Source: an uncultured Gammaproteobacteria bacterium (GTDB taxonomy: Bacteria > Pseudomonadota > Gammaproteobacteria > DRLM01). Taken from it: a DNA stretch of 64,000 nucleotides. Below the pieces are notes generated by a model, which was not told where the DNA came from, made no database searches, and saw only the letters and a list, made by a program, of their open reading frames with translations. Numbering within the stretch: position 1 is the first letter of the stretch; each line of letters starts with the position of its first letter. This document shows positions 1 to 64,000 of the stretch, in pieces. The stretch spans positions 672,001 to 736,000 of the forward strand of contig CAVSNY010000007.1 of assembly GCA_963729605.1 (NCBI GenBank), given 5' to 3'. The position numbers and the translations under genes were made by a program.

Positions 1-595
1 CGGTCGCCGCGGTCCGCAGGGCCAACCCGATGTTTTCGGTGTTGCCGGAAAAGGGGGCGCCGCTCATCAGGCTGTCGAACATGTCGCCCATGGTGCCGGT
101 ATAGGTTTTGGCGGTGCGGTCGGAAAACCAGGTGATGGCCGAGAGTTGTTTGTCGGCGCGGGTCACGATCAACCGCAAAATGGGGATCAGGAAGGACGAT
201 ACTCCATGCATGGATCCGGTGGCGTCCACCACCAAATGGAGGTCTTTGCCGGGGATGTCCTTAAGGCCTTCGACGAAAAGATCGAAATCTTTGCGCCCGA
301 TATTGGCCGATTCCAGGATGATCTCGATTTCCCCCTCGGGGTCGGTGACCAGGATCTTTTCCAGGTTTTGCTTGATGCGGTCTTTGTCGGTCTCCGCCAC
401 GTTCAAGGCTTTTTGCAAGGCCTCCAATTCTTTTTTGAGTTTGGGTAGCTCGTTCTGTTCGGATATGCGCGACGTGATGAGTACCACCACCAGCAAAAAG
501 ATAAACGTGCCGAGCATCATCAGCGCGATGTCGGAAAAAATCTGGTAAGCGCTGGAAGACGCTTCCCGGCGGCGCTGGCGCGGATTAGAGGTCAT
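1..595 (-). CDS. MotB/ExbD-like single-TM protein with coiled coil and vWA domain (runs off window edge)
   Basis: Not in the ORF track; translated by hand from ATG at 595, overlapping the upstream TGA (ATGA): MTSNPRQRRREASSSAYQIFSDIALMMLGTFIFLLVVVL...LHLVVDATGSMHG...FSGNTENIGLAL. Asp in the TM segment; MIDAS-like D-x-T-x-S. Confidence 0.7.
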   Translation of the reverse strand, partial: MTSNPRQRRREASSSAYQIFSDIALMMLGTFIFLLVVVLITSRISEQNELPKLKKELEALQKALNVAETDKDRIKQNLEKILVTDPEGEIEIILESANIGRKDFDLFVEGLKDIPGKDLHLVVDATGSMHGVSSFLIPILRLIVTRADKQLSAITWFSDRTAKTYTGTMGDMFDSLMSGAPFSGNTENIGLALRTAAT

Positions 596-1638
596 TCTTT
601 GCGGGAGCGCGCGCTGTCCATGCTGCGTCTCAGCCGCGTCCACCAGGAGCGGTTGATCTTATTCATGACCCGGATCTCCTCCTTCAACAAATCGGAATAA
701 TAATGTTGCAGGACGACGGAGTCGCGCAGGGTGGCCTTATCCTGATCCTCCTCGCCGAGCCGGCTGAGTTGCTGGGCGACTTGGCGGAACTCCAGCATGG
801 ATTGCATCGACTCATGCATGGCGCTTTGCAGCGCGCGGACGTTTTCGCCCAGCAGGGTGATTTCCTTATTTAAGAGTTGCACGTCGCGTTCCAGGGTGGG
901 TTTTAAATCCGCCGTGCAATAGACCGTGCAAATGCGTTTAACCACCTCCGACAGCCCTTCGATACCATGGTCGGTGATCAAGGCGAAGATGCGCAGCAAG
1001 ACGCCGCCCAATACCGAGCCGAGCAGGGTGGTGTAGAACGCGGTGCCCATCCCGCTCATGGCTTGCCGCAATCCGGTCAAGAGCCGCGTCTCGTCATGCC
1101 CCAGGGCGTCGAGCGAGGTGGTGAGGCCGGTCAAGGTGATGCTCAGTCCTACTACGGTACCGATCAGGCCGAGGGTGATCAGCAGATTGCCGACCATCTC
1201 GACCGAATTGCTGGTGCGATAATAACTGGCGAATTCGATGTCGATCAGCGACTCGATATTGGGTTGATCGTTATTTTTGACGATCTCTTTCAACGAGTTG
1301 AAGAAGCGGTCAACCGCGCGGTTGGTTTTATTGGGGTTCAATCCGTGCAGGCCGTTATTTCTGGCGATGCCCCCCAGCTGGGAGGCGCGGAGCGCTTCTT
1401 CGGTGATGGTGACGGCCAAACTAAAACTGATGACGATGCCCAGGATGAACAGCGCCATGATAATCCAGGTGATTCTGCTCTTGTCATCTTTGATGTAGTC
1501 GACGAGATTGGTGTCGAAATAGAGAGCGAAATGGATGGCGAGCGCCGTGGACGCCCATATCAGCCAAAGAAAAATGGTGCGGAAGGCCTTTTCTTGCACC
1601 AGCTGCTTATGGTCGTTCTTGCGCATACCGCTGTTCAT
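592..1638 (-). CDS. MotA/TolQ/ExbB proton-channel family protein
   Basis: GNLLITLGLIGTVVGL and GMGTAFYTTLLG motifs, several TM segments; start placed at MNSG after an AAGGA RBS. Confidence 0.8.
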   Translation of the reverse strand: MNSGMRKNDHKQLVQEKAFRTIFLWLIWASTALAIHFALYFDTNLVDYIKDDKSRITWIIMALFILGIVISFSLAVTITEEALRASQLGGIARNNGLHGLNPNKTNRAVDRFFNSLKEIVKNNDQPNIESLIDIEFASYYRTSNSVEMVGNLLITLGLIGTVVGLSITLTGLTTSLDALGHDETRLLTGLRQAMSGMGTAFYTTLLGSVLGGVLLRIFALITDHGIEGLSEVVKRICTVYCTADLKPTLERDVQLLNKEITLLGENVRALQSAMHESMQSMLEFRQVAQQLSRLGEEDQDKATLRDSVVLQHYYSDLLKEEIRVMNKINRSWWTRLRRSMDSARSRKE

Positions 1639-1886
1639 GGGTGTCCTTGGATAGGGTCTAGGGACGAGCAGAGTGCGCGCGCCGGTGGCCCGCACATCGC
1701 CTTCTTCACGTTCAGGAGAAGGAATTTTTATTATCAGCGGATTCTTTATTACCCGGGGCCTAGCGTCAAGCAGGGCGTGATGCCGGCGCCGGGGATGGAT
1801 AGGAATGCAAAGGATGGCCCCGTATCGGCTTGGCAGCAGGTGTAGGGCGCGATGGGCATCCCGGCCCCCTGGCCTGGGTCAATATC

Positions 1887-1990
1887 ATGTGCCGCCATTT
1901 TTCGATGTGTCAGCCATTGAAAAGGGAGGAAGCGAAGATCACCTGGTTGCTTTCCAGGTGCTGAAAATTCCAGGGTGGAGCTATTCAGAA
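1887..1990 (-). repeat. MITE-like ~150 bp repeat, partial copy 1 (inverted)
   Basis: atgtgccgccattt...ccattgaaaa...gaagcgaa...ctgaaaattccagg...tattcag matches the reverse complement of 55531-55680. Confidence 0.7.
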
Positions 1991-2023
1991 ATAGCTGAGC
2001 GCGACGTAGGCCGGTAAAACGGT

Positions 2024-2052
2024 ACGCAACCGGGGCTCGCCCCCGGTTGCGT
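2024..2052 (-). terminator. Hairpin, probable terminator of the small ORF
   Basis: 12-bp stem ACGCAACCGGGG / CCCCGGTTGCGT, followed by a short T run on the minus strand. Confidence 0.5.
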
Positions 2053-2087
2053 CATAGATGTTGGTGAACTAACGTAGCTTATTGTTT

Positions 2088-2198
2088 TTACATAGAGATG
2101 GATACAGCCAGAAAGTACAGGGCGGTAAAAATGACGGTAAGCCCGATGACGATGACGCCATCTTGTTTGCTGATATCTTGCCAATTGTTATTCGACAT
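2088..2198 (-). CDS. 36-aa single-TM small protein
   Basis: MSNNNWQDISKQDGVIVIGLTVIFTALYFLAVSISM, AAGGAG RBS, downstream hairpin. Confidence 0.6.
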   Translation of the reverse strand: MSNNNWQDISKQDGVIVIGLTVIFTALYFLAVSISM

Positions 2199-2359
2199 AT
2201 TTCTCTCCTTCCCCTTACGACAATAAACCGTAAAAAATTTAATTGAATAGGTGACTAAAACACTTTGTTTTTTACACACAGATAAAGGCCGCGTCAAGCG
2301 TTTGTTGGCGGGAGGTTTGGGCTTAAAGACCGCTGATAGTCACGCGGCCCGGTCGGCGG

Positions 2360-3731
<1,372 letters not shown>

Positions 3732-3735
<4 letters not shown>

Positions 3736-5087
3736 GGCGCCGGTTTGGCCGCCGCGCCGCCGACGATGACGGTGACCATGCGTTGCGGATCGATGCGGCG
3801 CTGGAAGGCGTCACGGATATGGGCCGTCGTGACCGCTTCGACGCGCTTATTGAAGGTGTCCAGATAATCCAGCGGCAATCGGTAAAAACCGATCATCGCC
3901 AGGTTATCGACGATTTTGCTGTTGCTGTCCAGCCGCAGGGCGAAACCGCCGGTGATGTTTTTCTTGGCGGCGGTCAGCTCGGTTTCCTTCGGGCCTTTGG
4001 CGATGAACTCCTGCATGACGTCCTGCAACACCGTCAGGGCCTGATCGGCTTGATCGTTGCGGGTTTGCAAGCCGGCGGTGAACGGCCCGGCGGCGCGCAT
4101 GGGAATGAAGTAGCTGTACGAACTGTAGGACAGGCCGCGTTTTTCCCGCACCTCGTCGCTGATGCGCGAGACCAGGCCGCTGCCGCCGAGGATGTGATTG
4201 CCGACGTAGAGCGGGAAATAATCGGGATCGTCGCGGGTGAGGCCGGGCTGGCCGAGCAGGATATGGGTCTGCCCCGAGGGATAGTCGATGCGGGTGATTT
4301 CGCCCTCGGCGGGCAGTTTAGCCGGAGGAACGGCGGCGGGCGCGGTCCCTTCCGGTAATTGTCCGACCACCTGTTCGGCGATCCTCTCCGCGCCGGCGCG
4401 GTCCAGTGCGCCGACGATGGCGACCGTGGCATTCCGCGCGACGTAATAACGCCGGTAAAAATTCACGAGGTCGTCGCGGCTCAGGGCCTTGATGCTGGCT
4501 TCGGTGCCGAGCGGCGGCGTGCCGTAGGGATGGCCGGGATACAGCGCGGCGAAAAAGGCCTTGCTGGCGATGTCTTCCGGCGATTCTTCCTGCGAACGCA
4601 AGGCCACCAGGGTGCGGGTGCGCTCGCGCTCGAAGGCGTCGGCGGGGAAGGTGGGTTGGGTCAGCACCGTGGTCAGGGTGTCGAGGGCTGGATTCAGCAG
4701 GCTGGGTTCGGTGAGGCTGCGCAGACTGACGATGGCCATGTCCCGTTGCGCGCTGCCGCCGAATTGCGCGCCGAGTCCTTCGAAGCGTTCGGCGATTTGA
4801 TCGGCGTTGAGCTCGCCCGCGCCCTCGCCGAGCAGGCCGTTGGTGAGTTGGGCCACGCCGTCCTTGCCGTCATCTTTGGCGCTGCCGGCATCGAATACTA
4901 TCCGAATATTGACCATGGGCAGCTCGGGCGCCGGCACGAAATACACCCGCGCGCCGTTGGCGGTGGTCCAGGTTTCGATTTTGGGCGAGGCCGCGGTGAC
5001 GGTGGCGGTGAACAGGCCGGCGAGGGCGACGCCGAGCAGCGCCCAGCGCCGGGCCGTCGTTTTGATGGTGCCTGATTTAACGTACAT
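3732..5087 (-). CDS. M16 peptidase, non-catalytic subunit
   Basis: Signal peptide, M16 fold motifs, REKRGLSY; lacks HxxEH. Confidence 0.88.
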
Positions 5088-6465
5088 GGTTGTCGCCCCC
5101 TTGCTGACTCTGTTGCATGCGTCGCGCGCGTTCTTCATCGATGGGTTGCGGATCGAGCACCGCCACCGTCAGACCGTCGTCGACCAGATATTTGCGCGCC
5201 ACCTCGCGCACCTGTTCGGCGGTCACCGCCTTGACGCGTTCGAGATACTGCTCGCCGATCTTCCAACTGAGGCCCATCGACTCCAGCGAGCCGATCTTCA
5301 TGGCCTGATAAAACACCGAGTCGAGCTGATATACGTCGCCGGCCATCACCTGCGCCTTGACCCGTTTGAGCTCGTCTTCGCTCACCAGCTCGTCGCGCAC
5401 CCGTTTGACCTGCTCGCGCAGCGCCTGCTCCAGTTCGGCGATGTCGTGGCCTTGGCTCGGCGTGCCGTCGATGATGAACAGGCTTTGGTCGCGGGAATCC
5501 AGGTCGTAACCGGCGCCGGCCCGGGCGGCGATCTGGGTGTCGCGCACCAGGTGTTTGGCGAAACGGGCGCTGCTGCCGCCGTCGAGTATGCCGGCCAGCA
5601 CTTCGAGGGCATAAGGTTCCCATTCGTCGGGATCGGCGGTGCGCGGGGGGACTTTGTAGCCCATTATCAAATAAGGCAGTTCGGCGGGGGCCTTGACGGT
5701 GATGCGGCGGGTACCCACTTGGGCGATTTCCTGGCGCTGTTTGAGCGGTTCGATCTTGCTGGGTTTGAGCGGGCCGAAATGTTTCTTGGCGAGGGCCAGC
5801 ACCTGTTGCGGATCGACGTCGCCCGCCACCACCAGTATCGCGTTATTGGGGGCGTACCACAGACTGTACCAGCGTTTGAGATCCTCGGCCTGAAGGGTTT
5901 CCAAATCGCCCATCCAACCGATGACCGGAATGCGATAGGGGCTGTTCAAATAGGCCACGGCGTTGAATTGTTCATACGTGAGGGCTTGCGGATTGTCGTC
6001 GGTGCGCATGCGCCGCTCCTCCATCACCACCTTCACCTCCTTGGCGAACTCCTCGGGCTTGAGCAGCAGGTGGCGCATGCGGTCGGCTTCCAGCTTGAAG
6101 CTGATTTCGAGGCGGCTCTTTTCCAGCTGCTGGAAATAGGCGGTGTAATCGCGGCTGGTGAAGGCGTTTTCCCGGCCGCCGTTTTCGGCGATGATGCGCG
6201 AGAATTCATTGGGGCCGTAGTTTTTAGTGCCTTTGAACATCATGTGTTCGAGCACGTGGGAGATCCCGGTGATGCCGTCGTGCTCGTAGCTGCTGCCGAC
6301 CTTGTACCACACTTGCGAGACCAGGACCGGCGAGCGGTGATCTTCCTTGACGATCACCTTCATGCCGTTGTCGAGCCGGTATTCGTGGACCGCGCCGCCG
6401 GATTGGGCGAGGCCGTTCAAGGGAAACAACAAACACAGCAGCATCAACGTTTTTAAATTTCGCAT
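5077..6465 (-). CDS. M16 zinc peptidase, catalytic subunit
   Basis: SHVLEHMMFKGT (HxxEH), NAFTSRDYT. Confidence 0.92.
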   Translation of the reverse strand: MRNLKTLMLLCLLFPLNGLAQSGGAVHEYRLDNGMKVIVKEDHRSPVLVSQVWYKVGSSYEHDGITGISHVLEHMMFKGTKNYGPNEFSRIIAENGGRENAFTSRDYTAYFQQLEKSRLEISFKLEADRMRHLLLKPEEFAKEVKVVMEERRMRTDDNPQALTYEQFNAVAYLNSPYRIPVIGWMGDLETLQAEDLKRWYSLWYAPNNAILVVAGDVDPQQVLALAKKHFGPLKPSKIEPLKQRQEIAQVGTRRITVKAPAELPYLIMGYKVPPRTADPDEWEPYALEVLAGILDGGSSARFAKHLVRDTQIAARAGAGYDLDSRDQSLFIIDGTPSQGHDIAELEQALREQVKRVRDELVSEDELKRVKAQVMAGDVYQLDSVFYQAMKIGSLESMGLSWKIGEQYLERVKAVTAEQVREVARKYLVDDGLTVAVLDPQPIDEERARRMQQSQQGGDNHVR

Positions 6466-6603
6466 ATTCGGTTCCCTGTATTGCCGACTTACCCGGTGGA
6501 CGGAGGGGTGATAGGATAGCCTATCGGTCCGGCGGGGGGCCATGTTCTTTCCGCCGGCTCTTTATCCTCCACGTTAACGTGTCAGCTACGACTACGGTTG
6601 CTT

Positions 6604-7596
6604 ATGTTTGGTTTCAAAAAAGATCGCGCCACCCCGGCGGACGAGGCCCCGCGTCCCGGCCTGTTTCAACGTCTCAAACAACGTCTCGCCCGCACCCGCG
6701 GCAGCCTCACCGACGGGTTGGCGCGTCTGGTGTTGGGCAAAAAGGTCATCGACGAGGACGTGCTCGAGGAGATCGAGACCCGTTTGCTGACGGCCGACGT
6801 CGGCGCCGAGGCTACCGCGCGCATCATCCAGGATCTCACCGCGCGGGTGCGGCGCAAACAATTGGCCGACGCCGAGGCCCTGCTCGCCGCGTTGAAAGAA
6901 GACATGCAGGCCATCCTCGCGCCGTGCAATGTGCCGCTGGTGATCCCGGCCGGGGTGCGGCCCTTCGTGATCCTCATGGTTGGTGTGAACGGGGTGGGCA
7001 AGACCACCACCATCGGCAAGCTGGCCAAGCGTTTTCAGGCCGACGGCCTGTCGGTGATGCTGGCCGCCGGCGATACCTTCCGCGCCGCGGCGGTGGAGCA
7101 GCTGGAGACTTGGGGCGAGCGCAACGGCGTGGCGGTGGTGGCGCAGGCCCGCAACGCCGATCCGGCCTCGGTGGTGTACGACGCCTTGCAAGCCGCCAAG
7201 GCGCGCGGCATCGACGTGTTGATCGCCGACACCGCCGGCCGTCTGCATACCCAGGCCAATCTGATGGAAGAGTTGAAGAAGGTAAAACGGGTGCTGGGCA
7301 AGCTGGAGCCCAGCGCGCCCCACGAGACCCTGCTGGTGATCGACGCCGGCACCGGTCAGAATGCCTTGAATCAGGCCCGCCAGTTCCACGAGGCGGTGGG
7401 CTTGACCGGCATCACCCTCAGCAAACTCGACGGCACCGCCAAGGGCGGCATCATCTTCGCCATCGCCGAACAAATGAAGTTGCCGATCCGTTTCATCGGC
7501 GTCGGCGAGGGTATCGACGATCTGCGTCCCTTCGACGCCGAGGACTTCGTCGAGGCCTTGTTCGCCGGGGAGACGGCGGAGGAAGAACGGAGTTAA
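6604..7596 (+). CDS. ftsY: SRP receptor FtsY
   Basis: GVNGVGKTTTIGKLA, DTFRAAA, DTAGR, KLDGTAKGG. Confidence 0.97.
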   Translation: MFGFKKDRATPADEAPRPGLFQRLKQRLARTRGSLTDGLARLVLGKKVIDEDVLEEIETRLLTADVGAEATARIIQDLTARVRRKQLADAEALLAALKEDMQAILAPCNVPLVIPAGVRPFVILMVGVNGVGKTTTIGKLAKRFQADGLSVMLAAGDTFRAAAVEQLETWGERNGVAVVAQARNADPASVVYDALQAAKARGIDVLIADTAGRLHTQANLMEELKKVKRVLGKLEPSAPHETLLVIDAGTGQNALNQARQFHEAVGLTGITLSKLDGTAKGGIIFAIAEQMKLPIRFIGVGEGIDDLRPFDAEDFVEALFAGETAEEERS

Positions 7597-7627
7597 GCTC
7601 CGCTCCATTTAAAGAGCGCCTTCCAGC

Positions 7628-8308
7628 ATGATTGAATTTCGCAATGTGGGAAAACGCTATCCCAGCGGCCACGCGGCGCTCAACGAGGTGAGCTTCATTC
7701 TCGCGCGCGGCGAGATGGCCTTTCTCACCGGCCATTCCGGCGCGGGCAAAAGCACCTTGCTGAAACTCATCGGCCTCATCGAGCGCCCCAGCAGCGGCGA
7801 GGTGGTCGTCAACCAACGCAATCTCAATCGCCTGGAGCGGCGGCACATCCCTTATCACCGCCGCAGTCTCGGCATGATCTTTCAGGATTACCGCCTGCTG
7901 CAAGACCGCACGGTGTTCGACAACGTGGCATTGCCGCTGGTGATCGGCGGCGAATACGATCAGCGCGAGACCGGCCGCCGGGTGCGCGCCGCGCTGGATA
8001 AAGTGGGTTTGCTCGGCAAGGAAAAATATTATCCCGTCGAACTCTCCGGCGGCGAGCAGCAGCGGGTGGGTATCGCCCGCGCCGTGGTGCATAAGCCGGT
8101 ACTGCTGCTGGCCGACGAGCCCACCGGCAATCTCGACCCGGATCTGTCGCGGGAGATCATGGCCCTGTTCGAGGCCTTTCAGCGGGTGGGCGTCACGGTG
8201 CTGATCGCCAGTCACGATCACGACCTGATCGCCCGCATGAACCACCGGGTACTGACCCTCCAGCACGGCAATCTGCTCAACGGCGCCGCGGAGGCGCCGG
8301 CCCCATGA
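7628..8308 (+). CDS. ftsE: Cell division ATP-binding protein FtsE
   Basis: [17 protein letters not shown]; between ftsY and ftsX. Confidence 0.95.
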
Positions 8309-9303
8309 CGCGTCGCGGTGAACCCGGGCAGGAAGCGGAGAGGCCGCGCGCCGCGCCGCGCAAGGCCGGTCCGCGCCAGCGCGGGCTGGAGAATTATTTC
8401 ACCCACCACTTGCGCGCCCTCTTTGCCAGCCTCGGCCAACTGGTGCGGGCGCCGCTAGCCACCTTGATGACCGCGGCGGTGATCGGCATCGCCCTGGCCC
8501 TGCCCGCCGGGTTTCACGCCCTGCTCGCCAGCGTGCAGACGGTGGCCGCGGGTTGGCAAGGGGATATGGCGCAGATCTCGCTTTTTTTGAAACCGTCGAT
8601 TAAAGAGGATCAGGCCGCCGCCATGGCTAAGCGGTTGCGCGCTAAGCCCGAGGTGGCCGACGTGCGTTACATCTCGCCGCAACAGGCGCTGGCGGAGTTC
8701 GAGCAATCCTCTGGCCTGCGCGACGCGCTGGCCTACTTGAACGAGAATCCGCTGCCGGCGGTGCTGGTGGTGCGTCCGGCGGAGCAATACGGCACGCCCG
8801 CCGCAGCCCGCGAGTTGTTGCAGCGTTTGGGGGCCATGGCCGAAGTGGATAGCGCTCAGCTGGACCTGGCCTGGCTGGAGCGCCTGCACGCCATGGTCGG
8901 TCTCGCCGTCCGCGGCGTGTGGCTGCTGGCGGGGGTGTTGGCGGTGGGGGTGTTATTGGTGGTGGGCAACACCATCCGCCTCGGTATACAAAATCGCCGG
9001 GAAGAGATTATCGTCACCAAACTCCTCGGCGCCACCGACGGCTTCATCCGCCGGCCCTTCGTATATGGCGGCATGTGGTACGGCCTGTTCGGCGGCTTGA
9101 TCGCCCTGGTGGTGGTGAACGGCCTGTTATTGAGCCTGGGCGGCCCGGCGCAACAATTGGCGGCGCTCTATCACAGTCCTTTTCGTCTGGAGCTGTTGGA
9201 CGGCCCGGCCAGCCTGATGGTATTGGGCGCCGGCGCCGTCTTGGGCTGGCTGGGGGCCTGGCTGGCGGTCAGCCGCCATTTGCGGGACGTCGAGCCGGTG
9301 TGA
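8305..9303 (+). CDS. ftsX: Cell division permease FtsX
   Basis: ENPLP, NTIRL, LGATDGFIRRPF. Confidence 0.95.
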   Translation: MTRRGEPGQEAERPRAAPRKAGPRQRGLENYFTHHLRALFASLGQLVRAPLATLMTAAVIGIALALPAGFHALLASVQTVAAGWQGDMAQISLFLKPSIKEDQAAAMAKRLRAKPEVADVRYISPQQALAEFEQSSGLRDALAYLNENPLPAVLVVRPAEQYGTPAAARELLQRLGAMAEVDSAQLDLAWLERLHAMVGLAVRGVWLLAGVLAVGVLLVVGNTIRLGIQNRREEIIVTKLLGATDGFIRRPFVYGGMWYGLFGGLIALVVVNGLLLSLGGPAQQLAALYHSPFRLELLDGPASLMVLGAGAVLGWLGAWLAVSRHLRDVEPV

Positions 9304-9316
9304 CCGGCCGGATGAG

Positions 9317-9344
9317 GAACTTCCGTCTGACCTTAGCACTCATA
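9317..9344 (+). promoter_or_regulatory. Putative sigmaE promoter of rpoH
   Basis: GAACTT-N17-TCATA, resembling the GAACTT...TCTGA consensus. Confidence 0.45.
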
Positions 9345-9359
9345 GGATTCGAGTGCTAA
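9333..9359. promoter_or_regulatory. CIRCE element (HrcA operator)
   Basis: Perfect TTAGCACTC-N9-GAGTGCTAA upstream of rpoH. Confidence 0.92.
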
Positions 9360-9399
9360 ACTTGTAAAGAACCATGGCGGCGGGGAGCGGAGTGCCGTG

Positions 9400-9415
9400 T
9401 GGATCGTGGTTTGCA
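9400..9415 (+). promoter_or_regulatory. Putative sigma54 -24/-12 promoter of rpoH
   Basis: TGGATCGTGGTTTGCA (GG-N10-GC). Confidence 0.5.
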
Positions 9416-9481
9416 TATTCAATGCCTTAAGCCCGGTGGGCGTCAATAGGACGTCGCCGGATTCCAGTAGGGGTGAACTGA

Positions 9482-10336
9482 ATGATTGAACAGAACAAGG
9501 GTTTGGAATTGGCCGTCCCGGTGGGCAGCCTGGAGGCCTACCAGCAGGTCATCAACCGTATCCCGGTGCTGACGGCGGAGGAAGAGCAGGCCCTCGCCCG
9601 CCGCCTGCGGGACGATAACGACCTGGAGGCCGCCCGCCAACTCATTTTGTCGCATTTGCGCTTCGTGGTCCGCATCGCTCGCGGTTACGCCGGTTATGGT
9701 TTGTCACATGCGGACTTGATTCAAGAAGGCAATGTCGGTCTGATGAAGGCGGTGAAGCGCTTCGACCCCGACATGAACGTGCGGCTGGTGTCCTTCGCCG
9801 TGCATTGGATCCGCGCCGAGATACATGAATTCATCCTGCGCAACTGGCGCATCGTCAAGGTCGCCACCACCAAGGCGCAGCGCAAGCTGTTCTTCAATCT
9901 GCGCAGCGCCAAGACCCGCTTGGGCTGGTTCACGCGCGACGAAGTGAACGCGGTGGCCAAAGACCTCGGTGTCAGCCCGGAGACCGTGGTGGAGATGGAG
10001 TCGCGCATGAGCGGTTACGACGCCTCGCTCTACGGCGAGACCGACGACAACGGCGACGAGCAGCACACCGCGCCCATCGCCTATCTCGCCGATCTCCGCG
10101 CCGATCCGGCCGAGCAGTTGGAGAGCGACAACTGGGACGATCATCACAGCGACAAACTCCACGAAGCCCTGGCCGGTCTCGATGACCGCAGCCGCGACAT
10201 CCTCTCGCGCCGCTGGCTGGCGGACAACAAGTCCACCCTGCATGAGCTGGCGGATCAGTATCAAGTATCGGCGGAACGCATCCGCCAGTTGGAGCAAAAT
10301 GCGATCAAGAAACTCAAGGTGGCCTTGGAGGCGTAA
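9482..10336 (+). CDS. rpoH: RNA polymerase sigma-32
   Basis: RpoH box [23 protein letters not shown]. Confidence 0.97.
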
Positions 10337-10362
10337 ACGCCGGGCCGAGAGGGGATTAATAA

Positions 10363-10406
10363 AATAAAAAACGGACGGCGTCGCTCGGCGCCGTCCGTTT
10401 TTTATT
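10363..10406. terminator. Bidirectional intrinsic terminator between rpoH and bioD
   Basis: AAAAAACGGACGGCG...CGCCGTCCGTTTTTT. Confidence 0.85.
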
Positions 10407-10407
10407 A

Positions 10408-10554
10408 GGGGAGCTCTGAGTAATGCCCTCCTGGAGTTTTCAGGGCGAGGGCGGCGAAAAGCGGATTTCGCTGTCCGCCATTATCAATGGCTATCCCATG
10501 AAAATGGCGGCACAGCCCGGCGCCGCAGGAACCGCTGAATAAATTAGAGGCTCC
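10408..10554 (+). repeat. MITE-like ~150 bp repeat, copy 2
   Basis: ggggagctctgagtaat...ttcgctgtccgccatt...aaaatggcggcaca...gaataaattagaggctcc; imperfect terminal inverted repeats. Confidence 0.75.
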
Positions 10555-11235
10555 TCAGAGGGCGAGGAATGCCGCGAGACGCAATTCCGCCGCCAACGCC
10601 GCGCTATCCACGGCGGCGAGATGGGGAAACGTGGCTAGCCGCGGCGCGGCGAGCCGCGTCTCCAGCGTCGCGATGTTTTCCGCGAGCCGCTCCATCGCCG
10701 GATCGATGCCATTCGCCACCCAGCCCGCCAGCCGCGCGCCGCTGCGGTCGATGGCCTCACTGGTCAGCAGCGCATGATTGAGGCAGCCGAGCCGCATCCC
10801 CACCACGAGAATCACCGGCAGCCGCAGCGCCACCGCCAAATCCGCGAAACTTTCTTGCTCGTTGAGCGGCACCCGCCAGCCGCCGGCGCCTTCCACGATC
10901 ACGCACTCCGCCCGCGCGGCGAGCGGCGCGTAATGCGCGTGGAGCGTCGCCACGCTCAATTCCACGCCCGCCTCGCGTGCCGCGAGATGCGGCGCGATGG
11001 CGGCGGGCAGTGCAAAGGGATTCACCTCTTCATAACTCAGCGGGATATTACTCGCGGCGAGGAGTTGCAATGCATCGTCGTTGCGCCAGCCCTCGGCGGT
11101 GAGTACGCCGCCCGCCGCCACCGGCTTCATGCCCGCCACGCGTCGTCCCGTAGCCGCGAGGCGATGCACCAGTGCCGCCGCCGCCACGGTCTTGCCGACG
11201 CCGGTGTCGGTACCGGTGATGAAAAAACCGTTCAT
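10555..11235 (-). CDS. bioD: Dethiobiotin synthetase
   Basis: FITGTDTGVGKT, VEGAGG, LGCLNHALLT. Confidence 0.96.
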   Translation of the reverse strand: MNGFFITGTDTGVGKTVAAAALVHRLAATGRRVAGMKPVAAGGVLTAEGWRNDDALQLLAASNIPLSYEEVNPFALPAAIAPHLAAREAGVELSVATLHAHYAPLAARAECVIVEGAGGWRVPLNEQESFADLAVALRLPVILVVGMRLGCLNHALLTSEAIDRSGARLAGWVANGIDPAMERLAENIATLETRLAAPRLATFPHLAAVDSAALAAELRLAAFLAL

Positions 11236-12134
11236 GAAGCGCGACCCGGCGCGCGGCGGCGCAGGCTGTCCACCGCGATCTTCACCACGCCATCTTCCCG
11301 CAGATTCACCGCACTGCTCGGCGCCCACGCTAAACCGTATACCACCTCGAAGGTCGCGGGCAGCACGCCGTCGCGGCGGCGGGCCTCGTAGGCGTCGGTC
11401 ATCGCACGCAGCCGTCCCTTGCCGGTGAGGCCGCGCGCGCGGCCGGCGGCGGCATTACGCGCGCCGAGGCTTTTGAGTTCACGCATGAGTTGGTGCGCGT
11501 CCGCGTAGGTGAGCGTGAGCCGTTCGGCGTCCATCACCGGATCGGCGAAGGCGGCGCGCTGCAAGGCGTCGCCGACGTCGTGCATGTCGATGAAGGCGCT
11601 GACGTGCTGCGCCGCGTCGGCCCGCGCCCACGCCTCGCGCAATTCTTTCAACGTGTCGGGGCCGAAGGTGGAGAACAGCAGCAGCCCGCCCGGTTTCAAC
11701 ACGCGGCGGAATTCGCCGAACACGGCGTCGAGGTCGTTGCACCACTGCAAGGTGACATTGGAAAACACCAGATCGGCGCTGCCATTCGCGAGCGGCAGAC
11801 GTTCGGCGTCGCCGCAGACGAAGCGTTGTTTGCCGCGCAAGCGTGCCAGCAGCCCCGCGTGGCGCCGCGCGCTGCGCAGCATATTGGGGGCGAGATCGAG
11901 GGCGATGATCCGCGCGCCGGCGTAACGCTGCGCCAGCGCCTTGCTGAGGTGGCCGGTGCCCGCGCCGACGTCGAGCACGGTGCCAGGCCGCAGACGGATG
12001 TAGTCGAGCCGTTCCAGCAGGCGCGCGCCGACTTCGCGCTGCAATACCGCGACGCGGTCATAACTCGCGGCGGCACGGTCGAAGCTGCCGCGCACGCGGC
12101 GTTTGTCGAGATAGTAAGCGGTGTCATCCGTCAT
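11232..12134 (-). CDS. bioC: Malonyl-ACP O-methyltransferase
   Basis: FDRAAASYD, LDVGAGTG, STFGPDTLKEL. Confidence 0.95.
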   Translation of the reverse strand: MTDDTAYYLDKRRVRGSFDRAAASYDRVAVLQREVGARLLERLDYIRLRPGTVLDVGAGTGHLSKALAQRYAGARIIALDLAPNMLRSARRHAGLLARLRGKQRFVCGDAERLPLANGSADLVFSNVTLQWCNDLDAVFGEFRRVLKPGGLLLFSTFGPDTLKELREAWARADAAQHVSAFIDMHDVGDALQRAAFADPVMDAERLTLTYADAHQLMRELKSLGARNAAAGRARGLTGKGRLRAMTDAYEARRRDGVLPATFEVVYGLAWAPSSAVNLREDGVVKIAVDSLRRRAPGRAS

Positions 12135-12903
12135 GCGGGTGTTCCAAAAAAGTGGTGAGCGTCGCGCGAAATTCGCGCGGGTGCGAAAGAAAGGGCGCGT
12201 GGCCGGCGGCGTCGAGCACGTCGAATCGCAGCGCCGGCAGGTGTTGCCGCATCGCGGCGCCGACGCCCGCGGGCACCAGCATGTCGCGTCCGCCCAGGAT
12301 CAATTGTGTCGGGCGCGAAAGACGGCCGAGCTGGGGGCGCAGATCCGCGCCGCGCAAAATCGCCAAGCCGGCGCGCAGCGCCGGCAACGCCGGCGGCGGG
12401 TGTTGCAGCAGCGCCGCACGCAAGGCGCGCAGCGTCTCGCGCCCCTCGGTGCCGGCGGCGACTTGCAGACTCAGAAAACGCTCGAGCGTAGCGTGATAAT
12501 CCTGCTCCAGGGCGCGGGCGAAACCGGCGAGCACCGCCGCGTCCATGGCGTGCGGCCAATCCGGCGCGGTGATGAAGCGCGGCGAACTCGCCACCAAAAT
12601 CAATTTGTCCACCCGCGCCGGTGCGGTGAGCGTCATTTGCGTCGCGACCATGCCGCCCAGCGACCAGCCCAGCCAGATCGCGCGCGGCGGCGCGGCGGCG
12701 GCCACGGCGTCGGTCACCGTCGCGAGATCGAAGTTTTGTATCAGCGGCGGCGAACGGCCGTGGCCGGGGAGATCGATGAGCGTGACGCGATAACGCGGCG
12801 CCAATTGTTCCGCCAGCGCGGCGAACACGCCGCCATGCAGGCCCCAGCCGTGCAGCAACACCAGGTCGGGCCCGAGTCCGAATTGCTCGGCGTGCAGATT
12901 CAT
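12124..12903 (-). CDS. bioH: Pimeloyl-ACP methyl ester esterase
   Basis: [21 protein letters not shown]. Confidence 0.95.
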
Positions 12904-14717
12904 AATACCGCTTCCAACGCCGCGAGCAGTCGATCGATCTGCGCCTCGCTGTGCGCCGCCGACAGAGTGATGCGGAGGCGCGCGGTGCCGGCCGGCACCG
13001 TCGGCGGGCGGATCGCGGTGACGTAGATGCCGCGCGCGCGGAGGGCCGCGCTCATCGCCAGCGCCCGTTCCGAGTCGCCGACCAGCAGCGGTTGTATCGG
13101 CGTCACGGACGGCAGCAAATTCGCGCCGAGCTGCGCGGCGCCGCGGCGGAAACGCGCGATGAGGGCGTGCAGGTGTTCGCGCCGCCAACTTTCCTCCTGC
13201 GCGAGCCGCAGGCCGGTCAAGGTGGCGTGAGCGACGGCCGGCGGCAGCGCCGTGGTGTAGATGTACGGACGCGCGCGTTGAACGATGTATTCGATCAAAT
13301 CATCACTGCCGGCGACGAAGGCGCCGAAACCGCCGAGGGCCTTGCCGAGGGTGCCGATCAGGATGGGCACCGCCGCGTGATCGAGGCCATAGTGTTCGAC
13401 GCTGCCGCGGCCGTCCGCGCCCACCACGCCGAGGCCGTGGGCGTCGTCCACCATCAGCCAGGCGTCGTGTCGTTGCGCGAGGTCGGCGAGCCGCGGCAGC
13501 GGCGCGAGGTCGCCGTCCATGCTGAAGACGCCGTCGGTGAGGATGAGGGTGGTGGCGGTGTCGGGTTCATCGCCATGTTCCACGCCCTCACCCCCAGCCC
13601 CTCTCCCGCTCGAGGGAGAGGGGGGCGAAAGCCCTTCTCCCGTAAACGGGAGAAGGGATGAGGGTGTAGGTCGATGTCGCGCAAGCTGATTCCAGATCGC
13701 CTCGACTACGGCCTCGGTTTCAGCCAGCACTTGGTCATTCCAGTAGCGCAGTACAGTCAAACCGCGTTCGTGCATGAACGCCGTGCGTTGCTCGTCATAG
13801 GCCTGTTGCGCACTGTGCTGGCCGCCATCCAGCTCGATTACCAGGCCGTGCTCTTCGCAATAGAAGTCGGCGATGTAGTGGCCGATGGGATGCTGGCGGC
13901 GAAACTTCGCGCCGCCGAGACGGCGATCGCGCAGACACTGCCACAACCGTTGCTCGGCGTCGGTGGCGCTGTGCCGGAGGTCGCGGGCGTGTTGCAACAG
14001 ATCGCTCGGTAGGCGTGCCGCGGGTCTTGGGGCAGGCGGGGCGTCGCCGCCCTCATCCCCAACCCCTCTCCCGCTTACGGGAGAAGGGCTTTCGCACCCC
14101 TCTCCCGTAAGCGGGAGAGGGGTGGGCGAGCACACGGCGTCAGTGTCCCATTGGCCTAATCTTTCGCTCCCCTCTCCCGTAAGCGGGAGAGGGGTGGGGG
14201 GTGAGGGTCTCGGCATGTGCCGCGAATTTTTTTGGACGCCCAATCGCCGCGCCAAGTCGTCCACGTCATTGTGAGCGTAACGCCGCAGTCGCGCGCCGGA
14301 GAGGAGTCCCGCGTCCAATAACGACGCGTGGTTGAGCCGGTCCTCGAATACCGCATCGCCGCGCCCCGCCAGCGCGGCGACCACGCCGAGATTGGCCATG
14401 TAGCCGGTGGAAAACAACAGGGCGCGTGGCCGTTGGGTGAACGCCGCCAGCGCTTCTTCCAATTCGTGATGCGGCCGCTGATGGCCGGTGACGAGGTGTG
14501 AGGCGCCGCTGCCGACGCCGTATTTATCCGCCCCTTCCTTCAGCGCGGCGATCATTCGCGGATGATTGGCGAGGCCGAGGTAATCGTTGCTGCAAAACGA
14601 GAGATACGGCGTGCCGTCGATCACGATCTCCGCGCCTTGCGGCGTTTCCATCACGGCGCGGCGCCGATATTGGTGGCGCGTCCGTATTGCCGCGAGCGCA
14701 GCGGCGAGGTCTTTCAT
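12900..14717 (-). CDS. bioF: 8-amino-7-oxononanoate synthase with in-frame DUF559/repeat insertion
   Basis: [35 protein letters not shown] and IRPPTVP are all intact; 605 aa versus the usual ~385. Confidence 0.95.
13585..13664. repeat. Two palindromic family-A repeat units in inverted arrangement
   Basis: CCCCTCTCCCgctcgaGGGAGAGGGG and CCCTTCTCCCGtaaaCGGGAGAAGGG. Confidence 0.9.
14050..14207. repeat. Three palindromic family-A repeat units
   Basis: CCCCTCTCCCGcttaCGGGAGAAGGG plus two copies of CCCCTCTCCCGtaagCGGGAGAGGGG. Confidence 0.9.
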
Positions 14718-14994
14718 GACGGCGCACCCGGAGGCATGAAAGCGGGCATAGCGATTTCCACGTGAGAGATATCGCTCAACATGCGCGACGCCGGTCCTTC
14801 TTCGCAGTGCAGGAAATGCAGCGGAGACCCAAGCGAATGACTGGGTGGGCTTGCACGTTCTCCGAGGCTCTCATAGCGCGCACCAAAACGTGCGTATCCG
14901 CGTGCGGCGCGTTCGAACAGGATTCCCACGAACGGAAGAAGCGGCATGTGTAGCGATGCGCTGCCGAACAATTTTATATTCGCGGGAACGCTGG

Positions 14995-16038
14995 TTACGC
15001 CGTCGCCGATATCACCGCGGGTGTGTCCGCCGCGCGCCGCTGCTGGGTGTCGCCGCGTGCGCGCACTTTGAGGTCGTCGAGCATCTTGAGGTCGTCGCTC
15101 ACTTGGCGGCCCTTGGTGGTGAGGTAGTCGCCGATCATCACACCGGAAGCGCCGGCGAAGAAGATCATCGCCTGCAAGTCGCGCAGGAAGTGGCGGCCGC
15201 CGGCGATGCGGATCTCGGCGCGCGGCAGCATATAGCGGAACACCGCGATCATGTGCAGGATTTCGAGCGGCTGCATCGGCTGTTGTTTGGCCATGGGCGT
15301 GCCGTCGATGGGATTCAAGAAATTGAGCGGCACCGATTCGACATTCAAATTGCGCAGCGTCTCGGCGAGCTCGATGCGCTGGTCGAGCGACTCGCCCATG
15401 CCGAGGATGCCGCCGGCGCACACGCGCAGGCCCGCGTTCACGGCGTGGCGGATGGTGTCGATGTTTTCCTGGTAGGTGTGGGTGGTGCAGACGTTGTGGA
15501 AAAAGCTCTCGGCGGTTTCGAGGTTGTGGTGATAGTTCTCCATGCCCATCGCCTTCAGCATCTCGGCGCTTTCCTGGTCGAGGGCGCCCAGGCTGGCGCA
15601 GCGGCCGATGTCCGAGTGTTTTTTGAGTTCGCCGAAATATTCGCGCAATTGCTCGCGCTCTTTGGCGCCGCGCACGCCCCAGCCCTTCGACACCACGCCG
15701 AAGTCGCTGGCGCCCCATTCGCGCGCGCGATGGGCCTGTTCCACCAGTTGTTCGGCGGGGATGTAATTGTATTTGGGCGCGGCGGTTTTGTGATGGCCGC
15801 TCTGGCCGCAGAAGGAACAGTTCTCCGAACAATTGCCCGAGCGCACGTTGGAGATGGCGCAGACTTCCACCTCGTCGCCGCGAAAGGTCTTGCGCAGGCG
15901 GTCGGCGCCGGCCATCAGCCAGGGCAGGTAATCATGGTCGAGGCGGATCAGCCAGCGGCCTTCGTCGGCGGTCATGTCGCCGCCCGCCAGGATGCGCTGG
16001 GTGATGCCGTCGATGCGTTGATAAATAGAGTTGTCCAT
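14995..16038 (-). CDS. bioB: Biotin synthase
   Basis: Radical SAM CSENCSFC, YHHNLET, VPLNFLNPIDGTP; first gene of bioBFHCD. Confidence 0.95.
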   Translation of the reverse strand: MDNSIYQRIDGITQRILAGGDMTADEGRWLIRLDHDYLPWLMAGADRLRKTFRGDEVEVCAISNVRSGNCSENCSFCGQSGHHKTAAPKYNYIPAEQLVEQAHRAREWGASDFGVVSKGWGVRGAKEREQLREYFGELKKHSDIGRCASLGALDQESAEMLKAMGMENYHHNLETAESFFHNVCTTHTYQENIDTIRHAVNAGLRVCAGGILGMGESLDQRIELAETLRNLNVESVPLNFLNPIDGTPMAKQQPMQPLEILHMIAVFRYMLPRAEIRIAGGRHFLRDLQAMIFFAGASGVMIGDYLTTKGRQVSDDLKMLDDLKVRARGDTQQRRAADTPAVISATA

Positions 16039-16146
16039 GGCGAGTCTTCCGCTTGATGTCGAGGGTCGTTCCCTTGCCGGGCAAGGGCGTTTATGATGGC
16101 TGCGTTCCCGCGAGTAGGGGGTGTCCGGCCCTAACTGCCTGCAAGC

Positions 16147-16911
16147 ATGTCTAAACCCGATGAATATAATCGCTTAATCCCGCCTGTCAACCGAATCTTG
16201 CTCAGCAAGGTTAACCGATGGATTAAAAACGCGCAGGACTGGCTGATGCCCGCCCAGTGTGTATTGTGCGGCGGCGCCGGTGAAGACGGCCGCAATCTCT
16301 GCGCGGCCTGCCGGGACGATTTACCCGCGATGGGGCCGGCCTGCCGGTCATGCGCGTTACCGCTGCCGGTGGCCGGGTTATGCGGGATTTGCCAGCGCCG
16401 TCCCCGGCCGTTCGCCGCGGCGGTCGCCGCCTTTCGTTATCAGCCGCCGTTGGATAATTTGATACAGCGCCTCAAATTCCAGGATGACATCCGTTTGGCC
16501 GGTTTGTTGGGGGAGTTGACGGCGGAAGGTCTGTGCGCCCGGTTTGCGACGCCGCCGCCGGTGGATGTGATGATGCCGGTGCCCCTGCACGCGGCGCGAT
16601 TGCGCGAGCGGGGTTTCAATCAGGCCTTGGAATTGGCCCGCCCCCTGGCGCGGCGTTTGAATTTGCCCTTGGATACCCGTTGCGCCGAGCGGGTCCGCGC
16701 CACCGTGCCGCAGAGCGAACTGCCCGCCAAACTGCGCCGGCGCAATATCAAAGGCGCGTTCCGGGTGACGCCGGCGGTGGCCGGGCGACGGGTGGCGGTG
16801 GTGGACGATGTGATGACCACCGGCCACACCGTGAGTGAATTCGCCGCGACGCTGCGCCGCGCCGGCGCGGCCTCGGTGACGGTGTGGCTGTGCGCGCGGG
16901 TTCCGCTATAA
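16147..16911 (+). CDS. comF: ComF/GntX-family protein (start uncertain, possibly 16246)
   Basis: CxxC zinc motifs, RERGFNQA, VVDDVMTTG; divergent from bioB. Confidence 0.9.
   Translation: MSKPDEYNRLIPPVNRILLSKVNRWIKNAQDWLMPAQCVLCGGAGEDGRNLCAACRDDLPAMGPACRSCALPLPVAGLCGICQRRPRPFAAAVAAFRYQPPLDNLIQRLKFQDDIRLAGLLGELTAEGLCARFATPPPVDVMMPVPLHAARLRERGFNQALELARPLARRLNLPLDTRCAERVRATVPQSELPAKLRRRNIKGAFRVTPAVAGRRVAVVDDVMTTGHTVSEFAATLRRAGAASVTVWLCARVPL
16185..16216. promoter_or_regulatory. BirA biotin operator
   Basis: TGTCAACC-N16-GGTTAACC upstream of bioB, resembling TGTAAACC-N16-GGTTTACA. Confidence 0.75.
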
Positions 16912-17040
16912 ACGGACGGGTTTTTGGCGAGAGTAGGCCTGTGTTAACATCGAGTCCTCCATTTCGGGGCGGCGGTGATGAGGCCGCGTCCCCGTGTCTG
17001 ACCGGCGTTAAACCACTTTAAAATTCCCAAGGAGTCTTGC

Positions 17041-17604
17041 ATGTCATTACGACCGCTTATTGCTGTGTTTTTATTGGCCGGGAGCGTCCCGGCGATGGCC
17101 CAGACTTTCGACATCAGCCTGAGTGACGACTCGGCTAAATTGATGTATGTCGCGCCGATGGGCCAGCAGGGTTTCGGCCGCGGCGAGTTCGACGGCACGC
17201 TGCTGTTCACCGATGACGACAACATCCTGGGTGCGGTAGGGTTTGGTGTGATGGGCGAGGCGGGCAGCGGTTCGCCCGGTCTCAACGCCGGGGTGGGCGT
17301 GCGGCTCTATGGCGTCAATACCGACAGCAGCGATGTGACCGCCTTGACCTTGGGCGGACAGATCCGCTTTTCACCGCCCGCGCTGTCGCGTCTGCGGATC
17401 GCCGGCTCGTTCAATTTCGCGCCGAGCATCGTCACGTTTATGGACGGCGACCGGTTTTTGGACACCGGCGTGTCGGTGGGTTATGAAATCTTTCAGGATG
17501 CCGTGGCCTACGTCGGCTACCGGCGTATCCGCGCCGACATCGAAAACGGGCCCGACCTGATCGTGGATAAAGGCGCCCATATCGGCATCAATCTCCAGTT
17601 CTAA
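17041..17604 (+). CDS. YfaZ-like outer-membrane beta-barrel protein
   Basis: Signal peptide, AYVGYR, amphipathic strands, C-terminal Phe. Confidence 0.75.
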   Translation: MSLRPLIAVFLLAGSVPAMAQTFDISLSDDSAKLMYVAPMGQQGFGRGEFDGTLLFTDDDNILGAVGFGVMGEAGSGSPGLNAGVGVRLYGVNTDSSDVTALTLGGQIRFSPPALSRLRIAGSFNFAPSIVTFMDGDRFLDTGVSVGYEIFQDAVAYVGYRRIRADIENGPDLIVDKGAHIGINLQF

Positions 17605-17612
17605 GACCGCCT

Positions 17613-17639
17613 TAAGCGGCGGCGGTCGCGGGCCGCTAT
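17613..17639 (+). promoter_or_regulatory. Putative sigma28 (FliA) promoter
   Basis: TAAG-N15-GCCGCTAT versus consensus TAAA-N15-GCCGATAA. Confidence 0.4.
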
Positions 17640-17685
17640 ACTCGACTTAGAGAGAAGGAACTCGCTAAGAGACGAATACGGCCCC

Positions 17686-18048
17686 ATGCAAATCGTTAAA
17701 ACAGGTCAGGACTACTCCGGCGCGCTCCGGCCTCCGGTCTCCTCCGTCCGCGGGGAGGCCGGAGCGCGGTCCGCCGCCGCGGATGCCGCGGCGAATTCGC
17801 GGCCCGGCGCCGCGCCGCCCGTCGAGCGGGTGGTGGAGGGGGAGTGGCTCAAGGGCCGCACCGGGACGGCGAACGATTTCTTCGAACGGATTTGGCGGCA
17901 TCGCAGCAGCGAGGCCGGGAACGCGTCCTCGCGGGAATCCGCCTCGCCCTACGAAACCCAACGCGCCATCAACGCCTATCTCGCGCAGGCGACTCAGTTT
18001 GAACGGCCGGCATCGGCCGCGGTTTCCACGGTGGATTATTACGCTTAA
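17686..18048 (+). CDS. Hypothetical protein
   Basis: 120-aa ORF filling the gap in the expected orientation, ends VDYYA. Confidence 0.6.
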   Translation: MQIVKTGQDYSGALRPPVSSVRGEAGARSAAADAAANSRPGAAPPVERVVEGEWLKGRTGTANDFFERIWRHRSSEAGNASSRESASPYETQRAINAYLAQATQFERPASAAVSTVDYYA

Positions 18049-18136
18049 GGGATTTTGAAACCCCTGTTTCCTTGCGCCGTGGCCGTTCCTTTTCGCTTTA
18101 TTCCCCGTCGCGTCTTATCCTGTTAAAGTCGAAGCC

Positions 18137-18622
18137 ATGGACAAAAACGACGCGGAACGGCTGTGCCGTTTGATCGATTCCCAGCGCTGGGCCGCTTTGG
18201 CCTCCACCCAAGACGACGGCGCCCCGTATGTTTCCTTCGTCGCCTACGCACCGGAGCCCGGTTTAACGACGGTGTTGTTGCACGTCAGCCGCCTGTCGGC
18301 CCACACCGGTTATATTCTGGCGCGGCCGCGGATCGCCTTGGGCATCAGCGCGCCGGACAACGGGCTGGATGATCCGCAGATCTTGCCGCGGGTCACGCTG
18401 GAAGGGAGGGTGGAGCCCATCGCCCGGGATGCGCCGGATTACGGCCCGGCGCGGACTGCGTATCTCGCGAAACTCCCCAGCGCGGAACAACTGTTCGGTT
18501 TCGGCGATTTCGTCTTGCTGCGTTTAACGGTGGAAACTCTGCGTTATGTCGGCGGTTTCGGCCGGGCGTTTACCGTGAGTGCCGGGCGCTTGCGGCAATG
18601 GGCGGGGGATTTGGGCTTATGA
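18137..18622 (+). CDS. Pyridoxamine 5'-phosphate oxidase / HugZ-like split-barrel protein
   Basis: PYVSFV, SRLSAHT, RVTLEG, FGDF, YVGGFGRA. Confidence 0.85.
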   Translation: MDKNDAERLCRLIDSQRWAALASTQDDGAPYVSFVAYAPEPGLTTVLLHVSRLSAHTGYILARPRIALGISAPDNGLDDPQILPRVTLEGRVEPIARDAPDYGPARTAYLAKLPSAEQLFGFGDFVLLRLTVETLRYVGGFGRAFTVSAGRLRQWAGDLGL

Positions 18623-18673
18623 AATTGAGGGGTGCGCCGGCGGTGCGCGCGGATATCGAGGCCGAAATGGCGT

Positions 18674-18823
18674 TTAATCAAACTGTCCCATGACGCAGGG
18701 TTTGATCACGAGGCTCAACAATATTCCCAGGATGTAGTCCTTGTAGGCGTATAACGAACCCATGGACTCCGGGGTGTGCATGATCAACACCATTGTCAGT
18801 ACCAGCAAACTCATTCGCAACAT
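18674..18823 (-). CDS. 49-aa small hydrophobic protein
   Basis: Translated by hand: MLRMSLLVLTMVLIMHTPESMGSLYAYKDYILGILLSLVIKPCVMGQFD, GAGGA RBS. Confidence 0.5.
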   Translation of the reverse strand: MLRMSLLVLTMVLIMHTPESMGSLYAYKDYILGILLSLVIKPCVMGQFD

Positions 18824-18968
18824 GACCACTTCCTCGATCGACGCGCCCTTGGTGCGTCCCGCGCTTTAGACAGATAATGGCCGCGGAGGGCCCGTCATGC
18901 CGTTACCCGCTTAACAGGCGCGGCGTGACGTAACACACAGATCGGCAATAAAGCGGAAAATTCAAGGT

Positions 18969-19976
18969 ATGAACGAGCCAACGGCCGCGTCGGTGGTGCA
19001 GGTGGCGGCGGCGGTGATCGTGGACGGCGGCGGCCGGGTGTTACTGGCGCGCCGCGCGCCCCATCGTCATCAAGGCGGATTATGGGAATTTCCCGGCGGC
19101 AAGATCGAACCCCATGAGACGGCCCGCGCCGCCTTGGCCCGCGAGCTGTACGAAGAAGTGGGCATCGTCGTCGAATCGGCGCGGCCACTGATCCGCCTGC
19201 GCCACGCCTATCCCGGCAAGACCGTGTTGCTGGATGTGTGGCGGGTGACGGCGTTTCACGGCGAGCCGCATGGCCGCGAGGGTCAGCCGGTCGAGTGGGT
19301 GGCGGTGGAGGAATTGACCGCGCGGGACTTTCCCGCCGCCAATCCGCCCATCATCACCGCGGCGCGTCTGCCGCCGGTGTATCTCGTCACGCCCGAGCCG
19401 TCGGAAGACGATGTGTTTTGGGCCCGCTTGGAGGCCGCCTTGGAGGCGGGGGTGCGTCTCGTGCAATTTCGCGCCAAGCAACTCGATGCGCAAAGCCAAC
19501 GGCGGTTGGCGCGGCGGGCGGCTGAATTATGCCGCGCGGCGGGCGCGCGTTTATTGTTGAACGCGCCGCCGGCCTGGGCAGAAGAACTGGGCGCGGCCGG
19601 CGTGCATCTCACCAGCGCCCGTTTGTGCGCATTGGCCGAGCGGCCCTTGGGGCGTGAATATTGGGTGGCGGCGTCCTGCCACACGCAAGAGGAATTGCGG
19701 CATGCCCAGGCTATCGGGGTGGACTTCGCGGTGGTCGCGCCGGTATTGCCTACCGCCAGCCATCCCGCCGCGCCGCCGCTGGGCTGGTCCGGATTGCGCG
19801 ACTTGACCGAGGCGGCGGTCATGCCGGTGTACGCCTTGGGCGGGATGTCGCTGGATGCCGCGCCGGTGGCGTTTGAGCATGGTGCGCAGGGCATCGCCGC
19901 CATTTCTTCTTTATGGGCGGCCGCGGAGGATCCCGTCACGCTGGCGGCGCGGCTGCGTCAATTGGAGTCCGATTAG
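18969..19976 (+). CDS. MutT Nudix hydrolase fused to a thiamine-phosphate-synthase-like domain
   Basis: WEFPGGKIE...RELYEEVG Nudix box; C-terminal GVHL, ASCH, PVLPTASH, YALGG. Confidence 0.92.
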   Translation: MNEPTAASVVQVAAAVIVDGGGRVLLARRAPHRHQGGLWEFPGGKIEPHETARAALARELYEEVGIVVESARPLIRLRHAYPGKTVLLDVWRVTAFHGEPHGREGQPVEWVAVEELTARDFPAANPPIITAARLPPVYLVTPEPSEDDVFWARLEAALEAGVRLVQFRAKQLDAQSQRRLARRAAELCRAAGARLLLNAPPAWAEELGAAGVHLTSARLCALAERPLGREYWVAASCHTQEELRHAQAIGVDFAVVAPVLPTASHPAAPPLGWSGLRDLTEAAVMPVYALGGMSLDAAPVAFEHGAQGIAAISSLWAAAEDPVTLAARLRQLESD

Positions 19977-20004
19977 TGGGGTGCGCCAGTCTTCGTGGCG
20001 CTTA

Positions 20005-20120
20005 TCCCTTCATCGGTCGAGGAGGGGTGGCGCCGCGGGCGACGGGGTGGTGATTCAACGGCGTAGTGAACTGGTACACCGTGAATCAACCACCCTGCCC
20101 CTGCTTGTACAAGGAGGGAG
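20005..20120. repeat. Degenerate family-B palindromic repeat pair
   Basis: ...gaggaggggtggcg...cggggtggtgattca / tgaatcaaccaccctg...aaggagggag, similar to the units at 55128-55439. Confidence 0.6.
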
Positions 20121-20151
20121 ATTTCTGTTCCTGAATTTACGGCGCACCGCA

Positions 20152-20328
20152 CTACCTGGCGGGCGGGGCGTCATTCGGCGGTTCGGCGTCGTCGCCCGCG
20201 ATGCGGTGTTCTTCATTGGCCCACTGGCCCAAATCGATCAGGCGGCAGCGTTCGCTGCAAAACGGCCGCCAGCGCTGGCGCTCGCTCCATTCCACTTTTT
20301 TGCCGCAGTGCGGGCACGCCACTTCCAT
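20152..20328 (-). CDS. yacG: DNA gyrase inhibitor YacG
   Basis: CPHCGK...[16 protein letters not shown]. Confidence 0.93.
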
Positions 20329-20330
20329 GG

Positions 20331-21098
20331 TCAGATCAAGCAGCAGGTGAGTTCGAAGTGTACGTCTTGGGTGGTTTGCACCGCGTGGCCGTCGGGCAGG
20401 GGCTCCATGAAGCGCACCGTGAAACGATGGCGGCCGCCGCTGACCTCGGCGTAATAAGGCGCGTCCGCCGCCACGGCGACCCGCACCAATTGGCAGGGAC
20501 AGGTGGCGTCGAGCATTTTTTGAAAGAAGCCGCCATGGGCGATTTCCGGCACGGGGTTGGCGCTGCCGCGCACCAGACGCAGGATCAGGGAAATGGATAA
20601 GCGGATCGGTTCGAAGACGGTGATCCAGTTGTGCAGATCGGCGATGCGCTTGGGCAAGGGCCGTTGCAGCCAGAAATGGTAGCCGGGCAGGTCGAAGTCG
20701 CAGGTGCCGCCGGGGATGCTGACCCGTTGTTTGACGCTGTTGAGAAATTCGTTCTGCCGCAATTCCTGGCCGACCTGGCCGTGCATGGCATGCATGCGGT
20801 CCACCAGCATATCGAATTCGTCGAGCAGTTCGACCAGGCGCGCGCGATCGACGCCGGGGGCGTTTTCCAGGGCGGCGAGGGCGTTCATCTGCCGTTCCAG
20901 TTCTTTCATCACCTCGGTCTTGAGGTCGGCGCGGTTGAAGATGGTGAGGATGTCGAGCAGGCTGACCAGCGCGTTGCGGCTGTCCCACAGCGAGGCGCCT
21001 TCGAGACGGGCGAAGAATTCCTTGAACAGATGTTCCAGCCGCAGAAAGGTCCGGACTCGTTCGTTCAGCGGTTGTTCGTAGATGACTTTTGCTTGCAC
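20331..21098 (-). CDS. zapD: Cell division protein ZapD
   Basis: [27 protein letters not shown]; GTG start assumed. Confidence 0.93.
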
Positions 21099-21323
21099 GA
21101 GTCGCTTTGTGAATAGGGCACGGTTGGTTGCGCCGTGCCGGCGGTTCGAAACGGCAGACGGTGTTTCGCCGCCGCCTGCTCCCCTTATGTTAAGAACTCT
21201 GTTTGACTGTAATTCCACCGCCCTTTGCCGATGAGGCGGGGAGCAATGGATGTGTCGTCTCAATAACTGAATCAGAATAACCGAGCGCCGGCGGGCGCTC
21301 CACGAAATGAACCATAGTGTACG

Positions 21324-21959
21324 TCAATGCTGCGGGCCGTGTAAGGGTGGCGTGGTCTTTTCCGCCGCCGCGGCGAGCCGGAGATAACGCTGATGCAAGG
21401 CCTCGGTTTGTTGCCGGAGTTCGGCGAGGCCGCCGTCGTTGGTGATGAGGTCGTCGGCGATCGCGAGCCGGCTTTGCCGCGCCGCCTGACTGCGCATGAT
21501 CGCGGCGATTTCCTCGGACGACAGGCCGTCGCGGGCCTGTACCCGGCTGCGCTGGACCGCATCCGGCGAGTCCACCACCAGCACCCGGTCCACGAAACCG
21601 GTTTGCCCGGTTTCCAGCAGCAGGGGAATGACCGCCACGCAATAAGGCGCGTCGAGCGCGGCGATGCGCCGGCGCATGTCGGCGTAGATGCGGGGATGCA
21701 TGATTTTTTCCAGCGCGCCGCGCTGCGCGGCATCGCGAAACACCACGCCGCGCAGGCGGTCGCGGTTGAGGGTGCCGTCGGGATTCAATATCCCGGCGCC
21801 GAAGTGGGCGGCGATTTCCCGAAGCGCGTCGCTGCCCGGCGCCACGACCTCGCGCGCCACCGCGTCGGCGTCGATGACCGGTGCGCCGAGTTCGCCGAAA
21901 TAATCGGCCACGGTGGATTTGCCGCTGCCGATACCGCCTGTGAGTCCGATGATGAACAT
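21324..21959 (-). CDS. coaE: Dephospho-CoA kinase
   Basis: IGLTGGIGSGKST, IDAD, IPLLLE. Confidence 0.96.
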   Translation of the reverse strand: MFIIGLTGGIGSGKSTVADYFGELGAPVIDADAVAREVVAPGSDALREIAAHFGAGILNPDGTLNRDRLRGVVFRDAAQRGALEKIMHPRIYADMRRRIAALDAPYCVAVIPLLLETGQTGFVDRVLVVDSPDAVQRSRVQARDGLSSEEIAAIMRSQAARQSRLAIADDLITNDGGLAELRQQTEALHQRYLRLAAAAEKTTPPLHGPQH

Positions 21960-22125
21960 GGACTTAGGTTACGGCGCGCGTCAGCGGCCCGCAAGTCCGC
22001 GGAGGGCTGGGATTGCGAAAGGCGGCATCGCGATGGCGGATGCTGGCGTCCCGATGAGCGAGGGCTGAACAGGCTCATCGCGGGTGTGGTGCAGCTTACT
22101 TTGGGAAAGACTTGCCGGAGTTCTG

Positions 22126-23013
22126 TTAAACGGACAGCCCCATCATCGCGAAATAACGCGCGGTGATGGCGTCGCCCCACAGCAGGGCGAGCCAGCCGGC
22201 GGTGGCGAGATAGGGACCAAAAGGGATGGGGATGTTGCGGTCGCGGCCGCGGGCGAGGATCAGGGTGATGCCCACCGCCGCGCCCACGACGCTGGATAAC
22301 AGGACGATGACCGGCAGCCCCTGCCAGCCTACCCAGGCGCCGAGCATGGCCAGCAGTTTGAAATCGCCGTGACCCATGCCTTCCTTGCCGGTGGCCCATT
22401 TGAACAAGACGTAAACCGTCCACAGACTGAGATACCCCGCCGCCGCGCCGATGATGCTGGCGGCGCTGTCGACGAACAGGGCGGGCAGGCTCAGCAACAG
22501 CCCGAGCCACAACAGCGGCAGGGTGATGCTGTCGGGTAGCAGTTGGTGGTCGAAGTCGATGACGGTCAGCGCGATCAATCCCCAGGTCAACAGCAACGCC
22601 GCCCCGGCGGCCCAGCCGAAACCGAAATGCCAGGCGACGATGCCGGACAACATGGCGGTCACAGCCTCCACCACCGGGTAACGCCGGCTGATGTGACCAC
22701 CGCAACCGGGGCAACGGCCTTTGAGCCACAGATAACTCACCAGCGGGATGTTTTCCACGGCGGTGATCGGGCGCTGGCAATGGGGGCAGCGGGAGCGCGG
22801 GGTGACGAGATTGAACGCGTCCGCTTGCGGCGGCGCGGCGTTATCGTCGGACTCGCTCAATAAAAGGCGGCACTGTTCCTGCCACTCGCGCTGCATCATG
22901 AGCGGCAGCCGGTAAATCACCACATTGAGGAAACTGCCCACCAGCAGACCGAGGAAGGCCGCGACGGCGGTGAAGGCCAGGGTGTTTTCGGCGAGGTAGG
23001 CCCAGATGCTCAC
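22126..23013 (-). CDS. pilD: Prepilin peptidase/N-methyltransferase
   Basis: GSFLNVVIYRLP, two CxxC, GMGHGDFKL, PFGPYL. Confidence 0.96.
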   Translation of the reverse strand: MSIWAYLAENTLAFTAVAAFLGLLVGSFLNVVIYRLPLMMQREWQEQCRLLLSESDDNAAPPQADAFNLVTPRSRCPHCQRPITAVENIPLVSYLWLKGRCPGCGGHISRRYPVVEAVTAMLSGIVAWHFGFGWAAGAALLLTWGLIALTVIDFDHQLLPDSITLPLLWLGLLLSLPALFVDSAASIIGAAAGYLSLWTVYVLFKWATGKEGMGHGDFKLLAMLGAWVGWQGLPVIVLLSSVVGAAVGITLILARGRDRNIPIPFGPYLATAGWLALLWGDAITARYFAMMGLSV

Positions 23014-23079
23014 GGTTGCGTCCCTGCGAGTTGGATTGGCGATGGTGAACCGTGATCGGCTCGGTCGCGGAAGGCTGGC

Positions 23080-24300
23080 TTACACCACCTCGCCCATTTT
23101 GAAGATGGGCAGGTACATGGCGATGACCAGGCCGCCGATGATCACGCCGAGAAAGGCCATGATCATGGGTTCGAGCAGGCTGCTCAGGCCGTCCACGGCG
23201 TTGTCGACCTCTTCTTCGTAGAAGTCGGCCACTTTGGCCAGCATGGCGTCCAGCGAACCGGATTCCTCGCCGATGGCCACCATCTGCACCACCATGTTGG
23301 GAAACAGCCCGGTCTGCCGCATGCCCATTTGCAGGGAGATGCCGGTGGAAACCTCGTCGCGGATGCGCAGGATGGCGTTGCTGTAGACGATGTTGCCGGA
23401 GGCGCCGGCCACCGTGGTCATGGCCTCCACCAGCGGCACGCCGGCGGCGAACATGGTGGACAAGGTGCGCGCGTAACGGGCGATGGTGGCCTTGTTGACG
23501 ATGTCGCCGATGATGGGGAATTGCAGCGAAAGCCGGTCGAGAAAATGGTTGAATTTAGGAAAACGTTTTTTACTTTCGATGAAGGCGAAGATGCCGCCGC
23601 CGATAGCACCCAGAATGGCCCACCAATAGCTCTGCACGAATTTCGACATGTCGACGACGAACTGGGTCATGGCGGGTAGTTCGCCACCGAAACCTTTGAA
23701 CAGGGATTCAAACTGCGGCACCACGAAATACAGCAAAATGATGGTGACGATGAAGGCCGCCACGATGACCGCGGTGGGATAAAACATGGCCTTTTTGATC
23801 TTGCCTTTGATCGCCTCGACCTTCTCCTTGTAGATGGCGATCTTGTGCAGCAGGGTTTCCAGGATACCGGCCTGTTCGCCGGCCCGGACTAGGTTGCAAT
23901 ACAGCTCGTCGAAATGGCGGGGGTGTTTGGCCAGCGCCTCCGAAAGCGAGCTGCCGCTCTCCACGTCGGCCTTGATCGACATGATGAGGTCTTGCATGCC
24001 GGGGTTGTCGTGGCCGCGGCCGATGATCTCGAAAGACTGCACCAGGGGCACGCCCGAGCTCATCATGGTGGCCATCTGGCGGCTGAATACGGCGATGTCT
24101 TTGGGCGTGATCTTTTTGCTGGCGCCGCCGAACAGCGGCTTGGGCTTCTTTTTGACCTTGAGCGGATTGATACCCTGCCGGCGTAGCTCGGCCTTGACCA
24201 GGGTCACGCTCACACCTTTGACTTCGCCTTTGGTGCGGGAGCCCTTTTTATCGGTGCCTTCCCAGACGAACATGGTTTGGTTTGCGGTTTTTTCTGCCAT
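23080..24300 (-). CDS. pilC: Type IV pilus platform protein
   Basis: FSRQMATM, AGEQAG, GEESGSLD, YLPIF. Confidence 0.95.
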   Translation of the reverse strand: MAEKTANQTMFVWEGTDKKGSRTKGEVKGVSVTLVKAELRRQGINPLKVKKKPKPLFGGASKKITPKDIAVFSRQMATMMSSGVPLVQSFEIIGRGHDNPGMQDLIMSIKADVESGSSLSEALAKHPRHFDELYCNLVRAGEQAGILETLLHKIAIYKEKVEAIKGKIKKAMFYPTAVIVAAFIVTIILLYFVVPQFESLFKGFGGELPAMTQFVVDMSKFVQSYWWAILGAIGGGIFAFIESKKRFPKFNHFLDRLSLQFPIIGDIVNKATIARYARTLSTMFAAGVPLVEAMTTVAGASGNIVYSNAILRIRDEVSTGISLQMGMRQTGLFPNMVVQMVAIGEESGSLDAMLAKVADFYEEEVDNAVDGLSSLLEPMIMAFLGVIIGGLVIAMYLPIFKMGEVV

Positions 24301-24302
24301 GA

Positions 24303-26024
24303 TTACACCGTGATAACGCGATTAAGTTCTTCCAGACTGGTCATCCCCGCTTTGACCTTGCGCAGACCGGAGGTGCGCAGGTCGGCGATGCCTTCCTTTT
24401 TGGCCATGTCGGCCAGCAGTAATGCGTTACAGTTTTCCATAATGATCCGCGCCATATTTTCCGAGATGGGCATCACTTGGTAAATGCCCACCCGACCCTT
24501 GTAGCCTTCGCTGCACTTGTCGCACCCCATCGCTTTATAGATGGTGATGTCATCGATTTCGTCTTCCGAAAAGCCTTCATTGATGAGTGCCTCGGGCGGT
24601 ATGTAGACCGGTTGTTTGCAATGCGGGCATAAACGCCGGGCCAGGCGTTGCGCCACGATCAGCGATACCGCCGAGGCGATATTGAACGGCGGCACCCCCA
24701 TATTAGCAAGACGTGTGAGGGTTTGGGGCGCATCGTTGGTATGCAGGGTGGAGAATACCATATGGCCGGTCTGTGCGGCCTTGATGGCGATCTCGGCGGT
24801 CTCGAGGTCGCGGATTTCGCCGACCATAATCACGTCCGGGTCCTGGCGGAGGAATGCGCGCAAGGCCGAAGCGAAGGTCAACCCGGCTTTGACATTGACG
24901 TTCACCTGGTTGATGCCCGCCAGATTGATTTCCGCCGGGTCTTCCGCGGTGGAGATGTTGCGGTCCGGCTGGTTGAGGATGTTTAAACAGGTGTACAGCG
25001 ATACGGTCTTGCCGCTGCCGGTGGGGCCGGTGACCAGCACCATGCCGTAAGGCTGGAATACCGCCTTCATCAAGTGTTCTTTTTGTTCGGGTTCGAAACC
25101 GAGTGCGTCGATGCCGAGCTGGGCGCTGGTGGGGTCCAGGATACGCATCACGATCTTTTCGCCGAACAGGGTCGGGCAGGTGCTGACCCGGAAATCGATG
25201 GCGCGGTTCTTCGACAAGGTCATCTTCATGCGGCCGTCTTGCGGTACCCGTTTCTCGGAGATGTCGAGCCGCGACATGACCTTGATGCGCGCCGACATCC
25301 GGTTGGCCAGGGCCAGCGGCGGATTGGCGACTTCCTTGAGCATGCCGTCCTGGCGGTAACGTACCCGGTAGACCTTTTCGTAAGGTTCAAAGTGAATGTC
25401 GGAGGCCCCTCTGTGGATGGCGTCGAGCAATACCTTGTTGATGAAACGTACCACCGGGGTGTCGTCCACTTCGGAGTCGCTGCCGTCGCCGCCGAAGTCT
25501 TCCTCGCCGCCGGTGATCTCGAGGTCGTCCAGATCGCTGTCGTTGAGGTCGACCATGGAGGTTTCTTGGGCCGACAAGGATTTATCAATCATCTTGGCCA
25601 GCCGGTCTTGTTCGACCAGAATGGGCTCCGCGGTCAGGCCGGTCTGAAACTTGATCTCATCGAGGGCTTGCAGATTGGTGGGATCGGCGACCGCGACGTA
25701 AAGACGATTGCCGCGTTTGAACAGCGGCAGGACGTGGTGTTTGCGGACCAGCTTCTCTTCCACCGCCTTGACCGCCAGCGCGTCCATGTCGATGGTGGTG
25801 ATGTCGAACAGCGGTACGCCGAATTCGGCGGCGCCGGTCTCGGCGATGGAATAGGCGTCGAGCGTCTTGCTGTCCACCAGCTGGGCGACAAAGGAAATCT
25901 TCTTTTTGGCCGCCTCGTCGTAGGCCTGGCGGGCCTGGTCGTCCGAGAGCAGACCGTCCGCCACCAGTTTGCGGGCGAGGCCGCTGAAGCGTAAGACTGT
26001 ATCCGTAGCCGTTGCTGACGCCAT
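24303..26024 (-). CDS. pilB: Type IV pilus assembly ATPase
   Basis: GPTGSGKT, LRQDPD, GEIRD, tetracysteine motif. Confidence 0.96.
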   Translation of the reverse strand: MASATATDTVLRFSGLARKLVADGLLSDDQARQAYDEAAKKKISFVAQLVDSKTLDAYSIAETGAAEFGVPLFDITTIDMDALAVKAVEEKLVRKHHVLPLFKRGNRLYVAVADPTNLQALDEIKFQTGLTAEPILVEQDRLAKMIDKSLSAQETSMVDLNDSDLDDLEITGGEEDFGGDGSDSEVDDTPVVRFINKVLLDAIHRGASDIHFEPYEKVYRVRYRQDGMLKEVANPPLALANRMSARIKVMSRLDISEKRVPQDGRMKMTLSKNRAIDFRVSTCPTLFGEKIVMRILDPTSAQLGIDALGFEPEQKEHLMKAVFQPYGMVLVTGPTGSGKTVSLYTCLNILNQPDRNISTAEDPAEINLAGINQVNVNVKAGLTFASALRAFLRQDPDVIMVGEIRDLETAEIAIKAAQTGHMVFSTLHTNDAPQTLTRLANMGVPPFNIASAVSLIVAQRLARRLCPHCKQPVYIPPEALINEGFSEDEIDDITIYKAMGCDKCSEGYKGRVGIYQVMPISENMARIIMENCNALLLADMAKKEGIADLRTSGLRKVKAGMTSLEELNRVITV

Positions 26025-26198
26025 GCTGATTTACCTATTGATTACCGAGTTGAATCCACGCTGGGGGTATCGGCTTAGGTGAAAGATTTATTTAGCGCGA
26101 GTGAGGTGCGGTGTGCGGATGCAAGATAGAAGGTGTGTGAGCCGACAGGAGTATTCGGGTTATTTGCATTTCCTGCGCGCGATGCACGGTATATGCCC

Positions 26199-26228
26199 AA
26201 AAAAGAAGGCGCCCCGCGAGGGGGCGCC
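26199..26228 (-). terminator. pilA terminator
   Basis: GGCGCCCC / GGGGCGCC stem with a T tract on the minus strand. Confidence 0.75.
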
Positions 26229-26286
26229 ATAAGTTTTGATGTTGATTTCGTGCGCGTAGCGTACGCTACGCTTGCTGGTGTTTAAA

Positions 26287-26718
26287 TTAGCGGCAAGTTG
26301 ACGGACGGTATTTGGCGGCAAGTGTACCGCCGCTGCAATCCCAGTCGATGGAGGAGGTGGGGGGGGTGCCCGCAACCAAAGCGGCTGTAGCGCTGGTGGG
26401 CGTCATTAGGATGGTGCCGCCGCCCGCTGCCGCTGTGTAAGTAACCGTAATCACGCCCGTGGTAGCATCGACAGCGACTGAAGTGACATTATCTGTAGCT
26501 GTCGGAGGAGTCCATCCTGCGTTTAAGGCAGCGGCACCAGCGGAGGCGTTTTCTGACACGGTTGCTTTTGCTGAGGACGCCAAGTTGAGGCCTTCCGTGA
26601 CTTTGGCGCGGATGGTGTAATCCTGATACGCCGGAATCGCGATGGCGGCCAAGATGCCGATGATCGCGACTACGATCATCAGTTCGATAAGGGTAAAGCC
26701 CTGTTGAGTCTTTTTCAT
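26287..26718 (-). CDS. pilA: Major type IVa pilin
   Basis: QQG|[27 protein letters not shown]; C-terminal Cys pair. Confidence 0.96.
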
Positions 26719-26858
26719 GCGGTGTCTCCTAAAATGACAGTTGTGTGTGCGTCGTAAACAAGGGCGCTGGGATTTCCGCTGGGGCTGACCAGTGCTACCG
26801 GGGGGCGGCAGCATCGGCGCGTTTACCACGGGTTACACCTTTGCCGTGCAGAGGTGAA

Positions 26859-26874
26859 AGCAGAAAGCATGCCA
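26859..26874 (-). promoter_or_regulatory. sigma54 promoter of pilA
   Basis: TGGCATGCTTTCTGCT on the minus strand (GG-N10-GC); pilR is nearby. Confidence 0.8.
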
Positions 26875-27037
26875 GTGATCAAAAAAGGCCGCGGTGGATT
26901 TTTTTCTTTATGTAATGATGGGATAGAGTTCACGTTTTTCGAGTGTACATGACGGTGTTGCGCCTTAAACGGAGGAGAAAGGAGGTATGGCGGGAGACGC
27001 TGTTATTCATGGTCGGCATGGCGCGAGGCGGAGCCGC

Positions 27038-27072
27038 TGACGCATTTTGTCATAAAGTGACGAAAATGGTCA
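27038..27072. promoter_or_regulatory. Putative PilR enhancer sites
   Basis: Two dyads, TGACGCATTTTGTCA and TGACGAAAATGGTCA, ~170-200 bp upstream of the sigma54 site. Confidence 0.55.
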
Positions 27073-27096
27073 GTGCAATGTCAGCAGATAGCGTGC

Positions 27097-27191
27097 GAGA
27101 CGGTGTAAAAGCTCGAAATTATTCTAAAGATGATGGGTGCTAAAACTTCCGGCTCCGCGACGTTGCCTCGCAGCCGTTTTCACACCGTCTC
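27097..27191. mobile_element. 95-bp MITE-like unit with IS-type inverted ends
   Basis: GAGACGGTGTAAAA ... TTTTCACACCGTCTC; a further end TTTTCACATAGTCTC at 28072-28086. Confidence 0.5.
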
Positions 27192-27235
27192 GCGCGCTGT
27201 GGTGTACCTTCAATACCTAAATGTTGCATAGTGAG

Positions 27236-27263
27236 TTGACATGATACGTCTCTGGCGTATAGT
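27236..27263 (+). promoter_or_regulatory. sigma70 promoter and operator of the TA operon
   Basis: TTGACA-N16-TATAGT with an ATACG...CGTAT dyad; ATG lies 6 nt after the -10. Confidence 0.7.
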
Positions 27264-27269
27264 CAGCCT

Positions 27270-27590
27270 ATGTTTACCATTATCGAATTACCGCCATTTG
27301 CCGCGGTGCGCGATGAATTATTTTCTGATGACGACTTCGCTGACTTTCAAGGGTTCCTGAACGAGCATCCCGAGGTGGGTGATGTTATTCCCGAAACAGG
27401 CGGTTGCAGGAAAATTCGGTGGGCCGCCAGAGGTAAAGGTAAGCGCGGCGGCGCGCGGGTGATTTATTTCCTGCATCTTTCCGCGGAGGAGATAGTCTTG
27501 GTGGCCGCTTATGGGAAGGGGGAGCGTGATGATGTGCCGCGCAAGTGGCTGCGGCAATTGAAGGAGAACTTTCTTGATGAGCAAGGCTAA
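27270..27590 (+). CDS. RelE/HigB-family toxin
   Basis: GDVIPETGGCRKIRW...GKRGGARVIYF. Confidence 0.9.
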   Translation: MFTIIELPPFAAVRDELFSDDDFADFQGFLNEHPEVGDVIPETGGCRKIRWAARGKGKRGGARVIYFLHLSAEEIVLVAAYGKGERDDVPRKWLRQLKENFLDEQG

Positions 27591-27945
27591 GAAATTAATC
27601 AAGCAATACCTTGAAGATACGCAAACCAAAAAAGCTAAGGCACCGCTATGGACGCGCAAAACCGAGCTTGTTCCACGGCGTGACGGTTCCGTGCGACGGC
27701 GGGTCAAGCGCAGCGATGGGACCATCGAACGCGACGAAGTCATTTCCGCCGAGCGGTGGCAAGTGATGACGGCGCGAGCTGCAACCGGTTTGTCACAAAC
27801 TGAATTTGCCCAACTGCTCGGGGTATCCAAGCGCACGATCCAGGAATGGGAGCAGGGTCGTAAGCGCCCCTCCGGCGCCGCAAAAATGCTGTTGAAGATA
27901 GCCGCGAAACACCCCGAGGTGTTGCGCGAGGTTTTGGCCGCATAG
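27574..27945 (+). CDS. XRE-HTH (HigA-like) antitoxin
   Basis: GLSQTEFAQLLGVSKRTIQEWEQGRKRPSGAAKMLL. Confidence 0.9.
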   Translation: MMSKAKKLIKQYLEDTQTKKAKAPLWTRKTELVPRRDGSVRRRVKRSDGTIERDEVISAERWQVMTARAATGLSQTEFAQLLGVSKRTIQEWEQGRKRPSGAAKMLLKIAAKHPEVLREVLAA

Positions 27946-27971
27946 CATGATTAGATGACGTTACGCACTTT

Positions 27972-28071
27972 CTCCCTCTCCCGCTTGCGGGAGAGCAAGG
28001 GCTGGGAGAGACAAATGCTGGACAACCCTAAAGCCTTGCGCAGTCACCAGACTGAAAAGACGATGAAATAG
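27972..28071 (+). pseudogene. Family-A repeat followed by a truncated DUF559-like 5' fragment
   Basis: CTCTCCCGcttgCGGGAGAG, then ATG at 28015: MLDNPKALRSHQTEKTMK*, comparable to [16 protein letters not shown] in the bioF insert. Confidence 0.5.
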
Positions 28072-28248
28072 TTTTCACATAGTCTCGTGCGCCGCGCGCT
28101 CGGATCGGTGTAAGGTGAAAATCAAGCGAAACGCATCCTGAGCTTCATGGTTTCCATGGCGCGGTGACGGCTGTTTCGTAGGCACGGCGCACGCTGCGCG
28201 GCTGCAAGGAGGGGGGATTTTGTGCTGCTGCCTTTGTGCGAGGTGTGC

Positions 28249-29583
28249 TTAATCCAGCCCCAATTTTTTCAGCCGGTAGCGCAGGGCGCGGAAGGAAATG
28301 CCCAGGAGTTTAGCGGCGGCGGTTTTGTTGTAACGGGTCTGTTCCAGGGCCTTGACGATGGTGTCCCGCGCGATGGAATCCAGAAAGGGTTCGAGCGGCA
28401 CCGGGCCGCCGGCGGCAGGCGCGGCCGCGCCGGTGCTGGGCAGGCGCAAGTCCGCGGCGTGGATGGTGTTGCCCTCGCAAAGGGTGATGGCCCGTTCGAG
28501 GATGTTTTCCAGTTCCCGCACATTGCCGGGAAAGGGATACTGCGATAAGGCGTGAATGGCGTCTGCGCTGAGTCGCGGGGTTTCCTCACCGCTTTGCGCA
28601 GCGATGCGCTGCAGGATGTGCTCGGCGAGCAGGGTGATGTCGTCGCCGCGTTCGCGCAACGGCGGCACGTGCAGCTCGATCACGTTGATGCGGTAGAACA
28701 GGTCCTGGCGGAATCCGCCCGTCTCCACCAGCGCGGCCAGATCTTTATGGGTGGCGCTCAATATGCGCACGTCGGTGGGCATCTCCTTTTGCGCGCCGAT
28801 CGGCCGCACGGATTTTTCCTGGATGACCCGCAGCAGTTTCACCTGCATGTGCAGCGGCAGGTCCGCCACTTCGTCGAGAAACAAGGTGCCGCCGTGGGCC
28901 GCTTGGAATAAACCATCCTTATCCGCCACGGCGCCGGTGAAACTGCCTTTTTTGTGGCCGAAGAATTCACTTTCCACTAACTCGCCGGGGATGGCGCCGC
29001 AATTGACCGGGATGAACGGCTTGTCGGCGCGCGGGCCTTTGTCGTGGATCAGACGCGCCACCAGTTCTTTACCGACCCCCGACTCGCCGCTGATATAAAC
29101 CGGCGCCTGGCTGCGGGCCAGTTTGGCGATGGTGGCCTGGATCTTTTTCATCGCCGGCGAGTCGCCGAGCAGGCTCAGGCTCGAACTCCGCATCGTCTTG
29201 GCCTGGGTCTGCGAGAGTTTGAGCGCGGTGTGCACCAGGTTACGCAGCACCTGCAAGTCCACCGGTTTGGAGACGAAGTCGAAGGCGCCGGCCTTGAGCG
29301 CGCTGACCGCCGATTCCATATTGCCGTGGGCGGTGATGACCGCGACCGGGGTGTCGGGATAGTTTTTTTGGATGTGCTCGACCAGGTCGATGCCGTTGCC
29401 GTCGGGCAGGCGCATGTCGGTGAGGCATAAATCGAAGGGCTGGGCGGCGAGCAGGGCGCGGGCGCTGCTCAAATCTTGAGCGGCGGCGCTGGCGATATTC
29501 ATGCGGCCGAGGGTGATCTCGATCAGCTCGCGGATATCCGGTTCGTCGTCGACCACCAGGGCGATGGGTTGCTGTGTGCTCAC
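28249..29583 (-). CDS. pilR: sigma54-dependent response regulator PilR
   Basis: Receiver domain, GESGVGKE, GSFTGA, C-terminal HTH. Confidence 0.93.
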   Translation of the reverse strand: MSTQQPIALVVDDEPDIRELIEITLGRMNIASAAAQDLSSARALLAAQPFDLCLTDMRLPDGNGIDLVEHIQKNYPDTPVAVITAHGNMESAVSALKAGAFDFVSKPVDLQVLRNLVHTALKLSQTQAKTMRSSSLSLLGDSPAMKKIQATIAKLARSQAPVYISGESGVGKELVARLIHDKGPRADKPFIPVNCGAIPGELVESEFFGHKKGSFTGAVADKDGLFQAAHGGTLFLDEVADLPLHMQVKLLRVIQEKSVRPIGAQKEMPTDVRILSATHKDLAALVETGGFRQDLFYRINVIELHVPPLRERGDDITLLAEHILQRIAAQSGEETPRLSADAIHALSQYPFPGNVRELENILERAITLCEGNTIHAADLRLPSTGAAAPAAGGPVPLEPFLDSIARDTIVKALEQTRYNKTAAAKLLGISFRALRYRLKKLGLD

Positions 29584-31220
29584 GTCAGATGTTTCCTTCT
29601 GGGGTCGGCGAAGGTGATGCGAAAACAACTGCCTGCGCCCGGCATCGCAATGTAGTGGAGGCGGGCTTGATTAGATTCGCACAGCTCGCGGGAGAGGTAT
29701 AGACCGAGGCCGGTGCCGGTGTTCTCGGTGGTGAAAAACGGTTCGAATAAATGGGCCTCCGCCTCGGGCGGCACGCCGTGGCCGAAGTCGATGATGTCGA
29801 GATAAGGGTTGAGCGCGTCCGCGCCGATGCCGCCGCGCAATTCCAGGCGGGGCACGCCGAGCCGGGCCAGGCTGTAACGCAGGCCGTTGTGGCAGAGATT
29901 CCAGACGATCTGGTGAAATTGCGAAGGGTCCATGCGTACCTGAGTATCGGCTGGGACGATCTCGATGTGGATCCGGTCGGCGCCGATGTGGTGGGTGCGG
30001 CGGAAATCCAGGACGAATTCTTCCAGCCACGGTTTGAGCGCCAGGTCTTCGGGGCGGGCGCGTTGACGCCGACTGAGTTGCAATACATTCTCCACGATGG
30101 CGTTCATGCGCTGCGAGTGGTCGCGGATGATCTCGGTGAGACGGAGATCGCTGGCGCCGAGCTGGGGCGATTCCGCCAGCAACTGGCCGGCGTGGCTGAT
30201 GGCCCCCAGCGGATTGCGGATTTCGTGGGCGATGCTGGCGGTGAGCCGGCCGAGCGACGCGAGCTTCAATTGCTGCGCATGCTGGGCTAGGGCGGTGGTG
30301 TCTTCGAGAAAGATCAAGGCGCCCGATTGCGAGGCCTGTCCGAGTTTTGCGAAGCGCGGCAGGAGGCCGGGGCTGGCCGGATTGGGCCGGAACAGCGGGG
30401 TTTCACAGTCCGGATTATCCTGCCATTGCGCCAGGTGTCCGGCCAACTCGGGGGCGAGGTCGGCCAGGGTTTGCTGAATGGGGTCGGTCGGTGTGCCGAG
30501 CAGGTGCGATGCGGATTCATTGATCAAATGAATGCGCTGTTGGGCGTCGACCACGATCACGCCGGTTTGCATGCGCTGGATCACGTATTCGGTGAGCTGC
30601 TGCATATTGGCGAGATCGACGCCGCGTTGCGCGGCCAGCGCCTCGCTCTCCCGCGCCCGCTTCGCCAGCAGCCAGGCCAGGGTGGCGGTAAGGAAAAAGG
30701 TGCCGCCCAGCAGGCCGGCGTGGGTGAAGCTCGGCCCCGGCGGGGCGCCGCTGATCAACATATAAGACTCTTCGCCCAATACCGCGAGGGTGCTGATGGC
30801 CGCGTAGAGGACGGCCATCTTCCCGCTCATGAGCATGCCGCCGCCGGCGAGGGTGACGATCAGCAACGTACCGAGGCCGCTGCGTATCCCGCCGCTGGCA
30901 TAGGTCAGGGCCACGATGCAGACGATGTCGGCGAGAATCTGAAGGTGGAGCTGCCAGCGAAAGCCGGGTTTGCGGGCGCGGATGCTGACCAAGCACAACA
31001 AGGCGAACAACCCGTAGCTGAGGCTTACCATCATGAATAAATAGGGGTCGCGTTCCCCCAGGGGCCGCCATTCCAGATCGGCCAGCGCCACGATGGTGAG
31101 CAGGACCGCCAAGATCAGGCGATAGCCGTTGAGCAGTCCCAGGGGTTTCCAGGTCTGACGGTAGGCGGCGTCCGCATTGGCGCTGAGCGGTCGGAACGGC
31201 GTATGTGGGTTATTGCTCAT
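29580..31220 (-). CDS. pilS: Sensor histidine kinase PilS
   Basis: Multi-TM N-terminus, SIAHEIRNPL, FEPFFTT, GTGLGL. Confidence 0.92.
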   Translation of the reverse strand: MSNNPHTPFRPLSANADAAYRQTWKPLGLLNGYRLILAVLLTIVALADLEWRPLGERDPYLFMMVSLSYGLFALLCLVSIRARKPGFRWQLHLQILADIVCIVALTYASGGIRSGLGTLLIVTLAGGGMLMSGKMAVLYAAISTLAVLGEESYMLISGAPPGPSFTHAGLLGGTFFLTATLAWLLAKRARESEALAAQRGVDLANMQQLTEYVIQRMQTGVIVVDAQQRIHLINESASHLLGTPTDPIQQTLADLAPELAGHLAQWQDNPDCETPLFRPNPASPGLLPRFAKLGQASQSGALIFLEDTTALAQHAQQLKLASLGRLTASIAHEIRNPLGAISHAGQLLAESPQLGASDLRLTEIIRDHSQRMNAIVENVLQLSRRQRARPEDLALKPWLEEFVLDFRRTHHIGADRIHIEIVPADTQVRMDPSQFHQIVWNLCHNGLRYSLARLGVPRLELRGGIGADALNPYLDIIDFGHGVPPEAEAHLFEPFFTTENTGTGLGLYLSRELCESNQARLHYIAMPGAGSCFRITFADPRRKHLT

Positions 31221-31342
31221 CCGGGTATGCCGTCCGTCCTCTGCCGGCGGGTCCTTGGCGGGTCGATGGGTGAACTTTACATCGGCGGCGAACCGTTCGC
31301 ACTGAAGGATAGGGGTTCAGCGGGCGGAAGTTGGGTTCGCTC

Positions 31343-31573
31343 TTACGGCCGATATTGGTCCAAGTGCCCTTGACTGCAGAAATGGAGGCCATCGCGCTGC
31401 AAGGCCTCGCCTTGCGGAATATGCAGGCCACAGTGGGCGCAGCGCACCATGTTGGTGTTGTCCCGCGGTTTGGCTTGGGGACCGGTCCCCTTCCTCGGCG
31501 CCAGCCAGCGTTTGACGGCGATGACCAGCAGCCATACGACGAAAGCGATGATGAGCAGGCGTAGCAGTGTCAT
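31343..31573 (-). CDS. PP0621-family small membrane protein
   Basis: TM segment plus MVRCAHCGLHIP...FCSQGH; upstream of pilS. Confidence 0.85.
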   Translation of the reverse strand: MTLLRLLIIAFVVWLLVIAVKRWLAPRKGTGPQAKPRDNTNMVRCAHCGLHIPQGEALQRDGLHFCSQGHLDQYRP

Positions 31574-31580
31574 ACGTGAA

Positions 31581-31621
31581 AATCGCGATCGGGCCGGGAG
31601 GATTTGAAACCCTTGCCCTTG
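31581..31621. repeat. Degenerate direct repeat of the tRNA-Pro 3' half (att scar)
   Basis: aatcgcgatcgggccgggaggatttgaa... versus 47830 aatcgtggtcggggtgagaggatttgaa...; 23/28 and 31/41 identical by hand alignment. Confidence 0.65.
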
Positions 31622-32041
31622 GTTGCCGAGGTCACGATCACCTTCGCGCTGTAACCGAAATTTAGAAAGCGACGCATTTTATCTTCATGACTCATCGGTA
31701 TTAGGTTGGATTTGCAGCGGTGACGCAGGGGTATTTCAATCGTTATTCCCGTCACGTCGATGCCGCTGGTGGTTAGGTATGAATCTATTTCCATATTGTC
31801 TCTGACTATTATCGAATAGGGCAAGCGGGTCTAAACGGATAACCATTGCCAAACCCGGATGAATTATACGCATGAAGCGGATCATCCCCTCAATAACCAC
31901 TACAATCCATCTCAAAATCGATTTTGATCATGGATTCTTTCCGGCGGATGGATGGACGCCTGCAAAATCCCTCCCGAATTCGAGAGAGCTTGAAGCAACC
32001 GGTAAACCCTGCCTCGTCGGTTCGGTATCGAAAGATATCCG

Positions 32042-32111
32042 CCCTTCTCCGCGAGCGGGAGAGAGCGCAATGCGATGACGGCACCTGCCTGCTCCCGCGT
32101 GCGGGAGGGGG
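32042..32111. repeat. Two degenerate family-A palindromes
   Basis: cccttctccgcgagcgggagag and ctcccgcgtgcgggaggggg. Confidence 0.6.
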
Positions 32112-32142
32112 AATGATGTCCCATGTCCGACTTGGGATTAAA

Positions 32143-32296
32143 GAGAAGCGCTGAATAATCCCATTCTGGAATTTCACGGCAGGGCAGCAAAAAACGGATT
32201 TTCGCTGTCCTTGATTTTCAATGTTTCAACGATTAACACCATTGAAAATGGCGATGCATCCTGTGCGGCAGGAACCGCCGATAAATAGAGATTCTC
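32143..32296 (+). repeat. MITE-like ~150 bp repeat, copy 3
   Basis: gagaagcgctgaataat...ttttcgctgtcc...cattgaaaatggcg...ataaatagagattctc. Confidence 0.75.
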
Positions 32297-32861
32297 TTGC
32301 GTTGTAATTTTGGGATAGATTCCAGGCCGCATTGCAATGCAACTCACGGAGTCATCACCCACTCTGCCCGCCGTACGCTACGTTCCGGCCGTCGTGATCG
32401 GCGAATGCTGTCGCTGCCTGACAACAAAATAGATGAAGGCCAATCGTCGCGGCGGCTTGTTTAAAAATCAAAACCGGATTCAAGTCGATTGATTGGCCGT
32501 GGGGAATTTCAATCGCCATACACGAGCTCGGTGTATTTAATTCTAGCGGCTGAGTGACGGTGGCTTTCCGTCCATAAAGAGTTATGACCGTGCAATCTGC
32601 ACCGACATGCCCTTTTTACATTTTGATTGTGTTTTTTACACCCTAAGATGGACAAGGCTTGCACATTGTCAGTGCGAAGATGCGCGTGCCCGCCGAAATT
32701 ATTTTCATCACCCATAACGCGCGATCTCTCGGCTTAATTTTTTTTATGGTGTTGTTTCAATGCAATGTAAACGGCACGAGCTTAACAATTTTTCCGCAAC
32801 ACATGGGGGCACGAAACTTGCTGAGCAAGAAAAACAGTTTTTTACTGTTGGTCGAGCTCTA

Positions 32862-33956
32862 ATGAAAATATCCCTAATAACAGCAATAACAACGGTGCAC
32901 ATGCTCGCGGGTTGCGCGCTGGCGCCGGGCATGCACATGAAGGAACAGGACGGCGCCACCACCGTTCCCCTTCCCGTCATAGAAGCGGGCGAGCCCGCCG
33001 TGCAGACTATCCCGATCACCCAAATCGACGCGGCCTGGGTGCGCGATCAAACTTCAAGTCGCACTAATGAGGCTTTGGCGTTGGCGCGGCCTTATGAGCC
33101 GTATCGCGTGGGTCCGCGCGACGTATTGACCATAACGGTATGGGATCATCCCGAACTCACCATTCCCGCAGGCGAATTCCGTTCGGCGGACATCTCCGGC
33201 TACCGCGTCGGTGAAGACGGCATGCTGTTTTATCCCTATGTCGGCGTCGTCACCGCCGCGGGCAAGACGGTGGAGGAGTTGCGGCGCCTGCTGACCGAAG
33301 GGCTCGCCCCATTCATAGCCAAGCCCCAGCTCGATGTGCGCGTGGCGGCGTTTCGCAGCCAGCGCACCTATGTCGTAGGTGAACTCGTCAAACCCGGTGT
33401 ACAAGTGATCACCGATGTCCCGCTGACCGTCACCGAGGCGCTGGACCGGGCCGGCGGGCCGAGCCCGGCGGCGGACATGAGTCGTACAACGCTGGCGCGT
33501 GACGGCAATATCTATCGCATCGATCTCAACGCCCTCTATCAGGAAGGCGATATCACCCAGAATGTCCTGTTGCAAGACGGCGACGTGCTCAACATCCCCG
33601 ATCGCGCGCAAAACAAAATTCTAGTGATGGGTGAAGTGCTGAAGCCCGAATCCCAGCTCATGGTCAAAAGCCGCAAGACGCTGGCCGAGGCGATCAGTGA
33701 TGCCGGCGGCGTCAGCGTCTTCAGTTCGGATCCGCGCCGCATCTATGTCTTCCGCAACCGCCCGGATCGGCCTTTGGTCTTCCGCCTCGATGGTAAAACA
33801 CCGGACGCCATGCTGCTGGCCGAGCGTTTCGAATTGGAGCCGCGCGATGTCGTTTACGTCGACACCGCGGGAGTTTCGCGTTGGAACCGCGTGCTCAGTC
33901 AACTCCTGCCGTCTTTTAATGTAACGACGCGCCTGTTGCCGGGAACGGCGCAATGA
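32862..33956 (+). CDS. wza: Polysaccharide export lipoprotein Wza
   Basis: Lipobox LAGC, YRVGPRDVLTITVWDHPEL, SRWNRVLSQLLP. Confidence 0.95.
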   Translation: MKISLITAITTVHMLAGCALAPGMHMKEQDGATTVPLPVIEAGEPAVQTIPITQIDAAWVRDQTSSRTNEALALARPYEPYRVGPRDVLTITVWDHPELTIPAGEFRSADISGYRVGEDGMLFYPYVGVVTAAGKTVEELRRLLTEGLAPFIAKPQLDVRVAAFRSQRTYVVGELVKPGVQVITDVPLTVTEALDRAGGPSPAADMSRTTLARDGNIYRIDLNALYQEGDITQNVLLQDGDVLNIPDRAQNKILVMGEVLKPESQLMVKSRKTLAEAISDAGGVSVFSSDPRRIYVFRNRPDRPLVFRLDGKTPDAMLLAERFELEPRDVVYVDTAGVSRWNRVLSQLLPSFNVTTRLLPGTAQ

Positions 33957-36160
33957 GTGCGCTTACACCGGTGATGGAGGCCAGGCCCGTGCCCAGGTCC
34001 GACGACGGCAAGGTTGACTTGGGCCTGTTCCTGGCCACGTTGAAACGGGCCAGGTTGTTGATCGCGGCCTGCGTGGCCGCGGCACTCCTACTGGCCGTCA
34101 TTTATCTGTGGATTACGCCGCCCACGTTTCGCGCCGACGTACTTTTGCAGGTGGAGCGCAAGGCCAACGCCGTCGAGACCCTGCTCAATGACTCGACCCG
34201 CCCGCTGCAAGAAACGGAATCCATCAGCGCGGAGTTGGAATTGATGCGTTCGCGGCAGGTTCTGGGCGAGGTGATTGACCAGCTCAAGCTCGAGATCGTC
34301 GCCGAACCCCGTTATTTGCCGGTGATAGGCGCGGCATTCAAATACCACGGCGGCCTCGAATCGGATCTGACGCCCTTCGCCGCGCCGTGGCGGCACTTGG
34401 GGCGCTACGCCTGGGGCGGAGAAGCGATCGTTCTATCGACACTGGAGGTGCCGCCGGATTACGTGGATCAGCCCTTGCTGCTCACCGTCGGCCGATACGG
34501 ACAATATATATTGCAAGGTCCGGATGACGAGTTGTTGTTGACGGGAGACGTCGGCGTTCCCGCCGTTTCGGCCGGTTTTATCCTTGAGGTCGATACGTTG
34601 ACCGCGCGGCCGGGAACCCAATTCAATGTCATGCGGTTGTCGCGCATGAGCGCGCTCACCGCGTTGCAGAAACAGCTGGATAGCAAGGAACAAGGCAAAC
34701 TCTCGGGCATCATCAAACTTTCGGTCTACCATGAAGATCCCGCGCGGGCCGCCGAGATCGCCAACGCCATGGCGCTGGCTTATTTGGAGCAGGACGTCTC
34801 CCGCCGTTCCCGCGCAGCCAAACAAACCATGGCGTTTATCGACAGTCAGCTCCCGCTGGTGCGGGAACGTCTGAAGACGGCGGAAGACAGTTACAACCAG
34901 TATCGTTTGGCGCGCGGCTCGGCGGATCTGGACCTCGAGATCAAAGGCCGCCTCGAACGCCAGATCGAGGTGGAAAATCAACTGGTCGACGTGCAGCGGC
35001 AGCGCGCGGTCCTGAGCCAGAGTTTCGCCCCGTTGCATCCCAAGATATTGGCGCTGGACGGCCAGGAAGCGCGCCTCACGCAAGAGGTGAATACCCTTGA
35101 CGGCTGGGTCAAGAATTTGCCTGAAACGCAGCGCAATCTCACCCGGCTGCTGCGCGATGTGCAAATCAATACCCAGCTTTATCTTTCGCTGCTGAACAGT
35201 TCGCAGGAGCAAGGCATTGCCCAGGCCGGCAACATAGGCAACTCGCGCATCGTCGACCCGGCTTTGCTTCCTCGTGTCCCGGTCAAGCCCAGGCCCGAGC
35301 TGATCATTGCCTTAAGCGCGGCCTTGGGCATCTTTATCGGCTTGGCGGCGACCCTGTTACGCCATGTGTTGCGTCCCCGGGTCAGCGATCCGCGCTGGAT
35401 AGAACAGCATTTCGGCTTGCCGGTATTCGCCATCATTCCGCACAGCAAATCCGAGCGGCGCTTGCGCCGGGACCAGCGGCGGCCCAAGTCCGCGCGGCAC
35501 TTGCTCGCGCACCGCAGCCCGCAGGACGCGGCGATCGAGAGTCTGCTGGTCCTGCCTCACACGATGCAACTCACCCCCGCGCGCACGATCGAGCCGGGAC
35601 GCGGACAAGTGCTGCTGGTCTGCGGGCCGCGTGCCGGCGTCGGCAAATCCTTCGTTAGCGCGAATCTGGCGGCGCTGCTCGCGCGCACCGGGCGGGTGTT
35701 GCTGGTGGATGCCGATCTCAGGCACGGCAGGTTGCACGACTATTTCGGCCTGCCGCCGACGCCGGGCTTGGCGGACATGCTCGATCGCGGCGCGCAGGTT
35801 GCCCCGCAGCCCATCACCGAAAATCTGCATGTGTTGCGCAGCGGTCTCCGCGCGCGCGAGCCCGCTGCGTTATTACAGTCGGCGGCCTTGTCGCAGCATA
35901 CGGCGGCCTGGACGGCGCGGTACGACTATGTCCTGTTTGATTCCGCGCCGCTGCTGGAAGTCGCCGATACCTTGGCGCTGGCCCCTCTTGCCGATGTCTC
36001 CCTGCTGGTGTTGAAGGCGCATGCGCATAGCCTTGTGGAAATCGATCTCAGTCTGAAACGTCTCCTGCGCGCCGGCGGCAAAGTTCAAGGGGTGTTGTTC
36101 AATGACGTGAGCCCCGCCGATATGACGTATTACACGCGAGCATACGGCTATGCTTCTTGA
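33953..36160 (+). CDS. wzc: Polysaccharide co-polymerase / tyrosine autokinase Wzc
   Basis: Two TMs, GNSRIVD, GVGKS, DADLR, C-terminal Tyr cluster. Confidence 0.92.
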   Translation: MSALTPVMEARPVPRSDDGKVDLGLFLATLKRARLLIAACVAAALLLAVIYLWITPPTFRADVLLQVERKANAVETLLNDSTRPLQETESISAELELMRSRQVLGEVIDQLKLEIVAEPRYLPVIGAAFKYHGGLESDLTPFAAPWRHLGRYAWGGEAIVLSTLEVPPDYVDQPLLLTVGRYGQYILQGPDDELLLTGDVGVPAVSAGFILEVDTLTARPGTQFNVMRLSRMSALTALQKQLDSKEQGKLSGIIKLSVYHEDPARAAEIANAMALAYLEQDVSRRSRAAKQTMAFIDSQLPLVRERLKTAEDSYNQYRLARGSADLDLEIKGRLERQIEVENQLVDVQRQRAVLSQSFAPLHPKILALDGQEARLTQEVNTLDGWVKNLPETQRNLTRLLRDVQINTQLYLSLLNSSQEQGIAQAGNIGNSRIVDPALLPRVPVKPRPELIIALSAALGIFIGLAATLLRHVLRPRVSDPRWIEQHFGLPVFAIIPHSKSERRLRRDQRRPKSARHLLAHRSPQDAAIESLLVLPHTMQLTPARTIEPGRGQVLLVCGPRAGVGKSFVSANLAALLARTGRVLLVDADLRHGRLHDYFGLPPTPGLADMLDRGAQVAPQPITENLHVLRSGLRAREPAALLQSAALSQHTAAWTARYDYVLFDSAPLLEVADTLALAPLADVSLLVLKAHAHSLVEIDLSLKRLLRAGGKVQGVLFNDVSPADMTYYTRAYGYAS

Positions 36161-37487
36161 ACGCAGCGTAAATCGGGTTCTGGCGCCGGAAGCGGTATTG
36201 CCGGTGTTGTTGGCCTTGTTGGTCTGCATGGCGCTGGTAGTGACCTTGCCGCAGGCCTATTCCAACTGGGAAGGCACGCGCGAAGTCATGGGCGACCAGG
36301 ATTTCGGGCTGCGGCTGCTGCGCGAGGCCGGGGTCCTGATCATCTTGGTGTATTGCCTCATGCTGCGCCGCTATTGGGATATTTTACTCAATCCCGCCGT
36401 GATGGCCGGCATCGCGATAGTGGGCGCTTACGTGATGTTCGAAGTCATGTATGCGCTGGAGCGCAATTTGCCGTTGGTGGTGCCGCTGGCCGGGCTGCGG
36501 GTGTTTGAGTATCTGCCTTTACTCTTCGCCGGCGTCCTGCTGGCGAGGCTGCCGCGGGGTGAACACGCGTTCCGCCGCCTGGCCCACTATGTGTGCTTCT
36601 TCGTAGTGATAGAAGGCGTGCTCGGGGTGATACAGGCCTTGTATTCGCCCCATTTATACGGCGTTTCCCTGTTGGGCGGAGGCCGCGCCTTCGGCACCTT
36701 CGTCAGTCCCAATGCCTACGGCGCGGCGCTGGCCACCTGCGTTCTGCTGTTTGCCCTGAGCAATTGCGCGCGCCTGCGCTTGTGGCTTTTCCTGAGCGTG
36801 TTCTTCATCGTGTTGAGCGGTTCACGCACCGCCTTCGTTTGCACGGCGCTGGTATTGTTCTTCGTCGCGTTGCGCCGCTTGGCGCCCTGGGAGCGGATAT
36901 TGACGCTCTTGCTCACGCCGTTTCTGCTGGCGGGCGCGCTTTGGCTGGGGTCCAGCAAAATCGTCAGCGGCCGGGATATCGAGGGAGAAGGCCGGCTGGA
37001 GGCGTGGACCGAGTTGTTGGCGAACAATGTGCAGTCGGTGTGGAATTTGTTATTCGGATGGGGCTTGGGTCTGGGTTCCAACACCGTCACGGTGTTGTTC
37101 GGCAACGACGCGTTTACCGGCCAGTTCACCTCCGACAGTCTTTACATGTATCTGCTCAACGGTTTCGGACTCATTGGTCTGCTGGCGTATCTGATCGGAC
37201 TGGCCTGGGTATGGCGGCGCAGTCATCATCCCGACAAGACCTTGTTCATCTTGTTTCTGCTGCTGGCCGGCGTGCCTTTCAACGCCTGGGAGATGTTCCC
37301 GCAGAACGCCCTGCTCATGTTCATGCTGGGTTACATCGTCGGTTATCCGCGAGGCGATACCGTCCACGCGCCATCGAGCATTCCCGCCGCCGCTTACTAC
37401 GGAGAAGGTGCGCGGTCGTCGGCCTCACCGGTGACCGGCACGCACCCGCGGCATTCGCTTTCACCCACTATGGAATCACGACGATGA
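36150..37487 (+). CDS. Probable Wzy polymerase
   Basis: Polytopic membrane protein, RAFGTFVSPN, SGSRTA, GWGLG; EPS context. Confidence 0.75.
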   Translation: MLLERSVNRVLAPEAVLPVLLALLVCMALVVTLPQAYSNWEGTREVMGDQDFGLRLLREAGVLIILVYCLMLRRYWDILLNPAVMAGIAIVGAYVMFEVMYALERNLPLVVPLAGLRVFEYLPLLFAGVLLARLPRGEHAFRRLAHYVCFFVVIEGVLGVIQALYSPHLYGVSLLGGGRAFGTFVSPNAYGAALATCVLLFALSNCARLRLWLFLSVFFIVLSGSRTAFVCTALVLFFVALRRLAPWERILTLLLTPFLLAGALWLGSSKIVSGRDIEGEGRLEAWTELLANNVQSVWNLLFGWGLGLGSNTVTVLFGNDAFTGQFTSDSLYMYLLNGFGLIGLLAYLIGLAWVWRRSHHPDKTLFILFLLLAGVPFNAWEMFPQNALLMFMLGYIVGYPRGDTVHAPSSIPAAAYYGEGARSSASPVTGTHPRHSLSPTMESRR

Positions 37488-38512
37488 TCGGCAGGCTAAT
37501 TTCATGGGCAATCCGCGGCGAACCGCAATGGTCTCCGCCTTTGGCCAAACAAGAGATAAAACCTTCGGCGAAGGCCGGCGCTTTGAAATGGGACAAGGCC
37601 GACAGCGGCGCCGTGAAACGCGAGCAGTCGTCACCGGTCCCGTTCCCGAATCAGCGCGATCGGCGAAGCGAGCCGTCGCAAGCCGCTTATCCGCTGTCGG
37701 ACGCGAGCCTGCCGGTATTGACCATTGTCATCCTCGCCTGCAACGAGGCGCGGCATTTACCGCGTTGTCTGGCGCAACTGCCGCGCGGTTACCGGGTGGT
37801 GGTCGTCGATTCCGGCAGCACCGACGCCACCCCGGAGATCGCCAAGGCGCATGGCTGCGACGTGTATACGCGCGCCTGGCAGGGCTTCGCCGAGCAGCGC
37901 AATTTTGCCTTGCGGGAATGCGGCGTCCGCACGCCGTGGGTATTGTTCGTGGACGCCGACGAAATTTATCCCGCCGAATTTTTCGACTGGTTCGAAACCG
38001 AGGTCGCCGAGCGGCCGGCGATAGACGCGGTGTGGGTGCCTTCGTATTTATATCTGCGCGGCAAGCGGCTCAAGCATGCGCCGGGTTATCCCATTTATCA
38101 CCCCCGCGCGATCCGTGTCGGCAAAGTGCGCTTCGTCACCAATCACACCGGCCATGGTGAAAGTATTCCCGCCACCACCGCGACGATGACCGCCGACATC
38201 CCCTACGACCATTATTTCTACGACGGCGATATCGTGGGGTGGATGCACAAGCATATCGGCAAGGCCCTGCTGGAGGTCGGACTGAAACGCACCGCCGGCG
38301 CCCAACTGTCGCGGCGTGGCAAATTGAGTTTGCTGTTCGGCCGCAGCGCGTTGCGCATTCCGGCGCGCTTTCTCTATCACTACGTCTTGCGCGGCGGATT
38401 TCTCGACGGTCGCGCCGGTTTCGAGTTCGCGCTGATGTTCACTTGGTACGAAGCCACGATTTATCTACAGCACAACGCGCAATTGGGGAACAATCATGTC
38501 AAGGCAAGTTGA
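37484..38512 (+). CDS. GT2 glycosyltransferase
   Basis: ILACNE, VVDSGSTD, FAEQRN, VDADE, GFLDG. Confidence 0.9.
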   Translation: MIGRLISWAIRGEPQWSPPLAKQEIKPSAKAGALKWDKADSGAVKREQSSPVPFPNQRDRRSEPSQAAYPLSDASLPVLTIVILACNEARHLPRCLAQLPRGYRVVVVDSGSTDATPEIAKAHGCDVYTRAWQGFAEQRNFALRECGVRTPWVLFVDADEIYPAEFFDWFETEVAERPAIDAVWVPSYLYLRGKRLKHAPGYPIYHPRAIRVGKVRFVTNHTGHGESIPATTATMTADIPYDHYFYDGDIVGWMHKHIGKALLEVGLKRTAGAQLSRRGKLSLLFGRSALRIPARFLYHYVLRGGFLDGRAGFEFALMFTWYEATIYLQHNAQLGNNHVKAS

Positions 38513-39689
38513 TGTCGGGGTAGTGAGTACACATGTGGCGCCGGCCTTGGGGTACGGCGGCGTCTCGGTGACGACGGCCGTGCTGACCGGCGCCTGGGCC
38601 AAGCTCGGTCACCGTATCCTGTTGTGTTCGTCGGATGCGTCGCTGGGCGGCCGTCTGCGGCCCAGGGATGTGAACCTGGGCGACGCGGTCGAAGTGACTC
38701 TTTACCGCAGCTACGGATTTCGCCGCTGGGGCTTCGGCCTCGGCGCCATTCCGAAAATCCTCCGCGTCTGCATGAACGCGCCCCAGGTCTATATTCACGG
38801 CATCGCCACTTGGCCCAGCACGCTGGCGGCGCTGTTCTGCTGGGGTTTGGGCCGGCCCTTCGTCGTCGCGCCGCGCGGCGGCCTGATGCCGGAGCACGTC
38901 ATACTCATTCGGCAATCCAAGCCGCACAAATGGTGGTATTACCGGCTGTTGACCTTGCCCGCTTTGCGCCGCGCCCAGGCCATCCATTGCACCAGCGACG
39001 TCGAAGCCGAAGGCGTGAGACGGTACGTGGGCGCGGCCGCGCCGGTGGTGATCATTCCCAACGGCGTGGACCTGGATCAAATACACGCGTCGCCCGCGCC
39101 GCAAACCCCGGGCCTCACGCTGTGCTTCCTCGGGCACATTCTGCCGGAGAAAGGCATCAACGCGTTCCTGCGCGTCTGGCTCGCGCAGCGCCGGCCCGGT
39201 GACCGCATGCTGATCGCCGGGCGCGCGAGCGACGGGGCTTATTTCGACGAATTCAAAACGCTGGTCGCCGAGGCGCCCGAGGCCGTGTCCTATCACGGTT
39301 ACCTGGACCGCGCCGGTGTCAAAAATCTCCTGGCGCAAAGCCATTTCCTGGTGTTGCCGTCGGGACTGGACGCCGGCGGCATGCGCGAAAATTTCGGCAA
39401 TGTCGTGGCCGAGGCATTGGCCGCCGGCCGGCCCGTGCTGGTGTCGCGCGGTTTGGCGTGGGACGGCATCGAAACCGCGGGCGCCGGTTTCGTTTTCGAT
39501 TTAAACCCCGCCGCCGTCGGCGCCGCCCTGCGCCGTGCCCAAGCGCTCGAGCCGGATGTCTGGCGCGACATGTCGCGTCGCGCCCGCCGCCACGTCGAAA
39601 CCCATCTGGACGTACATGCCCTGGCCGCCGAGGCTTGGGGTCGGCTCGTCGCGCCGCAAGCGCTGCCGGCCAATGGAGCGCGGCCATGA
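38496..39689 (+). CDS. GT4 glycosyltransferase
   Basis: IIPNGVD, EKG, ENFGNVVAEALAAG. Confidence 0.9.
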   Translation: MSRQVDVGVVSTHVAPALGYGGVSVTTAVLTGAWAKLGHRILLCSSDASLGGRLRPRDVNLGDAVEVTLYRSYGFRRWGFGLGAIPKILRVCMNAPQVYIHGIATWPSTLAALFCWGLGRPFVVAPRGGLMPEHVILIRQSKPHKWWYYRLLTLPALRRAQAIHCTSDVEAEGVRRYVGAAAPVVIIPNGVDLDQIHASPAPQTPGLTLCFLGHILPEKGINAFLRVWLAQRRPGDRMLIAGRASDGAYFDEFKTLVAEAPEAVSYHGYLDRAGVKNLLAQSHFLVLPSGLDAGGMRENFGNVVAEALAAGRPVLVSRGLAWDGIETAGAGFVFDLNPAAVGAALRRAQALEPDVWRDMSRRARRHVETHLDVHALAAEAWGRLVAPQALPANGARP

Positions 39690-40618
39690 AAGTAGGCTTG
39701 ATCGTGCCGACCTTGAACGCCGGACCCACTTTTGAAAGCTGGCTGGCGGCCTACGCGCAGCAAACGTTCAAGCCCGATTATGCGTTGGTGATCGATTCCT
39801 CGTCGGAGGACGAGACGGCGGCGCGGGCGCGGGCGCGGGGTTTCACGGTGGAGGTCATTCGACGCGAGACCTTCAATCACGGCACGACGCGCGACTTCGG
39901 CGTGTCCTATCTGTCCGACGCCGATATTCTGATATTTCTCACTCAGGATGCCCTGCTCGCCGACCCGCACGCCCTGGAAAATTTGACCGGGGCCTTCGCC
40001 GACCCGCAAACGGGCGCCGCGTACGGGCGGCAGTTACCGCATCGCCACGCCCAACCGATAGGCGCGCATGCGCGTTTGTTCAACTATGCCGCGCAGAGTT
40101 CGCTGCGCCGTCTTGAGGATCGCGCGCGTTTCGGCCTGAAAACGGCCTTTGTCTCCAATTCCTTCGCCGCTTACCGGCGTACGGCGCTGCTCGCGGTGGG
40201 CGGTTTTCCGCACGACACCATCATGAACGAAGATACTTATGCGGTGGGCAAGATGCTGGTGGCCGGCTGGCAGATCGCCTATTGCGCCGACGCCCAGGTA
40301 TTTCACTCGCACGATTACGGCTTCGCCGAAGAATTCCGCCGCTATTTCGATATCGGGGTTTTCCATGCGCGCGAGCCCTGGTTGCGGCAGACCTTCGGCC
40401 AGGCCGAAGGCGAAGGCCGGCGTTATGTGCGTTCGGAACTCGCTTATCTGTGCCGGCATGCGCCTTTCCTGGTGCCGTTGGCGATGTTGCGGACCGCTTT
40501 GAAGTGGTCGGGTTACAAACTCGGCTGCGCCGAAAGACTGATCCCCCCGAAGTTTAAACCTTATCTGAGTCTGCACCGTCGGTTCTGGCGCGATTCCCGT
40601 CTGGCGATAAGCAATTGA
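39686..40618 (+). CDS. GT2 rhamnosyltransferase-like protein
   Basis: IDSSSED, FNHGTTR, LTQDA, HSHDY, RYFDIGVFH. Confidence 0.85.
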   Translation: MKVGLIVPTLNAGPTFESWLAAYAQQTFKPDYALVIDSSSEDETAARARARGFTVEVIRRETFNHGTTRDFGVSYLSDADILIFLTQDALLADPHALENLTGAFADPQTGAAYGRQLPHRHAQPIGAHARLFNYAAQSSLRRLEDRARFGLKTAFVSNSFAAYRRTALLAVGGFPHDTIMNEDTYAVGKMLVAGWQIAYCADAQVFHSHDYGFAEEFRRYFDIGVFHAREPWLRQTFGQAEGEGRRYVRSELAYLCRHAPFLVPLAMLRTALKWSGYKLGCAERLIPPKFKPYLSLHRRFWRDSRLAISN

Positions 40619-40631
40619 GGAGTCATGAAGT

Positions 40632-42035
40632 ATGGCCGCGCGGAAAGGTTTGTTAAAAGAATACTCGAATCCACTGCTGATGATGTTGCAAGGATACGAC
40701 GTATTGATGATCAGTATCGCGGGTATCGTCGCCCACGTCTGGACGTACGGCACCGCCGCGCCGATCCCCGATGAGCGATTGCTCGCGATCGCGTTCGTCA
40801 CCTTCGGCGGTTATTCCTTGTTCCGCCGGCTGGACCTGTACCGGGTCTGGCGCGGCGGTCCGCTGATTGCCGAATTGAGCTTGATATGCCGGGCTTGGTT
40901 GGGCTTGTTCGTGATGATCGCCGGCGCGGTGATGCTGACCAGTTGGAAGGCCGACGAAGATATGGTGTTGAGCTGGTTGTGGATGGGTTTGGGCCTCGCC
41001 GGCATGAGTATTTCTCGCGTGGGTCTGCGCGGCGCGCAGCGCTGGCTGCGCGCCTCCGGTTTCAATCAGCGCAAGATCGTGTTGTGCGGTCTGAGCGAGA
41101 CCACGCTGATGATCCAGCGCCAGTTGAATTTCGCCAACTGGAGCGGTTTCCAGGTGGAGGGTTATTTCGACGACCGGCATGCGTCTCGTCTCGACGGTAA
41201 TATCGCCTTGCCTTATCTAGGCGGCACCGACGGCCTCGTCGGCTACGTGGAACAGCGGGGCGTGGATCAGATCTGGCTGGTCTATCCGCTTTGCGCGGAG
41301 TCGCGGGTCAAGACCATTTTGCATGCCTTGCGGCACACCTCGATGGACATCCGCTATGTCTTGGACACGTCGTCATTCCAGATCATCAATCAAGGCGTCA
41401 GCGAAGTCGCGGGCGTGCCCATGATCAATCTCAGTACCTCGCCGCTGGCCGGCTTCAACCGCTTCCTCAAGGAAGCGGAAGACCGCTTGCTGGCGCTGTT
41501 GATACTGACGTTGATTTTTCCGCTGTTCGCGGCGATTGCGCTGGGTGTCAAATTGACCTCGCCGGGGCCGGTGTTTTATCGCCAGGAACGCGTAAGTTGG
41601 CAGAACCGAAAATTCATGATGCTCAAATTCCGTTCAATGCCGGTGGATGTCGAGGCCGGCACCGGTCCGGTATGGGCCAAGTCGGGAGAGGTGCGTGCGT
41701 CGCCGTTCGGCGCCTTCTTGCGCAAGACCAGCCTGGACGAGTTGCCGCAATTCATCAACGTGCTCAAAGGAGAAATGTCGATCGTCGGCCCGCGTCCCGA
41801 GCGGCCGCATTTCGTGGAGAAATTCAAAGATCAGATTCCAAACTACATGAAAAAACACTTGGTGAAGGCCGGTATCACCGGCTGGGCGCAAGTCAACGGC
41901 TTGCGCGGCGATACCGATCTCAAGCGGCGTATCGAATACGATCTCTATTACATCAAAAATTGGTCCGTCACATTCGATTTATGGATAGTGGCGTTGACGC
42001 TGTTTAAAGGGTTCCGTGATAAAAATGCCTACTAA
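40632..42035 (+). CDS. Undecaprenyl-phosphate glucose phosphotransferase (WcaJ-like)
   Basis: KFRSM, LDELPQFINVLKGEMSIVGPRPE, GITGWAQV. Confidence 0.93.
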   Translation: MAARKGLLKEYSNPLLMMLQGYDVLMISIAGIVAHVWTYGTAAPIPDERLLAIAFVTFGGYSLFRRLDLYRVWRGGPLIAELSLICRAWLGLFVMIAGAVMLTSWKADEDMVLSWLWMGLGLAGMSISRVGLRGAQRWLRASGFNQRKIVLCGLSETTLMIQRQLNFANWSGFQVEGYFDDRHASRLDGNIALPYLGGTDGLVGYVEQRGVDQIWLVYPLCAESRVKTILHALRHTSMDIRYVLDTSSFQIINQGVSEVAGVPMINLSTSPLAGFNRFLKEAEDRLLALLILTLIFPLFAAIALGVKLTSPGPVFYRQERVSWQNRKFMMLKFRSMPVDVEAGTGPVWAKSGEVRASPFGAFLRKTSLDELPQFINVLKGEMSIVGPRPERPHFVEKFKDQIPNYMKKHLVKAGITGWAQVNGLRGDTDLKRRIEYDLYYIKNWSVTFDLWIVALTLFKGFRDKNAY

Positions 42036-42209
42036 ACCGCCGAAAAACCGTGGCCGCGGCAGGTGCGAAATCCGCGGCGATAAGCCGGACTGTTTCATGG
42101 CGGCGTGTGCCCCGCGGCCGGCGGTCGGTCGGGCGATTGTTGAGTTCAATTCCGCCGCGCGACGTTCAATATATCGATCGGCCGCCACGACGCGAAGGGA
42201 GACTGCGTC

Positions 42210-44438
42210 GTGAACACCAAGGCCAAGCCGCCGCTGTCCGATAGATTGCGCGACAATGTGTTGTCGCTGTCGGCGCTGGAGGCGGGTAATTATCTGCTGC
42301 CGTTGATCGCGTTGCCCTACCTGGTGCGCACGCTGGGTGCCGAGCACTTCGGCCTGATGGTGTTCGCCCAGGCCTTCATTCAGCTGTTCGTGGTCATCAC
42401 CGAATACGGCTTCAATAAAAGCGCTACCCGCGACATTGCCCGCAATCGCGAACGCAGCGAGGAGATCGCGGCGATTTTCGGCAGTGTCATGCTGGCGAAA
42501 GCGGGACTCGCCGTGGTGAGCCTGGTGTTCTTGGCGGCGCTGGTCGCCGCCGTACCGATGTTCCGCGCCGACTGGGAGCTCTACGCGCTGGGCTTTCTCG
42601 CGGTGGTGGGCAACGTGCTGTTCCCGGTCTGGTTGTTCCAGGGCATGGAACGGATGAAATACATCACCTGCCTGAATCTGGGCGCCCGTTTAATCGGCGT
42701 ACTGGCGCTGTTCCTTTTCGTGCATGCGCCGGACGACTATCGGTTGGCATTGGCCATTCAGGCGGGCGCGGGTGTATTGGGCGGCGTAGCGAGCCTCGTC
42801 GTGGCGATGAGGATGCTGGGAGTGCGTTGGAAAACGCCGAGCGTGCTACAAATTAAAACCCGCCTGGCGGCCGGCTGGCATTACTTTCTCTCCGTCGCCG
42901 CAGGCAGCCTCTATACCGATGGCGCCATTTTTATTCTGGGGTTGGTCGCCAATCCCACGATAGCCGGTTATTTCACCGCGGCATACAAGCTGGTTTATGC
43001 CGCGGTGCGTCTGCCGAGGCCCCTCATTCAGGCTTTTTATCCCCGTGTAAACCTCATTGCCGCCACCTCGCAGGAAGACGCCTTGCGCTTTATACGACGT
43101 GTGATCAGATGGCTGATGCCCGCCTCGCTCGCGCTGTCCTTGAGTATTTATCTGCTCGCCGAACCGGTCATCGCCGTGCTCTACGGCGCGGCGTTCGCGC
43201 CCGCGGCGGAGGTGATGCGCTGGATGGCGCCGCTGCCCTTCCTCATTACCTTCAGCAATATGCTTGGCGTCCAAATCATGCTCAGTTTCGGGTGGGAGCG
43301 CCAATACAGCCGCATTGTGCTGAGCTGCGGAATTCTTAGTGTACTGGCGATGTTTCCGCTGGGATATGCCTGGGGCGCCATCGGCGCCGCGCTGGGCTTG
43401 GTCATTACCGAAGTGGCGATTTTGCTGGCGATCATTTCTTACTTGAAGGCCAGCGGAATTTCTTTCTTGTACGTGAAAAAACCGCGTCCATCTCGGCGTG
43501 AGGAGGTAAACGTGACCGGTGCGTTAATCCAGAGCAAGGATACCAAAATGAAAAAACCGGATTTCTTTATTATCGGCGCCCCCAAGTGCGGGACCACCGC
43601 GCTCAGCGAATACTTGCGCATGCATCCACGGGTATTCTTCTCCGACCCCAAGGAACCCAGCTATTTCAATCACGATTTCGCCAGACGCGATACGCCCACG
43701 CTGACGCGTTATCTCAACTATTTCAGGTCGGCTGACGAGAGGTATCTGGCGGTGGGGGAAGGCAGTACGTCGTATCTGTTCTCGCAGGCCGCGGTGCCGG
43801 AAATTCTCCATTTCAATCCCGACGCGCGTTTTATCGTAATGTTGAGAAATCCCATCGAGATGGTGCCGGCGCTACACGCGCAAGTGCTTTTGAACGGCGA
43901 TGAGGATCAACGGGATTTCGCCCGGGCTTGGCGACTGCAGGAACAACGCAAAGCCAATGAATGCATTCCGGCCTTATGCCGTGATCCCAAGCACCTGTGG
44001 TATGGAGATTACGGCTTGCTCGGTCGGCAATTGGAACGTCTTCTGAGCCTGGTCGATCGGCAGCGGGTAAAAATTATTTTGTTTGAAGACTTCACCCGCG
44101 ACCCCGCCGCCGTGTACAACGAGGTGCTGGAGTTTCTCGGCTTGCCCGCCCATCCCGGGCAGGACTTCCAGCCCGTCAACCGTCACCGCGCCGTCCGTTC
44201 GCCGCGACTGCATCTTATGATGCGCCGGCTGAGTCGAATCAAACAACGCCTCATAGGCCGGTATTCGTTGGGGGTCACGCGGCTTTATAACAAGGTCAAC
44301 ACCGTCGAACGTCCGCGCGAGGCGCTCAGTGCCGAACTCGCCGCCGAGCTGCGCGCGTATTTCCGGGAGGATGTGTTGAAACTTTCCGGCCTGTTGGGCC
44401 GCGATCTCACCCACTGGCTTGGGCCGCGGTCGTCATGA
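42210..44438 (+). CDS. Wzx flippase fused in frame to a PAPS-dependent sulfotransferase
   Basis: N-terminal ~420 aa flippase (LPYLVRTLG, WLFQGME); C-terminal PDFFIIGAPKCGTT, KEP, LRNP. Confidence 0.85.
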   Translation: MNTKAKPPLSDRLRDNVLSLSALEAGNYLLPLIALPYLVRTLGAEHFGLMVFAQAFIQLFVVITEYGFNKSATRDIARNRERSEEIAAIFGSVMLAKAGLAVVSLVFLAALVAAVPMFRADWELYALGFLAVVGNVLFPVWLFQGMERMKYITCLNLGARLIGVLALFLFVHAPDDYRLALAIQAGAGVLGGVASLVVAMRMLGVRWKTPSVLQIKTRLAAGWHYFLSVAAGSLYTDGAIFILGLVANPTIAGYFTAAYKLVYAAVRLPRPLIQAFYPRVNLIAATSQEDALRFIRRVIRWLMPASLALSLSIYLLAEPVIAVLYGAAFAPAAEVMRWMAPLPFLITFSNMLGVQIMLSFGWERQYSRIVLSCGILSVLAMFPLGYAWGAIGAALGLVITEVAILLAIISYLKASGISFLYVKKPRPSRREEVNVTGALIQSKDTKMKKPDFFIIGAPKCGTTALSEYLRMHPRVFFSDPKEPSYFNHDFARRDTPTLTRYLNYFRSADERYLAVGEGSTSYLFSQAAVPEILHFNPDARFIVMLRNPIEMVPALHAQVLLNGDEDQRDFARAWRLQEQRKANECIPALCRDPKHLWYGDYGLLGRQLERLLSLVDRQRVKIILFEDFTRDPAAVYNEVLEFLGLPAHPGQDFQPVNRHRAVRSPRLHLMMRRLSRIKQRLIGRYSLGVTRLYNKVNTVERPREALSAELAAELRAYFREDVLKLSGLLGRDLTHWLGPRSS

Positions 44439-45661
44439 ACGCGCTTGCCCACGCCATTTATTCCCACGCGGACGATGCCGCGACGCAGGCGCTCGCCGGC
44501 AAACGCATTCTGCTGGTGGGCGCTTATGCCGGCGATCGCGGTCACAGCATGAATTTATTCGCCCGCTTGCTCAAACGCGAGTTGATGGCCAAAGGCGTCG
44601 CGGTGACGTTGTTGGAGCCGCCGGATCCCTTGGGCCGCTGGGTGAAACGAAGCCGTGGGCTCCGCAAGTGGGTAGGCTATCTCGACAAATTCGCCATTTT
44701 TCCTGTCCTGCTGCGCCGCGCCGCGCGTCACTATGACGTGGTGCATATTTGCGATCATTCGAATGCCATGTATCGCGCCTGGCTGCAAGACGTACCCGAC
44801 ATCATCACGTGCCATGACCTCATCGGCGTGCACGGCGGCCAAGGCTTATATCAAGAGCATCGCGTGCGCTTTACTGGCCGCCTGCTCCAGCGCTGGGTGG
44901 CCAGGCATTTGGGCCGCGCCGAGCATGTCGCGTGCGTCTCGGAATTTACTCGCGGCGCTTTATCCAACACGTTTCCGCAATTGGAACCGCGCGCCAGCGT
45001 GGTTCCCAACGGCCTCAATTATGCCTATTCGCCCATGCCGGCCGCTCAAGCCGATACTGTACTTTCCGCGCTGGGACTGGCGCCCGGCGATACTTACGTC
45101 ATGCATGTCGGCCACGGTTCCTGGCGCAAAAATCGGCTGGGCGTGCTGAAGATATTCAGCCGTTATCTCGCCTTGCAGCCTTCCTCGGTCCGGCTGGTGA
45201 TGGTCGGCGATCCCCTCGATGAGCCGATGCGCGCGTATCTCGCGACCCAGGACTGGGGACGGCGGGTCGTGCAGCTGAGCGATCTGGCGCCGGAGGCCAT
45301 GCGGGCCTTGTATTCGCGCGCGCAATTCCTGCTGTTTCCGTCGCTGCACGAGGGTTTCGGCTGGCCGATCATCGAAGCGCAATCTTGCGGCTGTGTCGTG
45401 GTCACCTCGAATCGCGCGCCTATGAACGAAGTGGGCGGCGAAGGCGCGATTTACATCGATCCCGAACGCCATGTCGACGCCGCCGCGGTGATCATTCGAG
45501 AGTTGCGGCACGCCGACCGCTGGCGGGCGGCGGCGCTGAGCAATGCCCAGCGTTATTCCGCGGCGTGCATGGCCGCCGGTTATGCGCGGGCCTATGCCGC
45601 CTTGCTGGCGCAGCGCGAGGAAACAGGACGGATATCACTCTCTTTTTCGCCGCCGTCGTAA
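44435..45661 (+). CDS. GT4 glycosyltransferase
   Basis: VSEFT, VPNG, FPSLHEGFGWPIIEA. Confidence 0.9.
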   Translation: MNALAHAIYSHADDAATQALAGKRILLVGAYAGDRGHSMNLFARLLKRELMAKGVAVTLLEPPDPLGRWVKRSRGLRKWVGYLDKFAIFPVLLRRAARHYDVVHICDHSNAMYRAWLQDVPDIITCHDLIGVHGGQGLYQEHRVRFTGRLLQRWVARHLGRAEHVACVSEFTRGALSNTFPQLEPRASVVPNGLNYAYSPMPAAQADTVLSALGLAPGDTYVMHVGHGSWRKNRLGVLKIFSRYLALQPSSVRLVMVGDPLDEPMRAYLATQDWGRRVVQLSDLAPEAMRALYSRAQFLLFPSLHEGFGWPIIEAQSCGCVVVTSNRAPMNEVGGEGAIYIDPERHVDAAAVIIRELRHADRWRAAALSNAQRYSAACMAAGYARAYAALLAQREETGRISLSFSPPS

Positions 45662-45707
45662 TAGAAAACTGACGGCCAACCCTAGCACAGCTGAGAGGAT
45701 CGCAATC

Positions 45708-46601
45708 ATGATCAAAACGCCACCCATCCCGGAAGAAAATGTTCTGAAGGATATGGAGTTGTCTTTTTACCGACTGCTCACCACCCGTTTGCCCAAGCTG
45801 CGCGGTTCGGGCCGCCTGTCGATGTTGTTCAGATGGTTTTATTGCCGCGTGCCGCGCGATCCGCTGGTTGCCGACGTGCACGGCTTGACCATGCGCCTCG
45901 ACCCCGGTGAACGGGTGGACAGTTCATTGCTCTTTTGGCCGCAGCTTTACGATTGGCGGGAAATCGAATTTCTAAAATCCGCGGTGGAACCCGGCGGGGT
46001 ATTTTTGGATGTGGGCGCGAATATCGGTTATTACACGCTGATGATGAGCCGGCATGTCGGCGAGACGGGACGCGTCGTCGCTATCGAAGCGGATCCCGAC
46101 ACCTTCAAGCGCCTCAAGGAAAATATCGCGCTCAACGGACGCGGCAATGTGACCGCCCTGCAAGTCGGGGTCGCCGATAAAGCCGGCGGGTTCAGCTTCT
46201 TTCGCAATACGGTGGGCAACCGCGGCGGACATTCCTTTGTGCCGCAGGAGTCGGAGGCGCAAACCGCCACCGCCATTACGATCGATTGCCATCCTTTGTT
46301 GGATCTGTTGATCGAGGCGGGGGTGCAGCGGGTGGATGCGGCGAAATTCGATATCGAAGGAATGGAGTACCGGGTGCTGAGTGCATTTTTATCTCAGGCG
46401 CCCGTCCATCTGCATCCCAGGTCCATGGTGATAGAGGATCATCCCGATTGGCATGCGCGGATGGGGGGCGATGCGGTGGCTTTATTACAAACGTACGGCT
46501 ACGAAGTTATCTCACGCCATGGATTGAACGTCTTGCTGAAAAAAAGCGGCGACCCTCTTCCGCGTCATGACGACAGGCAGTCTTCCAAAGCAAATAATTA
46601 A
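45708..46601 (+). CDS. FkbM-family methyltransferase
   Basis: LDVGANIGYY, KFDIEGMEY. Confidence 0.88.
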   Translation: MIKTPPIPEENVLKDMELSFYRLLTTRLPKLRGSGRLSMLFRWFYCRVPRDPLVADVHGLTMRLDPGERVDSSLLFWPQLYDWREIEFLKSAVEPGGVFLDVGANIGYYTLMMSRHVGETGRVVAIEADPDTFKRLKENIALNGRGNVTALQVGVADKAGGFSFFRNTVGNRGGHSFVPQESEAQTATAITIDCHPLLDLLIEAGVQRVDAAKFDIEGMEYRVLSAFLSQAPVHLHPRSMVIEDHPDWHARMGGDAVALLQTYGYEVISRHGLNVLLKKSGDPLPRHDDRQSSKANN

Positions 46602-46614
46602 GGAGTTGTAGTTC

Positions 46615-47736
46615 ATGAAAGCCGTTATCCTTGCCGCCGGTAAAGGTACCCGTGTCCGGCCGCTCACCGCCGACCTGCCCAAACCCATGATCCCGATTTT
46701 GGGTAAACCCGTGCTGGAATATTTGATCGAACACCTGGCCCGCTACGGTATTCGTGAAATCATGATCAATGTGAGTTGGCAGCACGAGAAGATAGAAGAT
46801 TATTTCGGCGACGGCCGGCGTTTCGGCGTGCAGATCGGCTATTCCTTCGAAGGCGCCATGGAAAACGGCGTGGTGGTGCCGCGGCCGCTGGGGTCGGCCG
46901 GCGGACTGCGTAAAATCCAGGACTTCGGCGGCTTCTTCGACGAGACCACGCTGGTGATATGCGGCGACGCCTTGATCGATTTGGATTTAAAGGCGGCCTT
47001 GTTCGAACATCGCCGCACCGGCGCCCTGGCGTCGCTGGTCACCAAGGAAGTGCCTTGGAACCAGGTTGCCAACTATGGCGTGGTGGTCACGCGGCCGGAT
47101 GGTCGCATTGTTTCTTTTCAGGAGAAGCCCGCCATGGAAGAGGCGCGCTCCAATCTGGTCAGTACCGGGATTTACCTGTTTGAACCCGAAGCCATCGAGC
47201 TCATCCCGCCCGCCTGTGTATTCGATCTGGGTTCGGCGTTTTTCCCGCTGCTGGTTCAGCGTAAGGTGCCTTTTTTCGCGCAGAAACGCTTCTTCAATTG
47301 GATGGACATCGGCCGCATTACCGATTATTGGGCGGTTCAACAGCGGGTACTGGCCGGCGAAGTGGCGCAAATGGACATGCCCGGCCGCGAGCTGCGCGAC
47401 GGCCTATGGGTGGGTTTGAATACCCGGATATCGCCCCGCACCGAGATTTACGGGCCGGTCTATATCGGCAGCAACACCGAGATTCGGGCCGGCGCGAAAA
47501 TCATGGGGCCCACCTGGATAGGTCACGGCAGCTTGATCGAAGAAGGAGCGATCGTGGACCGCTCGATCTTATTCGAATATACCCGCGTGGGCGCCCATGC
47601 GCGCATCCGCGATATGGTGTTGTATAGGGACTACTGCATCAACCGCGACGGCGAGATCTGGAAGATAGGCGAACTCGCGGGTGACCATATCACATGGGGC
47701 GACGCCCGGGCGTTGCATGCCGATGATGCCGCTTGA
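46615..47736 (+). CDS. NDP-sugar pyrophosphorylase (mannose-1-P guanylyltransferase-like)
   Basis: ILAAGKGTR...PKPM, FQEKP, WMDIG, hexapeptide tail. Confidence 0.88.
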   Translation: MKAVILAAGKGTRVRPLTADLPKPMIPILGKPVLEYLIEHLARYGIREIMINVSWQHEKIEDYFGDGRRFGVQIGYSFEGAMENGVVVPRPLGSAGGLRKIQDFGGFFDETTLVICGDALIDLDLKAALFEHRRTGALASLVTKEVPWNQVANYGVVVTRPDGRIVSFQEKPAMEEARSNLVSTGIYLFEPEAIELIPPACVFDLGSAFFPLLVQRKVPFFAQKRFFNWMDIGRITDYWAVQQRVLAGEVAQMDMPGRELRDGLWVGLNTRISPRTEIYGPVYIGSNTEIRAGAKIMGPTWIGHGSLIEEGAIVDRSILFEYTRVGAHARIRDMVLYRDYCINRDGEIWKIGELAGDHITWGDARALHADDAA

Positions 47737-47834
47737 CGGAAGAGTGCCACATTGAACGCCCGCTGCCCGTCTTAGGCGTCAAGGTGTCGCTGGCCGATCT
47801 TAGAAAAAATGTGATTGATTGACGTTAATAATCG

Positions 47835-47911
47835 TGGTCGGGGTGAGAGGATTTGAACCTCCGGCCCCTGCCTCCCGAAGGCAGTGCTCTACCAGTCTGA
47901 GCTACACCCCG
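47835..47911 (-). tRNA. tRNA-Pro (anticodon CGG)
   Basis: CGGGGTGTAGCTCAGACTGGTAGAGCACTGCCTTCGGGAGGCAGGGGCCGGAGGTTCAAATCCTCTCACCCCGACCA; cloverleaf with encoded CCA. Confidence 0.96.
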
Positions 47912-47912
47912 A

Positions 47913-48881
47913 TTAGTGATTGCGTTTGATGGCGAATTCGGCGAGCGCATACATGGCGTCTCGATGAGCTGACGCGGGAACCCCATGTAAAGCGGCGAGT
48001 GCTTTTTCCGCCTCCTGCTGCGCCGAGCGCGCAGTGTACGCGATGGCGCCGGTGGATTCAATGGCTTCCGTGACCTGGCGGATCGCGTCGCGGCCGCCGT
48101 GTTCGATGGCGTGACGAATCAGCGCCGCCTGTTCCGCGTTGCCATGCCGCATGGCGTGGATCAGCGGCAAAGTCGGCTTGCCTTCCGCCAAATCATCGCC
48201 GATGTTTTTACCGATTTCCTCGGGCGCGGCGCTGTAGTCCAGCACGTCGTCGATGAGTTGGAAGGCGGTGCCGAGGTGCATGCCGTAGCGGCGCATCGCC
48301 TCGCGTTCCGCCTCGCCCCGGCCGCTCAGCACCGCGCCCAATTCGGCGGCGGCCTCGAACAGCTTGGCGGTTTTGGAGCGGATCACCTCGAGATAACGTT
48401 GTTCGGTGGTATCCGGGTCGTGGCAATTCAGCAGTTGCAGTACCTCGCCCTCGGCGATGGTGTTGGTGGCGTGGGCGAGGATTTCCATCATTTCCATGTT
48501 GCCCACTTCCACCATCATCTGGAAAGAGCGCGAGTAGAGGAAGTCGCCCACCAGCACGCTGGCCTCGTTGCCCCAAATGGAATTGGCGGTGTCCTGGCCG
48601 CGGCGCATCTCCGAGGCGTCCACCACGTCGTCGTGGAGCAGGGTGGCGGTGTGGATGAACTCGACGACGGTTGAAATAGGGATATGATGCGGTCCGTCAT
48701 AGCCGTAGGCCCGGGCGCTCAAGAGCACCAGGGTCGGCCGCAAACGTTTGCCGCCGCTATTGATGATGTACTGTCCCATCTGATTGATGAGCGCCACCTC
48801 GGAGCTGAGCCGCGCCGCGATCAGCCGGTTGACGGCGCTCATGTCCTCGGCCACCAAGGCGTAAACTGCTTGAATATCCAT
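47913..48881 (-). CDS. ispB: Octaprenyl diphosphate synthase
   Basis: GGKRLRP, LLHDDVVD, FQLIDDVLD. Confidence 0.96.
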   Translation of the reverse strand: MDIQAVYALVAEDMSAVNRLIAARLSSEVALINQMGQYIINSGGKRLRPTLVLLSARAYGYDGPHHIPISTVVEFIHTATLLHDDVVDASEMRRGQDTANSIWGNEASVLVGDFLYSRSFQMMVEVGNMEMMEILAHATNTIAEGEVLQLLNCHDPDTTEQRYLEVIRSKTAKLFEAAAELGAVLSGRGEAEREAMRRYGMHLGTAFQLIDDVLDYSAAPEEIGKNIGDDLAEGKPTLPLIHAMRHGNAEQAALIRHAIEHGGRDAIRQVTEAIESTGAIAYTARSAQQEAEKALAALHGVPASAHRDAMYALAEFAIKRNH

Positions 48882-48967
48882 GGCAACTATTTCGTTCTCC
48901 CCCGCGGAACGGTGCATGCTAGCGGGGCGCGGCCGGCTTTGCAATTGGTGCGGCTGAGTCCCGGTAT

Positions 48968-48996
48968 TTGACGCTAGGGGGCGTTACGGATAAAAT
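48968..48996 (+). promoter_or_regulatory. sigma70 promoter of rplU-rpmA
   Basis: TTGACG-N17-TAAAAT. Confidence 0.7.
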
Positions 48997-49069
48997 CCCC
49001 GCTCTTTAATTACCGAGTTGATCTGTTTTGCCGGGCCGATGCCGGGTAAAACTAACGGAGAACAGTCAC

Positions 49070-49384
49070 ATGTACGCAGTTATCGTCACGGGCGGCAAAC
49101 AATACCGCGTGTCGGAGGGCGAAACCCTCAAGGTCGAGCTGATCGACGCCGAACAGGGCAGCACCGTGGAATTGGATCGCGTGCTGATGGTGGGCGAGGG
49201 CGAGAGCGTCAAGATCGGCGCCCCCTACGTGGCCGGCGGCAAGGTCACCGCGACCGTCAAATCCCACGGCCGGGGCGAGAAGATCAAGATCGTCAAGTTC
49301 CGCCGCCGCAAGCACCACCAGAAGGTCACGGGACATCGGCAGCACTACACCGAATTGCAGATCACCGGCATTTCCGCGGATTAA
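49070..49384 (+). CDS. rplU: 50S ribosomal protein L21
   Basis: [18 protein letters not shown]. Confidence 0.97.
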
Positions 49385-49404
49385 TTTGAGCAGAGGTCAG
49401 TACC

Positions 49405-49662
49405 ATGGCACATAAGAAAGCAGGCGGCAGTAGCCGCAACGGCCGCGATTCCCATTCCAAACGCTTGGGCGTCAAGTGCTTCGGCGACCAGCAGGTCGTG
49501 GCGGGCAATATCATCATCCGTCAGCGCGGCACGCGCTACCACGCCGGGGTGAATGTCGGCATCGGCCGCGACCACACCCTGTTCGCTTTGACCGAAGGTA
49601 AAGTGAAGTTCGAGACCAAGGGCGCGGACAACCGTACTTTCGTCAGCGTCGTGTCGGCTTAA
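49405..49662 (+). CDS. rpmA: 50S ribosomal protein L27
   Basis: [16 protein letters not shown]. Confidence 0.98.
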
Positions 49663-49685
49663 TCCCGGTCTCAAACGCGCTCAGC

Positions 49686-49720
49686 AAGCCCCGCCGTTAC
49701 CCCGGCGGGGCTTTTGTTTT
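49686..49720 (+). terminator. Intrinsic terminator after rpmA
   Basis: AAGCCCCGCCG / CGGCGGGGCTT plus T tract. Confidence 0.85.
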
Positions 49721-49787
49721 ACTGAGGCGGTCAATGCCTCAATCCGAGTTTGCTTCGCGCTTGCTACCCATAACCTGCTGCTTGTAA

Positions 49788-50838
<1,051 letters not shown>

Positions 50839-50891
50839 TGTGATAATCGCGCGGTGATTTTCCGGTGACATGAGGTGGGCGGTTTAAGGCA

Positions 50892-52019
50892 ATGCAATCT
50901 CGGCAAGACATCTCCAAGGCGCGGCGCTGGGTGGTCAAAGTGGGCAGTTCCCTGCTCACCGCCAACGGCCGCGGACTCGATCATGAATTGATCGCCGCCT
51001 GGGCGGAACAAATCACCGCGCTGCGCCGACGCGGCGCCGAGGTGGTGCTGGTGTCTTCCGGCGCGGTGGCGGAAGGCATGCAGCGGCTGGGCTGGACCCG
51101 GCGTCCCCATGCGTTATTTGAATTGCAAGCGGCGGCGGCGGTGGGGCAGATGGGGCTGGTGCAGGCCTACGAGTCCTGCTTCAAGCAGCACGGCGTGCAC
51201 ACCGCGCAAATTCTTCTGACCCACGACGACCTCGCCAATCGCCAGCGTTACCTCAATGCCCGCAGCACCTTGCGCACCCTGCTCAAGTTGGGGGTGGTGC
51301 CGGTGGTCAATGAAAACGACACGGTGGCGGTGGACGAGATCCGCTTCGGCGACAACGACACCCTCGCCGCGCTGGTCGCCAATCTGGTGGAGGCGGAAGT
51401 GCTGGTGCTGCTCACCGACCAGGCCGGCATGTTCGACCGCGATCCGCGCGCCCATCTCGACGCCCAATTCATCCACGAGGCCCGCGCCGACGATCCCGGC
51501 TTGGAAGCGATGGCCGGCGCGGGCGGCGTGGGCAGTTTGGGGCGCGGCGGCATGCTCACCAAGGTGCGCGCCGCGGCGCGTGCGGCGCGCTCCGGGGCCG
51601 CCACCGTCATCGCCTATGGCCGCGAACCGCAGATATTGACCCGGCTCGCCGATGCCGAACAGGTCGGCACGCTGTTCATTCCCGCCCGCGAATTGCTGGT
51701 GGCGCGCAAGCGCTGGCTGGCGGGGCAGTTGCAGCCACGTGGCAAACTGGTGTTGGACGAGGGCGCGGTGCGGGTGCTGCGCGACGCGGGCCGCAGTCTG
51801 CTGCCGGTGGGCGTGCGGCAAGTGGAAGGCCAGTTTTCGCGCGGCGAGCTGGTGGTATGCGCCGCCCCCGACGGCCGCGAGATCGCCAAAGGACTGGTGA
51901 ATTACAGCGCCGAGGAGTCGCGCAAGATCATGGGCCAGGCCTCGGACCGCATCGAAACCTTATTGGGCTATGTGGACGAGCCGGAGCTGATCCATCGTGA
52001 CAATCTGGTGTTGATTTAG
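50892..52019 (+). CDS. proB: Glutamate 5-kinase
   Basis: VVKVGSS, NENDTV, GDND, PUA domain. Confidence 0.97.
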
Positions 52020-52055
52020 CGGCGACTATTTGCGGTGGGTGACGCGAGGTAACGC

Positions 52056-52085
52056 AAAAAGCCGGTCGATACGACCGGCTTTTTT
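52056..52085. terminator. Bidirectional terminator between proB and rpsT
   Basis: AAAAAGCCGGTCG / CGACCGGCTTTTT. Confidence 0.85.
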
Positions 52086-52126
52086 ATGCGGCGCTTGCTC
52101 CGCCCCGGAGGGCGGAATCACTGATC

Positions 52127-52399
52127 TCAGGCGGTAGCCGAGAGCGCGCGCAGCCGTTGGTTCAAACGGCTCTTGTGGCGGGCGGCCTTATTTTTATGAA
52201 TAAGACCTTTGCGCGCCATGGCGTCGATCACCGGCACGGCCGCGGTCAGCGCCGCCTGGGATTGGGTCTGGTCGCCGGTCGCGAGGGTGTTCACCACCTT
52301 CTTGATGGCGCTGCGCACGGTGGAGCGTTGCCCCACGTTACGTTGACGGCTTTTTTCTGCCTGCCGGACCCGTTTTTTTGCTTGAGCTGTGTTGGCCAA
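52127..52399 (-). CDS. rpsT: 30S ribosomal protein S20
   Basis: TTG start, ANTAQAKKR, KGLIHKNKAARHKSRL. Confidence 0.96.
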   Translation of the reverse strand: MANTAQAKKRVRQAEKSRQRNVGQRSTVRSAIKKVVNTLATGDQTQSQAALTAAVPVIDAMARKGLIHKNKAARHKSRLNQRLRALSATA

Positions 52400-52563
52400 G
52401 GAAAAGCTCCTGAATTCGCAGTAGTACGGAAAGCCGCGTACTATGCGTATTCTCGCCCGGTTTGTCAATGCTCGCGGCGCGCGGCGCGGCCTCGCCGCCG
52501 ACGCGCCGACAGGGTAAACTGCGGCCGTTTTGTCATAAAAAGCAACCAGGAATCCCCGCCATC

Positions 52564-54105
52564 ATGGCCAAAGGCCTGCTGAAATCCATCGCCAGCGTCA
52601 GCGCGATGACCCTCATTTCCCGGGTGCTGGGTTTCGTGCGCGACATGGTCATCGCCCGGGTGTTCGGCGCCAGCGCCGGGGCCGATGCCTTTTTCGTGGC
52701 CTTCAAAATCCCCAACTTTCTGCGGCGGCTGTTCGCCGAGGGGGCGTTTTCCCAGGCCTTCGTGCCGGTGCTGACGGAATACAAGACCCGACGCAGTCAC
52801 GAGGAAGTCAAAGATCTGGTCGATCACGTCAGCGGCGCCTTGGGGCTGGCGCTGTTTTTGGTGACCTTGGTCGGCGTGATCGCCGCGCCGGTGCTGATCA
52901 TGCTGTTCGCGCCGGGCTTCAGCGCCGACGCCGGCAAGTTCGAGCTGGCGGCGGACATGCTGCGCATCACCTTCCCCTATCTGCTGTTCATCTCGCTCAC
53001 CGCCTTCGCCGGCGGCATCCTCAACGCCTACGGACGTTTCGCCGTACCGGCCTTCACCCCGGTGTTTCTCAATCTCAGCATGATCGCCACCGCCTTGTGG
53101 CTGGCGCCCCATCTGGCGGAGCCGGTGACGGCGCTGGCCTGGGGCGTGTTCATCGCCGGGGTGGTGCAACTGGCGTTTCAATGGCCTTATCTGCGCCAGC
53201 TGCGCCTGTTGCCGCGCTTCCGCTTCAAGCGGGCGCATGAAGGCGTGAGCCGGGTGTTGCGTTTGATGTTGCCGGTGATGTTCGGCTCGTCGGTGGCCCA
53301 GATTAATCTGCTCATCGATACCGTGATCGCCTCGTTTCTGGTGACCGGCAGTGTGTCCTGGTTGTATTACTCCGACCGGCTGGTGGAATTTCCGCTGGGC
53401 GTCCTGGGCGTCGCCCTGGCGACCGTGATCCTGCCCAAATTGTCGCAACAACACGCCGAGGCCTCGCCACAAGCATTCTCCTACACGGTGGACTGGGGCC
53501 TGCGCTGGGTGATCGTGGTCGGTGTGCCCGCCACCTTGGGCCTGATGGCCTTGGCCGCGCCGATGCTGGCCACCTTGTTTCACTACGGCGAGTTCACCTT
53601 GACCGACGTGGTGAAATCCTCCTATAGCCTGATGGCCTATAGTCTGGGTTTGACCGGTTTCGTCATGGTGAAGATTCTGGCCTCGGGCTTTTACGCGCGC
53701 CAGGATACCCGCACCCCCGTGCGTTTCGCACTGATCGCGCTGCTCGTCAATCTGGTTTTGAATCTCATCTTGGTGTGGCCGTTGGCGCACGCGGGTCTGG
53801 CGCTGGCCACCTCGCTGGCCGCGTTGCTCAATACCGCGCTGTTGTTGCGCGCCTTGCGGCGCATCGGCGCCTATCAGCCCGAGCCGGGCTGGGGCGCCTT
53901 GTTATGGCGGGTGGGCATCGCGGGCGCGACGATGGCGGCGGTCTTGGTGCTAGGTGCGGGCACCGCCGAGGAATGGGCGCAATGGGGGGGAACGGAGCGG
54001 GCCTGGCGTCTGCTGATGTGGGTGACGGTGGGCGGGGCAGTGTTCGGCGCGGTGGCCCTTGCGGTCGGCTTGCGGCCGCGCCATCTGCGTCTCCGCGCAG
54101 ACTGA
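52564..54105 (+). CDS. murJ: Lipid II flippase MurJ
   Basis: SRVLGFVRD, PNFLRRLFAEGAFSQAFVP. Confidence 0.97.
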   Translation: MAKGLLKSIASVSAMTLISRVLGFVRDMVIARVFGASAGADAFFVAFKIPNFLRRLFAEGAFSQAFVPVLTEYKTRRSHEEVKDLVDHVSGALGLALFLVTLVGVIAAPVLIMLFAPGFSADAGKFELAADMLRITFPYLLFISLTAFAGGILNAYGRFAVPAFTPVFLNLSMIATALWLAPHLAEPVTALAWGVFIAGVVQLAFQWPYLRQLRLLPRFRFKRAHEGVSRVLRLMLPVMFGSSVAQINLLIDTVIASFLVTGSVSWLYYSDRLVEFPLGVLGVALATVILPKLSQQHAEASPQAFSYTVDWGLRWVIVVGVPATLGLMALAAPMLATLFHYGEFTLTDVVKSSYSLMAYSLGLTGFVMVKILASGFYARQDTRTPVRFALIALLVNLVLNLILVWPLAHAGLALATSLAALLNTALLLRALRRIGAYQPEPGWGALLWRVGIAGATMAAVLVLGAGTAEEWAQWGGTERAWRLLMWVTVGGAVFGAVALAVGLRPRHLRLRAD

Positions 54106-54163
54106 CGGTGACAAGCGCGCCCGGTCCTTTATAATCCATATCCTTTATCCGACGCGGGCGACG

Positions 54164-55102
54164 ATGGAGATCATACGAGGACTGTACAATCTGCGGCGGC
54201 GCCCGCGGGGCTGCGTGGCGACCATCGGCAATTTCGACGGCGTACATCTCGGCCATCAGGCGGTGCTCGGTCAGCTGGCGGATCGCGCGGCGGAGTTGAA
54301 TCTGCCCATGGTGGTGATCACCTTCGAGCCGCAGCCGCGGGAGTTTTTCACTCACGGCGACACCCCGCCGCGACTCACCCGTTTTCGCGAGAAGATGCAG
54401 GCCCTGCGGCGTTTCTCGGTGGATAGCGTCGTGTGTCTGCGTTTCGACCGCGCCTTGGCCGCCATGCCCGCCGCGGAATTCATCCGGCGTTTGCTGGTCG
54501 ATGGTTTGGACGTGCGTTATCTGGTGGTGGGCGACGATTTCCGTTTCGGCGCGGCGCGCGCCGGCGATTTCGCCATGCTGCGCGAGGCCGGGGCGCGGCA
54601 GGGTTTTCAAGTGGCGGCCATGCACAGCTTCAGCATCGACGGCGAGCGGGTGAGCAGCACGCGGATCCGCGCCGCGCTGGCGCAGGACGACCTCGCCACC
54701 GCCGAGAAATTATTGGGCCGGCCTTATCGCATGTGCGGCCGGGTCGCCCACGGCGACGAACGCGGCCGGACCATCGGCTTTCCCACCGCGAATATTCATT
54801 TGCACCGCAAGAGTTCGCCGGTGAACGGCGTGTACGCGGTGGAGATGTTCGGTTTGGAGAACGCGCCGCTGGCGGGCGTGGCCAATGTCGGTACGCGGCC
54901 GACGGTGGGCGGCACGCGCAGTCAGCTGGAAGTGCATTTGCTGGATTTCAGCGGCGACATCTACGGCCGTTACGTGCACGTGGATTTTCTGCACAAGCTG
55001 CGTCCCGAGCGGCGCTTCGAATCATTGGACGCGCTGGTGGCGCAGATTCGCGCGGACGCGGCGGCGGCGCGGGCCTTTCACGCCGGACGCAGGCAAGAGT
55101 GA
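54164..55102 (+). CDS. ribF: Riboflavin kinase / FAD synthetase
   Basis: GNFDGVHLGH, GRTIGFPTAN. Confidence 0.97.
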   Translation: MEIIRGLYNLRRRPRGCVATIGNFDGVHLGHQAVLGQLADRAAELNLPMVVITFEPQPREFFTHGDTPPRLTRFREKMQALRRFSVDSVVCLRFDRALAAMPAAEFIRRLLVDGLDVRYLVVGDDFRFGAARAGDFAMLREAGARQGFQVAAMHSFSIDGERVSSTRIRAALAQDDLATAEKLLGRPYRMCGRVAHGDERGRTIGFPTANIHLHRKSSPVNGVYAVEMFGLENAPLAGVANVGTRPTVGGTRSQLEVHLLDFSGDIYGRYVHVDFLHKLRPERRFESLDALVAQIRADAAAARAFHAGRRQE

Positions 55103-55127
55103 TTGATGCGTGCCTGAGCCGCGCGGT

Positions 55128-55439
55128 TACACCACCCCGCCCCCGCGGGGCACCCCTCCTCAACGAGGAGGGGAAAAAACCACACTCCCCTCCTTTTCAA
55201 GGAGGGGTGGCGGCTTTAGCCGCCGGGGTGGTTAAGGTGTGGCATAGGGTGGTGGAGAAGTGACGGCCTTAGCGTCCGGGCAAGGTGCTACACCACCCCG
55301 CCCCCGCGGGGCACCCCTCCTCAACCAGGAGGGGGAAAAATCACACTCCCCTCCTTTTCAAGGAGGGGTGGCGGCTTTAGCCGCCGGGGTGGTTAAGGTG
55401 TGGCACAGGATGATGGATAAGTGACGGCCTTGGCGCCGG
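55128..55439. repeat. Tandem duplication (161-bp period) of a family-B palindromic doublet
   Basis: Copies start at 55128 and 55289; each has CCCCTCCTcaacgAGGAGGGG-type and CCCCTCCTTttcAAGGAGGGG hairpins inside ACCACCCCG...CGGGGTGGT ends. Confidence 0.9.
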
Positions 55440-55530
55440 AAGATGAAACCACGACGTTGGTTTGTATAGAGGTGAAGAGCCGCGACACCAGTCTTTGAGA
55501 TGGAGTCGCGCCATCACGGGAAAGACCGAA

Positions 55531-55680
55531 GGAAGCGCTGAATAATTCCATCCTGGAATTTTCAGAGTACGGGAAGCGAAAATGCGATTTTCGCTTCCCG
55601 CCATTTTCAATGGTTAACGCCATTGAAAATGGCGGCACATCCGTGCGCCGCGGGAAGCTCTGAATAAATCAGCGGTGCCC
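55531..55680 (+). repeat. MITE-like ~150 bp repeat, copy 4
   Basis: ggaagcgctgaataatt...cgccattttcaatgg...ccattgaaaatggcg...gaataaatcagcggtgccc. Confidence 0.75.
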
Positions 55681-55806
55681 TAATGGAAGAAGTTAGGCGA
55701 TCAGCGCGGCGCGGTAAACGCGCGCCGCGAAACTTTGTCACATTAACTTTGTGCCGAGCATCCCGCCGGAGAACGGCAGTTTTTGTTTTGAATGGATAGA
55801 CGACGT

Positions 55807-58692
55807 ATGGCTGATTACAAACACACCTTGAACCTGCCGCAGACCGATTTTCCCATGAAGGCGAATCTGGCGCAGCGCGAGCCGGAGATGCTCAAAGAAT
55901 GGCAGGCGCTGGGTCTGTATCAAAAGCTGCGCGCGGCCCGCGCCGGCGCGCCCAAGTTCGTGCTGCACGACGGCCCGCCCTACGCCAACGGCGAGATCCA
56001 CATCGGCCACGCGGTCAACAAAGTGTTGAAGGACATCATCGTCAAGTCGCGTTCGATGGCGGGTTTCGACGCGCCGTATGTACCCGGCTGGGACTGCCAC
56101 GGTCTGCCCATCGAACTGCAAGTGGAAAAAAAGGTGGGCAAGGTCGGCGTGAAGGTGGACGCGAAAACCTTTCGGCAGGCCTGCCGCGATTACGCCGCCG
56201 CGCAGGTGGACAAGCAGCGCGAGGATTTCGTGCGCCTCGGCGTGCTGGGCGATTGGCAGCGGCCGTATCTCACCATGGATTTTCGTTTCGAGGCCGACAT
56301 CATCCGCGCCCTCGGCCGGGTGATCGCCAACGGTCATTTGTATAAAGGTTCCAAGCCGGTGCACTGGTGCAGCGATTGCGGCTCGGCCCTCGCGGAAGCC
56401 GAGGTGGAATACGAGGACAAGACCTCGCCGGCCATCGACGTGCGCTTCGCGATTTTGGATGAGCAGGCCTTGTTCGCCCGCTGCAAATACGTGCCCGAAC
56501 ACCTCGGCCACGGCCCCCTGTCGGTAGTCATTTGGACCACCACGCCGTGGACCCTGCCCGCCAATCAGGCGGTGGCCGTGCATCCCGAATTGGAATACGT
56601 GGTGGTGCAGGCCGGTCATGAACGCCTGGTGCTGGCCGAGGCGCTGATGAAGCAGGCGTTGGGCCGCTACGGTGTTGAAGAGTATCGAGTGATCGCCACC
56701 TGTCTCGGCGCCGACCTGGAAGGTTTGTTATTGCAGCATCCGTTTTACGCCCGCGAGGTGCCGGTGATCGTCGGCGAACACGTTACCACCGAGTCCGGTA
56801 CCGGCGCGGTGCACACGGCGCCGGGCCACGGTCAGGAAGACTATGTGGTGGGTGTGCGTTACGGCCTGCCCGTCGAAAATCCGGTGGGCGGCGACGGGGT
56901 GTTTTTGCCGGGCACCGAACTTTTCGCCGGCGAACATGTGTTCAAGGCCAACGATCACGTGATCGAGATTTTGAAAACCAAGGGCATGCTGCTGCATCAC
57001 GCGGCCTGGCGCCACAGTTATCCCCATTGCTGGCGGCACAAGACGCCGATCATCTTCCGCGCCACGCCGCAGTGGTTTATCCGCATGGACGCGGTGTACC
57101 CTGGCGCTGTAGGGAACGAGCGCCAGGGCATCAGCATGGAGCAGCAGGGCTTGCGCAAACAGGCGCTGGCCGCCATCACCAAGGTGGAATGGCTGCCCGG
57201 CTGGGGGCAGGCGCGCATCGAGGGCATGGTGCGCAATCGCCCCGACTGGTGTATCTCGCGGCAGCGCACCTGGGGCGTGCCGATCGCTTTATTCGTGCAC
57301 AAGGAAACCGGCAAGCTGCATCCGCGCACCGCCGAGCTGATCGAACAGGTCGCGCAGCGGGTGGAGCAGGCCGGCATCGACGCCTGGTTTGATGTGAGCG
57401 CGGCCGAGTTGCTGGGCGACGAGGCGGGCAGTTACGACAAAGTGAACGACACCCTCGACGTCTGGTTCGATTCCGGCGTCACGCATGCCGGCGTGCTGGA
57501 GTCGCGCGCGGAGCTGGGCGGCGCGCCCGCCGATTTATATTTGGAAGGTTCCGATCAGCATCGCGGCTGGTTTCAATCGTCGCTGTTGACGGCGGTGGCC
57601 ATGCGCGGCGCGGCGCCGTATCGCGGCGTGCTCACCCACGGTTTCACCGTCGATGCGCAAGGCCGCAAGATGTCCAAGTCGGTGGGCAACGTGGTGGCGC
57701 CGCAGAAGGTGGTGAACAATCTCGGCGCGGATATTCTGCGGCTGTGGGTGGCGGCCACCGATTATCGCGGCGAGATGACCGTCTCCGACGAAATCCTGAA
57801 ACGTACCGCCGATGCCTATCGGCGCTTGCGCAACACCGCGCGTTTTCTGCTCGCCAATCTCCACGGCTTCGACCCCGCCGCGCATTGCGTGGCGCCGGAG
57901 GCGATGCTGGAACTCGATCGCTGGGCGGTGGAGCGCGCGCGGCGTTTGCAGGAGCAGGTGATCGCGGCCTACGACAGTTACGAGTTCCATCAGATTTATC
58001 AGCGGGTGCACAATTTCTGCGTGGTGGAGATGGGCGGCTTTTATCTCGACATCATCAAGGACCGTCAATACACCACGCAGACGGACAGCGTCGCACGCCG
58101 TTCGGCGCAGACCGCGCTGTACCACATCAGCGAAGCGATGGTGCGTTGGCTGGCGCCGATCTTGAGTTTCACCGCCGAGGAATTGTGGCGTTATCTTCCC
58201 GGCGCGCGCGGCGCGTCGGTGCTGCTCGAAACCTGGTACGACATACCGGCGATGTATGCCGATGCCGCGGCGGCCGACGCCAGCTTGAACGAGTGGGAAC
58301 GAATCATCGCGGTGCGCGAGATCGTCGGCAAGGAACTGGAGCGCTTGCGGGTGGCGGGCGGCATCGGCTCCGGTCTGGATGCCGAAGTAGATCTCTATTG
58401 CGGCCGCGAATTGCTCGATCAACTGACCCACCTCGCCGACGAGCTGCGCTTCGTGTTGATCACGTCCGAGGCGCGGGTGCACGACAGCAATGCGCCGCCC
58501 GCGGAGGCGGCGCATTTCAGCTTGGCGTCGGGCGATGAATTCTGGGTGACGGTGGCGCCGTCGGCACAGACCAAATGCGTGCGCTGCTGGCACCATCGCG
58601 CCGATGTGGGCCGTCATGCGGAACATCCGGAGTTGTGCGGACGTTGCGTGGAAAACGTCGCCGGCGTCGGCGAACAGCGGCGGTACGCCTGA
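55807..58692 (+). CDS. ileS: Isoleucine-tRNA ligase
   Basis: PPYANG, HIGH, WCISRQR, KMSKS, C-terminal zinc finger. Confidence 0.98.
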
Positions 58693-59213
58693 TGCGCATC
58701 TGGTTGACGATAGCCGGGGTGGTTTTGCTGACCGATCAAATCACCAAACAAATGGCCGAGGCCATGCTCTCATTCGGCGAAAGCGTGGCGGTAATGCCAT
58801 TCTTCAATATTACTCTGGCGTACAACACCGGCGCGGCATTTAGTTTTCTCGCGCAGGCCGGCGGCTGGCAACGCTGGTTTTTCGCGGTGCTCGCGCTGAC
58901 GGTGAGCGCGGTGATTTTCGTGTGGCTGCGCCGTCTCAAGCCAGAAGAAAAATGGAGCGGGGTGGCCCTGGCCTTGATCCTGGGCGGCGCGCTGGGCAAT
59001 GTCATCGACCGCCTCCTGTTCGGGCATGTCATCGACTTTCTCGATGTGTATTACACCGCCGACCAATGCATGATCTTGTTCTCGTTCGAACCGGTGGCGG
59101 ACGGAATGCGCTGTCATTGGCCGGCCTTCAATGTCGCGGATTCGGCGATTTTGGTGGGGGCGGCGATGATGATCATCGACAGCGTGCGCGGTGGCAAAAA
59201 GGCTGGGACTTAG
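58692..59213 (+). CDS. lspA: Lipoprotein signal peptidase
   Basis: NTGAAFS, GNVIDR, VIDF, FNVADS. Confidence 0.95.
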   Translation: MRIWLTIAGVVLLTDQITKQMAEAMLSFGESVAVMPFFNITLAYNTGAAFSFLAQAGGWQRWFFAVLALTVSAVIFVWLRRLKPEEKWSGVALALILGGALGNVIDRLLFGHVIDFLDVYYTADQCMILFSFEPVADGMRCHWPAFNVADSAILVGAAMMIIDSVRGGKKAGT

Positions 59214-59303
59214 GGCCGAAAAGTTTTTTTAGTCGCCAAGGACGCCCAGGAGAAAATTTCCGGATGAGCGAAGCAGATTCGCGGGCTCGGCGTTTTTGCG
59301 TAT

Positions 59304-59342
59304 CCCCACATCCTAACCCTCTCGCGCTTGCGGGAGAGGGGG
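59304..59342. repeat. Family-A palindromic unit
   Basis: ccccacatcctaaccctctcgcgcttgcgggagagggg. Confidence 0.7.
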
Positions 59343-59579
59343 AGTTGGAGGAGAGTGAATTGATCCAGGGGCACGGGCGTATCCTTGGGCGGAAGTTCCT
59401 GGGTAGGGTTGGAATCTTTACGCGACGTGATTAGCCTTCAGTGGGGCACGCGGGTTAAAACGGTTACCGGCACCGGCGTTCCTCATTCATCAGTTAAAAC
59501 CGCCGGTTTAGCCGGTCAGCTTACGCTACCGAATGGCCCCGCTGTACTTTTCCGGTGAGTAAAGGATTTTCGCCTGCAT

Positions 59580-59610
59580 CCCCTCTCCCGCGAGCGGGAG
59601 AGGGTGAGGG
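59580..59610. repeat. Family-A palindromic unit, opposite orientation
   Basis: cccctctcccgcgagcgggagagggtgaggg. Confidence 0.75.
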
Positions 59611-59793
59611 GGCTCCCCCCGGCGGGAGCCGGAAGTAAGACGCGTCGCTCAACCGGCCCGTCTCCGGGCTTTCAGTCCGCCATTCAACTCCTCCGCTTTA
59701 GCCGGGGTCGTTTATTTGAGCTTTCCGGCCCGGGTTTTTACCCGGCGGGAAAACCCAGTACAATAGCCGTCCATTATGTCGAGTAAGCCGCCC

Positions 59794-60732
59794 ATGCAGA
59801 TCCAGCTTGCCAATCCCCGCGGTTTTTGCGCCGGGGTCGATCGCGCCATCCATATCGTCGAGCGTGCGCTCGAGTTGTTCGGCGCGCCGGTGTACGTGCG
59901 GCACGAGGTCGTGCACAACAAATTCGTGGTGGAGGGACTGCGCGCCAAGGGCGTGGTGTTCGTCGATGAATTGGACGAAGTGCCCGACGATAATATCGTG
60001 ATCTTCAGCGCCCACGGCGTTTCCAAAGCGGTGCGCGACGAGGCGGCGCGGCGCGGCTTGAAGGTGTTCGACGCCACCTGTCCGTTGGTGACCAAGGTGC
60101 ATCTCGAAGTGGAGCGCCACCGCCGCGCCGGGCGCGAGTGCATCCTCATCGGCCACGCCGGCCATCCCGAGGTGGAGGGCACCATGGGCCAGTGGGAGAA
60201 GACGCCGGGCGGCGGCGAGATGTATCTGGTGCAGGACGTGGACGACGCCCGCACGCTGGAAGTGCGCGAGCCCGAGAACATCGCCTTCGTCACTCAGACC
60301 ACTTTATCGGTGGACGACACCGCCGCGGTGATCGACGTGCTGCGCGCGCGTTTCCCCCGCATCACCGGTCCGCGCAAGGACGACATCTGTTACGCGACGC
60401 AGAACCGGCAGGACGCGGTGAAGGCGCTGGCCGATCAATGCGATCTGTTGCTGGTGGTGGGCTCGCCCAGCAGCTCCAACTCCAATCGCCTGCGCGAGCT
60501 GGCGATCAAACGCGGCGTGGACGCCTATCTCATCGACGGCGCCGACGAAATCCAAACGGCTTGGCTGCAAGGCAAACAATCCATCGGCGTCACCGCCGGG
60601 GCCTCGGCGCCCGAGGTGCTGGTGCAAGAGGTGATCGCCAAGCTGGAAAGTCTGGGCGCCGCCCCCGCCCGCGAGATGAGCGGCCGCGCCGAGACCATCG
60701 TGTTTTCACTGCCGAAGGAGTTGAGTGCCTGA
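59794..60732 (+). CDS. ispH: HMBPP reductase
   Basis: [31 protein letters not shown]. Confidence 0.97.
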
Positions 60733-60862
60733 GACGGCGTTTCGGCTGTTAAAAATCGCTTCAAGATATCGCTGAAGAGAGCATTGCGGCGTTATACGCC
60801 ACGGCGTTAATCATGGCGTGCGGACCAGTTGTGGCTTCGTGCGCACAGCGCACAAGACTTCT

Positions 60863-61327
60863 TTACCAGCAACCGCTGGTCGCCGGACTACGCACATTGG
60901 CGGAGGTGATACCGAAGTCGCCACAAGTATCGTGACTTTGGTTACCGTATTTGGTGGCGGTCACTTTGAAGCAGGGCTGGCTGCCGCAACTGGTCAAGGC
61001 TGTGCGAACTTGATATATCACGTCATCGGTTAAAGAGTTAAGAATTGATCCATCTTTGCTGAGATAGGCAGTCTCTGTTGGGTACCCAAGATCGGTCATT
61101 GATGCGGTATAGGCGCGATTGCTGGCATAAAACCGCTCCTGCCGGGTGGCGGCGTCCAGTAACGCGTTTTTCGCCACGCTGCGGTTGGCCTTGAGTATGT
61201 AATTGGTGTAGCTGGCATAAGACAACGTGGCGACGATGCCTAAAATCGCCAGCACAATGACCAGTTCGATCAATGTGAGACCGGCGGTGCGGCGCGGCGG
61301 GATTGAGGTTCGCGGAGGATGTCGCAT
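60863..61327 (-). CDS. pilE: Minor pilin PilE
   Basis: G|LTLIELVIVLAILGI, QERFY, C-terminal CW. Confidence 0.85.
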   Translation of the reverse strand: MRHPPRTSIPPRRTAGLTLIELVIVLAILGIVATLSYASYTNYILKANRSVAKNALLDAATRQERFYASNRAYTASMTDLGYPTETAYLSKDGSILNSLTDDVIYQVRTALTSCGSQPCFKVTATKYGNQSHDTCGDFGITSANVRSPATSGCW

Positions 61328-61998
61328 CAGTTGATCTCCACGTAGCCTATGCGGCGGAAAGCAGGAACGCCGACGGGGAGCGGGGCATCGTTGCCGACAG
61401 ATAAGCTGGCATTTGTCCGATTCACCAGCATTACATAAGTGGATTGGACGATGCGCGCCGCGCCTTGGACATCGATGCCATAGGCCCAAACCTCGTAGGT
61501 GAAGATGGACATTTGCGGGGCCCAGGTCGGAGTGCAGGGGGCCGTGACGCCGCCCACGCCGACGTCGGTGCAGCCGCGATACACCACCGCATAACGGCCG
61601 CCCGCCGCCGCTGTGCCGAATCCACCAACCCAGGTACCTACTGCACGCGGGTTGCCAGGTAAAGGGTCGGTGCTTGCATAGAAACTGTCGGTGTTGGTAG
61701 CTGACCAACCGAAGTTGATTGGGTGGCAATTGTTGCTATTTGGTACGGGCGTACCGCCGGTGCAGGTCATCTGGATGATCTGCTGTTCCCCCGCGTTTAA
61801 TGCCACCTCCGCTTGCGTATACGCGCTGGTTTGAAAGGCATTATTGGCGGCCATCCGCCATTCCAGGCGGGAGCTGTTCATCACCGCGACGCCGATGAGG
61901 GTGATGGCCACCAGCATCATCATGCTGACCACCAGGGCGACGCCGCGCTGAGCGCGCGATGTTTGCGGCGGGGCGGGGCGGTTCGAATCGTTCGTCAT
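61327..61998 (-). CDS. pilX: Minor pilin PilX
   Basis: QRG|VALVVSMMMLVAITL (no Glu5), VQSTY. Confidence 0.85.
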   Translation of the reverse strand: MTNDSNRPAPPQTSRAQRGVALVVSMMMLVAITLIGVAVMNSSRLEWRMAANNAFQTSAYTQAEVALNAGEQQIIQMTCTGGTPVPNSNNCHPINFGWSATNTDSFYASTDPLPGNPRAVGTWVGGFGTAAAGGRYAVVYRGCTDVGVGGVTAPCTPTWAPQMSIFTYEVWAYGIDVQGAARIVQSTYVMLVNRTNASLSVGNDAPLPVGVPAFRRIGYVEIN

Positions 61999-62007
61999 GG
62001 CCAGGCC

Positions 62008-62934
62008 TTAATTGCGCAACGCTACGGTGGAGGTGTAGAGCTGACGGCGATAATTGTCGTTCGGCGTGTAAGGGGGAATGTCGCCTAAAGTATAGGTGTT
62101 GTTGTTGGTATAACCCGCCTCCGGGCACTCGTCCCGCGCCAATATCCAGAAACGCACCGATACCACGTTATTCCAGTTGGCTACGGCATTGGCATTCACA
62201 TATTGGTTCACGGAACGATCGGCGTTGGTATCGATGCCGAACTGGAATTGCAGATGCTCCACGCCCAATACCAGCTCGGCCGCCTGGGGCAGACCGTTTG
62301 CATCGAGTTCTTCGCGTGTTAAGGCGGGGATGGCCGCGCCGTTACACCTCGCGGTAGTGGAATCTCGTACATAATAGGCATGAGCTGTCACGGCGTGGTC
62401 GCTGGAGATGGGGCCGGGGGCGTTAGCAGGAGCGCCCAATGCGATGGTGGCCTGCGTGGGCGTGGTACGTATATACAAGGTGTTGGCGGCAAATACAGTC
62501 GTTGGTTGGGGGACGGCGTAGCGTACCGTCAGCACATCGCCGCGCAGCCATGCGGCGGTGATGCAGTCATAACCCGCTGCGCTGTCATTTATGCCGAAGA
62601 TGGCTTGCTGGGCCATGCGACCCCATGTGTTATCGGCGCTATTGCAGGTGGCGGCCGCTGGCGCTGCACCGGCAGGCGGGCCGAAGGCGCGCATATTGGT
62701 CAGCCCCCAATACCCCGCACGGCGGACATCCTGGGTGATGACATCCACCGCGTAACGCCCCGCGTCTTGCAGGCGGGCGAGGCTGGTTTGGATGTCGTAG
62801 CTGCGTTTGGCGGCGGCGTAGATTTGACCGATGCCCGCGATCACCAACAACCCCAGCGTCACGGTGACCAGCAATTCAACGAGGGTGAAACCGCGTTGGT
62901 GGGGGTGAAGTGAAATGGGGCAGGGGGCGCGCAT
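62008..62934 (-). CDS. pilW: Minor pilin PilW
   Basis: QRG|FTLVELLV, DVRRAGYWG, C-terminal LRN. Confidence 0.88.
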   Translation of the reverse strand: MRAPCPISLHPHQRGFTLVELLVTVTLGLLVIAGIGQIYAAAKRSYDIQTSLARLQDAGRYAVDVITQDVRRAGYWGLTNMRAFGPPAGAAPAAATCNSADNTWGRMAQQAIFGINDSAAGYDCITAAWLRGDVLTVRYAVPQPTTVFAANTLYIRTTPTQATIALGAPANAPGPISSDHAVTAHAYYVRDSTTARCNGAAIPALTREELDANGLPQAAELVLGVEHLQFQFGIDTNADRSVNQYVNANAVANWNNVVSVRFWILARDECPEAGYTNNNTYTLGDIPPYTPNDNYRRQLYTSTVALRN

Positions 62935-62936
62935 GA

Positions 62937-63392
62937 TTAGTAGTTGATGATCATGGTCTGGTTTGGACCTTGATCACCCCACCTAATGATCACGGTGTTG
63001 GCGCCGATTTCGATCTCCGCATGGGGTAAGACGGGCGCGCCCGCGGCAGCGATCATTTGTGATAATTGATAAAGATCGTATTGCACCATCTGTGCGGGAG
63101 TGCAGACTGCCGAGCAATCTTGGTTGGCTGTGCCGGCGGCGGTGATGGTTCCATTATAGGCCCCCGCCCCCGCCGCCCGATTCGCCCGTATCCGCTCAAT
63201 CGCATCTTGCGCCAAGTGGGTGGCGATGGTGTGATCCTGCGCCTGATTGCTGGCGCGCAGTCCGGCGAATTGCAACCCGGCCAAGCCCAGCAGGCCGATG
63301 CTCACGACCACGACGGTGATCAAAACCTCGAAGAGTGAAAATCCCCGGCAGGAGCGATAAGACGATGCGTTGACGAATTCGTGTTTTTTCAT
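62937..63392 (-). CDS. pilV: Minor pilin PilV
   Basis: G|FSLFEVLITVVVVSIGLLGLAGLQ, ERIRAN. Confidence 0.88.
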   Translation of the reverse strand: MKKHEFVNASSYRSCRGFSLFEVLITVVVVSIGLLGLAGLQFAGLRASNQAQDHTIATHLAQDAIERIRANRAAGAGAYNGTITAAGTANQDCSAVCTPAQMVQYDLYQLSQMIAAAGAPVLPHAEIEIGANTVIIRWGDQGPNQTMIINY

Positions 63393-63728
63393 GGGTCGCG
63401 ACGGTCTTGTTTTGCGGCGATCCGCGGCGGGCGTCCGCCCTCTGTTTTTTGCATTCAACCTGAAGCGTTGCGCAATGCGGCGGCGCGTGGCGCCATCTGC
63501 GGCGGGGTAATGCTGTCCTGGTGAGTGAGAGGATATCCGTGCCGCCTGCCCAAAGTTTCAGGCTTGCTATAAATAGCATTTTTGCGCCACCATGTCACCT
63601 CGCCGGGGGGGCAGCGCGCCGGTTGCGCCGGGCCGATTTTCTTGCCCTGATCCGGTGCCCGTTATGAATGCCCGCCGGTGTCGGACGGATGTTTTTTGCA
63701 AGTTGCGGCAGCGCCGCGGGTCTTCCAC

Positions 63729-64000
63729 ATGAGTGATTTTATAGTCGTAGGCGCAGGCCTCATCGGTCTGTTGGTGGCCCGTGAGCTGGCCGAGGCCGGC
63801 GCGACGGTGGCCGTGGTGGAGCGCGGCGAGCCGGGTAGAGAGGCATCGTGGGCCGGCGGGGGTATCTTGTCGCCGCTCTATCCCTGGCGCTACCCCGACC
63901 CGGTGAATGCGCTGGCGCGCTGGGGGCAGGCCTATTTCCCGGGATTGGCGGCCGCCCTCGCCGCGGAGACCGGCATCGATCCCGAATGGACCCCCAGCGG
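63729..64000 (+). CDS. thiO: Glycine oxidase ThiO-like protein (5' part)
   Basis: Translated by hand: MSDFIVVGAGLIG...EASWAGGGILSPLYPWRY. Confidence 0.85.
   Translation, partial: MSDFIVVGAGLIGLLVARELAEAGATVAVVERGEPGREASWAGGGILSPLYPWRYPDPVNALARWGQAYFPGLAAALAAETGIDPEWTPS

Follow-up and report, generated by a model that had tools for sequence, protein, structure and literature searches.

Rickettsia palindromic elements lie in frame within housekeeping genes and are translated; they are not known to have an associated nuclease gene, and they form another sequence family, confined to Rickettsia. In REP/RAYT systems, dispersed palindromes flank the gene of a Y1 (IS200-like) transposase, and the REPs are devoid of a third triplex block. 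The BoxC/PIT/TM repeats, described in E. coli as early as the 1990s, are associated with genomic instability, and no enzyme is known to be linked to them. Besides E. coli, more than 260 genomes have been reported to contain these intrastrand-triplex repeats (BoxC/PIT/TM_ECO; Holder et al., 2015, PMC4666352). In that study, the E. coli TM is described as always intergenic, with no mobility gene nearby, and the word "endonuclease" occurs 0 times.

A second group of described systems consists of nucleases residing within genes. The VSR, DUF559 and DUF2726 families have been grouped with a group I intron endonuclease (PMC3424549), and one DUF559 gene has been termed EDxHD (PMC9403480). EDxHD enzymes are found inside conserved host genes, with a sporadic distribution, and also intein-free (PMC2677866). 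These Vsr-like homing endonucleases (I-Bth0305I; the "fractured genes") fall in the same clade as the nuclease described below; their genes are located in group I introns, between the halves of a split intein, or in a host gene broken into two ORFs, and possess their own start codons. Another close case is the ShiLan-type insertion in a phage DNA methylase, which is stop-free in the host frame, neither intein nor intron, homing-like, and contains an endonuclease (PMC11855218). There, the nuclease is an HNH enzyme whose gene runs outside the host frame, between a GTG and a TAA of its own; the abstract of that report names no flanking repeat family.

Here I analyse a 64,000-nt window from the genome of an uncultured gammaproteobacterium (G000), in which the insertion in bioF is likewise stop-free, devoid of intein and intron, apparently homing-like and endonuclease-bearing, but holds a PD-(D/E)XK nuclease in the host frame. 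The gene differs from the EDxHD cases in being one continuous ORF, from which a splicing element is absent, and in having only a catalytic domain of ~110 residues, with BoxC/TM repeats on both sides.

An insert within the reading frame of bioF

An earlier note on this DNA had claimed an in-frame DUF559 insert in bioF at 13566-14237, with the motifs of the PLP enzyme retained. The insert is real, as judged from Pfam and from alignments to a solved BioF structure and to the congeners, but its bounds are slightly narrower than claimed when set against the empty allele of the congener G001 (Table 1). Pfam matches Aminotran_1_2 in two stretches of the ORF (E 1.2e-55), and the solved BioF 5jay also aligns in two stretches (E 2.9e-102), the second pairing query residues 386–602 with 178–395. 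Between these, ~226 query residues take the place of a ~3-residue loop of 5jay, which measures about 3–10 residues in other BioF proteins. The protein passes the NCBIfam BioF equivalog model (TIGR00858, 490 bits for a cut-off of 426), the insert notwithstanding, and the NCBIfam models give the operon order bioB-F-H-C. Beyond Aminotran_1_2 and DUF559, Pfam reports no family at E <= 0.01 in this ORF, with MTES_1575 appearing sub-threshold on the DUF559 stretch. The PLP-binding and catalytic motifs of BioF are all present in the translation and align to those of 5jay; I take the roles of these residues to be those of E. coli AONS, and the enzyme is predicted to be active. A genome search with this query found no alpha-oxoamine synthase besides this one.

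Table 1. Features of the bioF locus (positions in the 64,000-nt window)
Feature	Position	Strand	Basis or remark
bioF ORF	12900..14717	-	605 aa, one open frame, insert included; translation, Pfam, TIGR00858
BioF N-terminal part, aa 1-171	14205..14717	-	query 4-159 = 5jay 15-174; congener alignment
Insert, 630 nt, 210 codons, aa 172-381	13575..14204	-	DNA junctions and protein alignment against the empty G001 allele
N-side BoxC/TM cluster	14050..14204	.	hairpins ~14063-14088, ~14097-14122, ~14169-14194, 32-nt unique spacer, outer third blocks; sequence, Table 1 of PMC4666352
DUF559 (Vsr-like PD-(D/E)XK) nuclease domain, aa 240-345	13683..14000	-	Pfam, 3hrl, invariant residues
C-side tandem-inverted TM doublet	13586..13665	.	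two hairpins between outer blocks CCCTCA.../...TGAGGG; sequence; inverted relative to the G003 doublet
BioF C-terminal part, aa 382-605	12900..13574	-	with TLGKA motif; translation, 5jay alignment
bioB, upstream in operon	14995..16038	-	TIGR00433 377 bits, cut-off 225
bioH, downstream	12124..12903	-	start codon uncertain, abuts bioF stop; TIGR01738 261 bits, cut-off 207
bioC	11232..12134	-	TIGR02072 257 bits, cut-off 185

The nuclease domain is complete: PF04480 is matched with an E-value of 1.7e-40 over profile positions 3–108 of 109, the structure 3hrl is matched with an E-value of 2.4e-26, and the residues invariant in the DUF559 family are kept (14/14); the domain is predicted to be active. 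No module for recognising a long target, such as I-Bth0305I possesses, is apparent in the 110 residues, which speaks against the homing-like reading given below. Comparison with the distant carrier G005 gives a DUF559 dN/dS of 0.11–0.12, and on these substitution ratios the nuclease is under purifying selection. For BioF itself, dN/dS is 0.09–0.14, alike in filled and empty pairs, and 0.13–0.14 between two carriers.

Splicing elements were sought within the gene. The marks of an intein are a Hint splicing domain, a Cys, Ser or Thr residue at each junction and a His-Asn terminus; the Hint family is absent from the 605-residue ORF at E <= 0.01 in Pfam, and the junctions read ...RHMPRP|SPP... and ...GVEH|GDE.... 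An Rfam search of positions 12000–16500 in E-value mode returned 20 sub-threshold miRNA/snoRNA look-alikes, lying on the hairpins, and 0 intron families. The intein and intron readings were ruled out on these grounds, in agreement with the note.

The note's alternative was that the insert is skipped or eliminated at the RNA level, as would happen if the inverted clusters paired and RNA processing or ribosome bypass yielded a BioF of ~395 residues. The nuclease frame does lie between two inverted arms, one of 69 nt and one of 47 nt, both 87% complementary. However, intron families are lacking as described above, the in-frame nuclease is under purifying selection, and the frame stays open through varying unit numbers in four lineages, as well as in 73 other internal cases (see below), a pattern that one would predict solely for a translated insert. 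No ribosome bypass as long as 630 nt is known, and I consider such removal or skipping highly improbable.

It was also considered that the arrangement is an artefact, arising from mis-assembly at the repeats, or that bioF is inactivated and its open frame an accident of GC-rich sequence. The short-read contigs of the runs X1, X4 and X8 end at the hairpin clusters, and long spurious ORFs are frequent in this genome of 61% GC; no sequencing run compared contained half of the sampled words. Nonetheless, a 1687-nt contig from the independent metagenome assembly of run X2 covers 12992–14690 and bridges the full insert, and the arrangement recurs in four independent assemblies. The selection on BioF between the two carriers, the equivalog score and the lack of a second copy in the search with this query also contradict a dead gene, and an artefact is scarcely credible. 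Read joints skipping 757–1028 nt were tried as empty alleles and rejected: their sides measure 29–41 nt with 85% likeness, and they were not counted as alleles of the same species because they probably derive from bioF of other organisms.

Filled and empty alleles

The congener G001 has a clean empty bioF site, and in a second congener, G002, the loop contains a solo hairpin in frame, nuclease-free. Apart from the source genome, the filled state was found in the congener G003, in G005 from another genus, and in the metagenome protein P0002, all at one loop. Filled alleles differ in their unit numbers (3, 0 and 1 on the N-side; 2, 2 and about 4–5 on the C-side), with the frame kept in all, and the orientation of the C-side doublet is flipped between G000 and G003. 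A BioF tree built with the insert columns removed (a single gene, 380 columns) resolves as (G000,(G003,G001)) with support of 96/91, and the insert requires 4 state changes on it. The distribution is therefore patchy rather than fixed, and as for a homing gene, the element is sporadic at one site of a conserved gene that is empty in close relatives.

The history of the element is also discordant with that of its host. Between G000 and G003, the two closest carriers, the DUF559 core has a dS of 0.086 (6/73.5 synonymous sites), while the two halves of BioF reach 0.386 and 0.458 (98/301 sites), BioH 0.463 and BioB 0.367. Synonymous divergence is thus about five-fold lower in the core than in BioF, BioB and BioH (Fisher p = 9e-6 against the BioF halves), in a single genome pair where the G003 assembly comprises 160 contigs and is 75% complete, such that a chimeric repeat join could imitate recent transfer. 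By this measure the core is younger than the host gene in one species pair. In the first 60-nt window past the insert, identity is 58/60, against about 53/60 further out, too small a difference to be taken for co-conversion. The dS of the linkers (0.355, G000 vs G003) was discarded as meaningless, given the opposite orientations of the C-side doublet in these genomes.

An alternative origin is an old, vertically inherited fusion of BioF and DUF559, ancestral to the family, possibly serving the host, and precisely lost in most lineages. The shared loop of all four carriers and the purifying selection on DUF559 would fit such a history. The DUF559 tree (113 columns) places the BioF inserts together in a group of poor resolution, and does not separate them as a clade from methylase-borne copies (SH-aLRT 83, open fork); for G005 and P0002, separate acquisitions are consequently not fully distinguishable from inheritance followed by precise losses. 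On the other hand, the fusion would require 4 or more changes on the BioF tree, one of them a loss without a scar in G001, which is sister to the carrier G003, and the contrast between the core and the host (dS 0.39–0.46) argues against co-divergence. A function specific to BioF is also unlikely, given the dozens of unrelated proteins in which the cassette is found. I regard the old fusion as very improbable.

I favour, with reasonable though not full confidence, the reading that the insert is a mobile, homing-like cassette of DUF559 and BoxC/TM repeats, tolerated in a permissive loop of BioF and translated through. The bioF-borne copy, which is in frame and has no start and stop codons of its own, would be read through by the ribosome, with the repeat arms becoming Pro/Ser/Gly/Glu-rich linkers. 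The nuclease would then be made as a side domain on a BioF that is still functional, with neither protein nor RNA splicing involved. Over evolutionary time the cassette would be mobile, having been gained or exchanged at one bioF loop in several lineages. The likeliest route is a break made by the nuclease, or repeat instability, with a filled allele then serving as template for homologous repair, as in homing.

Repeat units and their association with DUF559

A 38-nt repeat occurs five times in the insert, starting at 13590 and 13624 on one side and at 14055, 14089 and 14161 on the other, which matches the three and two hairpins counted by the earlier note. Its stop-free repeat peptides were likewise recovered by translation, the C/T-rich and G/A-rich arms coding for Pro/Ser/Gly/Glu-rich peptides of the PSP..GRG and PLP..GEG types. 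In the 3.48-Mb source genome, the hairpin pattern has 94–99 copies, and a control pattern read backwards has 0. A third block accompanies one side of 79/99 hairpins (10/5000 in the control). The unit comprises three blocks, CCCTCTCCC-loop-GGGAGAGGG-loop-GGGTGAGGG, common to the insert units and the E. coli TM.

The note had seen these palindromes as kin of REP/RAYT systems, and here the analysis departs from it. The units possess a C/T arm, a G/A arm, a second G-rich block and short loops, are dispersed and form inverted tandems, which places them with the BoxC/PIT/TM motif; triplex formation is predicted. They share with the E. coli TM (PMC4666352) a three-block unit, tandem inverted pairs and a link to local rearrangement. 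In contrast to the E. coli TM, the bioF units are located in coding sequence, on either side of a nuclease gene. The likeness to REP/RAYT lies in a dispersed palindrome family whose units flank a nuclease-type gene of one or few copies per genome. That gene encodes a Y1 transposase in REP/RAYT, whereas the source genome has a single PF01797 (Y1_Tnp) match, which is weak (E 5.4e-7, C7:53-415, at a contig end) and away from any hairpin, the nearest on that contig being at 33303. An identity with REP/RAYT was therefore rejected. Lone hairpins, in frame and nuclease-free, were also observed in dnaE, lhr and mtnA of the source genome; together with the solo hairpin in G002 bioF, they behave like Rickettsia palindromic elements.

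The association of DUF559 with these repeats extends beyond bioF. A hairpin with pyrimidine and purine arms lies within 70 bp of the nuclease in 16/22 related DUF559 loci, at a density of 7.8 per kb near the gene versus 0.26 per kb distally. Phylum-wide, a hairpin is found within 80 bp in 28/32 DUF559 loci, covering 17/17 other families of the phylum, with 18 in 68,994 bp of distal sequence. These counts support the statistical link that the note had expected. No adjacent hairpin was found by these scans in 6/22 and 4/32 loci, although in the G039 copies, if not in more of them, large-loop versions exist that the first scan had missed. The hairpin variant tracks the DUF559 clade, and the type-A hairpin is absent from three DUF559-bearing genomes. 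Free-standing cassettes have the form [hairpin + G-block]-ATG-DUF559-[C-block + hairpin], where the repeat units constitute the 5' and 3' ends of the gene and the downstream unit codes for the last residues of the nuclease. A literature search of open main texts found no paper tying DUF559 to these repeats or to in-frame insertion.

These repeats might rearrange by themselves, through triplex or hairpin slippage and recombination, with DUF559 carried along as passive cargo or kept as a host-beneficial Vsr-type repair nuclease, and the bioF insert a by-product. The ties of TM repeats to E. coli genomic instability in a study that describes no mobility gene (PMC4666352) agree with this, as do the nuclease-free in-frame hairpins in the congener bioF and in the three genes named above, the flipped C-side doublet, and the genomes G008 and G010, where canonical DUF559 is absent despite 17 and 38 hairpins respectively. 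A Vsr-type repair function has also been proposed for a Caulobacter DUF559 protein (PMC12907096). Such a passive role would leave several features unaccounted for: the nuclease itself, beyond the repeats alone, is conserved between flanking units across phyla, its clade co-varies with the hairpin variant, and free-standing genes end at both 5' and 3' in a repeat unit. Furthermore, the core postdates the host gene as well as its own adjoining sequence, DUF559 is also found in an intein context, and its relatives are proven homing endonucleases. I consider the passive role unlikely.

The mobile cassette reading fits these observations, and the suggestion in the earlier note of a selfish nuclease-plus-palindrome element in a housekeeping gene is thus supported at the comparative level, through the empty alleles, the patchiness, the younger core, the selection on the nuclease, the lack of a second bioF in the search with this query, the bridging contig and the linkage. 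It is conceivable, and I propose it only tentatively, that DUF559 is the missing partner enzyme of BoxC/PIT/TM repeats, as RAYTs are for REPs, with [TM]-DUF559-[inverted TM] as the autonomous form and solo or tandem-inverted TMs as non-autonomous derivatives. In-frame read-through would then be a third route into essential genes, after inteins and introns, opened by stop-poor units that code for flexible peptides. In the source genome, the bioF-borne copy is the sole intact DUF559 with type-A units on its flanks, and a biotin enzyme may therefore carry the only nuclease serving about 94 repeats. In E. coli, the 3' end of ycjD is a decayed hairpin, and TM_ECO no. 9 lies downstream.

The cassette in other host proteins

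The earlier note had anticipated DUF559 domains with repeat-coded linkers inside other ORFs, and dozens of host proteins proved to contain them, bioF being one of many. If the reading given here is true, a homing-type nuclease can last in essential enzymes without splicing machinery, by means of permissive loops and linker-coding repeats. This would widen the range of gene-dwelling selfish elements, and explain odd DUF559 "fusion" annotations, such as those of MetRS, LipB, CobT and HsdS. BoxC/PIT/TM repeats would likewise gain a testable candidate partner enzyme, and a substrate hypothesis would follow for DUF559, namely the non-B structures of its own flanks. Natural linker-domain-linker cassettes tolerated by many enzymes may also be of use for domain-insertion engineering.

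DUF559 is internal in 73/95 long DUF559 proteins. The same is true of 43 cluster representatives out of the 150 best, the family having over 25,000 of them. Of the 73 internal domains, 47 are flanked by the repeat-coded motif on each side, 25 on a single side and 1 on neither, whereas 21/774 control windows contain the motif. PriA and MetH, along with others, add to the hosts named above, and one Hint-bearing protein (P0095) provides the intein context of DUF559.

The nuclease insert in bioF

The 605-residue BioF shows the class I/II aminotransferase fold in two separated stretches (Pfam), and a complete DUF559 domain occupies residues 240–345 (E 1.7e-40, profile positions 3–108 of 109). No further Pfam family was found in the ORF at E ≤ 0.01, apart from a sub-threshold MTES_1575 match overlapping the DUF559 stretch. 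The protein with its insert scores above the NCBI bioF equivalog cut-off, as does each gene of the operon bioB-bioF-bioH-bioC above its own. Against the solved structure 5jay, residues 4–159 align to 15–174 and residues 386–602 to 178–395, so that ∼226 residues stand in place of ∼3 in the solved enzyme. The DUF559 part matches a Neisseria "endonuclease-like protein" of solved structure, 3hrl (E 2.4e-26). The nuclease is surrounded by a 38-nt palindromic unit in five copies, two on its C-terminal side (C-side) and three on its N-terminal side (N-side), and the inverted arms around it measure 47 and 69 nt, with 87% complementarity. The earlier note's figures for this insert are all borne out except the exact boundaries, which shift slightly when placed by alignment to the empty allele of the congener G001.

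The cassette in bioF is real, and not a mis-assembly. A single 1687-nt contig from run X2, a wetland metagenome, spans it with 60 differences and one 12-nt gap, while contigs of three other runs end at the hairpin clusters, yet overlap consistently. The congener G003, G005 (another genus of the family) and the database protein P0002 come from separate assemblies and share the arrangement of G000, the window's own genome. Twelve nucleotides of the window are absent in all four metagenome runs compared with it, and six extra nucleotides (GGGATG) occur in two of the four, likewise in G003; both are indel variations within the repeat clusters.

Two kinds of splicing element were considered and ruled out: an intein, as Pfam gave neither a Hint nor an intein family and the residues at the junctions do not resemble those of inteins, and an intron, as Rfam in E-value mode gave no intron match, returning only sub-threshold microRNA/snoRNA look-alikes, all on hairpins. 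The insert would be translated through, and BioF and the nuclease would both be enzymatically active.

Coordinates of the bioF cassette and of related features (G000, the window's own genome; C, contig; L, locus)
Feature	Sequence	Coordinates	Strand	Remarks
bioF ORF	window	12900-14717	minus	605 aa, open reading frame
Insert in bioF	window	13575-14204		630 nt, aa 172-381
C-side repeat doublet	window	13586-13665		inverted relative to L006 (G003)
6-nt indel	window	13654		
12-nt indel	window	14132		
Span of run X2 contig	window	12992-14690		
Intergenic solo unit	window	59580-59612		
Solo hairpin, dnaE	G000 C5	201207-201230		L065 4208-4231
Solo hairpins, Lhr helicase	G000 C4	28581-28604, 28668-28691, 31357-31380		L064
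Solo hairpin, IF-2B/MtnA family	G000 C5	116942-116965		L066
Regularly spaced hairpins	G000 C3	214402-215162		step ∼277 nt
Regularly spaced hairpins	G000 C6	188737-189560		step ∼350 nt
DUF559 fragment	G000 C3	346308-346569		L003
ycjD region, E. coli K-12	NC_000913.3	1351040-1351760		L069

The repeats and their linkage to DUF559

The repeat unit is tripartite: a C/T arm and a G/A arm are joined by another G-rich block (CCCTCTCCC-loop-GGGAGAGGG-loop-GGG(G/A)TGAGGG). Judged by its sequence it is the BoxC / PIT / "TM_ECO" intrastrand-triplex motif, for which a triplex is predicted. Holder et al. (PMC4666352) reported TM_ECO from >260 genomes, with 23 copies in E. coli K-12; according to that paper, every copy in MG1655 is intergenic and none has a mobility activity nearby, and the word "endonuclease" is absent from it. 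G000 possesses 94–99 such hairpins, and the third block lies on exactly one side of 79 of the 99, compared with 10 of 5000 positions chosen at random. Known systems for comparison are the Rickettsia palindromic elements and REP/RAYT; REP/RAYT was ruled out, the sole Y1-transposase match in G000 being weak and with no hairpin near.

Solo BoxC/TM hairpins also lie in frame in G000 genes: one in dnaE, between the PHP and pol III alpha domains, three in the Lhr helicase, between domains, and one in an IF-2B/MtnA-family protein. An intergenic solo three-block unit (CCCCTCTCCCGCGAGCGGGAGAGGGTGAGGGGG) is found in the window between convergent or adjacent ORFs. The regular hairpin spacing on C3 and C6 suggests tandem arrays of longer units with two hairpins each, and a DUF559 fragment (profile positions 76–106) amid three hairpins looks like a decayed cassette.

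At 22 canonical DUF559 loci from 13 related genomes, linkage was scored when a perfect hairpin with a stem ≥ 8 and pyrimidine/purine arms lay within 70 bp. Such a hairpin was present at 16 of the 22, on both sides in 6, and hairpin density was 7.8 per kb near the gene versus 0.26 per kb beyond 400 bp. Two copies scored negative, from G039, do in fact carry the hairpin unit, with a 30-nt loop. The hairpin variant tracks the DUF559 clade, CCCTCTCCC, CCCTCCCCT and CCCCTCCT each going with one well-supported clade. In a phylum-wide sample, where 33 of 151 genomes have DUF559 at E ≤ 1e-20, the best locus was taken from each of 32 (all but G000); 28 lay within 80 bp of such a hairpin (8 were flanked on both sides), each of the 17 families contributed one or more positive loci, and the distal density was 18 hairpins in 68,994 bp. 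At the genome level the agreement is less strict: type-A hairpins, the variant of the bioF units, number 13–136 in 10 of the 13 related genomes with canonical DUF559 and are lacking in 3, whereas the 28 genomes without it have 17 and 38 in two, 5–7 in three and 0–1 in 23. These counts were given no statistical test because the relatives are not independent.

Free-standing copies are built as [hairpin + G-block]-ATG-DUF559-[C-block + hairpin], with the G-block at the position expected for a ribosome-binding site and the C-terminal residues (..PPLPNPSPARGEG) coded by the downstream unit. The end of ycjD, the only DUF559 gene of E. coli K-12 (...RRSPSP, then stop), falls within a decayed hairpin, and a duplicated ycjD 3′ fragment and TM_ECO no. 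9 follow on its 3′ side.

Filled and empty alleles, age and selection

A protein query against 41 genomes (the window's own and 40 relatives) matched BioF in 39. Within the genus, the site is cleanly empty in G001 and filled in G003, and the same bioF loop of G002 holds one in-frame hairpin unit (...QPPLPSGEGGDEG...). G005 is filled, and the remaining family members with a complete bioF are empty; P0002 (570 aa, metagenome), from the protein database search, is a fourth carrier. The N-side units number 3 in G000, 0 in G003 and 1 in G005, and the C-side units 2, 2 and about 4–5, and in every carrier version the clusters are in frame and stop-free. In G000 and G003 the C-side doublet has opposite orientations (74 of 86 columns agree as reverse complement, 57 of 86 directly), having flipped between the inverted blocks at its own outer ends; the bioF frame through it is open in both orientations.

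The single-gene BioF tree, calculated with the insert columns left out, is (G006,(G005,(G002,((G000,(G003,G001)),(P0002, G010, G008,(G011,(G004,G009))))))), and the insert needs four state changes on it. The host gene of filled G003 is closer to that of empty G001 (support for the pair 96/91) than to that of G000. Between G000 and G003, the DUF559 core has a dS of 0.086 (6/73.5 synonymous sites), against 0.386 and 0.458 for the BioF halves, 0.463 for BioH and 0.367 for BioB (Fisher's test, p = 9e-6 versus the BioF halves, p = 3e-6 versus all four host segments), which makes the core about five times younger than the surrounding genes, in a comparison of one genome pair where the G003 assembly is 75%-complete in 160 contigs and the host tree is of a single gene. 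Pure vertical descent of the insert is contradicted by both the young core and the G003 host gene nearer G001; the two fit a lateral exchange of the cassette at one and the same site.

In the comparison with G005, the distant carrier, the core has a dN/dS of 0.11–0.12, with dS saturated, and the bioF DUF559 retains 14 of the 14 residues invariant in 39 embedded homologues. For BioF, dN/dS is 0.13–0.14 between the carriers G000 and G003, and 0.09–0.18 in pairs including an empty allele. The BioF query found no other alpha-oxoamine synthase in G000. Together, these observations argue that the BioF and DUF559 parts are both under selection.

The cassette in other proteins

The earlier note's main interpretation, a nuclease-plus-palindrome selfish element within a housekeeping gene, is supported, and the bioF cassette is one instance of a widespread, apparently undescribed arrangement, which may have spread by nuclease-driven homing or by repeat-driven recombination. 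A literature search, of papers without their supplements, found none tying DUF559 to BoxC/TM repeats and no account of in-frame DUF559 cassettes in housekeeping genes. DUF559 has been grouped with Vsr and the group I intron endonuclease I-Bth0305I (PMC3424549), and Vsr-like homing endonucleases are described in introns, between split inteins, or as stand-alone inserts that divide a gene into two (PMC2677866). The term EDxHD was used for a DUF559 gene found in an intein context (PMC9403480), and a phage methylase carries a stop-free, non-splicing homing insertion with an HNH hidden out of frame (PMC11855218). Among predicted targets of programmed inversion, "DUF559 domain-containing protein" is enriched with an odds ratio of 14 (PMC9881135), which fits the inverted flanks at bioF.

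A search of 5.8 billion proteins with the nuclease region, limited to lengths of 332–1059 aa, gave 95 proteins, in 73 of which DUF559 is internal (at least 60 aa of host sequence on each side). Repeat-coded motifs (PSP..GRG, PLP..GEG, LS..ER), a pattern devised after the data were seen, flank DUF559 within 45 aa on both sides in 47 of the 73; 25 have them on a single side and 1 on neither, compared with 21 of 774 control windows taken from other parts of these proteins. The hosts include BioF (3 clusters), MetRS (about 22), LipB (9), CobT, LysRS, PriA, TruB, Fpg, MetH, MiaA, TsaD, DNA methylases and HsdS, together with agmatine deiminase, where DUF559 is N-terminal. In P0086 and P0095 intein-like end blocks (...VHN, ...AHN) flank DUF559, and P0095 also matches Pfam Hint_2; the nuclease family therefore occurs in inteins as well.

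Without the length filter, 25,295 cluster representatives were found at E ≤ 0.001. Among the best 150 of these, 68 are short and free-standing and 43 internal, the latter with motifs on both sides in 34, on one side in 7 and on neither in 2. HsdS, the commonest host overall, accounts for 19 of the 39 internal proteins scanned from this set, the others including MmeI-type enzymes, CobT, a class III aminotransferase, Maf, HolC, MetRS, MetH, Mfd and AnmK; the flanking peptides are conserved enough to show in the consensus of the 39-protein alignment. In the DUF559 tree, copies mostly cluster by host gene. Among the relatives, DUF559 also lies in frame in an HsdM-type (L059, G002:C39) and in an N6_N4 DNA methylase (L045, G006:C36).
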